The translations under genes and the position numbers were made by a program. A DNA stretch of 45,470 nucleotides from a virus: positions 1 to 45,470 of the IMG/VR virus record IMGVR_UViG_3300019487_000009. The stretch is one strand, 5' to 3'. The notes beneath the pieces are model-generated. The model was not told the DNA's origin, did not search any database, and saw nothing but the letters and a program-made list of their open reading frames with translations. Shown here in pieces: positions 1 to 45,470 of the stretch (the first letter of the stretch is position 1; each line of letters starts with the position of its first letter).

Positions 1-123
1 GGAGACTGGGATCTACGAGGCCTACCATGTTGTGATCCAGGCTCCGCCATTGGCGCCTCGCACGGCCTACGGCCAGGGCATGTTCAAGGCCTGGTGCAGG
101 GTTCAGACGGTCCCCTCCGATCC
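1..123. repeat. Terminal direct repeat, copy A; identical to 45348..45470 (overlap of a circular or circularly permuted genome)
   Basis: Base-by-base comparison of both window ends (ggagactgggatctacgagg ... cccctccgatcc). The repeat lies inside a coding sequence. Confidence 0.95.
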
Positions 124-487
124 GCCGACGTCTTCACCGCTGGTTTGCCCGGACGTGGTCAAGTTTCGATTGCACGACAAGGGCGATCGTCCGAAGGGCC
201 GGCTGGTGGATGCGACACCCATTTCCGGGCCGGACGAGGAATTCTGTGCTCGCATGGGCTTCCTGGACCCTGACGGGTCCGGGCAGTCCTTCTGTCCACT
301 TGGGCAAGAGGGTTCGCTCCAACGGTCACAGTGCGAATCCCTGAACGGACCCTACATCTGGACCCTTGACGGTGTGGTCCAGGATGATCTGGTTGACGGA
401 AACCAGTTGCAAGTCGCTTTGCATGGACTCGGAATTGCGAAAATCTGCGCCCGGAATGGCGCGTGCTCGGAGATAGAAATCCGATGA
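1..487 (+). CDS. C-terminal part of a Cys-rich lipoprotein whose gene starts at 44854 and crosses the junction (326 aa in total)
   Basis: Same phase as the frame that runs off the window end (44854 minus 45347 has the phase of ORF 32..487). The listed ORF 32..487 is only the internal-Met remnant. Stop TGA at 485-487. Confidence 0.7.
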   Translation, partial: ETGIYEAYHVVIQAPPLAPRTAYGQGMFKAWCRVQTVPSDPPTSSPLVCPDVVKFRLHDKGDRPKGRLVDATPISGPDEEFCARMGFLDPDGSGQSFCPLGQEGSLQRSQCESLNGPYIWTLDGVVQDDLVDGNQLQVALHGLGIAKICARNGACSEIEIR

Positions 488-621
488 AATTCTTGATGCT
501 GGTTCGCAAGGCTCTCGGAAAGCTTCGCGTCATCCTTGATAAGGCTCACGATCTGGGCATTATCGAGTCTAGGAAAAACGCGCCTGACGTGATCTTTGCC
601 AAAACACTAAAGGGGGAGTAG
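484..621 (+). CDS. Hypothetical small protein (45 aa)
   Basis: ATGA start/stop overlap with the lipoprotein gene. Product MKFLMLVRKALGKLRVILDKAHDLGIIESRKNAPDVIFAKTLKGE. Below the ORF-track cutoff; found by reading the gap 488-624. Confidence 0.4.
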   Translation: MKFLMLVRKALGKLRVILDKAHDLGIIESRKNAPDVIFAKTLKGE

Positions 622-624
622 ACC

Positions 625-972
625 ATGTTGCTTCGGCTCGTTCTGCTGTTCAAGTTTCTGACCAAATCCCAGAGCCTACCGGCCTCGATCGTGACGGCCA
701 TTCGTGAGGGTCGCCTGGGTGGGCGGGTAGCAAAGGCGTACGCCTTTCTGGCCGATCACTCGTTTGCTATCTCTGTGGCCCTGGTCGGGGTCTACGGGGG
801 CCTCGAGTACGCGAAGGCCTACGTTCCTAGTGCGGCCGCCTACGAGGGCTACCTACTTCAGGCGATTGGGGTCCTTGTCGCGCTCGGGCTCTTTGACTCT
901 GGCGTGAAGGTTCCCTCCCCGGCCGGGACCCAGCCATCGAAGTCGTCTACGCCTGAAGTCCTCGGGGAGTAG
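625..972 (+). CDS. Membrane protein with two predicted TM helices; holin/pinholin candidate
   Basis: SD aagggggag upstream. Hydrophobic stretches HSFAISVALVGVYGGL and GYLLQAIGVLVALGLF. Heads the cluster that ends in the endolysin. Function is positional inference only. Confidence 0.45.
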   Translation: MLLRLVLLFKFLTKSQSLPASIVTAIREGRLGGRVAKAYAFLADHSFAISVALVGVYGGLEYAKAYVPSAAAYEGYLLQAIGVLVALGLFDSGVKVPSPAGTQPSKSSTPEVLGE

Positions 973-974
973 CC

Positions 975-2183
975 ATGAAGAAGACCATCCTCTCGATCGC
1001 ACTCTTATTGGCCTGTGCCGCGGCACGGGCTGAGGAAGTGGGCCGGGGGCCTGCGTTCATCCGGTACTACCCTCCGTCTTCTGGCGGAGCCTCATTCCCG
1101 TTGCTCGCGCCCACCGGCTGCGATACTCCGCCCTACAGCTTCACTGGGGAAACCACTGACGGAATGTGCCACAGCGGGTCGCTTGTTAGGGTGGGTGAGA
1201 ACGTTACCCTGACCGGAGCGTTCTCTGTGGGCTCATTTGGCGGGGGCTCTGTCAGTCTGGATTCCAATGACGGCACTACCAGTTTCTCTGCCTTACTTGT
1301 GGATGCACTGGGCGGGTTGTCTTTGCAGTCAACAGACGGTACCAGTTTTGCCACGGGTGTGATCGATGGTGCCACTGGGAAAATCGAATTCGAGGCCGAT
1401 CCCGGGGCAGGGAACACGTATAAGGCGACACTGGGTTCTGGCTCTGACACCCTGGACTTGATAACTGCCAATTCGACCAGGCAGGCCAAGCTTCAATTTG
1501 GTGTGGTAAGTACAGAGCCAGGCTCTACTATGCAGGCGGTGTCAACATCGGCTTCCGACTCGCCAAAGCTTACTTTCACGGCAGACGATGGAACCAGCAC
1601 CAATACTGTAACGATAGACGAAGCCAAGACTGCGTTCTCCGATCCAGTCCTGATGACACCCTCTGGCAGTCGAGACGTGTGCGTGTACTGCTTTGGTGGT
1701 ACGAGCGTTGGATTGTACTTCAACGGTGGCATCGCCTATGCGGCAGGAAACATCGACCGTGACCTGATTCGCACCTCCTCAAAGACACTGTCCGAGGGCG
1801 TTGCAACGGCAGTGGTGCGTATTGAGGGAGGGGCTCAGTTGCGCGCCGGAGGCACTTTCGAGTACACGGTGCAGGCGTATGACGGCGACGACAACCAGGC
1901 AAGACATGGATCAATCAAGTTTGCCGTCACTAACAAGGCCGGCACTGAGACGTGCGCTATCACGGGTGGGGCGGTTGCGGACGAGACTGAGGATGGATCT
2001 GTTTTAGCGGCAGACTCAGGCACGCTAACCTATAACATCGACTGTGATACGACACCGACAAACGGTGTCGACTTGCGAATCAGCGCCACGTCCTCGCTCA
2101 CTCAGACTTCACTCAACGTCAGTTACAGAGTCACGCTGGACGCCGACTCGTCTGGTGCGTCCGCCAGCATCACGCCACAGTAG
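975..2183 (+). CDS. Secreted protein (402 aa), unknown function
   Basis: N-terminal signal peptide MKKTILSIALLLACAAARA; SD ggggag; Thr/Ser/Gly-rich composition. Confidence 0.6.
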   Translation: MKKTILSIALLLACAAARAEEVGRGPAFIRYYPPSSGGASFPLLAPTGCDTPPYSFTGETTDGMCHSGSLVRVGENVTLTGAFSVGSFGGGSVSLDSNDGTTSFSALLVDALGGLSLQSTDGTSFATGVIDGATGKIEFEADPGAGNTYKATLGSGSDTLDLITANSTRQAKLQFGVVSTEPGSTMQAVSTSASDSPKLTFTADDGTSTNTVTIDEAKTAFSDPVLMTPSGSRDVCVYCFGGTSVGLYFNGGIAYAAGNIDRDLIRTSSKTLSEGVATAVVRIEGGAQLRAGGTFEYTVQAYDGDDNQARHGSIKFAVTNKAGTETCAITGGAVADETEDGSVLAADSGTLTYNIDCDTTPTNGVDLRISATSSLTQTSLNVSYRVTLDADSSGASASITPQ

Positions 2184-2191
2184 GGAGAGCC

Positions 2192-2569
2192 ATGAAGAAG
2201 ACACTTTCGGTCTTGATACTGGTCGTAGCCTTCGCGGCTTCGCTTTCCGCATTGAATCGTCTTTTCCAGAGCACCGTGTCAGTCTCGGAGACCAATACCG
2301 TGATCGCTTTCACCAATAACCACAGTGGCGGTGCGAATCAGTCATTCAAACCGAGATCGCTCCTGATCCGTAGCGACAGTGCCAGCGCCAACACCTGTTA
2401 TGTGGACATTGTTGACAGTACGGCGACCACAGCAGACATTCCGCTTGCTCCGGGAGCCTCGATATCATTCGAGTACGACACCACCCTGGTCGGTGATGGC
2501 TTCGAGTCTATCGGGGCCATCTGCGACACTGGCGAAACCGCCACCTGGTACGTGACTGCCGCCAGATGA
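2192..2569 (+). CDS. Secreted small protein (125 aa), unknown function
   Basis: Signal peptide MKKTLSVLILVVAFAASLSA; SD gggagag upstream; stop overlaps the endolysin start (ATGA). Confidence 0.6.
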   Translation: MKKTLSVLILVVAFAASLSALNRLFQSTVSVSETNTVIAFTNNHSGGANQSFKPRSLLIRSDSASANTCYVDIVDSTATTADIPLAPGASISFEYDTTLVGDGFESIGAICDTGETATWYVTAAR

Positions 2570-3096
2570 CTATCCTGGCCGGGATGGTCCTGGCCGCGGC
2601 ACCCTGGATTGGATGGGCAGATGAATGGCCCGAGCCGAAGACTGGGCGACTGGAGCCGGAGTACGAAGACTTCCAGCCCTCGCCCATCCCTCTGGGGGGG
2701 CGCGTGGCGCTGCTGATCTCTCCCGCACAATGGGCGATTGCGACCATAGTTCAGGAGGCGCTCGGTGAACCCTACGAGGGGAAGGTCGCCGTGGGGGAGG
2801 TAATCCGGGCCCGGATGAAGAGGCGGTATTCTAGCGACGGAACGGTGGCTGGCACAGTGCTTAGGCCGTACCAGTTCTCCGGATGGCGCAACACCGACCC
2901 TGCACTTCAGCTTTCTGGGATGGCGGATGACGAACATCCCAAGGTGGCCGAGTGTATTCGGGCGTGGCACGAGTCGAGGGTAACGAACCTCACCGAGGGC
3001 GCAGTCCTATACCATGCAGACTATGTCGCCCCCGGCTGGTCGGAGCGAGCCACCTTCATCAAGAAGATCGGACGCCACCTTTTCTACGGGGACTAA
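2566..3096 (+). CDS. Endolysin, SleB/CwlJ-type cell wall hydrolase (Hydrolase_2-like) with hydrophobic N-terminal SAR or signal segment
   Basis: Family hallmarks recalled from memory: GEPYEGKVAVGEVIRAR, RPYQFSGW, GAVLYHADYVAPGW, KIGRHLFYG. N-terminus MTILAGMVLAAAPWIGWA is Gly/Ala-rich and uncharged. Confidence 0.8.
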   Translation: MTILAGMVLAAAPWIGWADEWPEPKTGRLEPEYEDFQPSPIPLGGRVALLISPAQWAIATIVQEALGEPYEGKVAVGEVIRARMKRRYSSDGTVAGTVLRPYQFSGWRNTDPALQLSGMADDEHPKVAECIRAWHESRVTNLTEGAVLYHADYVAPGWSERATFIKKIGRHLFYGD

Positions 3097-3097
3097 C

Positions 3098-3382
3098 ATG
3101 AGAGAAGTGTTCTCAAGGATTCCCAAGCAAACCATCGGCGTGGCCCTACTTGGCCTCGTCGGCACAGTGGGCGCCTACGTCCGTGCCGACTACTCCGCTA
3201 CCAAGATGACGGCGGAGAGCACCAAGGCCACGGTCGACACGGAGAAGATCGTCCAGTCCGAGCGATGGCAGCGGCAGGCGGAAGTCAATGTTCAAATCCT
3301 GGATGGGCTGAAGGAGCTGAACAGGAAGCAGGACAAGCTGATCCAGGAGATTGGCCGCCTACAGGGCAAGGGGGGCAAGTGA
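3098..3382 (+). CDS. Membrane-anchored coiled-coil protein (94 aa); i-spanin-like or other lysis accessory
   Basis: Internal ATG of ORF 3014..3382, 1 nt after the endolysin stop. TM segment IGVALLGLVGTVGAYV followed by a heptad-like, charged C-terminus. No embedded or adjacent lipobox ORF (o-spanin) found. Confidence 0.4.
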   Translation: MREVFSRIPKQTIGVALLGLVGTVGAYVRADYSATKMTAESTKATVDTEKIVQSERWQRQAEVNVQILDGLKELNRKQDKLIQEIGRLQGKGGK

Positions 3383-5358
3383 TCGCAGTCCTGGGCGGAT
3401 ATAAGGACCCGAAGCACGCGGAGGCCCTTCAAGACATCATACAGTGGGAGCGTTGGACCCGCGACTCCCTCTCAGAGCCGTACAGGGAGATGCTCGAGCA
3501 CTGGCGCCTGTATCTCAGCAAGCGCAAGGATCACCGCAAGACATGGGAGAAGACCTGGCGCGCCCTGACCCTCCAGCCCTACCCGTTCCTGATTGTCGAG
3601 GGCAACGCCTACGCAGTGTCTGACATCCTCAACTCAGCCGATCCTCTGGTTCAGGCCGAGGGGATTGGGGACGAGGATGTTTCGATCGCACGCAAGGTCG
3701 AGAGGTTGATGGATCTTACCCTTCGGATGAATCAGTGGAGATTGAGGACTGAGAACATCGTCCGCGAATTCACCATCCAGGGTACCGCGGCGATCAAGGT
3801 CACTTGGCGCCATGACGTGTCCAAGGTCTCAGATAGTACGCCGGACTCCGAGCGGGCATTTGAATCTACTCGTCAAGCCTTCGCAGACCTGGGAGTGGAT
3901 CTGCCGGACGATCCAGACGAATACGAGAAGGTAAGGGGGCAGGCTCAGGGGGATCTGCAAGTGGAGTTGCCCCAACATCCTGCCCGCATGTACAAGGAAG
4001 TGACCACGTTTCGTGGTCCGTCCTTCGACCGGGTCTCCATGTTCGATCTCAGGTTTGATCCCCTCGTGGAGAAGTGGTCCGATCAGCGCAGAATCATCCA
4101 ACGCATCGTCAAGACAAAGAAATGGGTTCTGGATCACACCGGGGAGGGGGCCGAGTTTCCATTCGACCCGGAGCAGGTAAAGTATTCGATTGATGCCGGA
4201 ATCAGCGACGGCAACAGCCAGGGTGGATTCAACGAGTGGCAGTTGGAAGTGGCCAACATGCTGGGCCTGGGACAGGTGGCCACAGGATACCCCAACAGGA
4301 TGGGGGAGCGCGAGCTGGTCGAGATCTTCGAGGTTTGGGATCAGGACGATGACGAGGCCCCGTACAAGGTGGTCCTGAACCGGCACGGCATCATCAACAA
4401 GGACCCGGGCGGGTCTCCCTACGGGCACGGTGAGTGCCCAGTCAGCCTGCTCCGGAACATCCCGGTCCCCGGGAGCGCCCTGGGCATGTCGTCACTGAAG
4501 GCCCCCAAGAGCCTGTTCTACGAGCTCTGGACCCTGCGAGACCTGCGGGTCGATGCCGTCACCCTGGCCACCCTGCCAGCCATGGAGAAGCTGAACGAGC
4601 TCGGCATTCCTGACGCCACCAAGGCCCTGACCCCGGGCGGGACAGTGTCGGTGCCGCGGCTGGGCGTCCTCAAAAAGATGGACGTTGGGGGCCCACACCC
4701 GGACATCTGGCGAGAGATTAGCGAGATCAAGTACGAGATCGACGACGTCACGGTGAACGCGAACGTGCGAGGCACGCCCGCCACGGTAGGTCGCGTATCG
4801 GCCTCCGAATCCGAGCGCAGATTCTCGAACGCCCTCACTAAGATCAAGGCCGCGGCGGTCAGATTCGAGGAAGAGATCCACGTACCGCTCCGTCAAGCGA
4901 TGTACCTTTGGTACCAGAATGGAGATGATGAGACCCTTCTTCGCGCTACCTCCGGGGACGAAATCCAGCGATACGGGCAGTCCATCAGCCGCGAAGAGCT
5001 CAGCCAGGCCTTGGACATGGATTTCAACTTCCGTGGTCCGAGCCGCATCGTCAACCGGGATATGCTGGTCCAGCAGCTTCTCCAGTGGTTTGGCACCTTC
5101 GGCGCGATGTTGAAGCCCTCGAAGCAGCTCAGCTTCGCCCGGCAGACCTACGAGGTAATGGGTCTGAAGAACCGTAACGACGTAATCCCGGACCAGGATA
5201 TTGAGATGGCCATGCAGGCTGAACTGATGCAGATGCAGGCCCCCGTTGCCCAGTCCGGGCAACCTCCGGCTCCGGAGCAACCTCTTGAGCCAGAGCAGCC
5301 ACAGCCACCGCAGGAGGCCCAGGTCCAGCCGGAGGGTCTCCCGCCGCAAGGGGCGTAA
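3379..5358 (+). CDS. Portal protein (659 aa) with Pro/Gln/Glu-rich C-terminal tail
   Basis: GTG at 3379 in a GTGA overlap with the upstream stop, SD aagggggg. Size and portal-like sequence character (LEHWRLYLSK..., long helical C-terminal half). The only approximately 650-aa non-repetitive virion-size protein apart from 35709..37547. Family assignment is from memory, not a search. Confidence 0.6.
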   Translation: MIAVLGGYKDPKHAEALQDIIQWERWTRDSLSEPYREMLEHWRLYLSKRKDHRKTWEKTWRALTLQPYPFLIVEGNAYAVSDILNSADPLVQAEGIGDEDVSIARKVERLMDLTLRMNQWRLRTENIVREFTIQGTAAIKVTWRHDVSKVSDSTPDSERAFESTRQAFADLGVDLPDDPDEYEKVRGQAQGDLQVELPQHPARMYKEVTTFRGPSFDRVSMFDLRFDPLVEKWSDQRRIIQRIVKTKKWVLDHTGEGAEFPFDPEQVKYSIDAGISDGNSQGGFNEWQLEVANMLGLGQVATGYPNRMGERELVEIFEVWDQDDDEAPYKVVLNRHGIINKDPGGSPYGHGECPVSLLRNIPVPGSALGMSSLKAPKSLFYELWTLRDLRVDAVTLATLPAMEKLNELGIPDATKALTPGGTVSVPRLGVLKKMDVGGPHPDIWREISEIKYEIDDVTVNANVRGTPATVGRVSASESERRFSNALTKIKAAAVRFEEEIHVPLRQAMYLWYQNGDDETLLRATSGDEIQRYGQSISREELSQALDMDFNFRGPSRIVNRDMLVQQLLQWFGTFGAMLKPSKQLSFARQTYEVMGLKNRNDVIPDQDIEMAMQAELMQMQAPVAQSGQPPAPEQPLEPEQPQPPQEAQVQPEGLPPQGA

Positions 5359-5379
5359 CTTTTCGATAAAGGAGTCAAA

Positions 5380-6447
5380 ATGTCCTACAGAGTAATCAAG
5401 GATTCAAGGGGCCAGTGGCTAGACGCCCGCGGTGACACCATTCAGGCTAGCGTTGAGAGGGCTCCGCTGGGGTCAAGGTACCTCTACACGCCAGATGGAA
5501 CCACCTACCAGCATGATGGCGCTGGCTGGGTTCTCGAGGACACCCCGGCCGTTTTGGTCGGAGACCTGATTGGCAACGTGACAGGGAACCTGACCGGGAA
5601 CGTGACCGGGGACGTTACCGGCAACCTTACCGGGGACGTAACCGGAGACGTTACTGGTGACCTGACCGGGGACGTTACTGGGGACGTTACTGGTGATGTT
5701 ACTGGTGACCTTACCGGAGACGTGACTGGAGACGTTACTGGTGACCTGACCGGAGACGTGACTGGCAACGTGACAGGGAACCTGACCGGGGACGTAACCG
5801 GAAACGTGACAGGGAACCTGACCGGCAACGTGACTGGAGACGTTACTGGAGACCTGTCCGGGAACGTGACCGGGAATGTGACTGGGAATCTATCCGGAGA
5901 CGTGACCGGGAACGTAACCGGAAATCTGTCCGGGAACGTGACTGGGAACGTGACAGGAAACCTGTCCGGAGACGTGACTGGGAACGTAACCGGGGATGTT
6001 ACCGGAGACCTGACCGGAAATGTCTCCACGCCCTCAGGCGGAAACGTTACCATCAACTCTGGAAGCGATGAGTTTTCGTACAATACCACGACAGTCACTT
6101 TCACCTTCGCTGGTGACGGAACGCTTACGGCGGCTGGTGCCTATCCTCCATACTCCGGAATCAGAATGTCCAAGATAGAGGTTCTGGTTGAGATTGCCGG
6201 AGACGACGTGGCGAACTTCGATGTTGGGCTTGGCGCCGACGACGACGCAATTACCCCGACTCAAATCGTTGGCGTGACGACCGGAGTCAAGCAAAGACTA
6301 TTCCATGGGGGCGTTGCCACAGAGACACAATCTGGTGGCGTGGCCCTGGATATCACCATCTCTTGTTACAAGAATGACGGAACAACCCCGTCCAATCCCT
6401 TAAGCGGGTCCGTCAGAATCACCCTGTTCAACCTGTCCGGAAACTAA
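5380..6447 (+). CDS. Fibre-like virion protein: short N-terminal domain, 39 tandem G-[DN]-[VL]-[TS] tetrapeptides, and a C-terminal globular domain paralogous to 34493..34984
   Basis: Strong SD aaaggag. Uninterrupted 4-residue periodicity over residues 61-216. C-terminal 110 aa align with the 163-aa product of 34493..34984. Confidence 0.75.
   Translation: MSYRVIKDSRGQWLDARGDTIQASVERAPLGSRYLYTPDGTTYQHDGAGWVLEDTPAVLVGDLIGNVTGNLTGNVTGDVTGNLTGDVTGDVTGDLTGDVTGDVTGDVTGDLTGDVTGDVTGDLTGDVTGNVTGNLTGDVTGNVTGNLTGNVTGDVTGDLSGNVTGNVTGNLSGDVTGNVTGNLSGNVTGNVTGNLSGDVTGNVTGDVTGDLTGNVSTPSGGNVTINSGSDEFSYNTTTVTFTFAGDGTLTAAGAYPPYSGIRMSKIEVLVEIAGDDVANFDVGLGADDDAITPTQIVGVTTGVKQRLFHGGVATETQSGGVALDITISCYKNDGTTPSNPLSGSVRITLFNLSGN
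5560..6027 (+). repeat. Coding tandem repeat, 39 units of 12 nt (36-nt super-period), synonymously scrambled
   Basis: Units read ggN-(g/a)ac-(g/c)tN-(a/t)cN throughout. Leu or Ile replaces Val in 13 of the 39 units, mostly at every third unit. Confidence 0.9.
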
Positions 6448-6458
6448 CAGAGGCAAGA

Positions 6459-6719
6459 ATGGCTGAGGCTAGAGAGGTAACGAACCGCCAGGGCTGGCCA
6501 GGACAACGCCTGGTGAACGTAGTCCCTAGTGACACCGACGACCTGCCCTTCGTTACGAACGGGTTCCGGGTGGGCGTCCCCGGCGACGTGGCAGTAGTCA
6601 CGATCGGGGGCGACGTGGCTATCTGGCCCAACGCCCAGATCGGGGAGATGATCCCGCTGAAGGTGACTAGGATTCTCGCCACCGGAACAGATGCCGAAGA
6701 GATCGTAGCCGTTTCATAG
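6459..6719 (+). CDS. Small virion-module protein (86 aa); resembles, from memory, the phage/GTA head-spike-base family
   Basis: Pattern VVPSDTDDLPF ... RVGVPGDVAVVT ... IPLKVTRILATGTDAEEIVAV matches my recollection of the PSDT...ATGT small-protein family. Not verified by search. Confidence 0.3.
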   Translation: MAEAREVTNRQGWPGQRLVNVVPSDTDDLPFVTNGFRVGVPGDVAVVTIGGDVAIWPNAQIGEMIPLKVTRILATGTDAEEIVAVS

Positions 6720-6732
6720 GAGGTTGAGGGAA

Positions 6733-6888
6733 ATGCCAACGAATGAAGACATCGTCCTGCGGGCGGTGGCGGTGAGCAACAGCCTCCGCGCCAGGCGCGG
6801 ACAGGAACCAATCCGGGCTCCGGAGCCCCACCGAGGGCTCTTCTATCGTGCTGTGGCCGCGGCCAAGCGCCTTTTCGGGGTGAAGTAA
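6733..6888 (+). CDS. Hypothetical small protein (51 aa)
   Basis: Strong SD taggagg then ATG 6733. Product MPTNEDIVLRAVAVSNSLRARRGQEPIRAPEPHRGLFYRAVAAAKRLFGVK. Fills the gap between 6719 and 6890. Confidence 0.45.
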   Translation: MPTNEDIVLRAVAVSNSLRARRGQEPIRAPEPHRGLFYRAVAAAKRLFGVK

Positions 6889-6889
6889 A

Positions 6890-7300
6890 ATGGCTTTTCA
6901 GCTCAACGTCGCAACCCGCAATGCGAGGCTGGACCAGTTCTATACCACGAACCTAATCACCGTCTCTCTCACCATGAGGACTGGGCCGCCGCCCGCCAAC
7001 TGCGCGACCCCTAACTCCGGCTCCCTCCTGGTGTCTATGAACCTGCCTGCCGACTGGATGGCCGCAGCCTCCGGCGGTACCAAGGCCAAGTCCGGGACAT
7101 GGTCTGGCGTGGCGACCGGAACAGGAACAGCCGGGCACTTCAGAATGTACAATTCCCAGATCACTCAGGACGAGACGACTTGCTTCGCGCAGGGTACCAT
7201 CGCAGTGGGATCAGGGGATATGTCTATCGACAATAGTTCGATCGTGTCCGGCCAGACCATCACCATTACCACCTTTACGCTGACCGAGGGTAACCCGTAA
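6890..7300 (+). CDS. Hypothetical virion-module protein (136 aa)
   Basis: Tight spacing in the structural block; Gly/Thr/Ser-rich beta-type composition. Confidence 0.6.
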   Translation: MAFQLNVATRNARLDQFYTTNLITVSLTMRTGPPPANCATPNSGSLLVSMNLPADWMAAASGGTKAKSGTWSGVATGTGTAGHFRMYNSQITQDETTCFAQGTIAVGSGDMSIDNSSIVSGQTITITTFTLTEGNP

Positions 7301-7320
7301 AAACGTGGGAGGTTGGTGCA

Positions 7321-7599
7321 ATGGCCCTGTACGAGAGACTGTCTGCCGATGACAGCACGAACATAAACACAAATTCCTTCACTGCTTGCGTTCGTCAGAT
7401 ACAGCGTGGCCTGATGAATGTCGCCGAGGCCTCTGCCGTATTAGGTCTTGACGATGCGGAATCCAAAGAGCTGGATGCGCTTCTTCCGGGCCTTTCCGCC
7501 AAAGACCACGGTTTCCTGTGGGACGTGATTTACCTGTCCAAGAGGAAGGCGGATGGTTATGCGACGGGCTCAGAGCTCGAATCCCAACTGAAAAGATAG
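7321..7599 (+). CDS. Hypothetical protein (92 aa)
   Basis: SD gggaggt upstream of ATG 7321; tight spacing to neighbours. Confidence 0.6.
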   Translation: MALYERLSADDSTNINTNSFTACVRQIQRGLMNVAEASAVLGLDDAESKELDALLPGLSAKDHGFLWDVIYLSKRKADGYATGSELESQLKR

Positions 7600-7602
7600 C
7601 AA

Positions 7603-8655
7603 ATGGCCTTTCCAACTTTTGTCGGGTTGGGGGCATTTGCGTCGAGTGCTGGGGCAATCACCCCAGTCCTACCGGCTGGTATCGCTACAAACGATCTGCT
7701 GCTGCTGTTTCTTGAGACCCATCAAGAAACTGCGACCGTACCCACTCCGAACGGCGGAACATGGACTCAGGCCCCAAGCAGTCCACAGGGAAGTGGCAGT
7801 TTTGGTGCAAATTCATCTGCCAGAATAACCGTTTTCTACTCGTTCTACAACGGAACCCAGGGAAATCCTACTACCAACGATCCTGGAGACCATATCTCCG
7901 GTCGCATCGCAGCATTCCGCGGTGTAAACCTTAACAATCCATTCAATACCTCAAGCGGTGGGGTAAACACCGATGTTGGCTCCACGACAACGGTTAATGG
8001 TGGAACCACCACCGTGGCCCAATGCCTTGTCATCGGATGTGGTGCCACCGAAGACGATGGAGACTCCATTGGGGCATGGACGGCCGGATCTGGACTTGCC
8101 AACTTCACCGAGATGTTCGAAAACATACATACGGCAGGTGACCAGGGACTAATAACTGCCTGGCGTGCCGAAAAAGCCACGGCCGGAGCATACGGAAATA
8201 GCACCGCAACCATGACTCCGAGCGGACAGAGACGAGCGTTTATGTCGCTGGCGCTAAATCCAGTCAATATCTCGGCCACCCTGGCGGTGACATTGGGAGG
8301 GGCCAGCCTTACGGCTAGTGCCACAGCTCTGTGCGCGGCCTCCTTGGGAGTAACCCTGTGGGGGATCAACCCAACCGCATCCGCCGCGGCACCGGCGTCC
8401 GCCTCGTTGGCTGTTACCTTGGAAGGCCTGACGATCCAGGCCGAGGCCCTGATCGGTCGGGATGCCGACCTGAGCGTTACCCTAGAGGGCCTGGTGTCCG
8501 ACTCGTCCGCGGTACACGAGCTCCTTGCCACAGCCAACATCACCCTGACCAAGCTTAAACTGAAAGCCAAGGCGCAGCACGTCCCGCCGGACTTCGTTGG
8601 CTCCGGGCAAGAGGTCAATCGGCATATGTGGATCGGCATGAGGTTTGGCTTCTAA
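7603..8655 (+). CDS. Fibre/appendage-like protein (350 aa) with five ~21-aa A-x-L-x-V-T-L-x-G repeats near the C-terminus
   Basis: Repeats ATLAVTLGGASL.., ASLGVTLWGINP.., ASLAVTLEGLTI.., ADLSVTLEGLVS.., ATANITLTKLKL.. at residues 225-325. Function inferred from composition and position. Confidence 0.4.
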   Translation: MAFPTFVGLGAFASSAGAITPVLPAGIATNDLLLLFLETHQETATVPTPNGGTWTQAPSSPQGSGSFGANSSARITVFYSFYNGTQGNPTTNDPGDHISGRIAAFRGVNLNNPFNTSSGGVNTDVGSTTTVNGGTTTVAQCLVIGCGATEDDGDSIGAWTAGSGLANFTEMFENIHTAGDQGLITAWRAEKATAGAYGNSTATMTPSGQRRAFMSLALNPVNISATLAVTLGGASLTASATALCAASLGVTLWGINPTASAAAPASASLAVTLEGLTIQAEALIGRDADLSVTLEGLVSDSSAVHELLATANITLTKLKLKAKAQHVPPDFVGSGQEVNRHMWIGMRFGF

Positions 8656-8739
8656 TGCCAGGTGGTTCAGTAGTTTAGGTAATTTTTGAGCATCCCCCGA
8701 CACGGGCCGTGATATGCTTCTTGTTGGGGGTGGAGTGAG

Positions 8740-9081
8740 ATGGGCGACACGACACTGGACGATCTCAGGGAAGAGATTAGCATCTGGCAGGCCGAGACGT
8801 TTACCCAATCCACAGCCCTTTCCGCAGCCAAGCACCTTCTCAGGGAGGCGCATGAATTGGTGTCTGAGATCGAGATTGGCCTTCCTTCTTGTACTGGGCC
8901 CCATTCTTCTGCCATGGAAGAATTGGCGGACATTTTCTTCCTTACGATCCAGGTAGAATCTCATCTCAAGCGAGGCCTACGGATGAATCTTCCGTCGATG
9001 GTGGACCGCAAGCTAAGGACGAACAAGGCAAGGACATGGCAGAAGCCAGATGCCGATGGGGTGGTCGAGCATGTTCGGTGA
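8740..9081 (+). CDS. MazG-like all-alpha nucleotide pyrophosphohydrolase (113 aa)
   Basis: W..ETF near the N-terminus, acidic metal-binding-like motifs LREAHELVSE and MEELADIFF, C-terminal KLRTNKARTWQKPDADGVVEHV. Matches my memory of phage dATP/dGTP pyrophosphohydrolase (DUF550/MazG-like) proteins. Confidence 0.5.
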   Translation: MGDTTLDDLREEISIWQAETFTQSTALSAAKHLLREAHELVSEIEIGLPSCTGPHSSAMEELADIFFLTIQVESHLKRGLRMNLPSMVDRKLRTNKARTWQKPDADGVVEHVR

Positions 9082-9440
9082 AGACCGAATCTTCGTATTG
9101 TGTGTGGAATGTGGGGCGTGGGTATTGGCTGCTGGTGGCTATTACCTGAACCATCCAAATCCAATAGGGTTTGATTGCATTGCCAGCGGGGCGGAGGTTC
9201 CATACGGCAAAAAGAAAGAAAAGAGCCCGACAGGGCGGGTACGGGGTTCGGATGGGCCTGAAGCACATTCGAGCGTTCCCGGCCACGATGATAGCCTGTG
9301 AAGGGTGCAGAGCTGAAGAAGACTTTGGTCTTGGGGTCGCGCCGGCCAGCTTCGAACCAGCCCGACTCCAGGATGGAAAGAATGAAGCTGCTCAATCGAG
9401 CAGTGGATCAGTTTGTTTGACAAGCACAGGGGGTGCATGA

Positions 9441-10322
9441 GTGGGTAGTCTTTTGACTGAGGCCGAACGAAAAGAGCTCTGGCTGGCGGAGCGCAGAAAG
9501 TACATCACCAGCACCGACGTTCCGATCCTATTCGGGGTTGGCTACTCGGGCTCGAGCCCGATCCGGCTCTACGGAGAGAAGCTGGGAATCATCCCGCCCG
9601 AGCCGGCGAGCCGCCGGATGCGCCTGGGCAGTGCATTCCAGGACGTCATCCTCTCCGAGCTCGAAATCGAGCGCGGCATTAAAGTCGAGCGGATGGATTC
9701 CTTCACCCTTTACCCCTCGATCCACGACGAGACATCTCACCTGGCCACAAGCCTGGACGGCCGGGCCGAGGACGGCCGGATCGTGGAAGCCAAGCTGCAT
9801 GGGGACTGGATCAGGGACTTGTCTGAAGTACCGCACGGCTGGCTCTTCCAGGTCCAGACTCAGCTCATGGTCACCCGGGCGCCGGGAGCGATCCTGGTCG
9901 TGCTCCAACGCGGAGTGGACCTGGCCGTCTTCGACATCCTGCCCGATCCAGAGCTACAGACGGAAATCCTGCTGAGATCCCGCGAGTTCTATCTCCGGAT
10001 CCAGGAGAAGAACCCGCCGCCCCCTACAGTGTCGGCAGACAACGAGGGCGTCACCCTACTCTACAAGTACGCCGGGGATGCTGCAAAGGGTCTGGTGCTC
10101 AACAACGACTACCTGCCCTTGCTCAGGCAACGGAAGGAACTGCTCGACCGAAAGAAGGAAGTTTACAACGATCTGGACCTGGTCGAGGCCAACATCAAGT
10201 TTGCCCTCGGCAGCGCAGAATCGGCGTGGATCGAAGACGCCGAGACCGTGAAGGTTTCCTGGAAAACGTCAAAGAACGGAGTCCGGCAACTTCGGGTGTA
10301 CGGGCTCAGCGGGGGTGAGTAA
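9441..10322 (+). CDS. YqaJ-type (lambda Exo-like, PD-(D/E)XK) recombination exonuclease
   Basis: ERRKYITSTDVPIL N-terminal motif, DG...IVEAK catalytic-like motif, QVQTQLMV helix. GTG start with SD aggggg. Followed by an annealing-ATPase gene. Confidence 0.7.
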   Translation: MGSLLTEAERKELWLAERRKYITSTDVPILFGVGYSGSSPIRLYGEKLGIIPPEPASRRMRLGSAFQDVILSELEIERGIKVERMDSFTLYPSIHDETSHLATSLDGRAEDGRIVEAKLHGDWIRDLSEVPHGWLFQVQTQLMVTRAPGAILVVLQRGVDLAVFDILPDPELQTEILLRSREFYLRIQEKNPPPPTVSADNEGVTLLYKYAGDAAKGLVLNNDYLPLLRQRKELLDRKKEVYNDLDLVEANIKFALGSAESAWIEDAETVKVSWKTSKNGVRQLRVYGLSGGE

Positions 10323-11305
10323 TGGGATTTGAAGTCAAGCCAGCAGAAAGAAAGAGGGTCCTGGCACGGGTGTCCTTCATAGGCCCGAGCGGCGGGGGAA
10401 AGACAATGTCCTCCCTGCGCTTCGGCCGCGGCCTCGTGGGCCACAAGGGGCAGATCATTCTGATCGACACTGAGGAAGGCTCGAGCCATATGTACGCCGG
10501 CCAGGCCGGCGGCTTCTCCGTCATCGAGTTCGGCCAGCCCTACACGATCGAGCGGTACATCGAGGCTCTGGACGCGGCCGAGGGGGCGTTCGAAGCCAGC
10601 CTCCCGGCCGACCAGCGCTTGGTGATCGTGGACCAGGCCTCTTACGCCTGGTCCGGTGAGGGGGGTCTGCTCCATTTCGTTGACTCGCAGACCACCAGCC
10701 GCGGCGGTAAGGAAGGGTTCGCTGCCTGGAAGAAGGGTACCCCCTTGCAGAACCGCTTCATCCAGAGGCTACTGGCCACAAGGGCGCATCTGTTCGTCAA
10801 CATGCGACAGAAGGTAGAGTGGGTCCTGGAGAAGAACGAGAAGGGGTTCACCGAGCCCAAGAAGGTGGGCCTGGCCCCCATCCAGCGGCCCGGATTCGAG
10901 TACGAGATGCAGCTCGAGTTCGCTCTCGACCAGGACACCCACAAGGCCAGGGCCACCAAGGACCGCACCTCCCTGTTCGATGGCCGGATCTTCATCCCCA
11001 GCGAGGCGGAAGGAAAGCAGCTACGTGACTTCCTGGCCAGCGGGGCTGGTGTGCTTCAGGATCCGCCTCCGGCTCCGGCCGCCCCGGTGGAGGTGATCTC
11101 GGCCGCCCAGTTGGGTGAGCTGATCTCGGCTGCGAAGTCAGGTGGGGTGACCAAGAAGGAGGACTTCCTGGCCCTAGTCAAGGACGAGACCGGACTGGAG
11201 CACCCGTCCAAGATGACGGTCCCGCAGTTCGAGGCCCTCTTGGGCAAGTTTGCCGGTCTCGCGGTCGTGATCCAAGAGCGGCGGGCATCTCATCTTGGAC
11301 GGTGA
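10322..11305 (+). CDS. Sak4-like RecA-fold ATPase (AAA_24-type single-strand annealing/recombination protein)
   Basis: Walker A GPSGGGKT, Walker B LVIVDQ, KDRTSLF motif typical of the AAA_24 family as I recall it. ATGA-type overlap with the exonuclease gene. Confidence 0.65.
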   Translation: MGFEVKPAERKRVLARVSFIGPSGGGKTMSSLRFGRGLVGHKGQIILIDTEEGSSHMYAGQAGGFSVIEFGQPYTIERYIEALDAAEGAFEASLPADQRLVIVDQASYAWSGEGGLLHFVDSQTTSRGGKEGFAAWKKGTPLQNRFIQRLLATRAHLFVNMRQKVEWVLEKNEKGFTEPKKVGLAPIQRPGFEYEMQLEFALDQDTHKARATKDRTSLFDGRIFIPSEAEGKQLRDFLASGAGVLQDPPPAPAAPVEVISAAQLGELISAAKSGGVTKKEDFLALVKDETGLEHPSKMTVPQFEALLGKFAGLAVVIQERRASHLGR

Positions 11306-11336
11306 TGGGACTTCGCACTGAATTGAGGTTACCTCT

Positions 11337-11627
11337 ATGAAACCGGGGGGGCAATACCGAAAGGGGGCAGCCGCGGAACGCCGGACCATCCGTCACTTCG
11401 AGGCCCTCGGGTACCGTGGCTTCCGGTTCGCCGGCAGCCACGGTGAGTTTGACGTGATACTGGTCAGTGAGAATCACGTTATCTTGGCTCAAATCAAGAG
11501 CGGTGACGCGACACCGACCGCCATTGAGATTGAGGCTATCAAGGAATTCAAGGTCCCAGACCAAGTCACGAAAATGGTAATACGATGGAAGAACCGCTCA
11601 AGAACCCCGGAAACGTTGGTCCTGTAG
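11337..11627 (+). CDS. Holliday-junction resolvase, archaeal Hjc-like PD-(D/E)XK nuclease (96 aa)
   Basis: GAAAERRTIRHFEALGY ... AGSHGEFDVILV ... LAQIKSG matches the G..ER...L...G...R...S.G..D.I...E/Q.K pattern. Confidence 0.55.
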   Translation: MKPGGQYRKGAAAERRTIRHFEALGYRGFRFAGSHGEFDVILVSENHVILAQIKSGDATPTAIEIEAIKEFKVPDQVTKMVIRWKNRSRTPETLVL

Positions 11628-11974
11628 GGCCCAGGGAATACCCGCGCCCCGCCACCATCCGCTCCATCCTGGCGGTGGACGAGGAAACGGAGCGGCGCAT
11701 CCGAAACGTGGCCCGAAAACTCGTCGAGGACCCGGTCCATCGGAAAAAGTGGCTCCAGGAAGAGCTCCTGACCCAGGCCGCCATCCTCGCATTCCGTGCC
11801 CGCAACTCCGAGAGCATCGACGAGATCACCAAGGCGGCCACCGCTTTCCAGCGCTTGGTCAGCGATATGGCCAAGAAGGCCCATGGCAAGAGCCACAAGG
11901 CCGGCGAAGGCACTGGCCCGGCCAATAATGATCCGCTCTCCCTGAAGGCGCCGCGGGGACCCGGCCCTGAATGA
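11585..11974 (+). CDS. Hypothetical protein; small terminase subunit candidate with ribbon-helix-helix-like N-terminal region
   Basis: Stop overlaps the TerL start (ATGA). IRSILAVDEETERRIRNVARKL looks like a strand-helix RHH element. The start codon is uncertain (43-nt overlap with the upstream gene). Confidence 0.35.
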   Translation: MEEPLKNPGNVGPVGPREYPRPATIRSILAVDEETERRIRNVARKLVEDPVHRKKWLQEELLTQAAILAFRARNSESIDEITKAATAFQRLVSDMAKKAHGKSHKAGEGTGPANNDPLSLKAPRGPGPE

Positions 11975-12705
11975 GTGGCCTGTGGGATGACGACGAGGAA
12001 GAGTCCAAGTCGGCTCGCAAGCTCGACTTGGAGATCACTCCGGCCCGGCGTCGATTCCTCGAGCAGTGCGAGGCCGAGCCTGGGATGTACATCTGGGGCA
12101 AAGACCCCGAGACTGGGATCTCCATCGTAAGAACTAGGGACGTTCACGACGAAGAGACCCCCATCAAGCCAATGCCCGATTGGGAGTACCTGAAATTTGT
12201 GCTCGGCCGGCTCAAGGACTCTAACCACAAGAAGAAGATCATCGACAAGCCCAGACAGCTCATGATCTCGTGGCTCTGCTTGCTTTGGCTGGACTGGACC
12301 AACCTCTTCAAGAATCACCGCCACTGCATGCTGAATAAGGCAAGCGAAGCCGAGGCGGACGACATGCTTTTCAGCCGCATGTCCGTCATCCACCAGAACC
12401 ATCCGGACTGGTTCAGGGCTTGGGCCCGGGTGAAGCACTGGCCCTCGGCGCACAAGATCAAGTACATGAGGACCGGATCTGTGACCACGGCCACGGGCGA
12501 GAACGTCCAGGACCGGGAGGCCCGCGGCGACCAGGCCAGCATCTTCTTGATAGACGAAGCGGCCCGGCATCCTTACCTGCGCGAAGTGGTGACCGCCATC
12601 ATTCCGATGGCGAACCAGGTCATCCTAGTCTCAACACCGGAGACAGGTTCGGCTGGGTCGCGCTACATGCACGAAATATTGACCGAGGGGGAGGAACTGT
12701 CTTGA
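11971..12705 (+). CDS. terL: Terminase large subunit, ATPase core only (244 aa; ends just after motif III)
   Basis: Walker A-like KPRQLMISW, Walker B IFLIDEAA, coupling motif LVSTPETG. The frame stops 19 codons after STP. Confidence 0.8.
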   Translation: MSGLWDDDEEESKSARKLDLEITPARRRFLEQCEAEPGMYIWGKDPETGISIVRTRDVHDEETPIKPMPDWEYLKFVLGRLKDSNHKKKIIDKPRQLMISWLCLLWLDWTNLFKNHRHCMLNKASEAEADDMLFSRMSVIHQNHPDWFRAWARVKHWPSAHKIKYMRTGSVTTATGENVQDREARGDQASIFLIDEAARHPYLREVVTAIIPMANQVILVSTPETGSAGSRYMHEILTEGEELS

Positions 12706-12905
12706 GTAAGTGTGACGATTGCGGCGAGGAACTGAGACCCGGGGCCTGGCCCTGGTGCGTAAGCTCCCGCAACCCGAAGGGCCACTCCACAGAAAAGAAT
12801 TACGGGTGGGCCTTCAAGCAAGGTCAGAATCAATCGCGCCGAGACGACTTTTTCCGGGAGCGAGGGACCGAGCCCTGGAAGGGCGTCGGAGATGTTACCA
12901 AATGA
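12702..12905 (+). CDS. Small Cys-containing protein (67 aa, CDDC ... WPWC) encoded between the two TerL pieces
   Basis: TTG start in a TTGA overlap with the TerL-N stop, preceded by the strong SD gggggagga. Stop overlaps the ATG of the TerL-C piece (ATGA). Confidence 0.55.
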   Translation: MSKCDDCGEELRPGAWPWCVSSRNPKGHSTEKNYGWAFKQGQNQSRRDDFFRERGTEPWKGVGDVTK

Positions 12906-14092
12906 GCCACTACAACCGGCCAGACGGCACTAAAATGACGAAGAAGTCGTCGTTCGAATTGCCTGTCGACGAGCGCGAGTCCTATCTCAAGTCGCTGCCA
13001 GCCGAGGCCGGCCGGACACAGGGATTCTCGAGCCGAGTCACTCCGCTCTCTCGTTGGGAAGTGATCTCTCTCGACTACTGGGCGGACCCCAGGAAAACTG
13101 CGGAGTGGGCCCTCGAGATGATTTCAACGATCGGGATGGCTCGGTACCAAAGAGAATTTCTGAGGAATTGGAAAGTTTCGACTCAGAGCCCGTTCTTCCC
13201 GGAGTACCTTGCCCGCGGAGGGGATGAGGCCTTCGTCCGAATCTTCAAGGCAGTGGGCAGTGTGACCCCCCTCGTGGCCGGACTCGACTTCGGACGGCGC
13301 AGGCCATCCTGTGTTGCGATGCAAGCGAACCCCCGCAAGACCCGCCTCTACGTCCTTAGAGAGTGGCTGCCGCAGAGCATAGGCGCCCGGGCCTTCTACC
13401 AGGTGGTGGCCTGGCTCTTCGGGGCCCTCGGCAAGGACAACATCGAGGCCGAAGGCCTGAAGCATATCCTGGACCTGGAGCGCGCCGCGGCGGAGGGCAA
13501 GGGGCCAAAGGTTCCGTGGTTCCACGGCCGTATCCCCTGGCAGCGGTTCGCCGGGTCGGAGGCGCTCAGGACACAGGAGCTAACCAGCGACACCGAGCAG
13601 CAACGGGTGCTGGACGTGTGGCAGGCGGCCGGTCATCCCCTGGGGGTGTGGGTCGAGTCGGTGGACGCTCGGGTCCTAATCATGCGTCACCTGCTGCGGC
13701 CTTGGCCGGCGAATAGCTCGCCTTACATCCTGATTGACAAGTGGTGCACGAACGTGAGGGCGGCCTTCTCGGGAGGGTACACCTTCGTCCGCCCAACGAA
13801 GCTAAACCCGGAGCCTAACAAGCCCCATAAGGACGGGTTTTACGACAACGTTATGGATGCGCTCATGTACGGAGCAGCGAACATCATAGACATCAAGCGC
13901 CCGGACTTGGGTGGGCCAGAGCCCAAGGTTGAGCTTGTCCCATCGGAAGAGAAAAAGGAAGATGTAAAGTCAAAAGGTACGTATTCGAGAGCGGAGCAAG
14001 TAGTCAAAAAGCCGGAATCGTTCTCCACGCCATTCGGCGAATTGGCGACCGAGCCCGGAGTGTACAATAGAGATGAGGGAGTGTGGTCATGA
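12902..14092 (+). CDS. terL: Terminase large subunit, ATPase lid plus RNase H-like nuclease domain (396 aa)
   Basis: WEVISLDYWADP...YQREFLRNW (lid region), VAGLDFGRRRPSCVAM (first catalytic Asp strand), KDGFYDNVMDALMY (last catalytic Asp). Internal ATG 12902 of ORF 12719..14092. Confidence 0.8.
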   Translation: MSHYNRPDGTKMTKKSSFELPVDERESYLKSLPAEAGRTQGFSSRVTPLSRWEVISLDYWADPRKTAEWALEMISTIGMARYQREFLRNWKVSTQSPFFPEYLARGGDEAFVRIFKAVGSVTPLVAGLDFGRRRPSCVAMQANPRKTRLYVLREWLPQSIGARAFYQVVAWLFGALGKDNIEAEGLKHILDLERAAAEGKGPKVPWFHGRIPWQRFAGSEALRTQELTSDTEQQRVLDVWQAAGHPLGVWVESVDARVLIMRHLLRPWPANSSPYILIDKWCTNVRAAFSGGYTFVRPTKLNPEPNKPHKDGFYDNVMDALMYGAANIIDIKRPDLGGPEPKVELVPSEEKKEDVKSKGTYSRAEQVVKKPESFSTPFGELATEPGVYNRDEGVWS

Positions 14093-14571
14093 GTCTGAGT
14101 CTCAATCAGGTGCAGATCGTCGGAAACGTCGGTAAGGATCCCGAGGTCAAGTACAACACGGCAGGAGATCCCATCGCCAGCTTCAGCGTGGCAGCCTCGG
14201 AGAAGTGGAAGGACAAGAGTGGCAAGGATCAGGAGCGCACGGAGTGGTTCAACGTGACCGCATTCGGCCCTCTCGCCAAGATCATCCAGGACATACTGAC
14301 CAAGGGTGCCCGCGTGTTCGTCCAGGGATCTCTCAGAACGGAAGAGTGGACCGACAAGGACGGGCAGAAGCGGCGCACCACGAAGGTGATCCTGTCGGGG
14401 CCGCGAGCGACGTTCCTGCTCTTGAGCCCGAAGAAGGACAAGCCGTCCGAGGCACAGGGGGATGGGGGCTTCCAAGCGACAGACGATGACGTGCCATTCG
14501 GCCTGACAGCCCTCATTCCGACCCTTCTTCCGCTGGCCGGGATGGCAACATTGATCGGGGGCCTGGCCTGA
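14089..14571 (+). CDS. ssb: Single-stranded DNA-binding protein with a hydrophobic extension after the acidic tip
   Basis: OB-fold N-terminus LNQVQIVGNVGKDPEVKY...TEWFNVTAFG. Canonical tip DDDVPF at residues 132-137, followed by GLTALIPTLLPLAGMATLIGGLA. ATGA overlap with the TerL stop. Confidence 0.85.
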   Translation: MSLSLNQVQIVGNVGKDPEVKYNTAGDPIASFSVAASEKWKDKSGKDQERTEWFNVTAFGPLAKIIQDILTKGARVFVQGSLRTEEWTDKDGQKRRTTKVILSGPRATFLLLSPKKDKPSEAQGDGGFQATDDDVPFGLTALIPTLLPLAGMATLIGGLA

Positions 14572-14614
14572 AGTGCTACCACGGCAGAGAGCACGCGCGA
14601 CTAAGGAGAAGAGC

Positions 14615-15403
14615 ATGAAGAAAGAATCAGGCCCAAGAACTCTGCTGCTGGACATTGAAACCTCCCCTAACGTAGTTTACTCATGGGGAGTTTACCAGGA
14701 AAACGCGCTCTCAGTTCAAAGCCACTGGTACCTTCTCAGCTTCGCGGCGAAGTGGAGGGGCGAAAAGAAGATCATCTACAGGGACCTCAGTAACTATCCG
14801 GGCTACAAGGGCGGAGACGGTAACGAGAGGCGGTTGCTCTCGGACGTGCACGAACTACTCGACAGGGCAGACATCGTCGTCGCCCACAACGGCGCCGATT
14901 TCGACGTGAGGAGGCTCAACGCCCGCTTCATCGCCAAAGGCTTTGCCCCACCGACCCCGTACGTAACAGTCGACACCAAGAGGGATCTGGCTCGGGTTGC
15001 AAGCTTCAGCTCCAACAGGTTGAACTGGCTCTCAAAGCAACTTGGAATTGGGCAAAAGACGATGGAGCATCAAGACATCGCCCTGTGGCTGGGCTGCATG
15101 GCCGGCGACAAGAAGTCTTGGGCCAAGATGAAGGCGTACAACATGAATGATGTAGTCCTACTGGAAGAGCTTTACAAGATACTGGCCCCGTGGATCAGGC
15201 AGCCAAACGCCAACCTCTGGTTCGTGGGGGTCGTTTGCCCCAATCCAGCATGCGGATCAAGGAATCTCGTGCGCCGTGGCCTGGCCCGCAGCAAGACACG
15301 GACTTACCAGCGGTTTCAGTGCAAGGAATGTGGGGCCTGGGGACGTTCGACCAAGTCAACCAGCTCAGTGACCATCACACCCATCGCGGGAAACATCGGG
15401 TAA
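14615..15403 (+). CDS. DnaQ-like 3'-5' exonuclease (RNase H-like fold) with C-terminal zinc ribbon
   Basis: Exo motifs LLDIETS, VAHNGADFDV, YNMNDV. C-terminal CPNPACGS...CKECGAW. Start at ATG 14615 behind SD taaggag. Confidence 0.7.
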   Translation: MKKESGPRTLLLDIETSPNVVYSWGVYQENALSVQSHWYLLSFAAKWRGEKKIIYRDLSNYPGYKGGDGNERRLLSDVHELLDRADIVVAHNGADFDVRRLNARFIAKGFAPPTPYVTVDTKRDLARVASFSSNRLNWLSKQLGIGQKTMEHQDIALWLGCMAGDKKSWAKMKAYNMNDVVLLEELYKILAPWIRQPNANLWFVGVVCPNPACGSRNLVRRGLARSKTRTYQRFQCKECGAWGRSTKSTSSVTITPIAGNIG

Positions 15404-15413
15404 TCTGCAAAGT

Positions 15414-15429
15414 GGCGGCTCCGGCCGCC
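15414..15429. terminator. GC hairpin between convergent operon ends (possible bidirectional terminator)
   Basis: ggcggc tccg gccgcc, 6-bp stem. No U-tract, so weak. Confidence 0.3.
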
Positions 15430-15439
15430 CCCACTCCTA

Positions 15440-15955
15440 TTACCTTACGACCATGTGCAGGCTTACCGAGCCGTCTTTGATCCGCTTGCCCCCCCTGCGA
15501 AGCTCTACTATGATCTGGTATTCACAGGACGATTCCGGGTCCGGGCATTGGGGCAGGTAGTATCGCCTGGGACTGAATTCCCTCGGGTACCCGTAGGCCA
15601 CACGCTCGTCCCACGCACATGGCGGAGTAATCAGTTGGCCCCCGGTGATCTTGGGAAGGCAATCCGATGGGACAGGGGGAACGGTGTGCCTGTCCGCGAA
15701 TGGGGGGCAGTCTGCCTCTTCCTTGGATTCGGTCCCGTTCGGGGCAATGAAGACCAGCTCCAGGCAGTAGTGGGACTCGGATTCGGGACCAGCGATTCCC
15801 GCATGCACCGTGAAAGCGGCGAACCATCCCCTAGAGATAGCTTGGGCGAGGGCAATTCGTGGCGAGACCCTCGCAACCAGGCGTGGCTTGCCGTCCGTAG
15901 GTGGCGGCCCTCCCGTCCAGCCCACAACCATCAGCAGCGCGAGTAAGGGAGTCAT
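15440..15955 (-). CDS. Secreted Cys-containing protein (171 aa); last gene of the leftward operon
   Basis: Hydrophobic N-terminus MTPLLALLMVVGWTGG; ATGA overlap with the upstream small ORF. Confidence 0.6.
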   Translation of the reverse strand: MTPLLALLMVVGWTGGPPPTDGKPRLVARVSPRIALAQAISRGWFAAFTVHAGIAGPESESHYCLELVFIAPNGTESKEEADCPPFADRHTVPPVPSDCLPKITGGQLITPPCAWDERVAYGYPREFSPRRYYLPQCPDPESSCEYQIIVELRRGGKRIKDGSVSLHMVVR

Positions 15956-16128
15956 GGGTTATCCCCGAAGCCAGCCCCCCTCGCCTTGCGGGCGATCCTC
16001 AGCGTGACCAGGGCGTGCGTGAAGATGGCGACTACCACCATGGCCACGGTGAAGGTGAGAAGAGACAGGCTTGAGTTGATATTGACAAGCGCGGTCAGTA
16101 AGTACAGCACGAAATCTTCTGGAGCCAT
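15952..16128 (-). CDS. Small membrane protein (58 aa)
   Basis: Read from the gap. MAPEDFVLYLLTALVNINSSLSLLTFTVAMVVVAIFTHALVTLRIARKARGAGFGDNP; SD gtgagg. Confidence 0.5.
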   Translation of the reverse strand: MAPEDFVLYLLTALVNINSSLSLLTFTVAMVVVAIFTHALVTLRIARKARGAGFGDNP

Positions 16129-16139
16129 CGAAACCTCAC

Positions 16140-16529
16140 TTAGCTTGGAAAGCTTCCCCCGCCACTGGTTACCTGGATATCCCCCAGTCCCTTGGCCTTC
16201 TCGATCGCGCTCTTGAGCTCTGCCTCGGCACGCTCCCGAATGTGAGCCGCCTGTATCGGGATATTGTATAGGGCGGAGCGGATTGATCTTATGGCATCAC
16301 GCCTACCCTGAAGGTAGCTGATGGAATCTGTCGTTAGCGGTCCACTGTCCAAGGCAGACCTAGTGATGGCTCCCTCCATGTGCGCGAACAGGTCCAGCAG
16401 GGTTTGAAAGTCCTGGGGCCTTGCGGCCTCTAGCTCGGCGATAGAACTAGCTTGCCTTGTGACAAAAGCCGACAATTCTTCTTGGGTTTGGTCCCTGTAA
16501 GACTGTAAATCTTCATGGCTCAAGCTCAC
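16140..16529 (-). CDS. Hypothetical helical protein (129 aa)
   Basis: GTG start in a GTGA overlap with the upstream ORF; balanced composition. Confidence 0.6.
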   Translation of the reverse strand: MSLSHEDLQSYRDQTQEELSAFVTRQASSIAELEAARPQDFQTLLDLFAHMEGAITRSALDSGPLTTDSISYLQGRRDAIRSIRSALYNIPIQAAHIRERAEAELKSAIEKAKGLGDIQVTSGGGSFPS

Positions 16530-16699
16530 GATCTTCCTCCATACAGGGCAAACGCTTGCCCGTTGCCCTTGATTGTCGAGTACGCCAAAGACGAGAACGA
16601 CTTGGGATTCCTGCTGCGCCTTGACGCGGCATCCCTACGGCGCTTTGCCGCAAACCTGTTTCCGTACCGTTTCCTTGCTTCTTTCCCGGTGCTTGTCAC
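16526..16699 (-). CDS. Small basic protein (57 aa)
   Basis: GTG 16699 behind SD ggaggggggg. GTGA overlaps at both ends. Internal part of listed ORF 16526..16807. Confidence 0.45.
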   Translation of the reverse strand: MTSTGKEARKRYGNRFAAKRRRDAASRRSRNPKSFSSLAYSTIKGNGQAFALYGGRS

Positions 16700-16917
16700 A
16701 AAGCCCCCCCTCCTAATACCTCTTCCCACAGGAGACAGTCGTCCTTTGGGTACTGTTTTGCCGAAGCGGCGTTCAGGGCGCCGAGTTTCAGTTTCTTGAT
16801 GCGCCATAGCTCAAGCAACCTTTCCCTATGTTTCTCACGTTCGTCGTCTCCCAGATCGGGCGGGAGGATGGGGTTCAGCACCCTCCTGGCCTTGCCGCGG
16901 CGCCCCCAAACACTCAT
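16696..16917 (-). CDS. Hypothetical protein (73 aa)
   Basis: ATG 16917 behind SD aagggggg. ATGA overlap with the upstream ORF. Confidence 0.55.
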   Translation of the reverse strand: MSVWGRRGKARRVLNPILPPDLGDDEREKHRERLLELWRIKKLKLGALNAASAKQYPKDDCLLWEEVLGGGAL

Positions 16918-17102
16918 TTTCCCCCCTTGCACTGAATGCACATGCACGGCAATGGCCAGTCACACCAGGCTCGCCATGGTTCCTCTTCCAGCACCTTGGC
17001 CCTCTCCCCTGAGTTCAGGTTGCGGCCATTCTCCCTGCCTCCCGGATCGGGTGTGGTGTGCAGGAAGTATGGGATGTGACTTGTGAGTAGGCTATTCCTC
17101 AT
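16914..17102 (-). CDS. Hypothetical protein (62 aa) with Cys-rich C-terminus (CDWPLPCMCIQC)
   Basis: ATG 17102 lies inside the last codons of the upstream gene (11-nt overlap); its stop overlaps the next start. Confidence 0.45.
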   Translation of the reverse strand: MRNSLLTSHIPYFLHTTPDPGGRENGRNLNSGERAKVLEEEPWRAWCDWPLPCMCIQCKGGK

Positions 17103-17319
17103 CTTCCCAGTCAAAAATCGGCGTATTGCCTGCCAGCATTTCCCTATCGCGGGCCTCGAGTAGGTCAAGGGTCCTGGCCCGGGTGTCTGGTGTGTCTTTC
17201 AGGCCGTTCTTTCTGAGGTACGTCTCGACCCTCCCTAGGATCCTGAGCCGGCGAGCCTCAGCCCGCGACTGCGGGCGGGGGTCCAGATTCAGGGACTTTC
17301 TCACGTCACTTGGCTTCAT
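17092..17319 (-). CDS. Hypothetical protein (75 aa)
   Basis: SD gtgagg then ATG 17319. Charged helical composition. Confidence 0.6.
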   Translation of the reverse strand: MKPSDVRKSLNLDPRPQSRAEARRLRILGRVETYLRKNGLKDTPDTRARTLDLLEARDREMLAGNTPIFDWEDEE

Positions 17320-17329
17320 GGTACCTCAC

Positions 17330-17359
17330 ATTATAGCATGCTCCGATCCTACCAGTGAA
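17330..17359 (-). promoter_or_regulatory. Internal sigma70-like promoter (TTCACT-N18-TATAAT) in the leftward operon
   Basis: Read on the minus strand: ttcact ggtaggatcggagcatgc tataat gtgaggtacc ATG. Perfect -10, weak -35. The -10 is very close to the SD. Confidence 0.35.
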
Positions 17360-17825
17360 GATTCGCCTGGCAGGCACGCCCCCCGACCCACCAGGGTCCC
17401 TTGTGGCCAGGATCGCTATCTCCCCTCGGGGAGACGAGCAGCCGCGCCAGGTGGACAGACTCGTGCCCGAAGCTCTCGGACCATCCGGGCCCCCCGTGCC
17501 AGTCGAGGACCAACATCTTCCTCGGTCCCACCATGCACCCCCCAACCAGACCCTCGTGCCCAGGACAACGAATGGCCGCCTGCCCCGAAGGGTACACCCC
17601 CAGCGCCGCGGGAGCCGTGAGGACTACCTCGACCCCCTCCGGCTCCGCCCCGGGAGCGTCGGCACATGCCCGGACCTGGTCAAACATTTGGGAAGCCTCT
17701 TCGGCGTGGGATGGGGAAGCCCCTACTCCTGTTACCACGAAGCGGACCCGGATGTTGGGTGCGGTTGTCCCCTGGAAGGCGCACCCCCCGAGGGTAAGGA
17801 CGAGGACAGGCAGGGATTTCTTCAT
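17349..17825 (-). CDS. Lipoprotein (158 aa) carrying an HExxH motif; putative zinc metallopeptidase
   Basis: Signal plus lipobox MKKSLPVLVLTLGGC. HESVH at residues 121-125 (17451..17465). Start at the internal ATG 17825 of the listed ORF. Confidence 0.6.
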   Translation of the reverse strand: MKKSLPVLVLTLGGCAFQGTTAPNIRVRFVVTGVGASPSHAEEASQMFDQVRACADAPGAEPEGVEVVLTAPAALGVYPSGQAAIRCPGHEGLVGGCMVGPRKMLVLDWHGGPGWSESFGHESVHLARLLVSPRGDSDPGHKGPWWVGGRACQANLHW

Positions 17826-18010
17826 TGTCCCTCTCTGCCATATTCGGAGGCCGCGAACAGAAAGAGTGACCAGCAATCCGGGCAGACTACCTCGACCAAT
17901 GTCCTGTAGCCGGAGCTCAGTTTAACAACGTATTCTGGTGTAATGAAGCCGTCCTGTCCCATCTCGCGCGGCTTGCCACACGATCGACACTTCACCCCGA
18001 ACATCACCAT
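17822..18010 (-). CDS. Zinc-ribbon protein (62 aa)
   Basis: CRSC ... CPDC. ATGA overlap with the lipoprotein gene. Confidence 0.6.
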   Translation of the reverse strand: MVMFGVKCRSCGKPREMGQDGFITPEYVVKLSSGYRTLVEVVCPDCWSLFLFAASEYGREGQ

Positions 18011-18022
18011 GAGCCCCTCCTA

Positions 18023-18247
18023 CTAATGCTCGCCCGGCCATCCGCAATCCTCGCATCTCACCCTGATCCTGCCTGAATGGTGGCCCGTTATAAAGACTGG
18101 CCCGCCGCACTCCTGGCAGTAGCCGTCCCCGTTGTCGTCGGAGCGTGGTCCGATGTTGCCACTGTAGCCGTCTTCGTCTTCTGGTGTCATTGGAAAGCCC
18201 CTAACGCTATCCCAACCAATACGTACTCCATTTAGTCCATCACCCAT
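18023..18247 (-). CDS. Zinc-ribbon protein (74 aa)
   Basis: CQEC ... CEDC with an acidic N-terminal half. Confidence 0.6.
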   Translation of the reverse strand: MGDGLNGVRIGWDSVRGFPMTPEDEDGYSGNIGPRSDDNGDGYCQECGGPVFITGHHSGRIRVRCEDCGWPGEH

Positions 18248-18399
18248 ATCCTCACTAACGTCTCTCGATCAGCCGATTCTTGATAGGCCAGTGAAGCCCA
18301 CAGTTTGACTCGCTCATCAAATGCCCATGTCAGTACCCAATCCTTGTTTTTGCTTTCCCATTCACCTATTACTTCAACGTACTTCTCTTCGATTGTCAC
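18232..18399 (-). CDS. Hypothetical protein (55 aa)
   Basis: GTG 18399 behind SD aaggggggg. The upstream part of listed ORF 18232..18492 is Pro/Gly/Arg-rich and judged non-coding. Confidence 0.5.
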   Translation of the reverse strand: MTIEEKYVEVIGEWESKNKDWVLTWAFDERVKLWASLAYQESADRETLVRIWVMD

Positions 18400-18687
18400 G
18401 AGCCCCCCCTTCTCTTGTGCCTCTCTGGGCCCACCGAACCCTAGCGCGGTCCATGGTGCGGGCACCCCGCGCGGCCGACACGGGCCCGGCAAGCCCAGAG
18501 AGACAGGGGTTCGGCCTCCCGCACCCCGGGGTTAGGCTACCTTCCGCCCTTCGCTGTGGTAACCCCCGCCATCGACTTTAAGCGGATGAAGACCGACTTA
18601 TGTCGAGGTACCTGAGGCTTGTTGACGTACCGCCCCGAGTCTGGTAAGGCTCGTCCATCTCAACCTCCCAATTTAGCCTTGCTCGAT

Positions 18688-18912
18688 TTACCTTGTGTAA
18701 TAAGACAGCCGGCAATCCATTCCGCAGAATGATCGATTGTCCAAGGTAGGCCGGGTTTTGTCATCATCAAGCCAGCCATACGTGAACCTCCCCGGACTTC
18801 CCCCGCACCATGCACAGGCCTTGCGGTCTGATGGGACCACGCTCACCCGGATCACGTTTCCGCGGCCGAACGGATCACGGCGGATGGAGACGACAGTCGG
18901 TATCTTCATCAT
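18688..18912 (-). CDS. Zinc-binding small protein (74 aa)
   Basis: CAWCG ... CGMDC. ATGA overlap with the upstream gene. Confidence 0.6.
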   Translation of the reverse strand: MMKIPTVVSIRRDPFGRGNVIRVSVVPSDRKACAWCGGSPGRFTYGWLDDDKTRPTLDNRSFCGMDCRLSYYTR

Positions 18913-19271
18913 AGCTCCTGACTCAACACTTCGTTTATGGAATCGGCGATCCAGTCGCCAGCATCGTTAGTGGCGCGTTCGTTGATCCTCACGGAGCCCA
19001 GCTCCAATGCACCGTCAGGCCTACGGTTCAGCGTCACCCACACGGGATACCATCCACAGTAGCTACCCTCATCCATGGCGTGATACTCCGTGTACAGCAT
19101 CAGGCCTCTACCGCGAGGACGGACTTCTATCGTCCAGTTGTCATCCAAGCCACTCCCATGTGGTAGGCGCCACGCGAAAGATTCAAGGCTTTCCTGTGGT
19201 GTCGCTTGGGAGCCCTCTGGTGCATCGGTGTAGACCCTATAGTGCAACTGACCGGACAGCAAATCTCGCAT
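18909..19271 (-). CDS. Hypothetical protein (120 aa)
   Basis: SD taaggt then ATG 19271. Balanced composition. Confidence 0.6.
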   Translation of the reverse strand: MRDLLSGQLHYRVYTDAPEGSQATPQESLESFAWRLPHGSGLDDNWTIEVRPRGRGLMLYTEYHAMDEGSYCGWYPVWVTLNRRPDGALELGSVRINERATNDAGDWIADSINEVLSQEL

Positions 19272-19275
19272 TGCT

Positions 19276-19494
19276 TTACCTTACTCTAGTGAAAGTCACG
19301 CCTTGCTCTGGGACGGGGACCACTGCGGCATCCCGACTTATGTTGGTATGCACCCCGACGCTCTCCAGTAACGCCACGAGGGCCGCAACTGTAGCCTCCC
19401 CGGCAAAGATCCCCGGTGAAGTGGCCTCGAAGCCTTGCGGGAGCAATACGCCGTCACGCTCACCCCACACACGGATAGTCTTTGCCTTCCTCAT
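19276..19494 (-). CDS. Hypothetical protein (72 aa)
   Basis: SD agaggg upstream of ATG 19494. Confidence 0.55.
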   Translation of the reverse strand: MRKAKTIRVWGERDGVLLPQGFEATSPGIFAGEATVAALVALLESVGVHTNISRDAAVVPVPEQGVTFTRVR

Positions 19495-19544
19495 TTCCGC
19501 ACGCCCTCTTCGACGATGGAGAAGCTACCCGACTTGATCCTCAG

Positions 19545-19679
19545 TTACACCACAACGACAAGATCATGCTCGTAGACGTACCAACTGTGATTGAACTGGT
19601 TGAAATGAATGCAACAGGTTTGCATGCCATGCTCCCAAATGACCCAGTGAGTCTCGGTTTCGCGGAGGTCGCTTTTCAT
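19545..19679 (-). CDS. Hypothetical small protein (44 aa)
   Basis: ATGA overlap with the upstream gene. MKSDLRETETHWVIWEHGMQTCCIHFNQFNHSWYVYEHDLVVVV. Below the ORF-track cutoff. Confidence 0.4.
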   Translation of the reverse strand: MKSDLRETETHWVIWEHGMQTCCIHFNQFNHSWYVYEHDLVVVV

Positions 19680-19909
19680 TTCAAACCCCCATCAGGGTAC
19701 ACGTAAGAATGAGACGAGATTGCGTGCTCCCGGTAGCTGACGAAAGTACGTTCCTCGCCGGTGGCCGGGTCCACGATGGTACGCGGGACACCCTCCCGGT
19801 AGTAAGCCGCACAGACGTTGACCCTGGTGATGGTGACCACAGGCCCGACCTCAGTCATGCGGCACCGCTGGCCAGGGACCAGCCGCGGAGGTCGCGTCCA
19901 GCTCTTCAT
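19676..19909 (-). CDS. Hypothetical protein (77 aa)
   Basis: 4-nt overlaps with both neighbours. Confidence 0.55.
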   Translation of the reverse strand: MKSWTRPPRLVPGQRCRMTEVGPVVTITRVNVCAAYYREGVPRTIVDPATGEERTFVSYREHAISSHSYVYPDGGLK

Positions 19910-20097
19910 CGGCGGGGCCTGCTAAGCGGTGGTACCGTGCCCATGGCTGCAACCCACAGAGCATCTCCAGGTAGCCAGCCGGCCTCACGTGCCCGGGAAT
20001 AGCGTATGGAGAACGGCCGAACCTGCTGAGTCAAGGTCATCCCCTGTGATAGTATCACCAGGACCAGCGCAATCCGAAGCATCCATTTGTCAATCAC
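19906..20097 (-). CDS. Small membrane protein (63 aa)
   Basis: TM segment MLRIALVLVILSQGM. GTGA overlap with the upstream gene. Confidence 0.55.
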   Translation of the reverse strand: MIDKWMLRIALVLVILSQGMTLTQQVRPFSIRYSRAREAGWLPGDALWVAAMGTVPPLSRPRR

Positions 20098-20279
20098 TTG
20101 GCACCGTCTTCCTTGACTTCCTCGCGCTTCCCGTCCGCCTTGCTGGCCTTACGCTTTTTGCTGAATCCGCCACCGCAGTCTTGACATAGATAATGGACTA
20201 GTAACCCTTGTCGCCCGAGGAAGGCATCGGACTCGTTTTGCACGGTCTCGCACCAAGGGCATTTTATCAGCCTTATCAC
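20094..20279 (-). CDS. Zinc-ribbon protein (61 aa) with Lys/Glu-rich tail
   Basis: CPWC ... CQDC. C-terminus EEVKEDGAK repeats that of the upstream gene. Confidence 0.6.
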   Translation of the reverse strand: MIRLIKCPWCETVQNESDAFLGRQGLLVHYLCQDCGGGFSKKRKASKADGKREEVKEDGAK

Positions 20280-20533
20280 TTAACACCGTCTTCCTTGAAT
20301 TCCTCACCCGCCTTCCTGAGCCATCCTCGCTCTCGATCGTACAGGATGAACCCCGTAGCCTTACGGCACTTGAGACAATACTCGGGGAAACCGCTGTAGC
20401 CTATCCCATTGGTTGTAAGCGCGGATGCCTCGATACGAGCCCCACACACCGCGAGGCGAGAATCGATCCAGTCAGGCCGAGCTGCATGGTAGCGGCGCCG
20501 GCCGACGTTGCGGTACCAAGTCGGTCGGCTCAT
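20276..20533 (-). CDS. Hypothetical Cys-containing protein (85 aa)
   Basis: AVCG ... CLKC. C-terminus EEFKEDGVK. 4-nt overlaps with both neighbours. Confidence 0.55.
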   Translation of the reverse strand: MSRPTWYRNVGRRRYHAARPDWIDSRLAVCGARIEASALTTNGIGYSGFPEYCLKCRKATGFILYDRERGWLRKAGEEFKEDGVK

Positions 20534-20733
20534 CTCTCACCCCCAGACCTCAGATCACAATACAACTGGCATGTATCGAGTAGCGTTAGGTCCTGTAGAT
20601 CCTTTAACTTGAAGTGCACCCTAAGCGCTTCTAGCATTACAATGAGGCCTTCGTGGACGTTGCCGCTTAGTATCTTTCGCTCTAGCTCTGCCGGATCGCT
20701 GGCAGTGTCGAGGCTCATCGTCTCCCCGGTCAT
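20530..20733 (-). CDS. Hypothetical protein (67 aa)
   Basis: SD agagagg upstream of ATG 20733. Confidence 0.55.
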   Translation of the reverse strand: MTGETMSLDTASDPAELERKILSGNVHEGLIVMLEALRVHFKLKDLQDLTLLDTCQLYCDLRSGGER

Positions 20734-20744
20734 CTCGCGCCTCT

Positions 20745-21017
20745 CTACTCGCTCACGTAGACTTGGCCTCGGGCTGAATGTTCCAGGGCCGTTGTCCAGT
20801 CGGTCCTGTCCTCGACGGCAACGACTTTCATCCGGCCATCGAAGGTGACGCCAACCGAGACGAGCTCGGCGGCGTCAGATGGGTGGGCGTAGAGCGTGAT
20901 GTCTCGGCCTCGCCACTTGTTCACCGTGCGCCCGAGGACCCTAAACTCACGCTCGATCTTGGACAGCTCCCACTCAGTGTTGTTGTAAACGGTCGCGCAA
21001 GTCGGCTTCTTCTTCAT
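20745..21017 (-). CDS. Hypothetical protein (90 aa)
   Basis: SD aggtgga upstream of ATG 21017. Confidence 0.6.
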   Translation of the reverse strand: MKKKPTCATVYNNTEWELSKIEREFRVLGRTVNKWRGRDITLYAHPSDAAELVSVGVTFDGRMKVVAVEDRTDWTTALEHSARGQVYVSE

Positions 21018-21084
21018 AGCTTGTCCACCTATGGAAGATACGGCAGGACCGTCGCAATGTCAAGGGGCTTCTTGGCCATTAGAG

Positions 21085-21462
21085 TCACTTCCCCGCACCC
21101 GCGACAGAGCGTCGGATCGAAGCGTACTCCGTGCCCCAAGGGTAGCTCGCCATGCCGTACCACTCCGACACTACGAGCCTCAGGGCTTCGATGAAGTCGG
21201 GACCGTGATGATTAATCCTCCCGCCCCGCTCCCAGCGGTAGGGGTTGCGCACGTTGACAACATGGTGCGCGAACTCATGAAGGATGGAGGCCTCCGCCCC
21301 ACGCCAGCATCGTGGTCCAACCACAATCAGCATCGAAACCAGGCCATACCTCCCCCGACGTGCGCGATCCGACCAACGCATCCCAGGGGCGCTCACCCCC
21401 AGGGCGGAAGAGAGCAGGAGGATCATCTCGGCCGCTTCTGTGCGGCTCATGGAGCAGCTCAC
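21085..21462 (-). CDS. SprT/YgjP-like HExxH zinc metallopeptidase-fold protein (125 aa)
   Basis: ILHEFAHHV (HEFAH at 21265..21279) followed by NHHGPDF, resembling the HExxH...H(G/S)..F arrangement of SprT-like domains. GTGA overlap with the upstream gene. Confidence 0.55.
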   Translation of the reverse strand: MSCSMSRTEAAEMILLLSSALGVSAPGMRWSDRARRGRYGLVSMLIVVGPRCWRGAEASILHEFAHHVVNVRNPYRWERGGRINHHGPDFIEALRLVVSEWYGMASYPWGTEYASIRRSVAGAGK

Positions 21463-21818
21463 TGCGCGCCTCCGGCCCGGGCGTGGCGTGCCGCAAGGCG
21501 CGCGGCACCGTAGGCGAGCGCCATGTTGTGACCTACCGTCATATGGTACTCCGCCAGGCAGGACCAGTAGGCTACCGGATCGTCTTCGTACTCGACAAAG
21601 CGGGGAAGCTCGCGGAAGTTACCGACCCTCAGCGCCGAGGTACGGAGGGGGTCGGGATCACCGCCCCCCGATCGGGTCACCGTGTTGCCGAACACATCCG
21701 TGACCCTGACGCGCCACAGACCCGTGACGGGGCTGTAGCGGACATGATGCCACCGGCTCCACGCGCCAGGCACGTGCACCACGTAGTGTGTTTCGACTTC
21801 GTGGAATGTGCTGTTCAC
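21459..21818 (-). CDS. Hypothetical protein (119 aa); first gene of the leftward operon
   Basis: GTG 21818 behind SD gggagg, 18 nt downstream of a consensus-like promoter. Confidence 0.6.
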   Translation of the reverse strand: MNSTFHEVETHYVVHVPGAWSRWHHVRYSPVTGLWRVRVTDVFGNTVTRSGGGDPDPLRTSALRVGNFRELPRFVEYEDDPVAYWSCLAEYHMTVGHNMALAYGAARLAARHARAGGAQ

Positions 21819-21836
21819 TCTTGCCTCCCACTACCA

Positions 21837-21865
21837 AATCTACGCCTGGGGTGCCCCGGTGTCAA
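21837..21865 (-). promoter_or_regulatory. Leftward promoter, TTGACA-N17-TAGATT
   Basis: Minus strand reads aaaagaaacccc TTGACA ccggggcaccccaggcg TAGATT tggtagtgggaggcaagaGTG. Perfect -35, 17-nt spacer, 4/6 -10, A-rich tract upstream. Confidence 0.55.
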
Positions 21866-22143
21866 GGGGTTTCTTTTGTTCAGGCCATGAAGCATCTCGG
21901 GCACGAGGGGCCGAGGGCCAGTGTTGAGGCCATGTCCGGCGCCCCGACACTGTGCCCGTTCGACCTGGGGTTGGGAGGTCGGGGGCAGTGGCCCTGCACT
22001 GCTGACTTCCCTCCCCGCCCCCCGGGGTGTCCTGATAGGGTGACACCCCTCGGCCCCCCGGGGGCCGGAGCCAGGCAGGCCAGGCCGGGGGGCCGCGACG
22101 GGTGGGATGGGCTGGCGCCCGACCCGGCCCGACCTCGGGCTGT

Positions 22144-22191
22144 GGGGGTGGGCGGGGCCCTCGGGACTGGGGTGGGTGTGGGGTGGCTGGG
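22144..22191 (+). other. Two tandem canonical G-quadruplex-forming motifs on the + strand (sequence motif only)
   Basis: GGGGG-t-GGG-c-GGGG-ccctc-GGG (22144-22165) and GGGG-t-GGG-tgt-GGGG-tggct-GGG (22169-22191). Confidence 0.6.
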
Positions 22192-22328
22192 TGGTCCGAG
22201 CCCCGGTCGGGTGATTAACCCGGTTTCCCCGGGCGGGGGGCCCCACAGTCGGAGGATAACCCTGCTCCGTCACGCCTGGGTGTGTGTAGAATGGTAACAC
22301 CCGGGTGTGGCTGTGGGGACACACTCGT

Positions 22329-22459
22329 AGCTGCCCCGCCTGTCCCGAGCTGTCCCCAAGCTGTCCGGGGACAGCTAGACCCACTTCGGAGCTGTCCCCG
22401 TTGTCCCCGGGGCTATAAGCCCCGAACGGGGACAGCTCGGGGGCAGCTTCTGGGCAGCT
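22329..22459. repeat. Array of about 9 copies of AGCTG(T/C)CCCC / GGGG(A/G)CAGCT; candidate operator or origin iterons
   Basis: Forward copies at 22329, 22348, 22359, 22390 (plus variant at 22400). Inverted copies at 22367, 22428, 22439, 22452. No credible ORF covers them. Confidence 0.7.
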
Positions 22460-22489
22460 CCGGGTAAGGTCGAGTAGGGTTCACTCCTA

Positions 22490-22517
22490 CACTCACTGAA
22501 ACGGGGTGTGGTATGAT
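22490..22517 (+). promoter_or_regulatory. Rightward promoter: conserved 10-mer CACTCACTGA, 12 nt, extended -10 TGgTATGAT
   Basis: TG at 22509-22510, TATGAT at 22512-22517. No good -35. The same 10-mer and spacing recur at 29844. Confidence 0.45.
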
Positions 22518-22632
22518 GTCTCTCATGGAAAACCAAACTGTCGCGCCGCGGCCAGGGTAAACGAGACTGCCGCGGCCGGACCTGGTTAGGCATGGGGGCA
22601 TGCTATCGTGCCTGAATTATGGGGAGGGGGTA

Positions 22633-23187
22633 ATGTCAGTCAAACCGTTCTACAACTACAAGTCGAAAGTCGAGCCGCTCAGGGCGTACGTCAGCCACGG
22701 TCTCACCTTTGGCCTGGGCCGTCCAAGTCCGGGACAGGGTTGCATTGAAGCGGCTGTCTGCGCCGTTCTGGGCATTCCGCACGGGGATTCGCCCTCGTGC
22801 GTTAGCTATATAGATCGAGGCCTGGTGGTCGGTCTGAACGATGCACCCTGGTCATCTAATGCTGCCAGGGCTGAGGGTCTGGTTGACTTGGGAGTTGCCC
22901 ATCTAGGCTCGGCCAGGATGACCAAATCCAAGCGTTTGAAGTGGTCGATCTACATAGCGGAGCAAGGGGTTAAGAGAATTGGGGGGACAGCTCCCAGTTT
23001 TGACGGCTTGGAGGATCAGTCGGAGTGGTGGGCGGTGGAGGTGTCGAATTGGTTGGTGAAGACTGCAAGGGAAAAGGCAAGGGCCGCAAGAAGTGACGAA
23101 CCACTGAGAGAGGCCGCGCGAATCGTGGTGGAGGCGTACGATCTCCTGCAAAACCCTGGTTTTCGGAGGGTTCTGACGCATGATTAG
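22633..23187 (+). CDS. Hypothetical protein (184 aa); first gene of the rightward unit
   Basis: ATG 22633 behind SD ggggaggggg (internal Met of listed ORF 22600..23187). Confidence 0.6.
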   Translation: MSVKPFYNYKSKVEPLRAYVSHGLTFGLGRPSPGQGCIEAAVCAVLGIPHGDSPSCVSYIDRGLVVGLNDAPWSSNAARAEGLVDLGVAHLGSARMTKSKRLKWSIYIAEQGVKRIGGTAPSFDGLEDQSEWWAVEVSNWLVKTAREKARAARSDEPLREAARIVVEAYDLLQNPGFRRVLTHD

Positions 23188-23647
23188 CATTCGGACGAGG
23201 CTTAGGTGGAAGGTCTATTTTGCCCTTGCCCTCATGAGGGGGTTCTTTGCCTTCTGGTGGGAGAGGGCCAGGGGAATCCTACTGCCCGAGGTTGCGGTTC
23301 AGCGTAAGTGGAATCGTTTGTACGCCACATACTTAATGCGTGAGGGCTGTCCGGATGACGTGACCAGAAACGTGGGCCCGGGCTGGCGCCAGATCGTAAT
23401 AGACCTTATCTTTGATCTCTTCAGCGTGGGGTGGAGTGGAGTAGTTTATCAGGTCAAGGAGAAGTACGGCGGCTTGAGATTCTACTGTGATGGCGAGGGC
23501 AGGCCAGAGATAGAATACGCGATCCATCGTGCTGAGCGTAGGGCGGCCCGGACCTGCGAGCGCTGCGGCGCCAGGGGACGACTAATGGGAGGGAGTTGGC
23601 TTGCCACACTGTGTGACCAGCACGATGTTCAGGGAGAGGGGAAATGA
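23180..23647 (+). CDS. Conserved phage protein with N-terminal TM segment, KEKYGGLRFY motif and C-terminal CxxC
   Basis: VYFALALMRGFFAFWW; QVKEKYGGLRFY; TCERCG...LCDQH. I recall the KEKFGGLRFY motif from many uncharacterised phage proteins. Function unknown. Confidence 0.55.
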   Translation: MISIRTRLRWKVYFALALMRGFFAFWWERARGILLPEVAVQRKWNRLYATYLMREGCPDDVTRNVGPGWRQIVIDLIFDLFSVGWSGVVYQVKEKYGGLRFYCDGEGRPEIEYAIHRAERRAARTCERCGARGRLMGGSWLATLCDQHDVQGEGK

Positions 23648-24024
23648 TTCGAGTATCATCGATTCCATGGAACCACCCGTTATTGCGCGAGGTCATTCCA
23701 TACGAGAGATTCCCGGTGTCGGCGCGCAAGCTTTTGAAGCATTGCGGAGATGCGGACGGTGGCGTGCTCGCGTGGGATGGCAAGCGAATGGTGGGCTTCT
23801 TCCGATACTTCCGGGAATGCGAGGGAACAGTCAATGCCTCCGGAACGTGGGTAGACCCAGCCTACAGGCGAAGGGGCATTGCGAAGAAAATGTGGAATCG
23901 GTTGATAGCCAGGAGGCCAAGCAGAGTCGAGGTTAGCACGTATACTCGTGGTGGTCGGGCCCTGGTCGAGTCAATCAGGCGGTCGGCTGGTTCGGGCGCT
24001 GTGATCGACGCCAGGCACCGCTGA
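23644..24024 (+). CDS. GNAT-family N-acetyltransferase (126 aa)
   Basis: Acetyl-CoA binding motif A: WVDPAYRRRGIAKKMWNRLI. ATGA overlap with the upstream gene. Confidence 0.7.
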   Translation: MIRVSSIPWNHPLLREVIPYERFPVSARKLLKHCGDADGGVLAWDGKRMVGFFRYFRECEGTVNASGTWVDPAYRRRGIAKKMWNRLIARRPSRVEVSTYTRGGRALVESIRRSAGSGAVIDARHR

Positions 24025-24056
24025 TTAAGGAACGGTGGCGGGAAGAGGTAGAGACG

Positions 24057-24149
24057 ATGAGTGACTGGAGGCTCCTTGAGTGCCCACGCTGTGGGTTCCA
24101 GGCCAAGGTCAGGGGTATTGGCAAGTACTACTGCGGCCCCCATCCTTGA
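24057..24149 (+). CDS. Mini zinc-ribbon peptide (30 aa)
   Basis: MSDWRLLECPRCGFQAKVRGIGKYYCGPHP. SD ggaagagg. The frame stays open after its TGA up to 24245 (see findings). Confidence 0.35.
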   Translation: MSDWRLLECPRCGFQAKVRGIGKYYCGPHP

Positions 24150-24241
24150 CCCCCTCGGGTCGATGGTTTGCCACGTGACTATGGGCCGGCCGTCGTGATG
24201 TTCGAGGTTGATCGGGACAAGGATGGGAAATTAGGCAATCC

Positions 24242-24487
24242 GTGAAGCGCTGGCTGGAGGGCGACCGGACCAGCCGCCAGGTCCTCACGCGCGAGGAAGC
24301 GGAGCGGTTGATCGCAGCCGCGGCCCTCGAGCCCGAGGACGAAATCCTGGAGAGGCGGCGGTGTGCGTACTGCGGCTTCCCGATGCCTGGAACCGACAGG
24401 GTGAAGCGTGGGCGGCCGAGGCAGTCATGCTCGCCATCTTGGAGGGTGGGGTGCTTTTCACCAAGGCGGAGGCGCGGTTGGGCGTAG
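24242..24487 (+). CDS. Hypothetical Cys-containing basic protein (81 aa)
   Basis: GTG start. RRCAYCGFPMP...RGRPRQSCS pattern, seen by me in small phage proteins. Confidence 0.5.
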   Translation: MKRWLEGDRTSRQVLTREEAERLIAAAALEPEDEILERRRCAYCGFPMPGTDRVKRGRPRQSCSPSWRVGCFSPRRRRGWA

Positions 24488-24549
24488 TGAGAACAACGTC
24501 TGGCGAGGGACATGGTGGGGTGTATAATGGGGCCTGACTGGAGGGTCTG

Positions 24550-24894
24550 ATGGGGAATCTTCAAGAGTTGCTGTACGTGATCGCTGACGAGGCGCGGGAG
24601 CTGATGAGAGATCCGGCTGGTTTGGATCCCCTTGGTTCTCTCAAGTTCCGGTCCTGGCTTCTCAGGATTGAGAAGTTCCTGCGTAGGCTCGAGCGAATCT
24701 CGGAAATGTCGGGCTCCGATGAAGATCAGCGCTTAATGTATGAGGTGTCAAGTCTTCTTATCAATGACGGACGGACGTATCGACAACCCTGGATAGACGA
24801 TGCGGTGAAGTTGTTGGAGAGAATAAGAGACGTGGCTAGAATCGAGCGTGACCGGCTCCGCGACGTGGTGGCGATGATAAGGGGTAAGCGATGA
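24550..24894 (+). CDS. Hypothetical helical protein (114 aa)
   Basis: Charged helical composition; in the operon between small ORFs and the primase gene. Confidence 0.6.
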   Translation: MGNLQELLYVIADEARELMRDPAGLDPLGSLKFRSWLLRIEKFLRRLERISEMSGSDEDQRLMYEVSSLLINDGRTYRQPWIDDAVKLLERIRDVARIERDRLRDVVAMIRGKR

Positions 24895-24958
24895 AAGGGC
24901 TGGACCATTCTTGAGAGATCAGCAACGGCTGGCTCGGCCCGTTATAGACTAGGCCTAC

Positions 24959-26836
24959 ATGGCTGACACCCCACTCACTGGGCTCGGCGACGCTCTGGGC
25001 CGAGCGACCGAGGCACTCCGTCTCGCGTCCAAGCTGGGTGCACAGCGCAGGGGCGCAGAGTGGGTCACGACGTGTCTATCTCACAGGGACACGGATCCCA
25101 GCCTCAGCTTCCGCCAGGGCGACCGTGGGCTGGTCGCCACATGCCGTGCGGGCTGTCCGTCCGACAAGGTCTTTGCGGCCCTGCGGGAGGCCCACCCGGA
25201 CGTCCTGGTCGGGAACGGAGCCGCCAAGCGCACCAATCCTCCCGCCGCGGCAAAGGCCCTGGTCAAGACCACCAGATACGAGGTTCGGAATACTGCCGGG
25301 ACCCTGATCGCCACGCATCTCCGCCATGACTACGACGACGGATCGAAGTCCATGCCTTGGGAGAAATCGGACGGGACCTCGGGCCTGGGACAGCCGTCCG
25401 CTATGCTGCCGTTCTTCGGATCGGAGCGACTCTTAGGGGCGAAGACCGTGATCGTGGTCGAGGGTGAGAAGGCCGCGGCCGCGCTCCAGGAGATTCTCGT
25501 CGACAAGAAGGGCGAGACGGTAGCCGTGGGCACGGTTACTGGTGCCTCTGGGACTCCGTGCTCCGAGACACTGGCGACGCTCAAGGGAAAGAAAGTCTTT
25601 CTCTGGCCGGACAACGATAGCCCAGGATTCGAGCACATGGTCAGGATCTCGGCAGCCCTGGGTGGTGCCGCGTCGACCGTGCTGCCGCCAATGGACAAGC
25701 CACAGGGGTGGGATGCAGCGGACGCCGTAGGCGAATGGGATTTCGATCTGGGCTCCTTCTTGGCTTCGGCAAGGACTGGTGGGCTGACGCCGGTAAAATC
25801 AAAAAAAGTCGACAAACGAACTGACAGCCGGTATACTACCTCGGCCGAGCTCCGGCGCCAGGCGGTGGAATGGGAAGCGGACCCGAAACGCTGGCTGGTC
25901 GATGGCATCATCCCAAACCGTGGGGTTCTTGGTCTCCTTGGGGGCAGCCCGAAGGTTGGGAAGAGCACATTCTCGATAGACATGATGCGGGCCGTGTCCG
26001 AGGGCAGCGAGTTCATGGGCCTCAAGACTCTCGAGGCCAAGGTTCTCTATCTCGCCCTCGAAGACCCAGGCTTCTACCTGGGCCACCAATTCAACCGTTT
26101 TCACGTAGACAGGGAGATCACGATCCTCAACGATGCTTTCGTAGTGAGTGAGGGGTCGCTGTCCGAGCTCAAGAACGACATCCGCGAGCTTGGGATCGGT
26201 TTCGTCTACATCGCCACACTAATGAATCTGCTCATAGCGGGCGACGCGGGGGACGAGAACGACAACGCGAAAATGGGGAAGATCGTCACCGCGTTCAAGG
26301 ATCTGGCCCGCGAGGTTGGGATTCCTATCCTCATCGAGCATCACCAGAACAAGGCCGCAGGCCGGCCCGGGGCCGAGCCGGCCAGCATGGCCGGAACCTT
26401 TCGTGGTGCATCCTCGATCCCGGGCCATGTCGACCTGCTGATGACGCTCGAGAACGCCGGGGAATCGAATGGAAACGCTCGTCGGTTCAAGGTGTCCGGT
26501 CGAGCGGTCGAGAGTAAGTCGATGCGTGTGGGTCTCGAGATGGGAGACCGCTGGTTCTTCTCTGTTCTAGCCGAGATAGACAGCGAGGAAGCCAAGAAGA
26601 CCGACCAGGAGTTGTTTGCCGCCATCGTGACTTCAGAATGGCTCGATACCTACACTCTGATGGATCTGGTTGGATTGAGCGGTAGAAGCGGAAGGCAAAG
26701 ATCGCGTGCGTATCACGCCCTCAGGGCCATTGATGGGATTCAATGCAAGAGGGTTGGGCAGAAATGGTTCTGGTGTCTTCCTTTGACCAAGGAAGAGCGG
26801 GAAATCAGAAATGGAGATTGGGGAGAAGGGCAATGA
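24959..26836 (+). CDS. Bifunctional primase-helicase: zinc-binding domain, Toprim domain, AAA_25/RepA-type (RecA-fold) helicase domain
   Basis: CLSHRDTDPSLSF...CRAGC; Toprim VIVVEGEKAAAAL and LWPDNDSPG; Walker A GGSPKVGKST; Walker B VLYLALED. Confidence 0.8.
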   Translation: MADTPLTGLGDALGRATEALRLASKLGAQRRGAEWVTTCLSHRDTDPSLSFRQGDRGLVATCRAGCPSDKVFAALREAHPDVLVGNGAAKRTNPPAAAKALVKTTRYEVRNTAGTLIATHLRHDYDDGSKSMPWEKSDGTSGLGQPSAMLPFFGSERLLGAKTVIVVEGEKAAAALQEILVDKKGETVAVGTVTGASGTPCSETLATLKGKKVFLWPDNDSPGFEHMVRISAALGGAASTVLPPMDKPQGWDAADAVGEWDFDLGSFLASARTGGLTPVKSKKVDKRTDSRYTTSAELRRQAVEWEADPKRWLVDGIIPNRGVLGLLGGSPKVGKSTFSIDMMRAVSEGSEFMGLKTLEAKVLYLALEDPGFYLGHQFNRFHVDREITILNDAFVVSEGSLSELKNDIRELGIGFVYIATLMNLLIAGDAGDENDNAKMGKIVTAFKDLAREVGIPILIEHHQNKAAGRPGAEPASMAGTFRGASSIPGHVDLLMTLENAGESNGNARRFKVSGRAVESKSMRVGLEMGDRWFFSVLAEIDSEEAKKTDQELFAAIVTSEWLDTYTLMDLVGLSGRSGRQRSRAYHALRAIDGIQCKRVGQKWFWCLPLTKEEREIRNGDWGEGQ

Positions 26837-27135
26837 ATGTATCGAAGGAAGAGCGCGCCAGGCGCGCAGCGAACATGAAGTCTATCCAGGTGGAGCGCAA
26901 CCGGCTGATCGAGCTGGGGCGGTATGCGGAGTCGATCGGGATCAAGTTGCCTGAAATTGGGCAGTTTGAAAGTGGGCAGTTGGGTTCCGGAAACTACGGT
27001 CCAACCCTTCCGCTTCCGCCGCCGCCGTTGCCGCCGCTTTCTGGGGGGGTTGTGATTCCACTCCCCGCACGGGGAAGGCTTTCGGCAGAGATCGAGGCTG
27101 CGCTGGCCCGGGCCCAGCGCGGAAACACTGAGTAG
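26833..27135 (+). CDS. Hypothetical protein (100 aa) with poly-Pro segment
   Basis: ATGA overlap with the primase-helicase stop. Internal Met of listed ORF 26743..27135. Confidence 0.55.
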   Translation: MNVSKEERARRAANMKSIQVERNRLIELGRYAESIGIKLPEIGQFESGQLGSGNYGPTLPLPPPPLPPLSGGVVIPLPARGRLSAEIEAALARAQRGNTE

Positions 27136-27145
27136 GGGATTGGGG

Positions 27146-28279
27146 ATGAAGACTAGAGTGGTTTTCATGTTGATCTGGGCGGCAATCTCGGCTTGGTTTG
27201 CGATCGCGGTTGCTGCTCTGCTGTTTACCGGGTGTAGCGATCAGAGCAGGTCCGTTCCGACTGGTCCGTCGCTGCCGGTTACTAACGCGTCCAATAGTAC
27301 GGCCGGTGTTCCTGGTCCTTCCACGTGCAAGGCCCGATTCGGACACGGGAACATCAGTGTGAGTGGCCGCACCGTGACTGCGACGTTCGAGGCGGACCCG
27401 GGCGATTACCATCTTGCCGTGTTCACTCCGCCAGGCAACGGCGCCGGGGCCCTGGTGGCACAGCGCCGCGGTGGGCCGGGCACTCTGTCGGTTGAGATTC
27501 CGGACGACTATTGCGGGGTCAGGGCGTTCCAGGCCGATCTAGGCTGTGGGACTCCGCCTCCGGATGCGGGCTACAACGGTGGTTCTTTCAGCGGATACTC
27601 GAGGGTGTTCCAGCTCGAGGGAACCAAATGCCAACCCGGCCGTACGTGCAAGGACATGGCGCCGGCCATAGGATTGAGGCTTGAGATCAGCCCAAGGGAA
27701 GTGGTCGCCAGGATCAAGTCGACCTGGAACACTCCGCCCAAGCTGGCTTCGCTCACAGACAACTCCATTCCGATTCGGGAGGCCGAAGTGAGGCCTGGGG
27801 ACGAGGTTGTTTGGCTCTATTTGCGAGGGGAGCATGACGTGAGTCAGTTCGCTTTCCTAACTGCTGCCGACGAGAACGGTCTGCGCTGCGATGTCCTGGG
27901 TCCATTTGTCATTCCGAAGTACGAGCCGACCCCTACCCCTACTCCTACCCCTACCCCGACCCCGACACCGACCCCTGCACCTACCTGTGTCTCTACAGCG
28001 ACCAGTCATGCCGGGCAGGGTTTTGAACTTCCGAACAGTAGCCAGGCGACGGAAACCAACTGGGTGAATTCGAACGTGCTGCCTGGTCCGTACTCTCTGA
28101 CCAGGAAGGACGAGGATTTTGGGGGAAGCCACACCACGGCGTCCATCTCGGCCAAGGTGGCCTTGGTCAAAGCCGGCAAGAAGTATAGATATTACCTCAA
28201 CGTCTCCGCGGGTCAGCCTCTAGACTCATTCGACGGCAAGAACATCTCGCACGTGTCTTACTTTGATTGCGCCAGATGA
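27146..28279 (+). CDS. Lipoprotein (377 aa) with a (Thr-Pro)n linker between two domains
   Basis: Signal plus lipobox-like AALLFTGC. EPTPTPTPTPTPTPTPTPAP linker encoded at 27928-27990. Several Cys residues. Confidence 0.65.
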   Translation: MKTRVVFMLIWAAISAWFAIAVAALLFTGCSDQSRSVPTGPSLPVTNASNSTAGVPGPSTCKARFGHGNISVSGRTVTATFEADPGDYHLAVFTPPGNGAGALVAQRRGGPGTLSVEIPDDYCGVRAFQADLGCGTPPPDAGYNGGSFSGYSRVFQLEGTKCQPGRTCKDMAPAIGLRLEISPREVVARIKSTWNTPPKLASLTDNSIPIREAEVRPGDEVVWLYLRGEHDVSQFAFLTAADENGLRCDVLGPFVIPKYEPTPTPTPTPTPTPTPTPAPTCVSTATSHAGQGFELPNSSQATETNWVNSNVLPGPYSLTRKDEDFGGSHTTASISAKVALVKAGKKYRYYLNVSAGQPLDSFDGKNISHVSYFDCAR

Positions 28280-28548
28280 TGGTGGCTTTCCTGAGTCTCT
28301 TTGCTGCTGGGTTTGTCATGGTGGCCCTTCGATCTGCACAGCAACTGAACGTTCAGTATCACAAGGTCAGGTGGGTCATTCCGACAAGCTTGCTGATGGC
28401 GTTCTCCGAAGCGACGATAATTTTCCGTCTTTCATCCGAGTGGAGCTTTGCTAGGATTTTGACCTACGGTTTCTCGGCTGGATTGGGCTGTTTGGTTGCG
28501 ATGGAAATTCACAAGCGACTTAGGAAGGGCTGGGCTAAGGTAGAATGA
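28276..28548 (+). CDS. Membrane protein (90 aa, about 3 TM segments)
   Basis: ATGA overlap with the lipoprotein stop. MMVAFLSLFAAGFVMVAL, VIPTSLLMAFSEATIIF, TYGFSAGLGCLVAM. Confidence 0.55.
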   Translation: MMVAFLSLFAAGFVMVALRSAQQLNVQYHKVRWVIPTSLLMAFSEATIIFRLSSEWSFARILTYGFSAGLGCLVAMEIHKRLRKGWAKVE

Positions 28549-28946
28549 GAAGGTTTCCAGCCGGAGCGATAAGGGACACGGACAAAGACAAGATTGATCC
28601 GGAGGGATTCGAGTCTCCGATTGTGATGCGCCGTTTTTGTGAATTCATGGATAAGCACAGAATCTTATCCGATGGCACGATTCGGGGCAGCGATAACTGG
28701 CAGAAGGGAATGCCGATTGCTCAGTACATCAAGAGTCTCGATCGGCACGTGCTCGAGGCCAAGCTCTGGGCTAGGGGGTACGGGGTCAGCCCTAGATCCA
28801 AAAGTGACCCACAAGATATCGAAGAGGTTCTATGCGCGATCCGATTCAACGTCTCGGGGATGCTGTTCGAAATCCTGAGCCAGCGGTACGGTCGACCGTC
28901 CAGGCCGGAGGGAGTCCGAGACTCCGACGATACGGGTTCTTCCTAG
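28545..28946 (+). CDS. dATP/dGTP diphosphohydrolase-like protein (N-terminal-domain family, MazZ-like)
   Basis: FPAGAIRD...DP...SP..MRRF...SDNWQKGMP...Y..SLDRH pattern matches my memory of the phage dNTP diphosphohydrolase N-terminal domain. Not verified. Confidence 0.45.
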   Translation: MRRFPAGAIRDTDKDKIDPEGFESPIVMRRFCEFMDKHRILSDGTIRGSDNWQKGMPIAQYIKSLDRHVLEAKLWARGYGVSPRSKSDPQDIEEVLCAIRFNVSGMLFEILSQRYGRPSRPEGVRDSDDTGSS

Positions 28947-28963
28947 TCGGCTACAATCCTTCG

Positions 28964-29161
28964 ATGTTCTGGCGGACATTTGAATTCATCGACGGGTCGC
29001 AGAACCCGCTCACGCCGTTCTCGTGGACCATCCTGATCGGGCGCTTCGCTCTGGCCAGGCTCAGGAAGAACTGGCGAACGCCCAAGCGTCTGTCGCGGCA
29101 GCAGGGGCGGGCCGCGCTACGCCGGCTTGCGAAGTGCTCTTTTTCTGATGGCTACGCATGA
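28964..29161 (+). CDS. Hypothetical protein (65 aa); weak call
   Basis: Internal ATG of ORF 28832..29161. No clear SD. Stop overlaps the next start (ATGA). Confidence 0.3.
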   Translation: MFWRTFEFIDGSQNPLTPFSWTILIGRFALARLRKNWRTPKRLSRQQGRAALRRLAKCSFSDGYA

Positions 29162-29517
29162 GATGGAAGGAATCTGGCTCGACGTACAGGGCGTGCCCGT
29201 ACTGTCTGGCTCGACTTTACTGGACGTTTTCTAGCAAATCGTATGATCTTGGGAAGCCGCGTTGCCTCAGTCACGGCTGGCTTCGGCAGTGGCTTGTGGT
29301 AACGACTAGACTTTCAGACGCGGTCCTGATGGTCTTGTCGGTGGGCGCTCTGTATCTGAGTGGTCGTCTGCTTAGTGATCCGGTAGAGGCAAGAGAGAGA
29401 CCGAACTCGACTAGACGCTGGCTGCTCCGAAGGGGCCGCAGGGAAAACTGGTTGGGGGAAAAAGATGGACAATTTGGATGCCGTTTGGATGGACGAGGCC
29501 CGCGTGAAGAGGCTTGA
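29158..29517 (+). CDS. Hypothetical Cys-containing membrane protein (119 aa)
   Basis: CPYC...C.SH then TM AVLMVLSVGALYLSG. The Arg-rich 3' end overlaps the next ORF by 53 nt, so the true end is uncertain. Confidence 0.45.
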   Translation: MRWKESGSTYRACPYCLARLYWTFSSKSYDLGKPRCLSHGWLRQWLVVTTRLSDAVLMVLSVGALYLSGRLLSDPVEARERPNSTRRWLLRRGRRENWLGEKDGQFGCRLDGRGPREEA

Positions 29518-29632
29518 GGCCCAGCTCAAGGCCATGTCTGACGAGCTCAGCATTGCCCGCCTGGAGCGGGATGGGGCGCTTTCTCGAATCTCCAACATCA
29601 AGAGAGAGCTGCGAGAAGTGGTGTGGGCTTGA
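29465..29632 (+). CDS. Small coiled-coil protein (55 aa)
   Basis: SD gggggaaaaag then ATG 29465. MDNLDAVWMDEARVKRLEAQLKAMSDELSIARLERDGALSRISNIKRELREVVWA. Below the ORF-track cutoff. Confidence 0.4.
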   Translation: MDNLDAVWMDEARVKRLEAQLKAMSDELSIARLERDGALSRISNIKRELREVVWA

Positions 29633-29820
29633 TGTCTGCGGAGTACCGGGACGGTTTCGGGACCGCACTTAGGGCTGCCCTATTTGAATCAGGGGAAGCC
29701 GCAGTGACATCTATGCTGGTGTCCCAGGCCAGGATTGGGGAGTTTGATGATTTCCTTCGTGGGGCAGCGGACGCGATGGAATTGCTCAGAACGTCCGAAA
29801 CCCTGGAAGTTGTTGATTAA
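29632..29820 (+). CDS. Small acidic protein (62 aa)
   Basis: ATG 29632 overlaps the preceding TGA by 1 nt. Internal Met of listed ORF 29623..29820. Confidence 0.5.
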   Translation: MSAEYRDGFGTALRAALFESGEAAVTSMLVSQARIGEFDDFLRGAADAMELLRTSETLEVVD

Positions 29821-29843
29821 ATAGCACTTTGAGCCACTTTTCG

Positions 29844-29871
29844 CACTCACTGATCCGCCCCATGAGATAAT
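29844..29871 (+). promoter_or_regulatory. Late-operon promoter candidate: CACTCACTGA, 12 nt, extended -10 TGaGATAAT
   Basis: Same 10-mer and spacing as at 22490. The -10 ends 6 nt before GTG 29878, with no SD in between. Confidence 0.4.
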
Positions 29872-29877
29872 CTTCTC

Positions 29878-30909
29878 GTGGCGAAGAGATCCCTAGAGGC
29901 CCCGATCGTGACGAACGTTTTTGGGGTCAGGCCAGAGGGGACGCCCGGCGACGAGCCGACTCCGTCCCCAGCCTCAGCGGCGCCCGCCGTTCCGGCGGAG
30001 CCTGCGCCCGTTGAACCGGAGCCTGAAGAGGTTCCGGAACCTTTCCCGGCTCCGGCAGAGCCAGACGACGACGATGACGACGCATTCCTCGCCGGGGAGG
30101 GTGTTGACGGAGTAAGGCTCGGCACCAAGGTTTACAAGGATTGGAACGCGGCGGACCATGTCTTCCGACAGTTCGCCGGTCGGGCCAAGGCCGAGTCCAA
30201 GCGACGCAAGGAGACCGAAGCCGAGAACGAGCGGCTTCGCGTGGAGCTCGCAAGACGTGATTCTCGTCCAGAACCCGCAGTAAGCGCATCGCCGGCTCCT
30301 GTGATCCCGGCCACCACGCCCAAGCGGTTGAGCGAGCGTTTCACCGACGACGAAGTTGACACGATGATTGCCGAGAAGGGCCCGGCGGCGGCCTTCCGGC
30401 ATCTGGCGCAGTTGGCGGACTCGAGAGTGGAAGAGCTCGTAGACGAGCGCATGGCGGTAGTTCAGCCACTCGTCCAGCGTAATCAGGCTGTCGAAGTGAG
30501 CTCGGAGATTTTCACTCGGTTGTCTCAGATGGCGAACCAGGATGGCTCGCCCCTGTTTCCCGAGCTGGACCCCGAGGACCCTCGCAGCGACGTCGTGATC
30601 GCACGTTGGACGGAGAACCTGAGCAACCCCAGGCTGCGCTCCATCGCGTTTACCGACGCCGGGGTAGAGCTCGCTGTCCAGCAGTTGCGAGCTGAAGGTG
30701 CCCTGGAGTCTCAACCTCAACCCGCTCCTTCCAAGAAGACCGCCTCACCGACTCAGCGCGCCGCGGCAGTCCTCCAGGGTATGGGAAAGACGTCAAGAGC
30801 TCCCGTCCCGGCGCCAGGGCCTACGAAGCCGGTCGACCTGGAAGAGGCAGCTCGCCTCGCAATCGTCGCGTCCAAGCATCCGATTTTCGGAGCTAGACTC
30901 GAGCGTTAG
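29878..30909 (+). CDS. Scaffolding protein candidate (343 aa)
   Basis: Directly upstream of the major capsid gene. Acidic/Pro-rich N-terminus, charged helical core (KAESKRRKETEAENERLRVELARR). Alternative start GTG 29908 behind SD agagg. Confidence 0.6.
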   Translation: MAKRSLEAPIVTNVFGVRPEGTPGDEPTPSPASAAPAVPAEPAPVEPEPEEVPEPFPAPAEPDDDDDDAFLAGEGVDGVRLGTKVYKDWNAADHVFRQFAGRAKAESKRRKETEAENERLRVELARRDSRPEPAVSASPAPVIPATTPKRLSERFTDDEVDTMIAEKGPAAAFRHLAQLADSRVEELVDERMAVVQPLVQRNQAVEVSSEIFTRLSQMANQDGSPLFPELDPEDPRSDVVIARWTENLSNPRLRSIAFTDAGVELAVQQLRAEGALESQPQPAPSKKTASPTQRAAAVLQGMGKTSRAPVPAPGPTKPVDLEEAARLAIVASKHPIFGARLER

Positions 30910-30929
30910 CGGGGCTCTCAGGAGTCCCA

Positions 30930-32186
30930 ATGCCAGCCTCCCTCCCTACCCCGTGGCCCGGGGCGTACCCTGCTCCAGGCGTCATCACTGATGCTCAGAT
31001 CGCTCAGGGTGTCATTTCCGGCGATACCACGGCGCAGCTCAATGAGATCGCACAGGTTCAAAAGGGCCTGGTGTGGTTCAACCCCAACATCGCCCCCTTC
31101 CAGCGGTTGACGAACAAGCTCAAGAACCCTCGCGTGGTGGAGAACAGCCGCTTCTTCCATCTCGAGAAGCAGCGGTTGCCCCGTGAATCGGCCATCGTTG
31201 CGACGACCGGCGGAACCACCAGCCCCACGGCGCTCACACTTACTGCCAGTACTGGCGCTCGGTTTCGAGTCAATGACCTGCTCCTGAACGCCGACACCGG
31301 GGACATCGCGCTGATTACCTCGTTTGCTTCGGCCGACGTGGTCAACGTCACTTCCAACATCGGGGACAGCACGCCCCCCGTGCTGGCGTGGAACGCCGCT
31401 GACGCCGTCATCAACATTGGCAACGCCTACGAAGACGGTTCGACTGCCGGAGTATCCTTCCTGGTGGTGGAAGACGAGCGCAACTTCTTCTGCCAAATCT
31501 TCAAGGATTCGATCGAGCAGTCCCGCCGGTACATCAACACGGCGCTGTACGAGGGCGATCCCTGGGTCAATGCGCGCAAGCAGCTCGAGCAGGAGCATCT
31601 GCTCGGACTTGAGTACGCCGCGATCCTTGGCAAGCCTTCTCTCCAGCAGTCCGGTACCAACGACAAGTTCACGACCACGATGGGCGGCCTAGACTTCTAC
31701 GCCGACGTAAACGTTGTGGACTTCGGTGGAGACTCTACGATCAGTAAGGCCTTTTTCGACTCTGTCATGGTCGAGGCCCTTCGTGAGGGTCACTCCGGTT
31801 TTGAAAACCAGGAGTTGGCCAACAAGACGCTGTTCGGGTCCCATCGCTTCGTCGCGGCCCTCAACGCCATGGCGGACGACCAGATCCGGGTCGTGGAGCC
31901 CAGCGAGAAGACTTACGGTCTTCGTCTGATGCAGTACCAGGGTTCCTGGGGCCTGCTCAACGTGATCGTTGATCCGATCCTGAACAAGCCCAGCCTGGCG
32001 GATCGTGCCTACATCGTCGACCTTGACCACGTTCGTCCCGCGGAATTCCGCGGTGGCGCCACTAAGTTCGAGGATAACATCCAGACGCCCGGCACGGACG
32101 GTCGCAAGGCCCAGTACCTCTCCGACAAGTCGCTCGTCGTGGAGATCCGGCCTGCGCACACCAAGCTGTTTGGTCTCGCGCAGTAA
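30930..32186 (+). CDS. Major capsid protein (418 aa), HK97-fold type
   Basis: SD aggag. Size, position after the scaffold gene and before a strong hairpin. Sequence character typical of podoviral HK97-like MCPs as I recall (NFFCQIFKDSIEQS..., LEQEHLLGLEYAAILG). Confidence 0.8.
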   Translation: MPASLPTPWPGAYPAPGVITDAQIAQGVISGDTTAQLNEIAQVQKGLVWFNPNIAPFQRLTNKLKNPRVVENSRFFHLEKQRLPRESAIVATTGGTTSPTALTLTASTGARFRVNDLLLNADTGDIALITSFASADVVNVTSNIGDSTPPVLAWNAADAVINIGNAYEDGSTAGVSFLVVEDERNFFCQIFKDSIEQSRRYINTALYEGDPWVNARKQLEQEHLLGLEYAAILGKPSLQQSGTNDKFTTTMGGLDFYADVNVVDFGGDSTISKAFFDSVMVEALREGHSGFENQELANKTLFGSHRFVAALNAMADDQIRVVEPSEKTYGLRLMQYQGSWGLLNVIVDPILNKPSLADRAYIVDLDHVRPAEFRGGATKFEDNIQTPGTDGRKAQYLSDKSLVVEIRPAHTKLFGLAQ

Positions 32187-32194
32187 GGTTCTGT

Positions 32195-32221
32195 GGCCCG
32201 GCCGGAGATCCCGGCCGGGCC
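32195..32221 (+). terminator. Strong GC hairpin after the capsid gene (attenuator/terminator candidate)
   Basis: ggcccggccgg agatc ccggccgggcc, 11-bp perfect stem, followed by cagtttg (short T run). Confidence 0.45.
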
Positions 32222-32242
32222 CAGTTTGAAAGGGGTAAAGTA

Positions 32243-32662
32243 GTGGAGGAAGCCAGAATCGCAAAGACCCGTGGGGAATACCAGCCCTTCGATTTGGCCC
32301 GACAGCTTGATCGAGAGGGAGTCTTCTCGTTCGTGTCTCCAACCATTCAGAATCTCAAGATCCTGCTCAAACGCGACGCTACGTATGTGATCGACGGTGA
32401 GAAGATCAAGACTCCCCTCGTCGAAGCACAGTTCCGTGACTATCGTTTCGACACCAGGGATGAGAGCATTGCTACGATGGTTCGGAAGTCGAGGATGTTT
32501 CGCGCCGGCAAGATCAAGGAACTAGATACGGCCAGGAACCAAAGCAAGGCCGCCAGGATCGAGGCTATCGCCAGCCAGCTATCGAAGGACCCAGAGCTTG
32601 CGGCTCTGGTCGTAGAGTCTCTTCGGGCCAAGGAGGGCGCGGCTGTTCCCATCTCGGAGTAG
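32243..32662 (+). CDS. Hypothetical virion-module protein (139 aa)
   Basis: GTG start behind SD aaagggg. Follows the capsid gene. Confidence 0.6.
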   Translation: MEEARIAKTRGEYQPFDLARQLDREGVFSFVSPTIQNLKILLKRDATYVIDGEKIKTPLVEAQFRDYRFDTRDESIATMVRKSRMFRAGKIKELDTARNQSKAARIEAIASQLSKDPELAALVVESLRAKEGAAVPISE

Positions 32663-32665
32663 TTC

Positions 32666-33286
32666 ATGCCTAGGCTGATCGAAGACAACTGGCCCACCTA
32701 CGAGGACTCCCTGGGAGATCCCGGAAGCGGAACTGCTGTCGACGCCCAGCTTTTGGACGAGATTCTGGATGCACTGGTTGATTCGTTCTACAGCCAGACC
32801 CAGACCGATGGCATCCCGGGTATCATCAACGAGGTAGTGGAGGGTCGTGGCGGAGAAGCCTCTCTCGACGCGCGTTTTGACGCGATAGAAGACGACATAG
32901 CCGCGATCCAGGCATCCTCAGCCGACACTACCGTCGCGGCCGGGTGGACGATCAGTGGCCCATCCGGTAGCATGGTGGCCCCGTTTTTCCGGGTGCCGTT
33001 CTCCTGCACGGTTTTGGCCATCTACGGATACCGCAAGGGTGACTCGGCCCTGAACACGATCCAGGTTGTGAGGCGCCGCGGCGGGTCAGAGGTCGATCTG
33101 ATCTCAGCCGACATGACCATGTCGATTTCCGATGCCTACATCGACGCAACATCGGCGGCTGGTGGGAGCAACACGCTTCAGAACATTAGCCTTCAGGAAG
33201 GAGATATCCTGAGGCTCGAAGTGGCCAATGGTGGGGGAGCGGACCCTGACGCTTACGCCGTATCGGTGGTCCTGTCGTCTTCGTAA
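32666..33286 (+). CDS. Fibre/receptor-binding-like protein (206 aa), tentative
   Basis: The EVVEGRGGEASLDARFDAIEDDI segment resembles the ARG..SL..RL motif I associate with the N-terminal regions of phage fibre proteins. Beta-rich C-terminal half. Confidence 0.35.
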   Translation: MPRLIEDNWPTYEDSLGDPGSGTAVDAQLLDEILDALVDSFYSQTQTDGIPGIINEVVEGRGGEASLDARFDAIEDDIAAIQASSADTTVAAGWTISGPSGSMVAPFFRVPFSCTVLAIYGYRKGDSALNTIQVVRRRGGSEVDLISADMTMSISDAYIDATSAAGGSNTLQNISLQEGDILRLEVANGGGADPDAYAVSVVLSSS

Positions 33287-33603
33287 TGCCAACGTCCACG
33301 CGGCTCTCGCGCCTGGGCCTGGCCGTCCTGGACGAGACTCCCCTCGGGTTCCATCCCCCGGATGGTACCGATGGGGTCTACTCATTCCGGGACGTTCGTG
33401 AGCATGTGGTCGAGCACAGGCTTGACCGGGTTGCCCCGATTCGGATTCGGACACCCAAGGCGACAATCTATAGGCAGTTTCAGGCCCCGATCGTCTCCCT
33501 GGTCATCACTCCACCGACTGCTGGAATCTTTGCGCCTGGTGACATCTTGGTGGCGCCTTCGGTCGGGATTGTTGGCGTTCTCGAGGATTCCCTTCTCACG
33601 TAG
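33286..33603 (+). CDS. Hypothetical virion-module protein (105 aa)
   Basis: ATG overlaps the preceding TAA by 1 nt. Confidence 0.55.
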   Translation: MPTSTRLSRLGLAVLDETPLGFHPPDGTDGVYSFRDVREHVVEHRLDRVAPIRIRTPKATIYRQFQAPIVSLVITPPTAGIFAPGDILVAPSVGIVGVLEDSLLT

Positions 33604-33612
33604 GAGTTATCT

Positions 33613-34044
33613 GTGGCAAGTGGCGCGTTCAATAAGGGAAAGTTCCTGCTGGCGTCTGGTGGGGTTTCACTCCTGACACACACCATCAGGGTGATGCTAG
33701 TCGACAGCTCGTACACGTTTGATCCCGACGACCAGTTTGTGGATGACATCGCTGCGGACGAGATTGGTGTCTCTGGTTACTCCAGGCAAACGCTGGCAAA
33801 CAAGGACATAGTCCAAGACGACTTGAACGATCTGGCCCGCTTCGAAGCTGACGACATCTCGTTCGGGGCCCTCGCGGCGGGGGAGACGATCGGGGGGGCT
33901 GCGATCTTCAGGCAGGTGAACGACGACACCGACAGCCCGCTGATCGCGTTCTACGATCTCACGGACCTGCCGACTGACGGCGGGAGCGTGCTCTTGACCT
34001 GGGCGAACGCCAGCCAGGGATCGGTTCTGAAGTTTACGTCCTAA
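33613..34044 (+). CDS. Hypothetical virion-module protein (143 aa)
   Basis: GTG start. Possible distant paralogue of the next ORF (similar length; similar N- and C-terminal ends). Confidence 0.55.
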   Translation: MASGAFNKGKFLLASGGVSLLTHTIRVMLVDSSYTFDPDDQFVDDIAADEIGVSGYSRQTLANKDIVQDDLNDLARFEADDISFGALAAGETIGGAAIFRQVNDDTDSPLIAFYDLTDLPTDGGSVLLTWANASQGSVLKFTS

Positions 34045-34481
34045 TGGCCAACGTTGTCTATAACGCCTTCAAGCGGCTTTACCTCAAGGGTCAAGGCGGA
34101 CTGACAAACGCCGATCAGTTTAGCCTATACCTGATGCCGCCCTGGTACGTTGCTCTTCCGCGTCATGACCTCGCGGATGTTCTGGCCGATGCCTCATCGC
34201 CGGCCTTAGAATTTCCGAGCGTCTTGTCGCAGATCCAAGAGGGATCTGGCCTGGATCCGACCATGTGGTTTCTAGATGAGCCCGACCACATCATCGCGGT
34301 CTCTGGTTCTCTGACTAGGCAGGTCTCGGGTATTGCGGTGGTTACCAATAGCCTGCATATCAGCGGGGAAGAAGTACCGGCCGTATTCTGGGATACGGCG
34401 ACTGTAGTTAATCCCACCAGCTTCTCGATTGACCAACATGCGCAGTTCATACCGAAACACATAGTTCTTCAGTTTTCCTAG
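34044..34481 (+). CDS. Hypothetical virion-module protein (145 aa)
   Basis: ATG overlaps the preceding TAA by 1 nt. Confidence 0.55.
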   Translation: MANVVYNAFKRLYLKGQGGLTNADQFSLYLMPPWYVALPRHDLADVLADASSPALEFPSVLSQIQEGSGLDPTMWFLDEPDHIIAVSGSLTRQVSGIAVVTNSLHISGEEVPAVFWDTATVVNPTSFSIDQHAQFIPKHIVLQFS

Positions 34482-34492
34482 GAGGAAAGTAA

Positions 34493-34984
34493 ATGGCGGC
34501 AACCAACGTAAAGATCGAGAAGGATTCCCGAGGCCAGGTTATTCGGTCGTACGGCTTCGGGGTGCCCACGTTCACCGGGGTTAACGTAGTGGCTGGCGAG
34601 GACTCGTGGCAGCCCGAGCCGTACTGGAAGTTCTACGACTTCGAGTTTGACGGTGACGGAACGCTAGCGGCCACGGCCTTTATCCCGGCCAACTCCAAGA
34701 TCCTGCGCGCGAAGATCCAAGTGCTGGTTGCCATCGCTGGCAACAGCGCTGCGAAATTCGACGTGGGCTCCGGTTCGGACGAGGACGCCCTCACTCCGAC
34801 CCAGGTGGCAACCGTCACCGCTGGCGTTAAGCAGCGGACGAACGCTCCGCTGTCGAGCTTCACGGACACCTACACGGCGGCCACGGACCTGACCATCTCT
34901 GTCTTCGCGGCGGACGGGACGACTGCGGCCAATCCCACTTCCGGTAAGGTGCGGGTCTCGCTCGAATTCCAGCAGGTCGCGTAA
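34493..34984 (+). CDS. Stalk-less paralogue of the tetrapeptide-repeat fibre protein (163 aa); decoration or fibre-tip-like
   Basis: Very strong SD taggagg. KDSRGQ near the N-terminus and residues 52-116 align with residues 243-307 of the 5380 product (38 of 65 identical by hand count). Confidence 0.65.
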   Translation: MAATNVKIEKDSRGQVIRSYGFGVPTFTGVNVVAGEDSWQPEPYWKFYDFEFDGDGTLAATAFIPANSKILRAKIQVLVAIAGNSAAKFDVGSGSDEDALTPTQVATVTAGVKQRTNAPLSSFTDTYTAATDLTISVFAADGTTAANPTSGKVRVSLEFQQVA

Positions 34985-34996
34985 TCGGCTTTCGGT

Positions 34997-35020
34997 GCCC
35001 GCGGCGGTAGGGTCGCGGGC
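34997..35020 (+). terminator. GC hairpin after 34493..34984 (attenuator candidate)
   Basis: gcccgcg gcggtagggt cgcgggc, 7-bp stem. No U-tract. Confidence 0.3.
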
Positions 35021-35031
35021 GGGGAGATCAG

Positions 35032-35712
35032 ATGAAGCGGTCGAACATGCGGTCGATCGTCAGGCGACGCCTGCTTGACGAGGGTGCCCGTCAGCGCTTC
35101 TCCGACGGAGACATCAACACGATGCTCAACGTCGGGGCGCAGCAAGTCCAGGGCGCCATCGACCAGATCAACAAGAACGCCTTCCGGAAGACCGAGCTTC
35201 GTAACCTAGTCGCTGACGAATACAGATACGCAAAGCCGCGGGGCATCCTGCGGCTGAAGAAGTTCTACCTGGACTACGACGGTGATGGAACCTACGTAGC
35301 GGCCAAGCCTACCACCGAAGAGATGATCGAGGATCCGGTCAAGGTCACTCAACTACGTGACCAGGGCGGATCCTATTTCGTCTTCTCGGGTGGTGAGTTC
35401 CTGATCTTCCCAACCCCAGCCGAGGATGCGACAGACGGAATAAAGATCGTGACGGTTCCGGTCCTCGCAATGGATGATGACGACGACGACCTTGAGGACA
35501 TGGGTCTTGTCGAATCGTTACACATGGCGGTCGTTCTGTGGGCCGTCAAATTGCTCCTGCCGGAGGATTCCGAAGACACCAAGATGGTGGAGGCCGAGAT
35601 AGCCAAGATAATGGAGGTTGCGGTCCCTGTCTACGCCGGGGCCGGCATCACGGGTGCCCTGGAGTACGTCTCCGTAGTGGGCATCGGCGGTGAGCTCGGT
35701 GGAGTGCCGTGA
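35032..35712 (+). CDS. Head-tail adaptor-like protein (226 aa), tentative
   Basis: N-terminal IVRRRLLDEG...FSDGDINTMLNVGAQQV resembles the start of phage adaptor proteins as I recall them. Poly-Asp loop DDDDDDLED. Precedes a large tail-like protein. Confidence 0.45.
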   Translation: MKRSNMRSIVRRRLLDEGARQRFSDGDINTMLNVGAQQVQGAIDQINKNAFRKTELRNLVADEYRYAKPRGILRLKKFYLDYDGDGTYVAAKPTTEEMIEDPVKVTQLRDQGGSYFVFSGGEFLIFPTPAEDATDGIKIVTVPVLAMDDDDDDLEDMGLVESLHMAVVLWAVKLLLPEDSEDTKMVEAEIAKIMEVAVPVYAGAGITGALEYVSVVGIGGELGGVP

Positions 35713-37547
35713 AGCGTGACGAACTGAGGTTCGAGTCCGTAGACGGTGGCCAGTACGATTCAGTTCCGATCGCGCAGGTACCGACCAACGGGCACGCCAG
35801 GATGCTCAACTTCATCCCGAGGAACAAGCGTGCCGAGCTCCGGAGCGGGACGGTCCAGTTCTCCCGCCTGAAGACGCTGGTGGACTTCGAGCCAAATGCC
35901 GCCCTTCCGGTTCGGGAGCTGGCCCACGCAACTGGTGAGCTGGCAACCTGGGCCGCTGTGACCGCCTCCACGAAGGGCCAATTCGCTCTGCTTCATCAGA
36001 GCGGCGCGTGGGAGCCGGCCGTGATCCCGGACGACCTGGGTGCGAGCTTCGTCGAAGACGAGATGCCGTGGCTCCTAAGGACGCGGGTAAGGCGGGTCTA
36101 TGCGTCCCGCCGCGGCTCAGGCAGGATTAAGAGGATTGAGGCTGACGGATGGACTGATGCAGGCCGGCCGGCTCCGATCCTGCCCTTGACCCTCACGCCA
36201 ATCTACGACGTGGCACCAGGACCAGATAATCCGAATTTACCAGACGGGACCTACCTGGTCTCGTACACCTATGTTGACTCCGAAACCGGATTCGAGGGAA
36301 ACGGCTCTCCGGAGGCAACGGTGGTAGTCGATCAGGCCGGGGTTGGATTCCCGATCTTGTCCATCCAGGTATCCAGCTTTGTGCCGGCCCCATCCTGGGT
36401 TCGGTGGGACAAGTACGGAATCTACATGAGCCGCATAGACGGTGCGGTCTTGTTTAGGGTCGCCAACGTGGCTTCGGATACGACAGCCTACAACATCACG
36501 TCTCAGGAGGATGCCTCGGGAGAGCAGCTTGCCACAGACAATGACCTGCCGCCGGAAACGCAGTGGTTCGACTTCTGGAATGAGAGGACCTGGTGGATTA
36601 CCGAGGACGGGAAATCTTTTGGGTTCTCTCCGATTGGAAGGTACGAGTCCTTCTCGGCTGCGAACGCCTTCGAATTCGACAAGAACGATGGGGACAAGAT
36701 CCAGGTGATCTACTCCTGGGGCAAGTACATGGTGGTGGCAAAGCGTCGGAAGATGATGCTGTTCACCGGCTACGATCGCCAGACCTGGGACAAGGACACC
36801 TGGACGGACGTGGCCGGCTGCGTTGCTCCCTTTTCGATGCGGGACTGCGAGGGGACGCTGGTCTGGTTGTCGGAGTCGGGCTTCATGTCCGCGACGCCTG
36901 ACGCGCGTCCGAAGAACATCTCTAACCTTCAGGTCAAGGCCGCCCTGGCCTTCATGGATCAGGATCGCCGTGACCTGGCCTACGCCGAAATCGTTCCATC
37001 CCTCACCCTGTACGTATGCGCCTTCCCCCTGATGGACGGGAGCTGGCAAGCGGTCGCGCTGAATTATCAGACTGGTGCCTGGTCCGAGATGGCATGGACT
37101 GAAGACGTGCGCTCGATCCATTTTGGCTACGAGGATAGCGAACGCACCCGTGTCTTTGCGACCGCCAGAGATTTCGGCGAAGTGCTCTGGCTCTTCGAGG
37201 GTACCACCGATCTGGATGGAGATATCCGTGGCTTGCTTAGATCGGGTGCGCCCAGGATCGGAGAGGCCGGAGAGCGATCGACCCTGAGAGAGGTTAGTGT
37301 CGTGTCTTCTCCCACCAGGTACCCGGTAACACTGAGAGTGTTTGGGGACAATAGAGATACCGTTCTCGAAACTGGGGAGTACGACCTGGAAGGGGATTTC
37401 GGCTGGAAGCAGATGGGACTGATTGGGCGATACGAGCTCCAGTCCCAGTTGCAGGTCCAGCTCGAATACTCCGGACGCGACCCGTTTTTCGTCAGTGAGA
37501 TTAGCTGGGGTGTCTTGACATCCAAGGCCATGAGGACGAGGCACTGA
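35709..37547 (+). CDS. Large tail protein (612 aa); tail-tubular/nozzle candidate
   Basis: Position after the adaptor-like gene and size. Trp/Gly-rich beta-type composition. No motif-level support. Confidence 0.35.
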   Translation: MKRDELRFESVDGGQYDSVPIAQVPTNGHARMLNFIPRNKRAELRSGTVQFSRLKTLVDFEPNAALPVRELAHATGELATWAAVTASTKGQFALLHQSGAWEPAVIPDDLGASFVEDEMPWLLRTRVRRVYASRRGSGRIKRIEADGWTDAGRPAPILPLTLTPIYDVAPGPDNPNLPDGTYLVSYTYVDSETGFEGNGSPEATVVVDQAGVGFPILSIQVSSFVPAPSWVRWDKYGIYMSRIDGAVLFRVANVASDTTAYNITSQEDASGEQLATDNDLPPETQWFDFWNERTWWITEDGKSFGFSPIGRYESFSAANAFEFDKNDGDKIQVIYSWGKYMVVAKRRKMMLFTGYDRQTWDKDTWTDVAGCVAPFSMRDCEGTLVWLSESGFMSATPDARPKNISNLQVKAALAFMDQDRRDLAYAEIVPSLTLYVCAFPLMDGSWQAVALNYQTGAWSEMAWTEDVRSIHFGYEDSERTRVFATARDFGEVLWLFEGTTDLDGDIRGLLRSGAPRIGEAGERSTLREVSVVSSPTRYPVTLRVFGDNRDTVLETGEYDLEGDFGWKQMGLIGRYELQSQLQVQLEYSGRDPFFVSEISWGVLTSKAMRTRH

Positions 37548-37819
37548 TGCTGATTCCGGTGCCAATCCCGCTTACCGGAGATAGGTTGAGCCAAATCTCG
37601 CTCCCTCGTTTCCAGGCACAGCCGTCGCTCGAGCTTGTGTTTGAATCCGTAGACGAAGACCACTTCCTATCTCACGATCTGGGCCGAGTCCCGCTCGGGT
37701 ACTTCGTGATCGGCAGGAGCTCTGGTTTGGTCGTGTACGACGGCGAGACTGGTTGGACGGATAGAGTCCTTTCACTTCGCGCTACGGCAACCGGCCGGGC
37801 CCGACTATTGATAGTGTAG
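37547..37819 (+). CDS. Hypothetical virion-module protein (90 aa)
   Basis: ATG overlaps the preceding TGA by 1 nt. Confidence 0.55.
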   Translation: MLIPVPIPLTGDRLSQISLPRFQAQPSLELVFESVDEDHFLSHDLGRVPLGYFVIGRSSGLVVYDGETGWTDRVLSLRATATGRARLLIV

Positions 37820-37828
37820 GAGACCGCG

Positions 37829-38929
37829 ATGGCGCTTCCATACAACCCCTCCATGTTCCGAGTCCCCCAGCCGGGTCGGGGCCCCGGGCGTCCGGCGGGG
37901 GCTGGCGATGTCTTCACCCTGCGGGCGCCACGTCCGGCCGCTCCACAGATGCCAACCGTTCCGCAGGCTCCCATAGGTAGGCCGCGGAACACGCCCCCAG
38001 TGAATCCGGGCTTTCCGGGTGGTCAGAGGGCGTCCTATCCGGCTAGGATGGAGGCGGCCCTGCCAGCTTACAGCGCTGGGTATTCCGCGCTTGGGGGAGG
38101 CCAACGTGTTCCTGGTGGTGATGGGCAGCCACCCCGGCCCGCTCCACAGCCTGCCCCCCAGCCAGTCCCACAGCCAGTCCCACAGCCAGCTCCACAGCCA
38201 GCTCCACAAGCTCAGCCGGCCCCGTTTGTTCCCCCCGTTCCTCCGGCCCCGGTTGGGCTGCCCGCGGCTGGCCCCACCGGGCCAGCGCAGCCAGCCGCAC
38301 CGCCCATAGCCACGCCTCCCACGGCGGCCTCGCAACCGATTGCGCCCTCACCGTGGGGGTATGAGCAAATGTGGGGTGCGCTTGGAAACTTGGGCGACGC
38401 CGATATCGACGCCGCCTTGAAGTCTGGGATTCTCGGCAACCTGAGAACCAATCCGTTCGGGACGGCCGGACTGTCGCGTGCCAACGCACAGGCATTTGAG
38501 CAGGGCATGGCCGGCATCAGGGGTGGCAAGGAAGCCGCCCTCGCTGATCTCGCCCGTCGCGGAATCCAGGGACCCGCTGCCGCCGCCATACTGGCGGAGC
38601 AGGAGGCCTCGGGCCGTGGTGCCATTGCCGGTGCCCAGAGAGAGAATGTCCAGCAGTACGCCGAGAAGGCCGCACAGTTCAATCAGCAGGCGATAGCTCA
38701 GGCTCAGATTGCCGCAAGTGAGCTGGCGAACCGCGGAGTCAACCTCGAGAATCTGCGCATGAACCGCGAGCAGCTCGCTCAGCAGATCCTCGCCAATCGT
38801 GCCGCCGCCGCCCGCGCCGGCCAGGGCGAGCCACCCATCACGATCGACAACGGGGACGGAACCACGTCGACGATAGATCCGCGCCTACTTGAGATTGTTC
38901 TCGGGCTCGGGGAAGGCGGAAGGGAGTAA
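37829..38929 (+). CDS. Pro/Ala/Gln-rich internal virion (ejection) protein candidate (366 aa)
   Basis: PAPQPAPQPVPQPVPQPAPQPAPQ segment encoded by 12-nt repeats around 38140-38215. Helical Ala/Gln-rich C-terminal half. Confidence 0.5.
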   Translation: MALPYNPSMFRVPQPGRGPGRPAGAGDVFTLRAPRPAAPQMPTVPQAPIGRPRNTPPVNPGFPGGQRASYPARMEAALPAYSAGYSALGGGQRVPGGDGQPPRPAPQPAPQPVPQPVPQPAPQPAPQAQPAPFVPPVPPAPVGLPAAGPTGPAQPAAPPIATPPTAASQPIAPSPWGYEQMWGALGNLGDADIDAALKSGILGNLRTNPFGTAGLSRANAQAFEQGMAGIRGGKEAALADLARRGIQGPAAAAILAEQEASGRGAIAGAQRENVQQYAEKAAQFNQQAIAQAQIAASELANRGVNLENLRMNREQLAQQILANRAAAARAGQGEPPITIDNGDGTTSTIDPRLLEIVLGLGEGGRE

Positions 38930-38931
38930 TC

Positions 38932-39405
38932 ATGGCTTTGAATCTCATCAAGGGTATCCCCATCCTCGGGGGAATTTTGGGGGGCGTCGGCGGTGCTCTC
39001 CAGGCACGTCAGGCCAACCGTGCTGCGGAGATTGAGGCCTACAACCAGAACGTGATGAACCGCTACAAGAATAAGTTGGCCGCGGCGCAGTACGCACAGG
39101 AAGAGCTTCCTGGGCGACAGAGAACACGCCGCACTTCGACTCTTAGGGATCGCCTGGTGCTAGCGCTCACCAGGGGCGGGGGTAGCGCCGCTGGTCTCGA
39201 AAAGCTGATCCGTGGTGGTGGTGGATACGGGGCTGGTTCTCCTTACAGCGTCGAGGGAACCGCGTACAACCCTATGCAGAGCTACTACGATATCGCCGGT
39301 CCTCCGCCCAAGATAAAGGCCGCTCGAGGAAGCGTGCTGGGCGGAGCCCTTGGTGGCCTGGCCAGTGGCGCAGCCGCAGCCTACAATTCAGTGAGGAACG
39401 AGTAA
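38932..39405 (+). CDS. Gly-rich internal virion protein candidate (157 aa)
   Basis: N-terminal hydrophobic GIPILGGILGGVGGAL and C-terminal GGALGGLASGAAAA segments. Confidence 0.5.
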   Translation: MALNLIKGIPILGGILGGVGGALQARQANRAAEIEAYNQNVMNRYKNKLAAAQYAQEELPGRQRTRRTSTLRDRLVLALTRGGGSAAGLEKLIRGGGGYGAGSPYSVEGTAYNPMQSYYDIAGPPPKIKAARGSVLGGALGGLASGAAAAYNSVRNE

Positions 39406-42400
39406 TTGGCCCTCGGTTCTTCCATCGGAAGACGGCGCCAGATTCGGTATGGCGGTGGGGCTGGGCCTGACTACGATTTTGAAACTCCCATTGCCAGGGG
39501 ACCAAATTACCTAGAGCAATTCATCTCTGCGGCAAGGGAATTTGGGGATATCCGAAGACGCCGGAAGATCGAAGAGGATCGTCGGGCCAAGGTTGAGGCT
39601 GAGATCAGGGCAGAAGAGCAAAAGGCCAAGGAAGCTCAGACCTCAACTATCCTGAACACTGCCCTACGACAGGCTGCGGTCGAGGCGCAGCAGCCGGGCT
39701 ATCAACCATCGACCATAGGGATGGAGGGTGGTCCAGCCGCCCGGCAGGCCGCGGCCTACGCCCTTGCCCAACCGAAGGTCCAGGAACAATTCTCAGAGGC
39801 CGAGGGCAAGGCGGCCCTGGAACGCCAAAAGCTGATTTCGGAGCAGACCGGTGAGCCGATTGCGGTAGCCAAGAAGGAACAAAGCCTTCGAGAGAAGTTG
39901 CTCGCGGAAGCCGAGAAGTTCCAAAGGGCCCGTGAATCTGCCTCAGAGAGGCAGGCCAATGCCAGGGAGAGACGGGCCCGGTCGCTCGAGGCCGCCCAAA
40001 TAGCTGAGGCCAATCGACAAGTTGGACTCACGCTGGCCGGACAGAGGGCGGAGATGGGGGCGGTTCGGCTCGCAGAAGACCCGGCAGCACTCTACCAGCG
40101 GGCAAAGAGTCAGCTCATTAACGAAGAAGAGCTCAGGACTGGTGTTCGTCCCCCAGCCGACACCATAGACCCGGCCGACATTCAGCGTCGGATGGCGGTC
40201 CTTGGAACTAGGGCCGAGGCCACCGCCGCTCTGGTCGGCAGGAAGATCCGGGAGCGGCCAGCCCCGGGCCGACTGCCCCCGGCCACTACCGAGGAAGACA
40301 TCGAAAGGGCTGGTGAGGTCAGGTACGTGATGAGGCCAGAGGCCAGGGGCATGAAGTACGCCGCCTGGCTCCAGGCCTTGGGCGATCCGCGTCTGGCCAT
40401 GCAAATGGCGGCCGAGGCCGCCCGGCAGGGCCGGGCCTTGGCCGATGCTGCCGCAGACCAGCCAGCCGAGGCCATTTCTGGGCGTACCGCTCCCGTTGAC
40501 TCGACCATCAGAAGTGCTGGAATTGGAAGCGGCAACAGGGCGCCAGCTCCACCTTCTGCAACCGCTAGAGCTGCTCGTGATAGAATGTTGATGCAGGGGT
40601 CGGGGAGAGCTGCCCCGCCTATGCCGGCTCAGCCCGCGCAAGGTCCCGCCCCCACCGCTCCCCTGGCCCCTGCCTTTCAGCCTACTCCGGCCCCCCAGCC
40701 TCCGGCCCCCCAGCCTCCGGCCGCCATAGCCCCAGTTGGGTCCCCAACCCTGCCACCGCCACAGCCAGAGGAAGAGCTATTACCGGAGGCCGGCTCACTT
40801 CAGGAGGCCATGTCTTTCCTGGTTCCTGGTGGACTTGGGATGGGGTTCCTGAGAAGGCAATCACCGGCTCTGGCTGGTGCCCTTGCACAGACTGCAAATG
40901 AGGCCTTTAATACTGCCATGGGCGCTCCAGGGCAACTGTTGCAACAGGCTGGAGTTGCGGCCGGATTGCCAGAGGATTGGAGGCAAAGGCTGGGGCAGCA
41001 ATGGCTCAGGCTTGCCAGGGCCCCAGGTGGGCCTGCGGTTGGAGCGTTTTTGCCCCCTCCAGAGCTTGGACCAGTAGAGAAGGCCATCGGTGGCCGGATT
41101 GGCGAGATCGTCACAGATCCGATGATGGCTCTGGGGGCCGGAGGCGGGAAGCTCTTCAACACATTGATGCAATTGGCTTTGGCCAAGGGTGGCGTCGAGG
41201 CGGCGGTCCAACTCCGCGAAGTAGCAAAGCAGCATGGCGTTGATTCTGAAGAGTTTAGGGTGACCGCTGCCCCACTGCTGGTGGACTTGGCCACCTTAGG
41301 TGGAATGCACGCCATCGGCAAAGCTCGTAGGATGGCCAGGGAGGCTCCAGGGCCGCCCCGCCAGGCCCCGCTAGAACTGCCCAGGGCCTCTGTCGCGGCT
41401 AAACCCAGGCCCGCCCCGGTGGAGCCGCCAGCGCGGCCCGTAGAGGCTCCTGCTCGGCCGGTCGAGACGGCCCCATCTGACACCGTCACGGTCTACCGTG
41501 GCGGGGGCGGTAGTGGGCATTGGACCACCGATATCGAGCGGGCGGCATCCTACGAGCCCGGGAAGACTGTCGAGAGCAAGACGATCACCAGGGATGAGTT
41601 TGCCGCCGGCCGTGCCGAGGCCGCTAGGCAGGGTCAGCCCACCACTACCGACACCTGGTTGGATGCTAACCAGGCTAGGGGCTCAAAGCCAGTAGAAGCT
41701 CCGAACGTAGCCCATGAGATCACGGATGAGGGTACCTCTCTGGCTGATCTTGAAAGGGAGCTTGGCGCCCAACCGGAAATATCGGCACCTGTGCCAAAAG
41801 TGCCTACAGTTTCGGCCGCGAAGCCGGCCGAGTCGGCGCCAGCGTTCGAGGGGGGGTTCAGGGCACCCACACAGGCAGAGATACAGAGCAGGGAACAGGC
41901 TGGCCTGAAACCAACAGTTACCGTTCCAGAAATGATAGAGCGGACTGGGGCCAAGCCGACAGAGGGCCCGCGGTACGCCGACCAGCCGAAGCCCAGTCGG
42001 TGGCGCATTCCGGGAATCGAACAGATCCGAAGGATGCTGACTCCAAGCAAAGAGCCGGTTGGAGCAAGAATCGCAGAGGGAATTGAGGGCACCAGAGACT
42101 ACTCCGAGGCCCAGGCCGGGAAGTCGGTGTACACGTTCGATCGGGCCCTTGACCAACTGAAGCAGTCGAGTAAGGCAGGCTTTGACAAATCCTGGGACAG
42201 GGTCGTGGATGCCCTGAATGGTGACAGGCCCGCTTCCGATTTGACTGGTCCAGAGCTGGAGATGTACAAGCCGACCCGTGCCGTCTTCAACGAGGCCAAG
42301 GCGGCGGCGGTAGATGCCGGTACATACTCTGGACAGGAGGTTGGACAATTCTTTCCACACATGAAGGGAGAGCGCGCTTCCTTCGACACTCTGGTGGATA

Positions 42401-44403
42401 GCCATCTAGAGTGGATGCGGAACACGCCCGAGGGTCAGAGTCGACTCGAGGCCCTCCGGACGAAGTACGAAGACAAGCTGGGTGGTCTTGATCTGAACGC
42501 CCCCGATCGTGAGCTGGCCGCGACGGATCTTCAGCAGAACTACGGAAACGAGGCGTGGTATCGGAAGTACGGACACCTGGAAAAGGCCAGGGCCGACTTC
42601 GCCACAAAGGACTGGCGCCGCGATCCGAACGTGGTCCGCGAATATCTACAGGGAGCTTGGGATCGGATTGCCTACGGCCGGTTCCTGGGTCCGAAGAGCG
42701 AGCTGGGAAAGCTGGCTGGCGGGCAACTGAGCCCGGAGCAACGCTCGTTCATCGCCGACCAAATGAAGCAGAGCTTTGGATATAAGCAACCTGACATAGG
42801 TGGGCCTGGCCCAGGTATGATCGCCAGGGAGTTTCGTGCCCTCCTGGGCCTGACTAAATTGGGCCTTGCTCCGATTCGGCAGATTGCACAGGGCGCGGTT
42901 CCCTCGGCCAAGGCGTTTAGCTACAGCGGAGCTAGGAGCACTTGGAACATGCTTAGGGCCGCAAAGGGTTACATTTTCGCCCACGGGAAGATCGCCCAAG
43001 ACGCTGTCCGGGCCGGCTCTACTGCTCCAGCCCTACGCAAGGAGATCACGGAGCGTTTTGGTGGGGCCGAGAAGGGGACGTATGTAGAGTGGCTCTTGAC
43101 GTTCGGTGGAAAATCTAAGACCCTGAATAAGTTCGTTCGCACAACTTACGGCATGGAGTTGTCCGATAAGGCTGTGCGTCAATACTCAGATCGCCTGGGC
43201 CGGCTCACGTTCATAGACGTTATCCGAAGAAAGAACAGGGCTGCCCTCGAAGAAATGCTTGGCAGTAAGGAGCTCGCAGACAAGGCCCTCTCCCTGGATC
43301 CTAACGGACTCGAGCAGGGACTTAGACAGGGCACGCTTGGACAGATGAGATTCCAAGCTGGCCCAAAGGGTGGTGTCACTACCGAAGCAACACGCATGCT
43401 TGGCGACACTCCGTCCGCGCTCATGGATAGGTTTGCCCAGCGCTTCGCCAACATGACTAACTTCAGAACCAGGGCCGAAAATATTCCACTTGCCTGGAAT
43501 AAGCCCGGGATGAAGGTCTTCAATACGTTCATGGCCTACCCATATCAGCACTGGCGCTGGCAGGTGAGCGAGGCGACGAAGTGGAACAACGCCAGGAAGG
43601 CCGGAAATAGGCAGGCCATGGGCAACTCCGCCAGGGCCCTTCTCAGCTATCACACCATGTTCGCTCCCATGTGGGGTGGGATGGCTCTCTATGCCCAGTC
43701 CCTGCTCAAGGGCCGAGGCCTGAACGAAGAGGATCTGTCGGCCCTGAAAGAAGAGGCTTCGACGCCACAGGAATTGCTGCGAAAGGGTTGGCAGATTTTC
43801 TCCAAGATTTCCGGGACTAAGCCACTCGACACCCGCGATGCCGGTGCGTTGGGCCTGGTACTCCAGGGCTTGCAGGCATGGCAGTACGCCGGAGGTTTCG
43901 GATACCCGCAGGCTATCCTCGAGCGTGGAGCTCGAACGTTCAACCTGTCCGGAGAGGAATTCCAGGACACAGGCCGTCGCGTGGCCGGATTCCTGGGGGC
44001 GCCGGCCCAGACGATCTACGATCTGGGCAAGGGGGCCACTGATTTCATCGAATACCTCGCCAACATGGACGATAAGCGGAAGTACACCCCGGCCAAGGTG
44101 AGGCAGCTCTACCGTGGCTGGATCGAGGCCATTGGGGGCAACATCCTCCCCAACCCCTACGGTCTCGGCCGGGCCGTCCTTACCGAGCTCAAAGAGCGGG
44201 TGGCTCCCAGCAAGAATTACCCCAACGTCAGCCCTGGCTGGCTGGGCTTTTTGTTCGGGACAGCGGAAGAGTGGACCCCTGAGCACGGGGTTACATCGGC
44301 CAAGGCCGAGATGCAAAGGCAGGCAATCAAAGCACTTGAAGAGCGCAAGCGGCGCAGGGCTCGCCTGCTTCGACAACGGCCAGCGCCGGCTGTGGTAGAA
44401 TAG
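39406..44403 (+). CDS. Giant virion protein (1665 aa); internal/ejection protein candidate
   Basis: TTG start 8 nt after SD gaggaa. Charged coiled-coil N-terminus, Pro/Ala-rich low-complexity middle, large helical C-terminal region. No catalytic motif recognised. Confidence 0.6.
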   Translation: MALGSSIGRRRQIRYGGGAGPDYDFETPIARGPNYLEQFISAAREFGDIRRRRKIEEDRRAKVEAEIRAEEQKAKEAQTSTILNTALRQAAVEAQQPGYQPSTIGMEGGPAARQAAAYALAQPKVQEQFSEAEGKAALERQKLISEQTGEPIAVAKKEQSLREKLLAEAEKFQRARESASERQANARERRARSLEAAQIAEANRQVGLTLAGQRAEMGAVRLAEDPAALYQRAKSQLINEEELRTGVRPPADTIDPADIQRRMAVLGTRAEATAALVGRKIRERPAPGRLPPATTEEDIERAGEVRYVMRPEARGMKYAAWLQALGDPRLAMQMAAEAARQGRALADAAADQPAEAISGRTAPVDSTIRSAGIGSGNRAPAPPSATARAARDRMLMQGSGRAAPPMPAQPAQGPAPTAPLAPAFQPTPAPQPPAPQPPAAIAPVGSPTLPPPQPEEELLPEAGSLQEAMSFLVPGGLGMGFLRRQSPALAGALAQTANEAFNTAMGAPGQLLQQAGVAAGLPEDWRQRLGQQWLRLARAPGGPAVGAFLPPPELGPVEKAIGGRIGEIVTDPMMALGAGGGKLFNTLMQLALAKGGVEAAVQLREVAKQHGVDSEEFRVTAAPLLVDLATLGGMHAIGKARRMAREAPGPPRQAPLELPRASVAAKPRPAPVEPPARPVEAPARPVETAPSDTVTVYRGGGGSGHWTTDIERAASYEPGKTVESKTITRDEFAAGRAEAARQGQPTTTDTWLDANQARGSKPVEAPNVAHEITDEGTSLADLERELGAQPEISAPVPKVPTVSAAKPAESAPAFEGGFRAPTQAEIQSREQAGLKPTVTVPEMIERTGAKPTEGPRYADQPKPSRWRIPGIEQIRRMLTPSKEPVGARIAEGIEGTRDYSEAQAGKSVYTFDRALDQLKQSSKAGFDKSWDRVVDALNGDRPASDLTGPELEMYKPTRAVFNEAKAAAVDAGTYSGQEVGQFFPHMKGERASFDTLVDSHLEWMRNTPEGQSRLEALRTKYEDKLGGLDLNAPDRELAATDLQQNYGNEAWYRKYGHLEKARADFATKDWRRDPNVVREYLQGAWDRIAYGRFLGPKSELGKLAGGQLSPEQRSFIADQMKQSFGYKQPDIGGPGPGMIAREFRALLGLTKLGLAPIRQIAQGAVPSAKAFSYSGARSTWNMLRAAKGYIFAHGKIAQDAVRAGSTAPALRKEITERFGGAEKGTYVEWLLTFGGKSKTLNKFVRTTYGMELSDKAVRQYSDRLGRLTFIDVIRRKNRAALEEMLGSKELADKALSLDPNGLEQGLRQGTLGQMRFQAGPKGGVTTEATRMLGDTPSALMDRFAQRFANMTNFRTRAENIPLAWNKPGMKVFNTFMAYPYQHWRWQVSEATKWNNARKAGNRQAMGNSARALLSYHTMFAPMWGGMALYAQSLLKGRGLNEEDLSALKEEASTPQELLRKGWQIFSKISGTKPLDTRDAGALGLVLQGLQAWQYAGGFGYPQAILERGARTFNLSGEEFQDTGRRVAGFLGAPAQTIYDLGKGATDFIEYLANMDDKRKYTPAKVRQLYRGWIEAIGGNILPNPYGLGRAVLTELKERVAPSKNYPNVSPGWLGFLFGTAEEWTPEHGVTSAKAEMQRQAIKALEERKRRRARLLRQRPAPAVVE

Positions 44404-44418
44404 AAATTGGAGGAATAG

Positions 44419-44676
44419 ATGGCTTTGCATGCCGAAGAGGGAACCACCGAGTACGATGCACAGGGCCGGAAGATTGGCTCAACCGGCTCTAGGGCCAAAG
44501 ACTACTTTGGGCCGACCGGTTTCGAAACCAGTGCCGCTGGCCTTGGGGCAAAGGCCGCCGAGATCCGCCGCAAGAAGGCCGAAGAGGCCAAAAAGAAAGC
44601 CGAGGAAGAGGCGAAGGCCAAGCCCAAGAAGAAGGCCAGCTACCGCGCTAAGCTACGTTCGGCGCTCGAGGGCTAA
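44419..44676 (+). CDS. Lys/Ala/Glu-rich basic protein (85 aa)
   Basis: SD ggagga. C-terminal KKAEEAKKKAEEEAKAKPKKK tract. Confidence 0.55.
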   Translation: MALHAEEGTTEYDAQGRKIGSTGSRAKDYFGPTGFETSAAGLGAKAAEIRRKKAEEAKKKAEEEAKAKPKKKASYRAKLRSALEG

Positions 44677-44677
44677 T

Positions 44678-44857
44678 ATGCCTGGGATGGCAGGAACAAT
44701 GAGGGAATTCAAAGAGGGCCGGCTGCACTCCGGCTCCAAAGAAGGCCCTATCGTCAAAAGCAGGGCCCAGGCGATTGCCATTGGACTTAACGAGATGCGC
44801 GACGTTGCCGGTGGACGCCGAAAACGGTACCGCAAAAAGCTTAGGGAGAAAATGTGA
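44678..44857 (+). CDS. Small conserved protein (59 aa), DUF6496-like
   Basis: MREFKEGRLHSGSKEGPIVKSRAQAIAIGLNE matches my memory of the EFK.G.L.SGS....V.SRKQAIAI family. Internal Met of listed ORF 44429..44857. Confidence 0.55.
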   Translation: MPGMAGTMREFKEGRLHSGSKEGPIVKSRAQAIAIGLNEMRDVAGGRRKRYRKKLREKM

Positions 44858-45470
44858 ACAGTCGTGAGCTCAGAGCCGGGCCGATAGTGCCGCTGGTGAT
44901 GGTGACACTGGCCATCGCCGGATGCTCAATCATTTCAGGCGCGGTCAGAAAATGTCTCCAGGACCCGACCTGCGCCGTGCCGCGGCCCGAGCCATCTCCC
45001 AGCCCGACGCCAACTCCGGTCCCGACGCCGACTCCAGAGCCGTTTCCGACCCCATCCCCAGAACCGATATGCGAGATCCCCGAGGGCATTACTTGCGAGC
45101 AGCCGATCGGTGAGGGCAATTTCTGGCGCCAGGTGGACGGGGCCATCCGGACGGTTCGCTCCGCCCGCCCCGACTGGTTTGGCCCGAGCCCGCTCGGGGA
45201 CGATAGCGTACAGATCAGGGCGAAGGACGGATCGAAGCTGGAGCAGAACAATCCCGCGTGGCACTTCGTTGATGCCGTGATTGAAGAGCTCCTGACCAGG
45301 GGCTTGTGCGCCAGACGCGAGGGAGAAGAGATTGCGGTCGCTCGCCCGGAGACTGGGATCTACGAGGCCTACCATGTTGTGATCCAGGCTCCGCCATTGG
45401 CGCCTCGCACGGCCTACGGCCAGGGCATGTTCAAGGCCTGGTGCAGGGTTCAGACGGTCCCCTCCGATCC
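44854..45470 (+). CDS. N-terminal part of the junction-spanning lipoprotein (continues at 124..487 of the circular map)
   Basis: GTG in a GTGA overlap with the upstream stop. Signal plus lipobox PLVMVTLAIAGC. Pro/Thr/Ser linker PEPSPSPTPTPVPTPTPEPFPTPSPEP. No stop before the window end. Confidence 0.7.
   Translation, partial: MNSRELRAGPIVPLVMVTLAIAGCSIISGAVRKCLQDPTCAVPRPEPSPSPTPTPVPTPTPEPFPTPSPEPICEIPEGITCEQPIGEGNFWRQVDGAIRTVRSARPDWFGPSPLGDDSVQIRAKDGSKLEQNNPAWHFVDAVIEELLTRGLCARREGEEIAVARPETGIYEAYHVVIQAPPLAPRTAYGQGMFKAWCRVQTVPSD
45348..45470. repeat. Terminal direct repeat, copy B; identical to 1..123
   Basis: Base-by-base comparison with the window start. Confidence 0.95.

Follow-up and report, generated by a model that had tools for sequence, protein, structure and literature searches.

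The window, meaning the whole stretch of DNA that was analysed (45,470 nucleotides, IMG/VR record IMGVR_UViG_3300019487_000009), encodes its large terminase (TerL) in two pieces, TerL-N and TerL-C, with a small gene for a putative zinc-ribbon protein between them. The three ORFs overlap and are read in frames 1, 0, and 2, a shift of -1 at each step. The features of this locus are:

11585..11974, + strand: upstream ORF of 129 aa, its stop overlapping the TerL-N start (ATGA)
11971..12705, + strand: TerL-N, 244 aa, ATG start, frame 1, consisting of an N-terminal arm, an ASCE ATPase core, and a helix after motif III
12690..12695, + strand: Shine-Dalgarno sequence GGAGGA, 6 nt 5' of the zinc-ribbon TTG and within the end of TerL-N
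12702..12905, + strand: putative zinc-ribbon protein gene, 67 aa, TTG start, frame 0, with the pattern C4-x2-C7 ... W-P-W-C19 ... H and TTGA/ATGA overlaps
12902..14092, + strand: TerL-C, 396 aa, ATG start, frame 2
12902..13021, + strand: N-terminal extension of TerL-C (aa 1-40), with the clade-conserved ERESxLKxLP
13022..13171, + strand: TerL-C aa 41-90, end of the ATPase domain, with the beta-hairpin GFSSRV..WEVISLDYWADP and the helices ..YQREFLRNW
13271..13888, + strand: RNase H-like TerL nuclease domain, with invariant D129 (GLDFG), E220, and D319 (DNVMDAL)
13889..14092, + strand: disordered C-terminal tail of TerL-C, with conserved YSR and FS(S/T)PFG peptides

At the first junction (cTTGA) the TTG start at 12702-12704 overlaps the TGA stop at 12703-12705, and at the second (aATGA) the ATG at 12902-12904 overlaps the TGA at 12903-12905. 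A GGAG lies ~11 nt 5' of the TerL-C ATG. A first-pass annotation had described these three ORFs, their -1 steps, both overlaps, and both ribosome-binding sequences, all of which we confirmed on the sequence, and each motif that it quoted was found in the translated ORFs. Overlapping stop and start codons run along five cistrons (ATGA, TTGA, ATGA, ATGA), the last being the overlap of the TerL-C stop with the ATG of an SSB gene at 14089, and would favour co-ordinated synthesis of neighbouring products. No terminator-like or promoter-like site was found on the + strand between 9090 and 15460, indicating a single transcript across the locus. The 129-aa ORF matched nothing in Pfam or PHROG. It is kept directly 5' of TerL-N in relatives, and by its position it is a candidate small terminase.

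TerL-N carries the motifs DKPRQLMISW, IFLIDEAA, and LVSTPETG, which form a deviant Walker A (D92-K93-P-R95-Q96-L-M-I-S100), a Walker B (IFLID195-E196), and motif III (S221-T222-P223). The Walker A lysine is displaced to the invariant K93 of DKPRQ, three residues upstream of the canonical GK(T/S) position, an arrangement that we take to resemble that of lambda gpA. DKPRQLMIS, IFLIDE, and VSTP are invariant in 12 stand-alone TerL-N homologues. TerL-N matches the TerL family PHROG 2 (E=1.2e-7), while in Pfam only Terminase_6N was found, below threshold. The chain ends 21 residues past STP, soon after motif III as first annotated although not at the 19 codons given there, a trivial difference. In the alignment to the fused-family profile this C-terminus maps to ~K305 of T4 gp17. 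The break thus falls inside the ATPase domain, and TerL-N is not a complete ATPase fold. The earlier description of a complete TerL ATPase core in the first piece therefore holds for the motifs through motif III, but not for the fold.

TerL-C brings the last elements of the ATPase domain along with the nuclease, since the break lies just after the K305 equivalent. The split had been placed between motif III and the lid; it is indeed 3' of motif III, but within the ATPase domain rather than at the border of ATPase and lid. TerL-C aa 41-90 align past motif III in the crystal construct of the P74-26 ATPase domain, correspond to E257-272 and H282-302 in the model of P0058 (a single-chain relative), and are colinear with fused relatives. 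We infer that this segment is the last core strand and the lid of the ATPase domain, given in trans to TerL-N. Preceding it, aa 1-40 align opposite a short, unconserved linker of single-chain relatives and have low pLDDT when TerL-C is modelled alone. Further TerL-C motifs quoted in the first-pass annotation were confirmed (WEVISLDYWADP, YQREFLRNW, VAGLDFGRRRPSCVAM, and KDGFYDNVMDALMY). TerL-C had no Pfam match. Its AF2 model reaches pLDDT 80-93 over the nuclease region (aa 100-340), and the top Foldseek matches in the PDB are the D6E, SPP1, and P22 terminase nucleases, with probability 1.00.

Single-chain relatives place both halves among packaging terminases. The P0058 model (pLDDT 89.9) is a complete large terminase whose 46 best PDB matches are all packaging ATPases or terminases, including D6E, T4 gp17, Sf6, T7, HK97, P74-26, phi28 gp11, SPP1, P22, and G20c. 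A profile of the fused family matches T4 gp17 with E=4.6e-27, its motifs aligning to SRQLGKT, IYIDE, and TTTP. It also matches the P74-26 ATPase domain across the break and the nuclease of SPP1 G2P (E=1.5e-8), where the alignment spans both Asp motifs. PDB searches with narrow profiles of TerL-N only and TerL-C only gave no match; only the broader fused-family profile reached T4 gp17, P74-26, and SPP1, and no curated Pfam model reaches threshold on either half. Read together, TerL-N and TerL-C follow the motif order of the T4 gp17 type (Terminase_6N/6C; D6E, P74-26, Sf6, SPP1 G2P): a Q-motif region, Walker A SRQ, Walker B DE, and motif III (S/T)TP, then the hairpin and 'REY..F' helix and an RNase H-like nuclease with GxDxG and D-A-x-x-Y. 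Unlike the T4 gp17 type, the chain here is broken after the helix past motif III (K305 in T4), giving two polypeptides.

The same gene trio is present in 10 further divergent lineages with ~46-55% amino acid identity and real stop codons. Homologues of TerL-N (206-252 aa) and of TerL-C (389-396 aa) are all stand-alone. Frame relations vary by lineage (1>0>2, 1>0>0, 0>1>0, and 2>2>1), as do the junctions, which include 4-nt overlaps, 1-nt overlaps, small gaps, and an in-frame stop at one junction in L001 and L003. Whole extra ORFs lie between the pieces in L006, L007, L010, L011, and L013. ATPase and nuclease are not found on one chain here or in the 10 related lineages, and single-chain members occur in the wider family. 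A TerL-N profile search recovered 44 single-chain relatives of at least 440 aa, most of 501-652 aa. Those of 575-652 aa are colinear with TerL-N plus TerL-C and have no zinc ribbon in the linker, so comparison with intact TerL identifies the 67-aa segment as absent from single-chain forms. The break coincides with a surface linker that is variable in these relatives.

Fission is widespread in the family, as 90 of the 150 best family representatives are stand-alone proteins that end at the same point; hits to the family number 853. The C-termini of these short members were placed by HMM coordinates; a global MAFFT alignment scattered the fragment tails. Split lineages without the zinc ribbon (L016, L020, L025, L036, and L039) have an empty site or unrelated ORFs there. 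Unrelated occupants of this site are an M78-peptidase-like ORF, a Cys-rich one of 94 aa, a hydrophobic one of 43 aa, an insert of 2.4 kb, and further ORFs. The varied and recurrent gene content suggests that the fission site, which lies in an essential phage gene, is a hotspot for insertions that has gone unrecognised. A neighbour-joining tree intermixes split and fused forms, with 31 parsimony changes, only a hint, at 25–45% sequence identity, that fission, fusion, or insertion happened more than once. A tblastn search of TerL-N and TerL-C against 50,697 GenBank phage genomes gave no match, and a TerL-C profile run against 185,579 genomes of bacteria and archaea found no relative and hence no prophage or host clue. 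P0058 gave only remote TerL matches in GenBank phages (tblastn, 23–28% identity), one of which, in the podophage Vibrio phage 252E42.2, is an unsplit, unannotated TerL adjoining its portal.

The 67-aa gene in the gap is real, under purifying selection, and fixed in the clade. CxxCG-x8-11-W-x-x-C plus a His/Cys is conserved in an alignment of 24 members, the His being followed by a conserved helix-like YGW-F-QGQN-RR-F segment, and homologues form 25 stand-alone clusters of 54–92 aa. The gene lies between TerL-N and TerL-C in all 11 clade lineages, even where extra ORFs have been added, and at most junctions it is coupled to the adjacent gene through start and stop codons. Its dN/dS is 0.2–0.67, below 1 in each of eight pairs and 0.2–0.25 in the two lowest, and in close pairs is comparable to that of the TerL pieces. 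The protein matched no curated family and contains no HNH, GIY-YIG, or LAGLIDADG motif; similarities were sub-threshold only (Zn_ribbon_3, E=0.023 for one member; ribosomal L37e, E=0.2). A phage whose related TerL is unsplit has a related Zn-knuckle in a small protein of its head-morphogenesis module, the gene for which directly follows that of the portal.

On these observations we give a little under even odds that the zinc-ribbon protein belongs to the terminase or packaging complex as an accessory, third chain. The first-pass annotation had called it an extra small subunit; a conserved and selected gene it is, but its membership of the terminase is a step that we infer, and the split is common without a zinc ribbon. 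If it were a subunit, the enzyme would have more than two kinds of chain, one of them putatively zinc-binding, by analogy with the tripartite terminase of herpesviruses. That complex consists of the ATPase-nuclease pUL15, which is a single chain after mRNA splicing, the large pUL28 with a zinc finger, and pUL33. The likeness would be one of analogy only, as pUL28 is unrelated to the 67-aa zinc ribbon. In sequence, pUL15 does weakly resemble the family profile (E=0.057).

A serious competitor, although one on which we would not quite place an even bet, accepts the split as real and regards the zinc-ribbon gene as a passenger, a moron or mobile-element relic in a permissive site with no role in packaging. 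Unrelated ORFs do occupy the same site in other lineages, the site is empty in L016, and fused relatives do without the protein. Moreover, the copy in this phage reads EPWKG where the family has a near-invariant DPFG, a loss of the motif that would suit a passenger. Fixation in every lineage of the clade and always between the halves is harder to reconcile with such an origin, as are the coupling to neighbouring genes, a dN/dS like that of the TerL pieces, and the related Zn-knuckle protein beside a portal gene.

Genome context bears on the function of the pair. The relevant features of the contig are:

1..123 = 45348..45470: exact direct repeat of 123 bp, on which the contig closes on itself
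3265..5358: SU10_portal
30930..32186: SU10_MCP

The genome is complete, given the terminal repeat, and no second TerL was found among its large ORFs. The TerL module sits far from the portal and capsid genes, among YqaJ, AAA_24/ERF, SSB, and RNase_H_2 genes. This synteny with a YqaJ exonuclease, an ERF/AAA_24 recombinase, SSB, and an RNase_H_2 exonuclease recurs in all relatives and might suggest that the pair acts in recombination or replication, as a nuclease-ATPase, and not in packaging. We consider that very improbable, because a complete genome with an SU10-type portal and capsid would then be left with no TerL among its large ORFs, single-chain family members adjoin portal genes (L012; Vibrio phage 252E42.2), and both sequence and fold match packaging terminases.

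Recoding could in principle restore a single-chain TerL through two programmed -1 frameshifts, read-through, or bypassing. Both shifts are -1, a G-run precedes the first junction, in-frame stops occur at one junction in L001 and L003, and there is a precedent in Streptomyces phage Hau3, whose TerL spans three ORFs (g6, g7, and g8) with 10-nt non-coding inserts in conserved sequence (7 nt in two related prophages), for which UUA-triggered translational bypassing to one chain has been proposed (PMC10732093). As in Hau3, TerL coding is spread here over three consecutive ORFs in different frames; in contrast to Hau3, the ORF in the middle encodes a conserved protein in its own right, and the chain is broken within a variable linker. 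Recoding is nonetheless highly unlikely, since frame shifts differ among relatives (-1/-1, -1/0, +1/-1, and 0/-1), whole ORFs are added between the pieces in five lineages, no slippery heptamer is visible, the RNA has no stable structure (folding z=-0.66), and the fused product would hold a 67-aa insert that single-chain relatives lack.

Splicing of a group I/II intron or a (split) intein to a single mature chain fares worse still, despite the frequency of such elements in TerL genes. In the Jug phages (PMC12880540) and cyanophage Mic1 (PMC7156551), TerL has group I introns or inteins and is spliced to one chain, and like the present locus it appears in gene calls as two to three co-transcribed fragments. 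The intermixing of split and unsplit forms in the family tree and a mini-intein in the relative P0050, albeit elsewhere in the protein, would also fit this explanation. Here, however, stop codons are conserved and neither ribozyme nor intein is present: an Rfam search over 12300-13400 returned nothing relevant at E<=10, the ~200-nt interval is wholly coding and under purifying selection, and the same z-score indicates no excess of RNA structure. The ends of the pieces meet the linker of fused relatives, with no intein blocks of ~100/35 aa and no C/S/T+1 residues. An artefact, in which sequencing or assembly indels (e.g., in the GGGGG run at 12687-12691) or pseudogene decay broke a single TerL gene, has a negligible chance, for although inserting one base at each of two places would fuse the frames (open from 12339 in frame 0 and from 12716 in frame 2), it is refuted for practical purposes by the ten other lineages, from independent samples and assemblers, that keep three separate genes with differing frames and junctions, while every homologue of each piece is stand-alone, all three genes are under purifying selection, other long ORFs of the genome are intact (up to 1665 aa), and fusion would insert the zinc ribbon that single-chain relatives are without. 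The earlier reading, which preferred three coupled cistrons to an intron, an intein, or a frameshift error, is thus supported by relatives that keep the stops and vary the frames and junctions.

The split had also been called unusual. No published description was found, the searchable literature yielding only intron, intein, and bypassing cases of TerL rather than a protein-level split, although subscription journals are thinly covered in it and absence is not proof; within the family, by contrast, the split is conserved in relatives and widespread. The closest parallel is in another enzyme. In Aeromonas phage Aeh1, insertion of the mobE homing endonuclease left NrdA in pieces (NrdA-a/NrdA-b), and function is restored by protein-protein assembly that involves the new tails of the fragments, with no splicing of RNA or protein (Crona et al. 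2011, PMC3045599). In both cases an essential enzyme is translated as two separate polypeptides, and a foreign ORF fills the gap between their genes. The enzyme here is TerL instead of a ribonucleotide reductase, its assembly is a proposal, and the ORF in the gap is a putative zinc ribbon of 67 aa without nuclease motifs, fixed across the clade, and not a homing endonuclease.

We propose, with a probability of roughly 0.8, that TerL-N and TerL-C are the phage's only large terminase, made as two chains from overlapping cistrons and assembled by fold complementation. The halves would stay unjoined at the RNA and protein level, as separate chains from one polycistronic message, and would come together as a TerL protomer of two chains, with DNA packaged through the SU10-type portal. 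The zinc-ribbon protein would, at the lower odds given above, be an accessory; it may bridge or stabilise the halves, or may bind DNA or the portal. Rather unlikely, in our view, is the larger scenario of a candidate obligate third chain in a large, mostly uncultured family of T4-type terminases that are normally two-chain enzymes, whose ATPase is completed in trans and whose fission site serves as a landing pad for small genes. In that scenario the 54–92-aa zinc-ribbon protein of this clade would staple or regulate the halves, or couple them to DNA or the portal, and the large terminase would consist of three polypeptides.

To our knowledge, every large terminase studied in biochemical and structural work consists of one chain. 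A natural TerL of two chains, cut inside the ATPase domain, would, if true, mean that the packaging motor can withstand a cut at a defined loop, and would offer a ready system in which to label, mutate, or titrate the motor halves separately. How the assembly of the halves is controlled would then become a question, with the zinc-ribbon protein as a possible factor. TerL is a standard marker to detect and classify tailed phages. With neither half at Pfam threshold, gene callers returning fragments, and fragments making up 60% of the best representatives, the lineage is probably under-counted and misplaced in trees from metagenomic surveys.

The large terminase (TerL) is encoded here as two polypeptides, TerL-N and TerL-C, with a 67-aa putative zinc-ribbon ORF between their genes. 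The first-pass annotation described these three ORFs as joined by start/stop overlaps, and their coordinates, starts and frames were all confirmed. The junctions read TTGA and ATGA, with GGAGGA 6 nt ahead of the zinc-ribbon TTG and GGAG ~11 nt ahead of the TerL-C ATG. The chain is longer than that annotation noticed: five cistrons are joined by 4-nt stop/start overlaps across 11585..14571 (ATGA, TTGA, ATGA, ATGA), and no terminator-like or promoter-like sites were found on the + strand from 9090 to 15460.

Genes of the terminase module
11585..11974, + strand: 129-aa ORF upstream of TerL-N, its end overlapping the TerL-N start (ATGA)
11971..12705, + strand: TerL-N, 244 aa, ATG start, frame 1
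12702..12905, + strand: zinc-ribbon ORF, 67 aa, TTG start, frame 0
12902..14092, + strand: TerL-C, 396 aa, ATG start, frame 2
14083..14571, + strand: SSB gene, with an ATG at 14089 overlapping the TerL-C stop

The 129-aa ORF is kept upstream of TerL-N in relatives and had no family match; it may be a candidate small terminase. A 334-aa antisense ORF opposite TerL-N (11566..12570, - strand) is most likely a by-product of high GC content, because the conserved ORF is the one on the + strand. The SSB carries ~23 hydrophobic residues (GLTALIPTLLPLAGMATLIGGLA) past the usual acidic C-terminal tip DDDVPF, as does that of the relative L001 (6196..6684), and the SSBs of L002, L003 and L006 stop at DDDVPF. 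Such a tail, which resembles a membrane anchor, is an oddity in an SSB.

The window opens and closes on one 123-bp sequence (1..123 = 45348..45470, an exact direct repeat); the contig therefore closes on itself and represents a complete phage genome of ~45.3 kb (60% GC; relatives 47–49 kb). Among its products are a portal (3265..5358) and a major capsid protein (30930..32186), both of SU10 type, together with a primase-helicase and internal virion proteins. Family libraries and our own N and C profiles detected no second TerL, and the TerL-N/TerL-C pair is the phage's only terminase. Its location is unusual: a YqaJ exonuclease and an AAA_24/ERF recombinase lie on one side and the SSB on the other, a placement kept in all relatives. 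Directly after the SSB lies an RNase_H_2-family exonuclease (14573..15403) with a C-terminal CxxC...CxxC zinc ribbon (CPNPACGS...CKECG), conserved in several relatives.

Several lines of evidence identify the split pair as a large terminase. TerL-N matched PHROG 2 (TerL) at E=1.2e-7, its match to Pfam Terminase_6N being below threshold, and an exhaustive HMMER search with its profile returned 853 proteins at E<1e-3. The best 150 included 44 long proteins (441–727 aa, mostly 501–652 aa). Alignment to these intact homologues, as the first-pass annotation had proposed, showed them to be colinear with TerL-N then TerL-C, with no Cys-rich insert at the junction. A TerL-C model built with 8 homologues was confident over aa 100–340 (pLDDT 80–93), and its best PDB matches were the D6E, SPP1 and P22 terminases (probability 1.00, TM up to 0.63 on the target), followed by RuvC, as expected for this fold. 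The model of P0058, a single-chain relative of 595 aa, reached pLDDT 89.9 and pTM 0.86; packaging ATPases or large terminases made up 46/46 of its best PDB matches, many spanning both domains, and included D6E, T4 gp17, Sf6 gp2, T7 gp19, HK97, P74-26, phi28 gp11, SPP1, P22 and G20c. By sequence alone, a profile of 39 single-chain relatives searched against the PDB matched T4 gp17 at E=4.6e-27, with the family motifs K-s-R-Q-m, DEaaf and STPng aligned to SRQLGKT (161–167), IDECAF (254–259) and TTTPNG (285–290). The same profile matched the P74-26 ATPase domain (E=2.7e-4) and, across both Asp motifs, the SPP1 nuclease (E=1.5e-8). Invariant in the window's clade are K93, R95, Q96, D195, E196 and S221-T222-P223 of TerL-N, and D129, E220 and D319 of TerL-C.

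The break had been placed after motif III, between the ATPase domain and the lid; it falls instead inside the ATPase domain. Aligned to T4 gp17, TerL-N runs to ~K305, where the helix following motif III ends. The next conserved elements, the GFSSRV...WEVISLDYWADP hairpin and ...YQREFLRNW helices, sit in TerL-C; their counterparts in the P0058 model are E257-272 and H282-302, and in the P74-26 alignment they fall within the crystallised ATPase-domain construct ("GINQTH..FHAASWDVWPERR..EFRQEYGAEF"). In T4 gp17, N-subdomain I reaches ~ residue 313 and the ATPase domain 360, and the fission is therefore assigned to the ATPase domain. TerL-N lacks the lid and the final core strand(s), which TerL-C would supply in trans. 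Modelled by itself, TerL-C is poorly resolved over its first 100 residues, as might be predicted for an obligate partner. A clade-specific motif, ERESxLKxLP, is conserved in the first 40 residues of TerL-C and aligns opposite a linker that is short and unconserved in fused relatives; in these the break point is a variable linker modelled at low confidence (pLDDT ~62, P0058 residues 241–250).

The split is widespread in the TerL family. With the family clustered at 50% identity, 90 of the best 150 representatives were short proteins whose C-termini lay between −8 and +53 residues (median +2) relative to the projected TerL-N end, and the 44 long proteins ran on 186–478 residues past it, a bimodal pattern that contig-end truncation would not produce. 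Split and fused forms were intermixed in an NJ tree, which is weak evidence at such divergence. No homologue of either piece was detectable in cultured GenBank phages. The fission site behaves like an insertion hotspot, with contents that differ among relatives.

Contents of the fission site in relatives
L006 about 3510..3760, L007 3430..3714, L010 1245..1502: extra 85–94-aa ORF between TerL-N and the zinc-ribbon ORF, with a HELVHA motif (Pfam Peptidase_M78/IrrE N-terminal-like, E=3e-6)
L011 1938..2222: Cys-rich 94-aa ORF
L013 4165..4272: 35-aa ORF
L016: nothing; the two cistrons overlap by 8 nt
L020 1057..1189: 43-aa hydrophobic ORF
L025 1045..3485: ~2.4 kb of other sequence
L039 1117..1284: a further, unassigned ORF

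The ORF that follows in L036 and L039 is unlike both the zinc-ribbon protein and the conserved part of TerL-C, but both contigs stop within ~60 codons. The fused relative P0050 (727 aa) has an apparent mini-intein in its nuclease domain (DGYYDN|CLSGDT...GVMVSN|CDDALGY), inserted in the conserved catalytic-Asp motif. More distant family members (L019 3468..4259, L023/L024 3480..4550, L035 3264..4259) have in-frame stops within the ATPase domain, beyond which the homology carries on without a change of frame; this suggests phages with a reassigned stop codon. In Vibrio phage 252E42.2 (MW824390.1), a 563-aa 'hypothetical protein' adjoining the portal gene (L038 3435..5126) is an unannotated, unsplit member of the TerL family, common to ~100 related Vibrio phage records.

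No lineage of the clade lacks the zinc-ribbon ORF, and dN/dS was <1 in 8/8 pairs tested (0.2–0.25 in the two lowest, like the flanking TerL pieces); it thus encodes a real protein under selection. The consensus of 24 aligned members is CxxCG-x(8-11)-W-x-x-C(P)...H/C...(Y)GW(H/K)F-x-QGQND-A-RR-E-A-F-x4-AADPFG, with a four-Cys variant in one subgroup; no curated family matched, and zinc-ribbon similarities were sub-threshold only. More distant proteins (P0041–P0045) have just the N-terminal knuckle, CxKCGxEYGIGDSPWCRD, in common with this family, and their C-termini differ. The gene for one of them directly follows the portal gene in a phage with an unsplit, related TerL, a hint of a tie to packaging or head assembly. 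A terminase-associated function can be proposed tentatively, at somewhat under even odds, which leaves the extra small subunit of the first-pass annotation a putative one. That the gene is instead a passenger is about equally likely: fused lineages and other split lineages lack the protein, the fission site collects unrelated genes, and the window's copy has EPWKG where the family has DPFG, all of which argue against a necessary role. A short C-terminal 'PFG' peptide is common to the zinc-ribbon family, which terminates in AADPFG (window 12860..12905), and TerL-C tails, which carry FS(S/T)PFG ~20 residues from the end (14000..14092); a common docking site is one possibility.

Error, frameshift, intron and intein are all rejected, in line with the first-pass annotation, which read three coupled cistrons. 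A concatenated query of all three products matched homologues of TerL-C only (all 389–396 aa, 48–54% identity), TerL-N alone returned 12 clusters of 206–252 aa, and the small-protein profile 25 clusters of 54–92 aa; none of these homologues fused one piece to another. Related contigs, where the same split was to be sought, repeat the order TerL-N, small ORF, TerL-C, SSB in 10 further lineages (L001/L005, L002, L003/L004, L006–L011, L013).

Frame relations of the three ORFs
Window: 1>0>2
L001: 1>0>0; in-frame TGA, GTG directly after
L002: 0>1>0
L003: 2>2>1; in-frame TAG, GTG 9 nt later

Junctions likewise vary among lineages (TTGA, ATGA or GTGA overlaps, TGATG overlaps, or 1–9 nt gaps), and some modules hold extra ORFs; assembly indels and any conserved recoding signal are therefore ruled out. 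Rfam (E<=10) returned no intron over 12300–13400, the 301-nt junction region folded at the level of shuffled sequence, with no excess RNA structure (z=−0.66), and alignment to single-chain relatives revealed no intein-sized extensions at piece ends.

Fragmented TerL genes are known from Jug phages (group I introns; PMC12880540) and Mic1 (an intein; PMC7156551), both repaired to a single chain, and from Streptomyces phage Hau3, with three ORFs, 10-nt inserts between them and translational bypassing proposed (PMC10732093). We found no report of a protein-level TerL split with such a mini-protein in the searchable, incomplete literature. Mechanistically, the nearest precedent is the ribonucleotide reductase of Aeh1, where a mobE insertion divided nrdA in two and the products of both genes assemble via new terminal tails (PMC3045599). 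In the case described here, TerL is split at the protein level within its ATPase domain, and the gap holds a conserved mini-protein that is not a nuclease.
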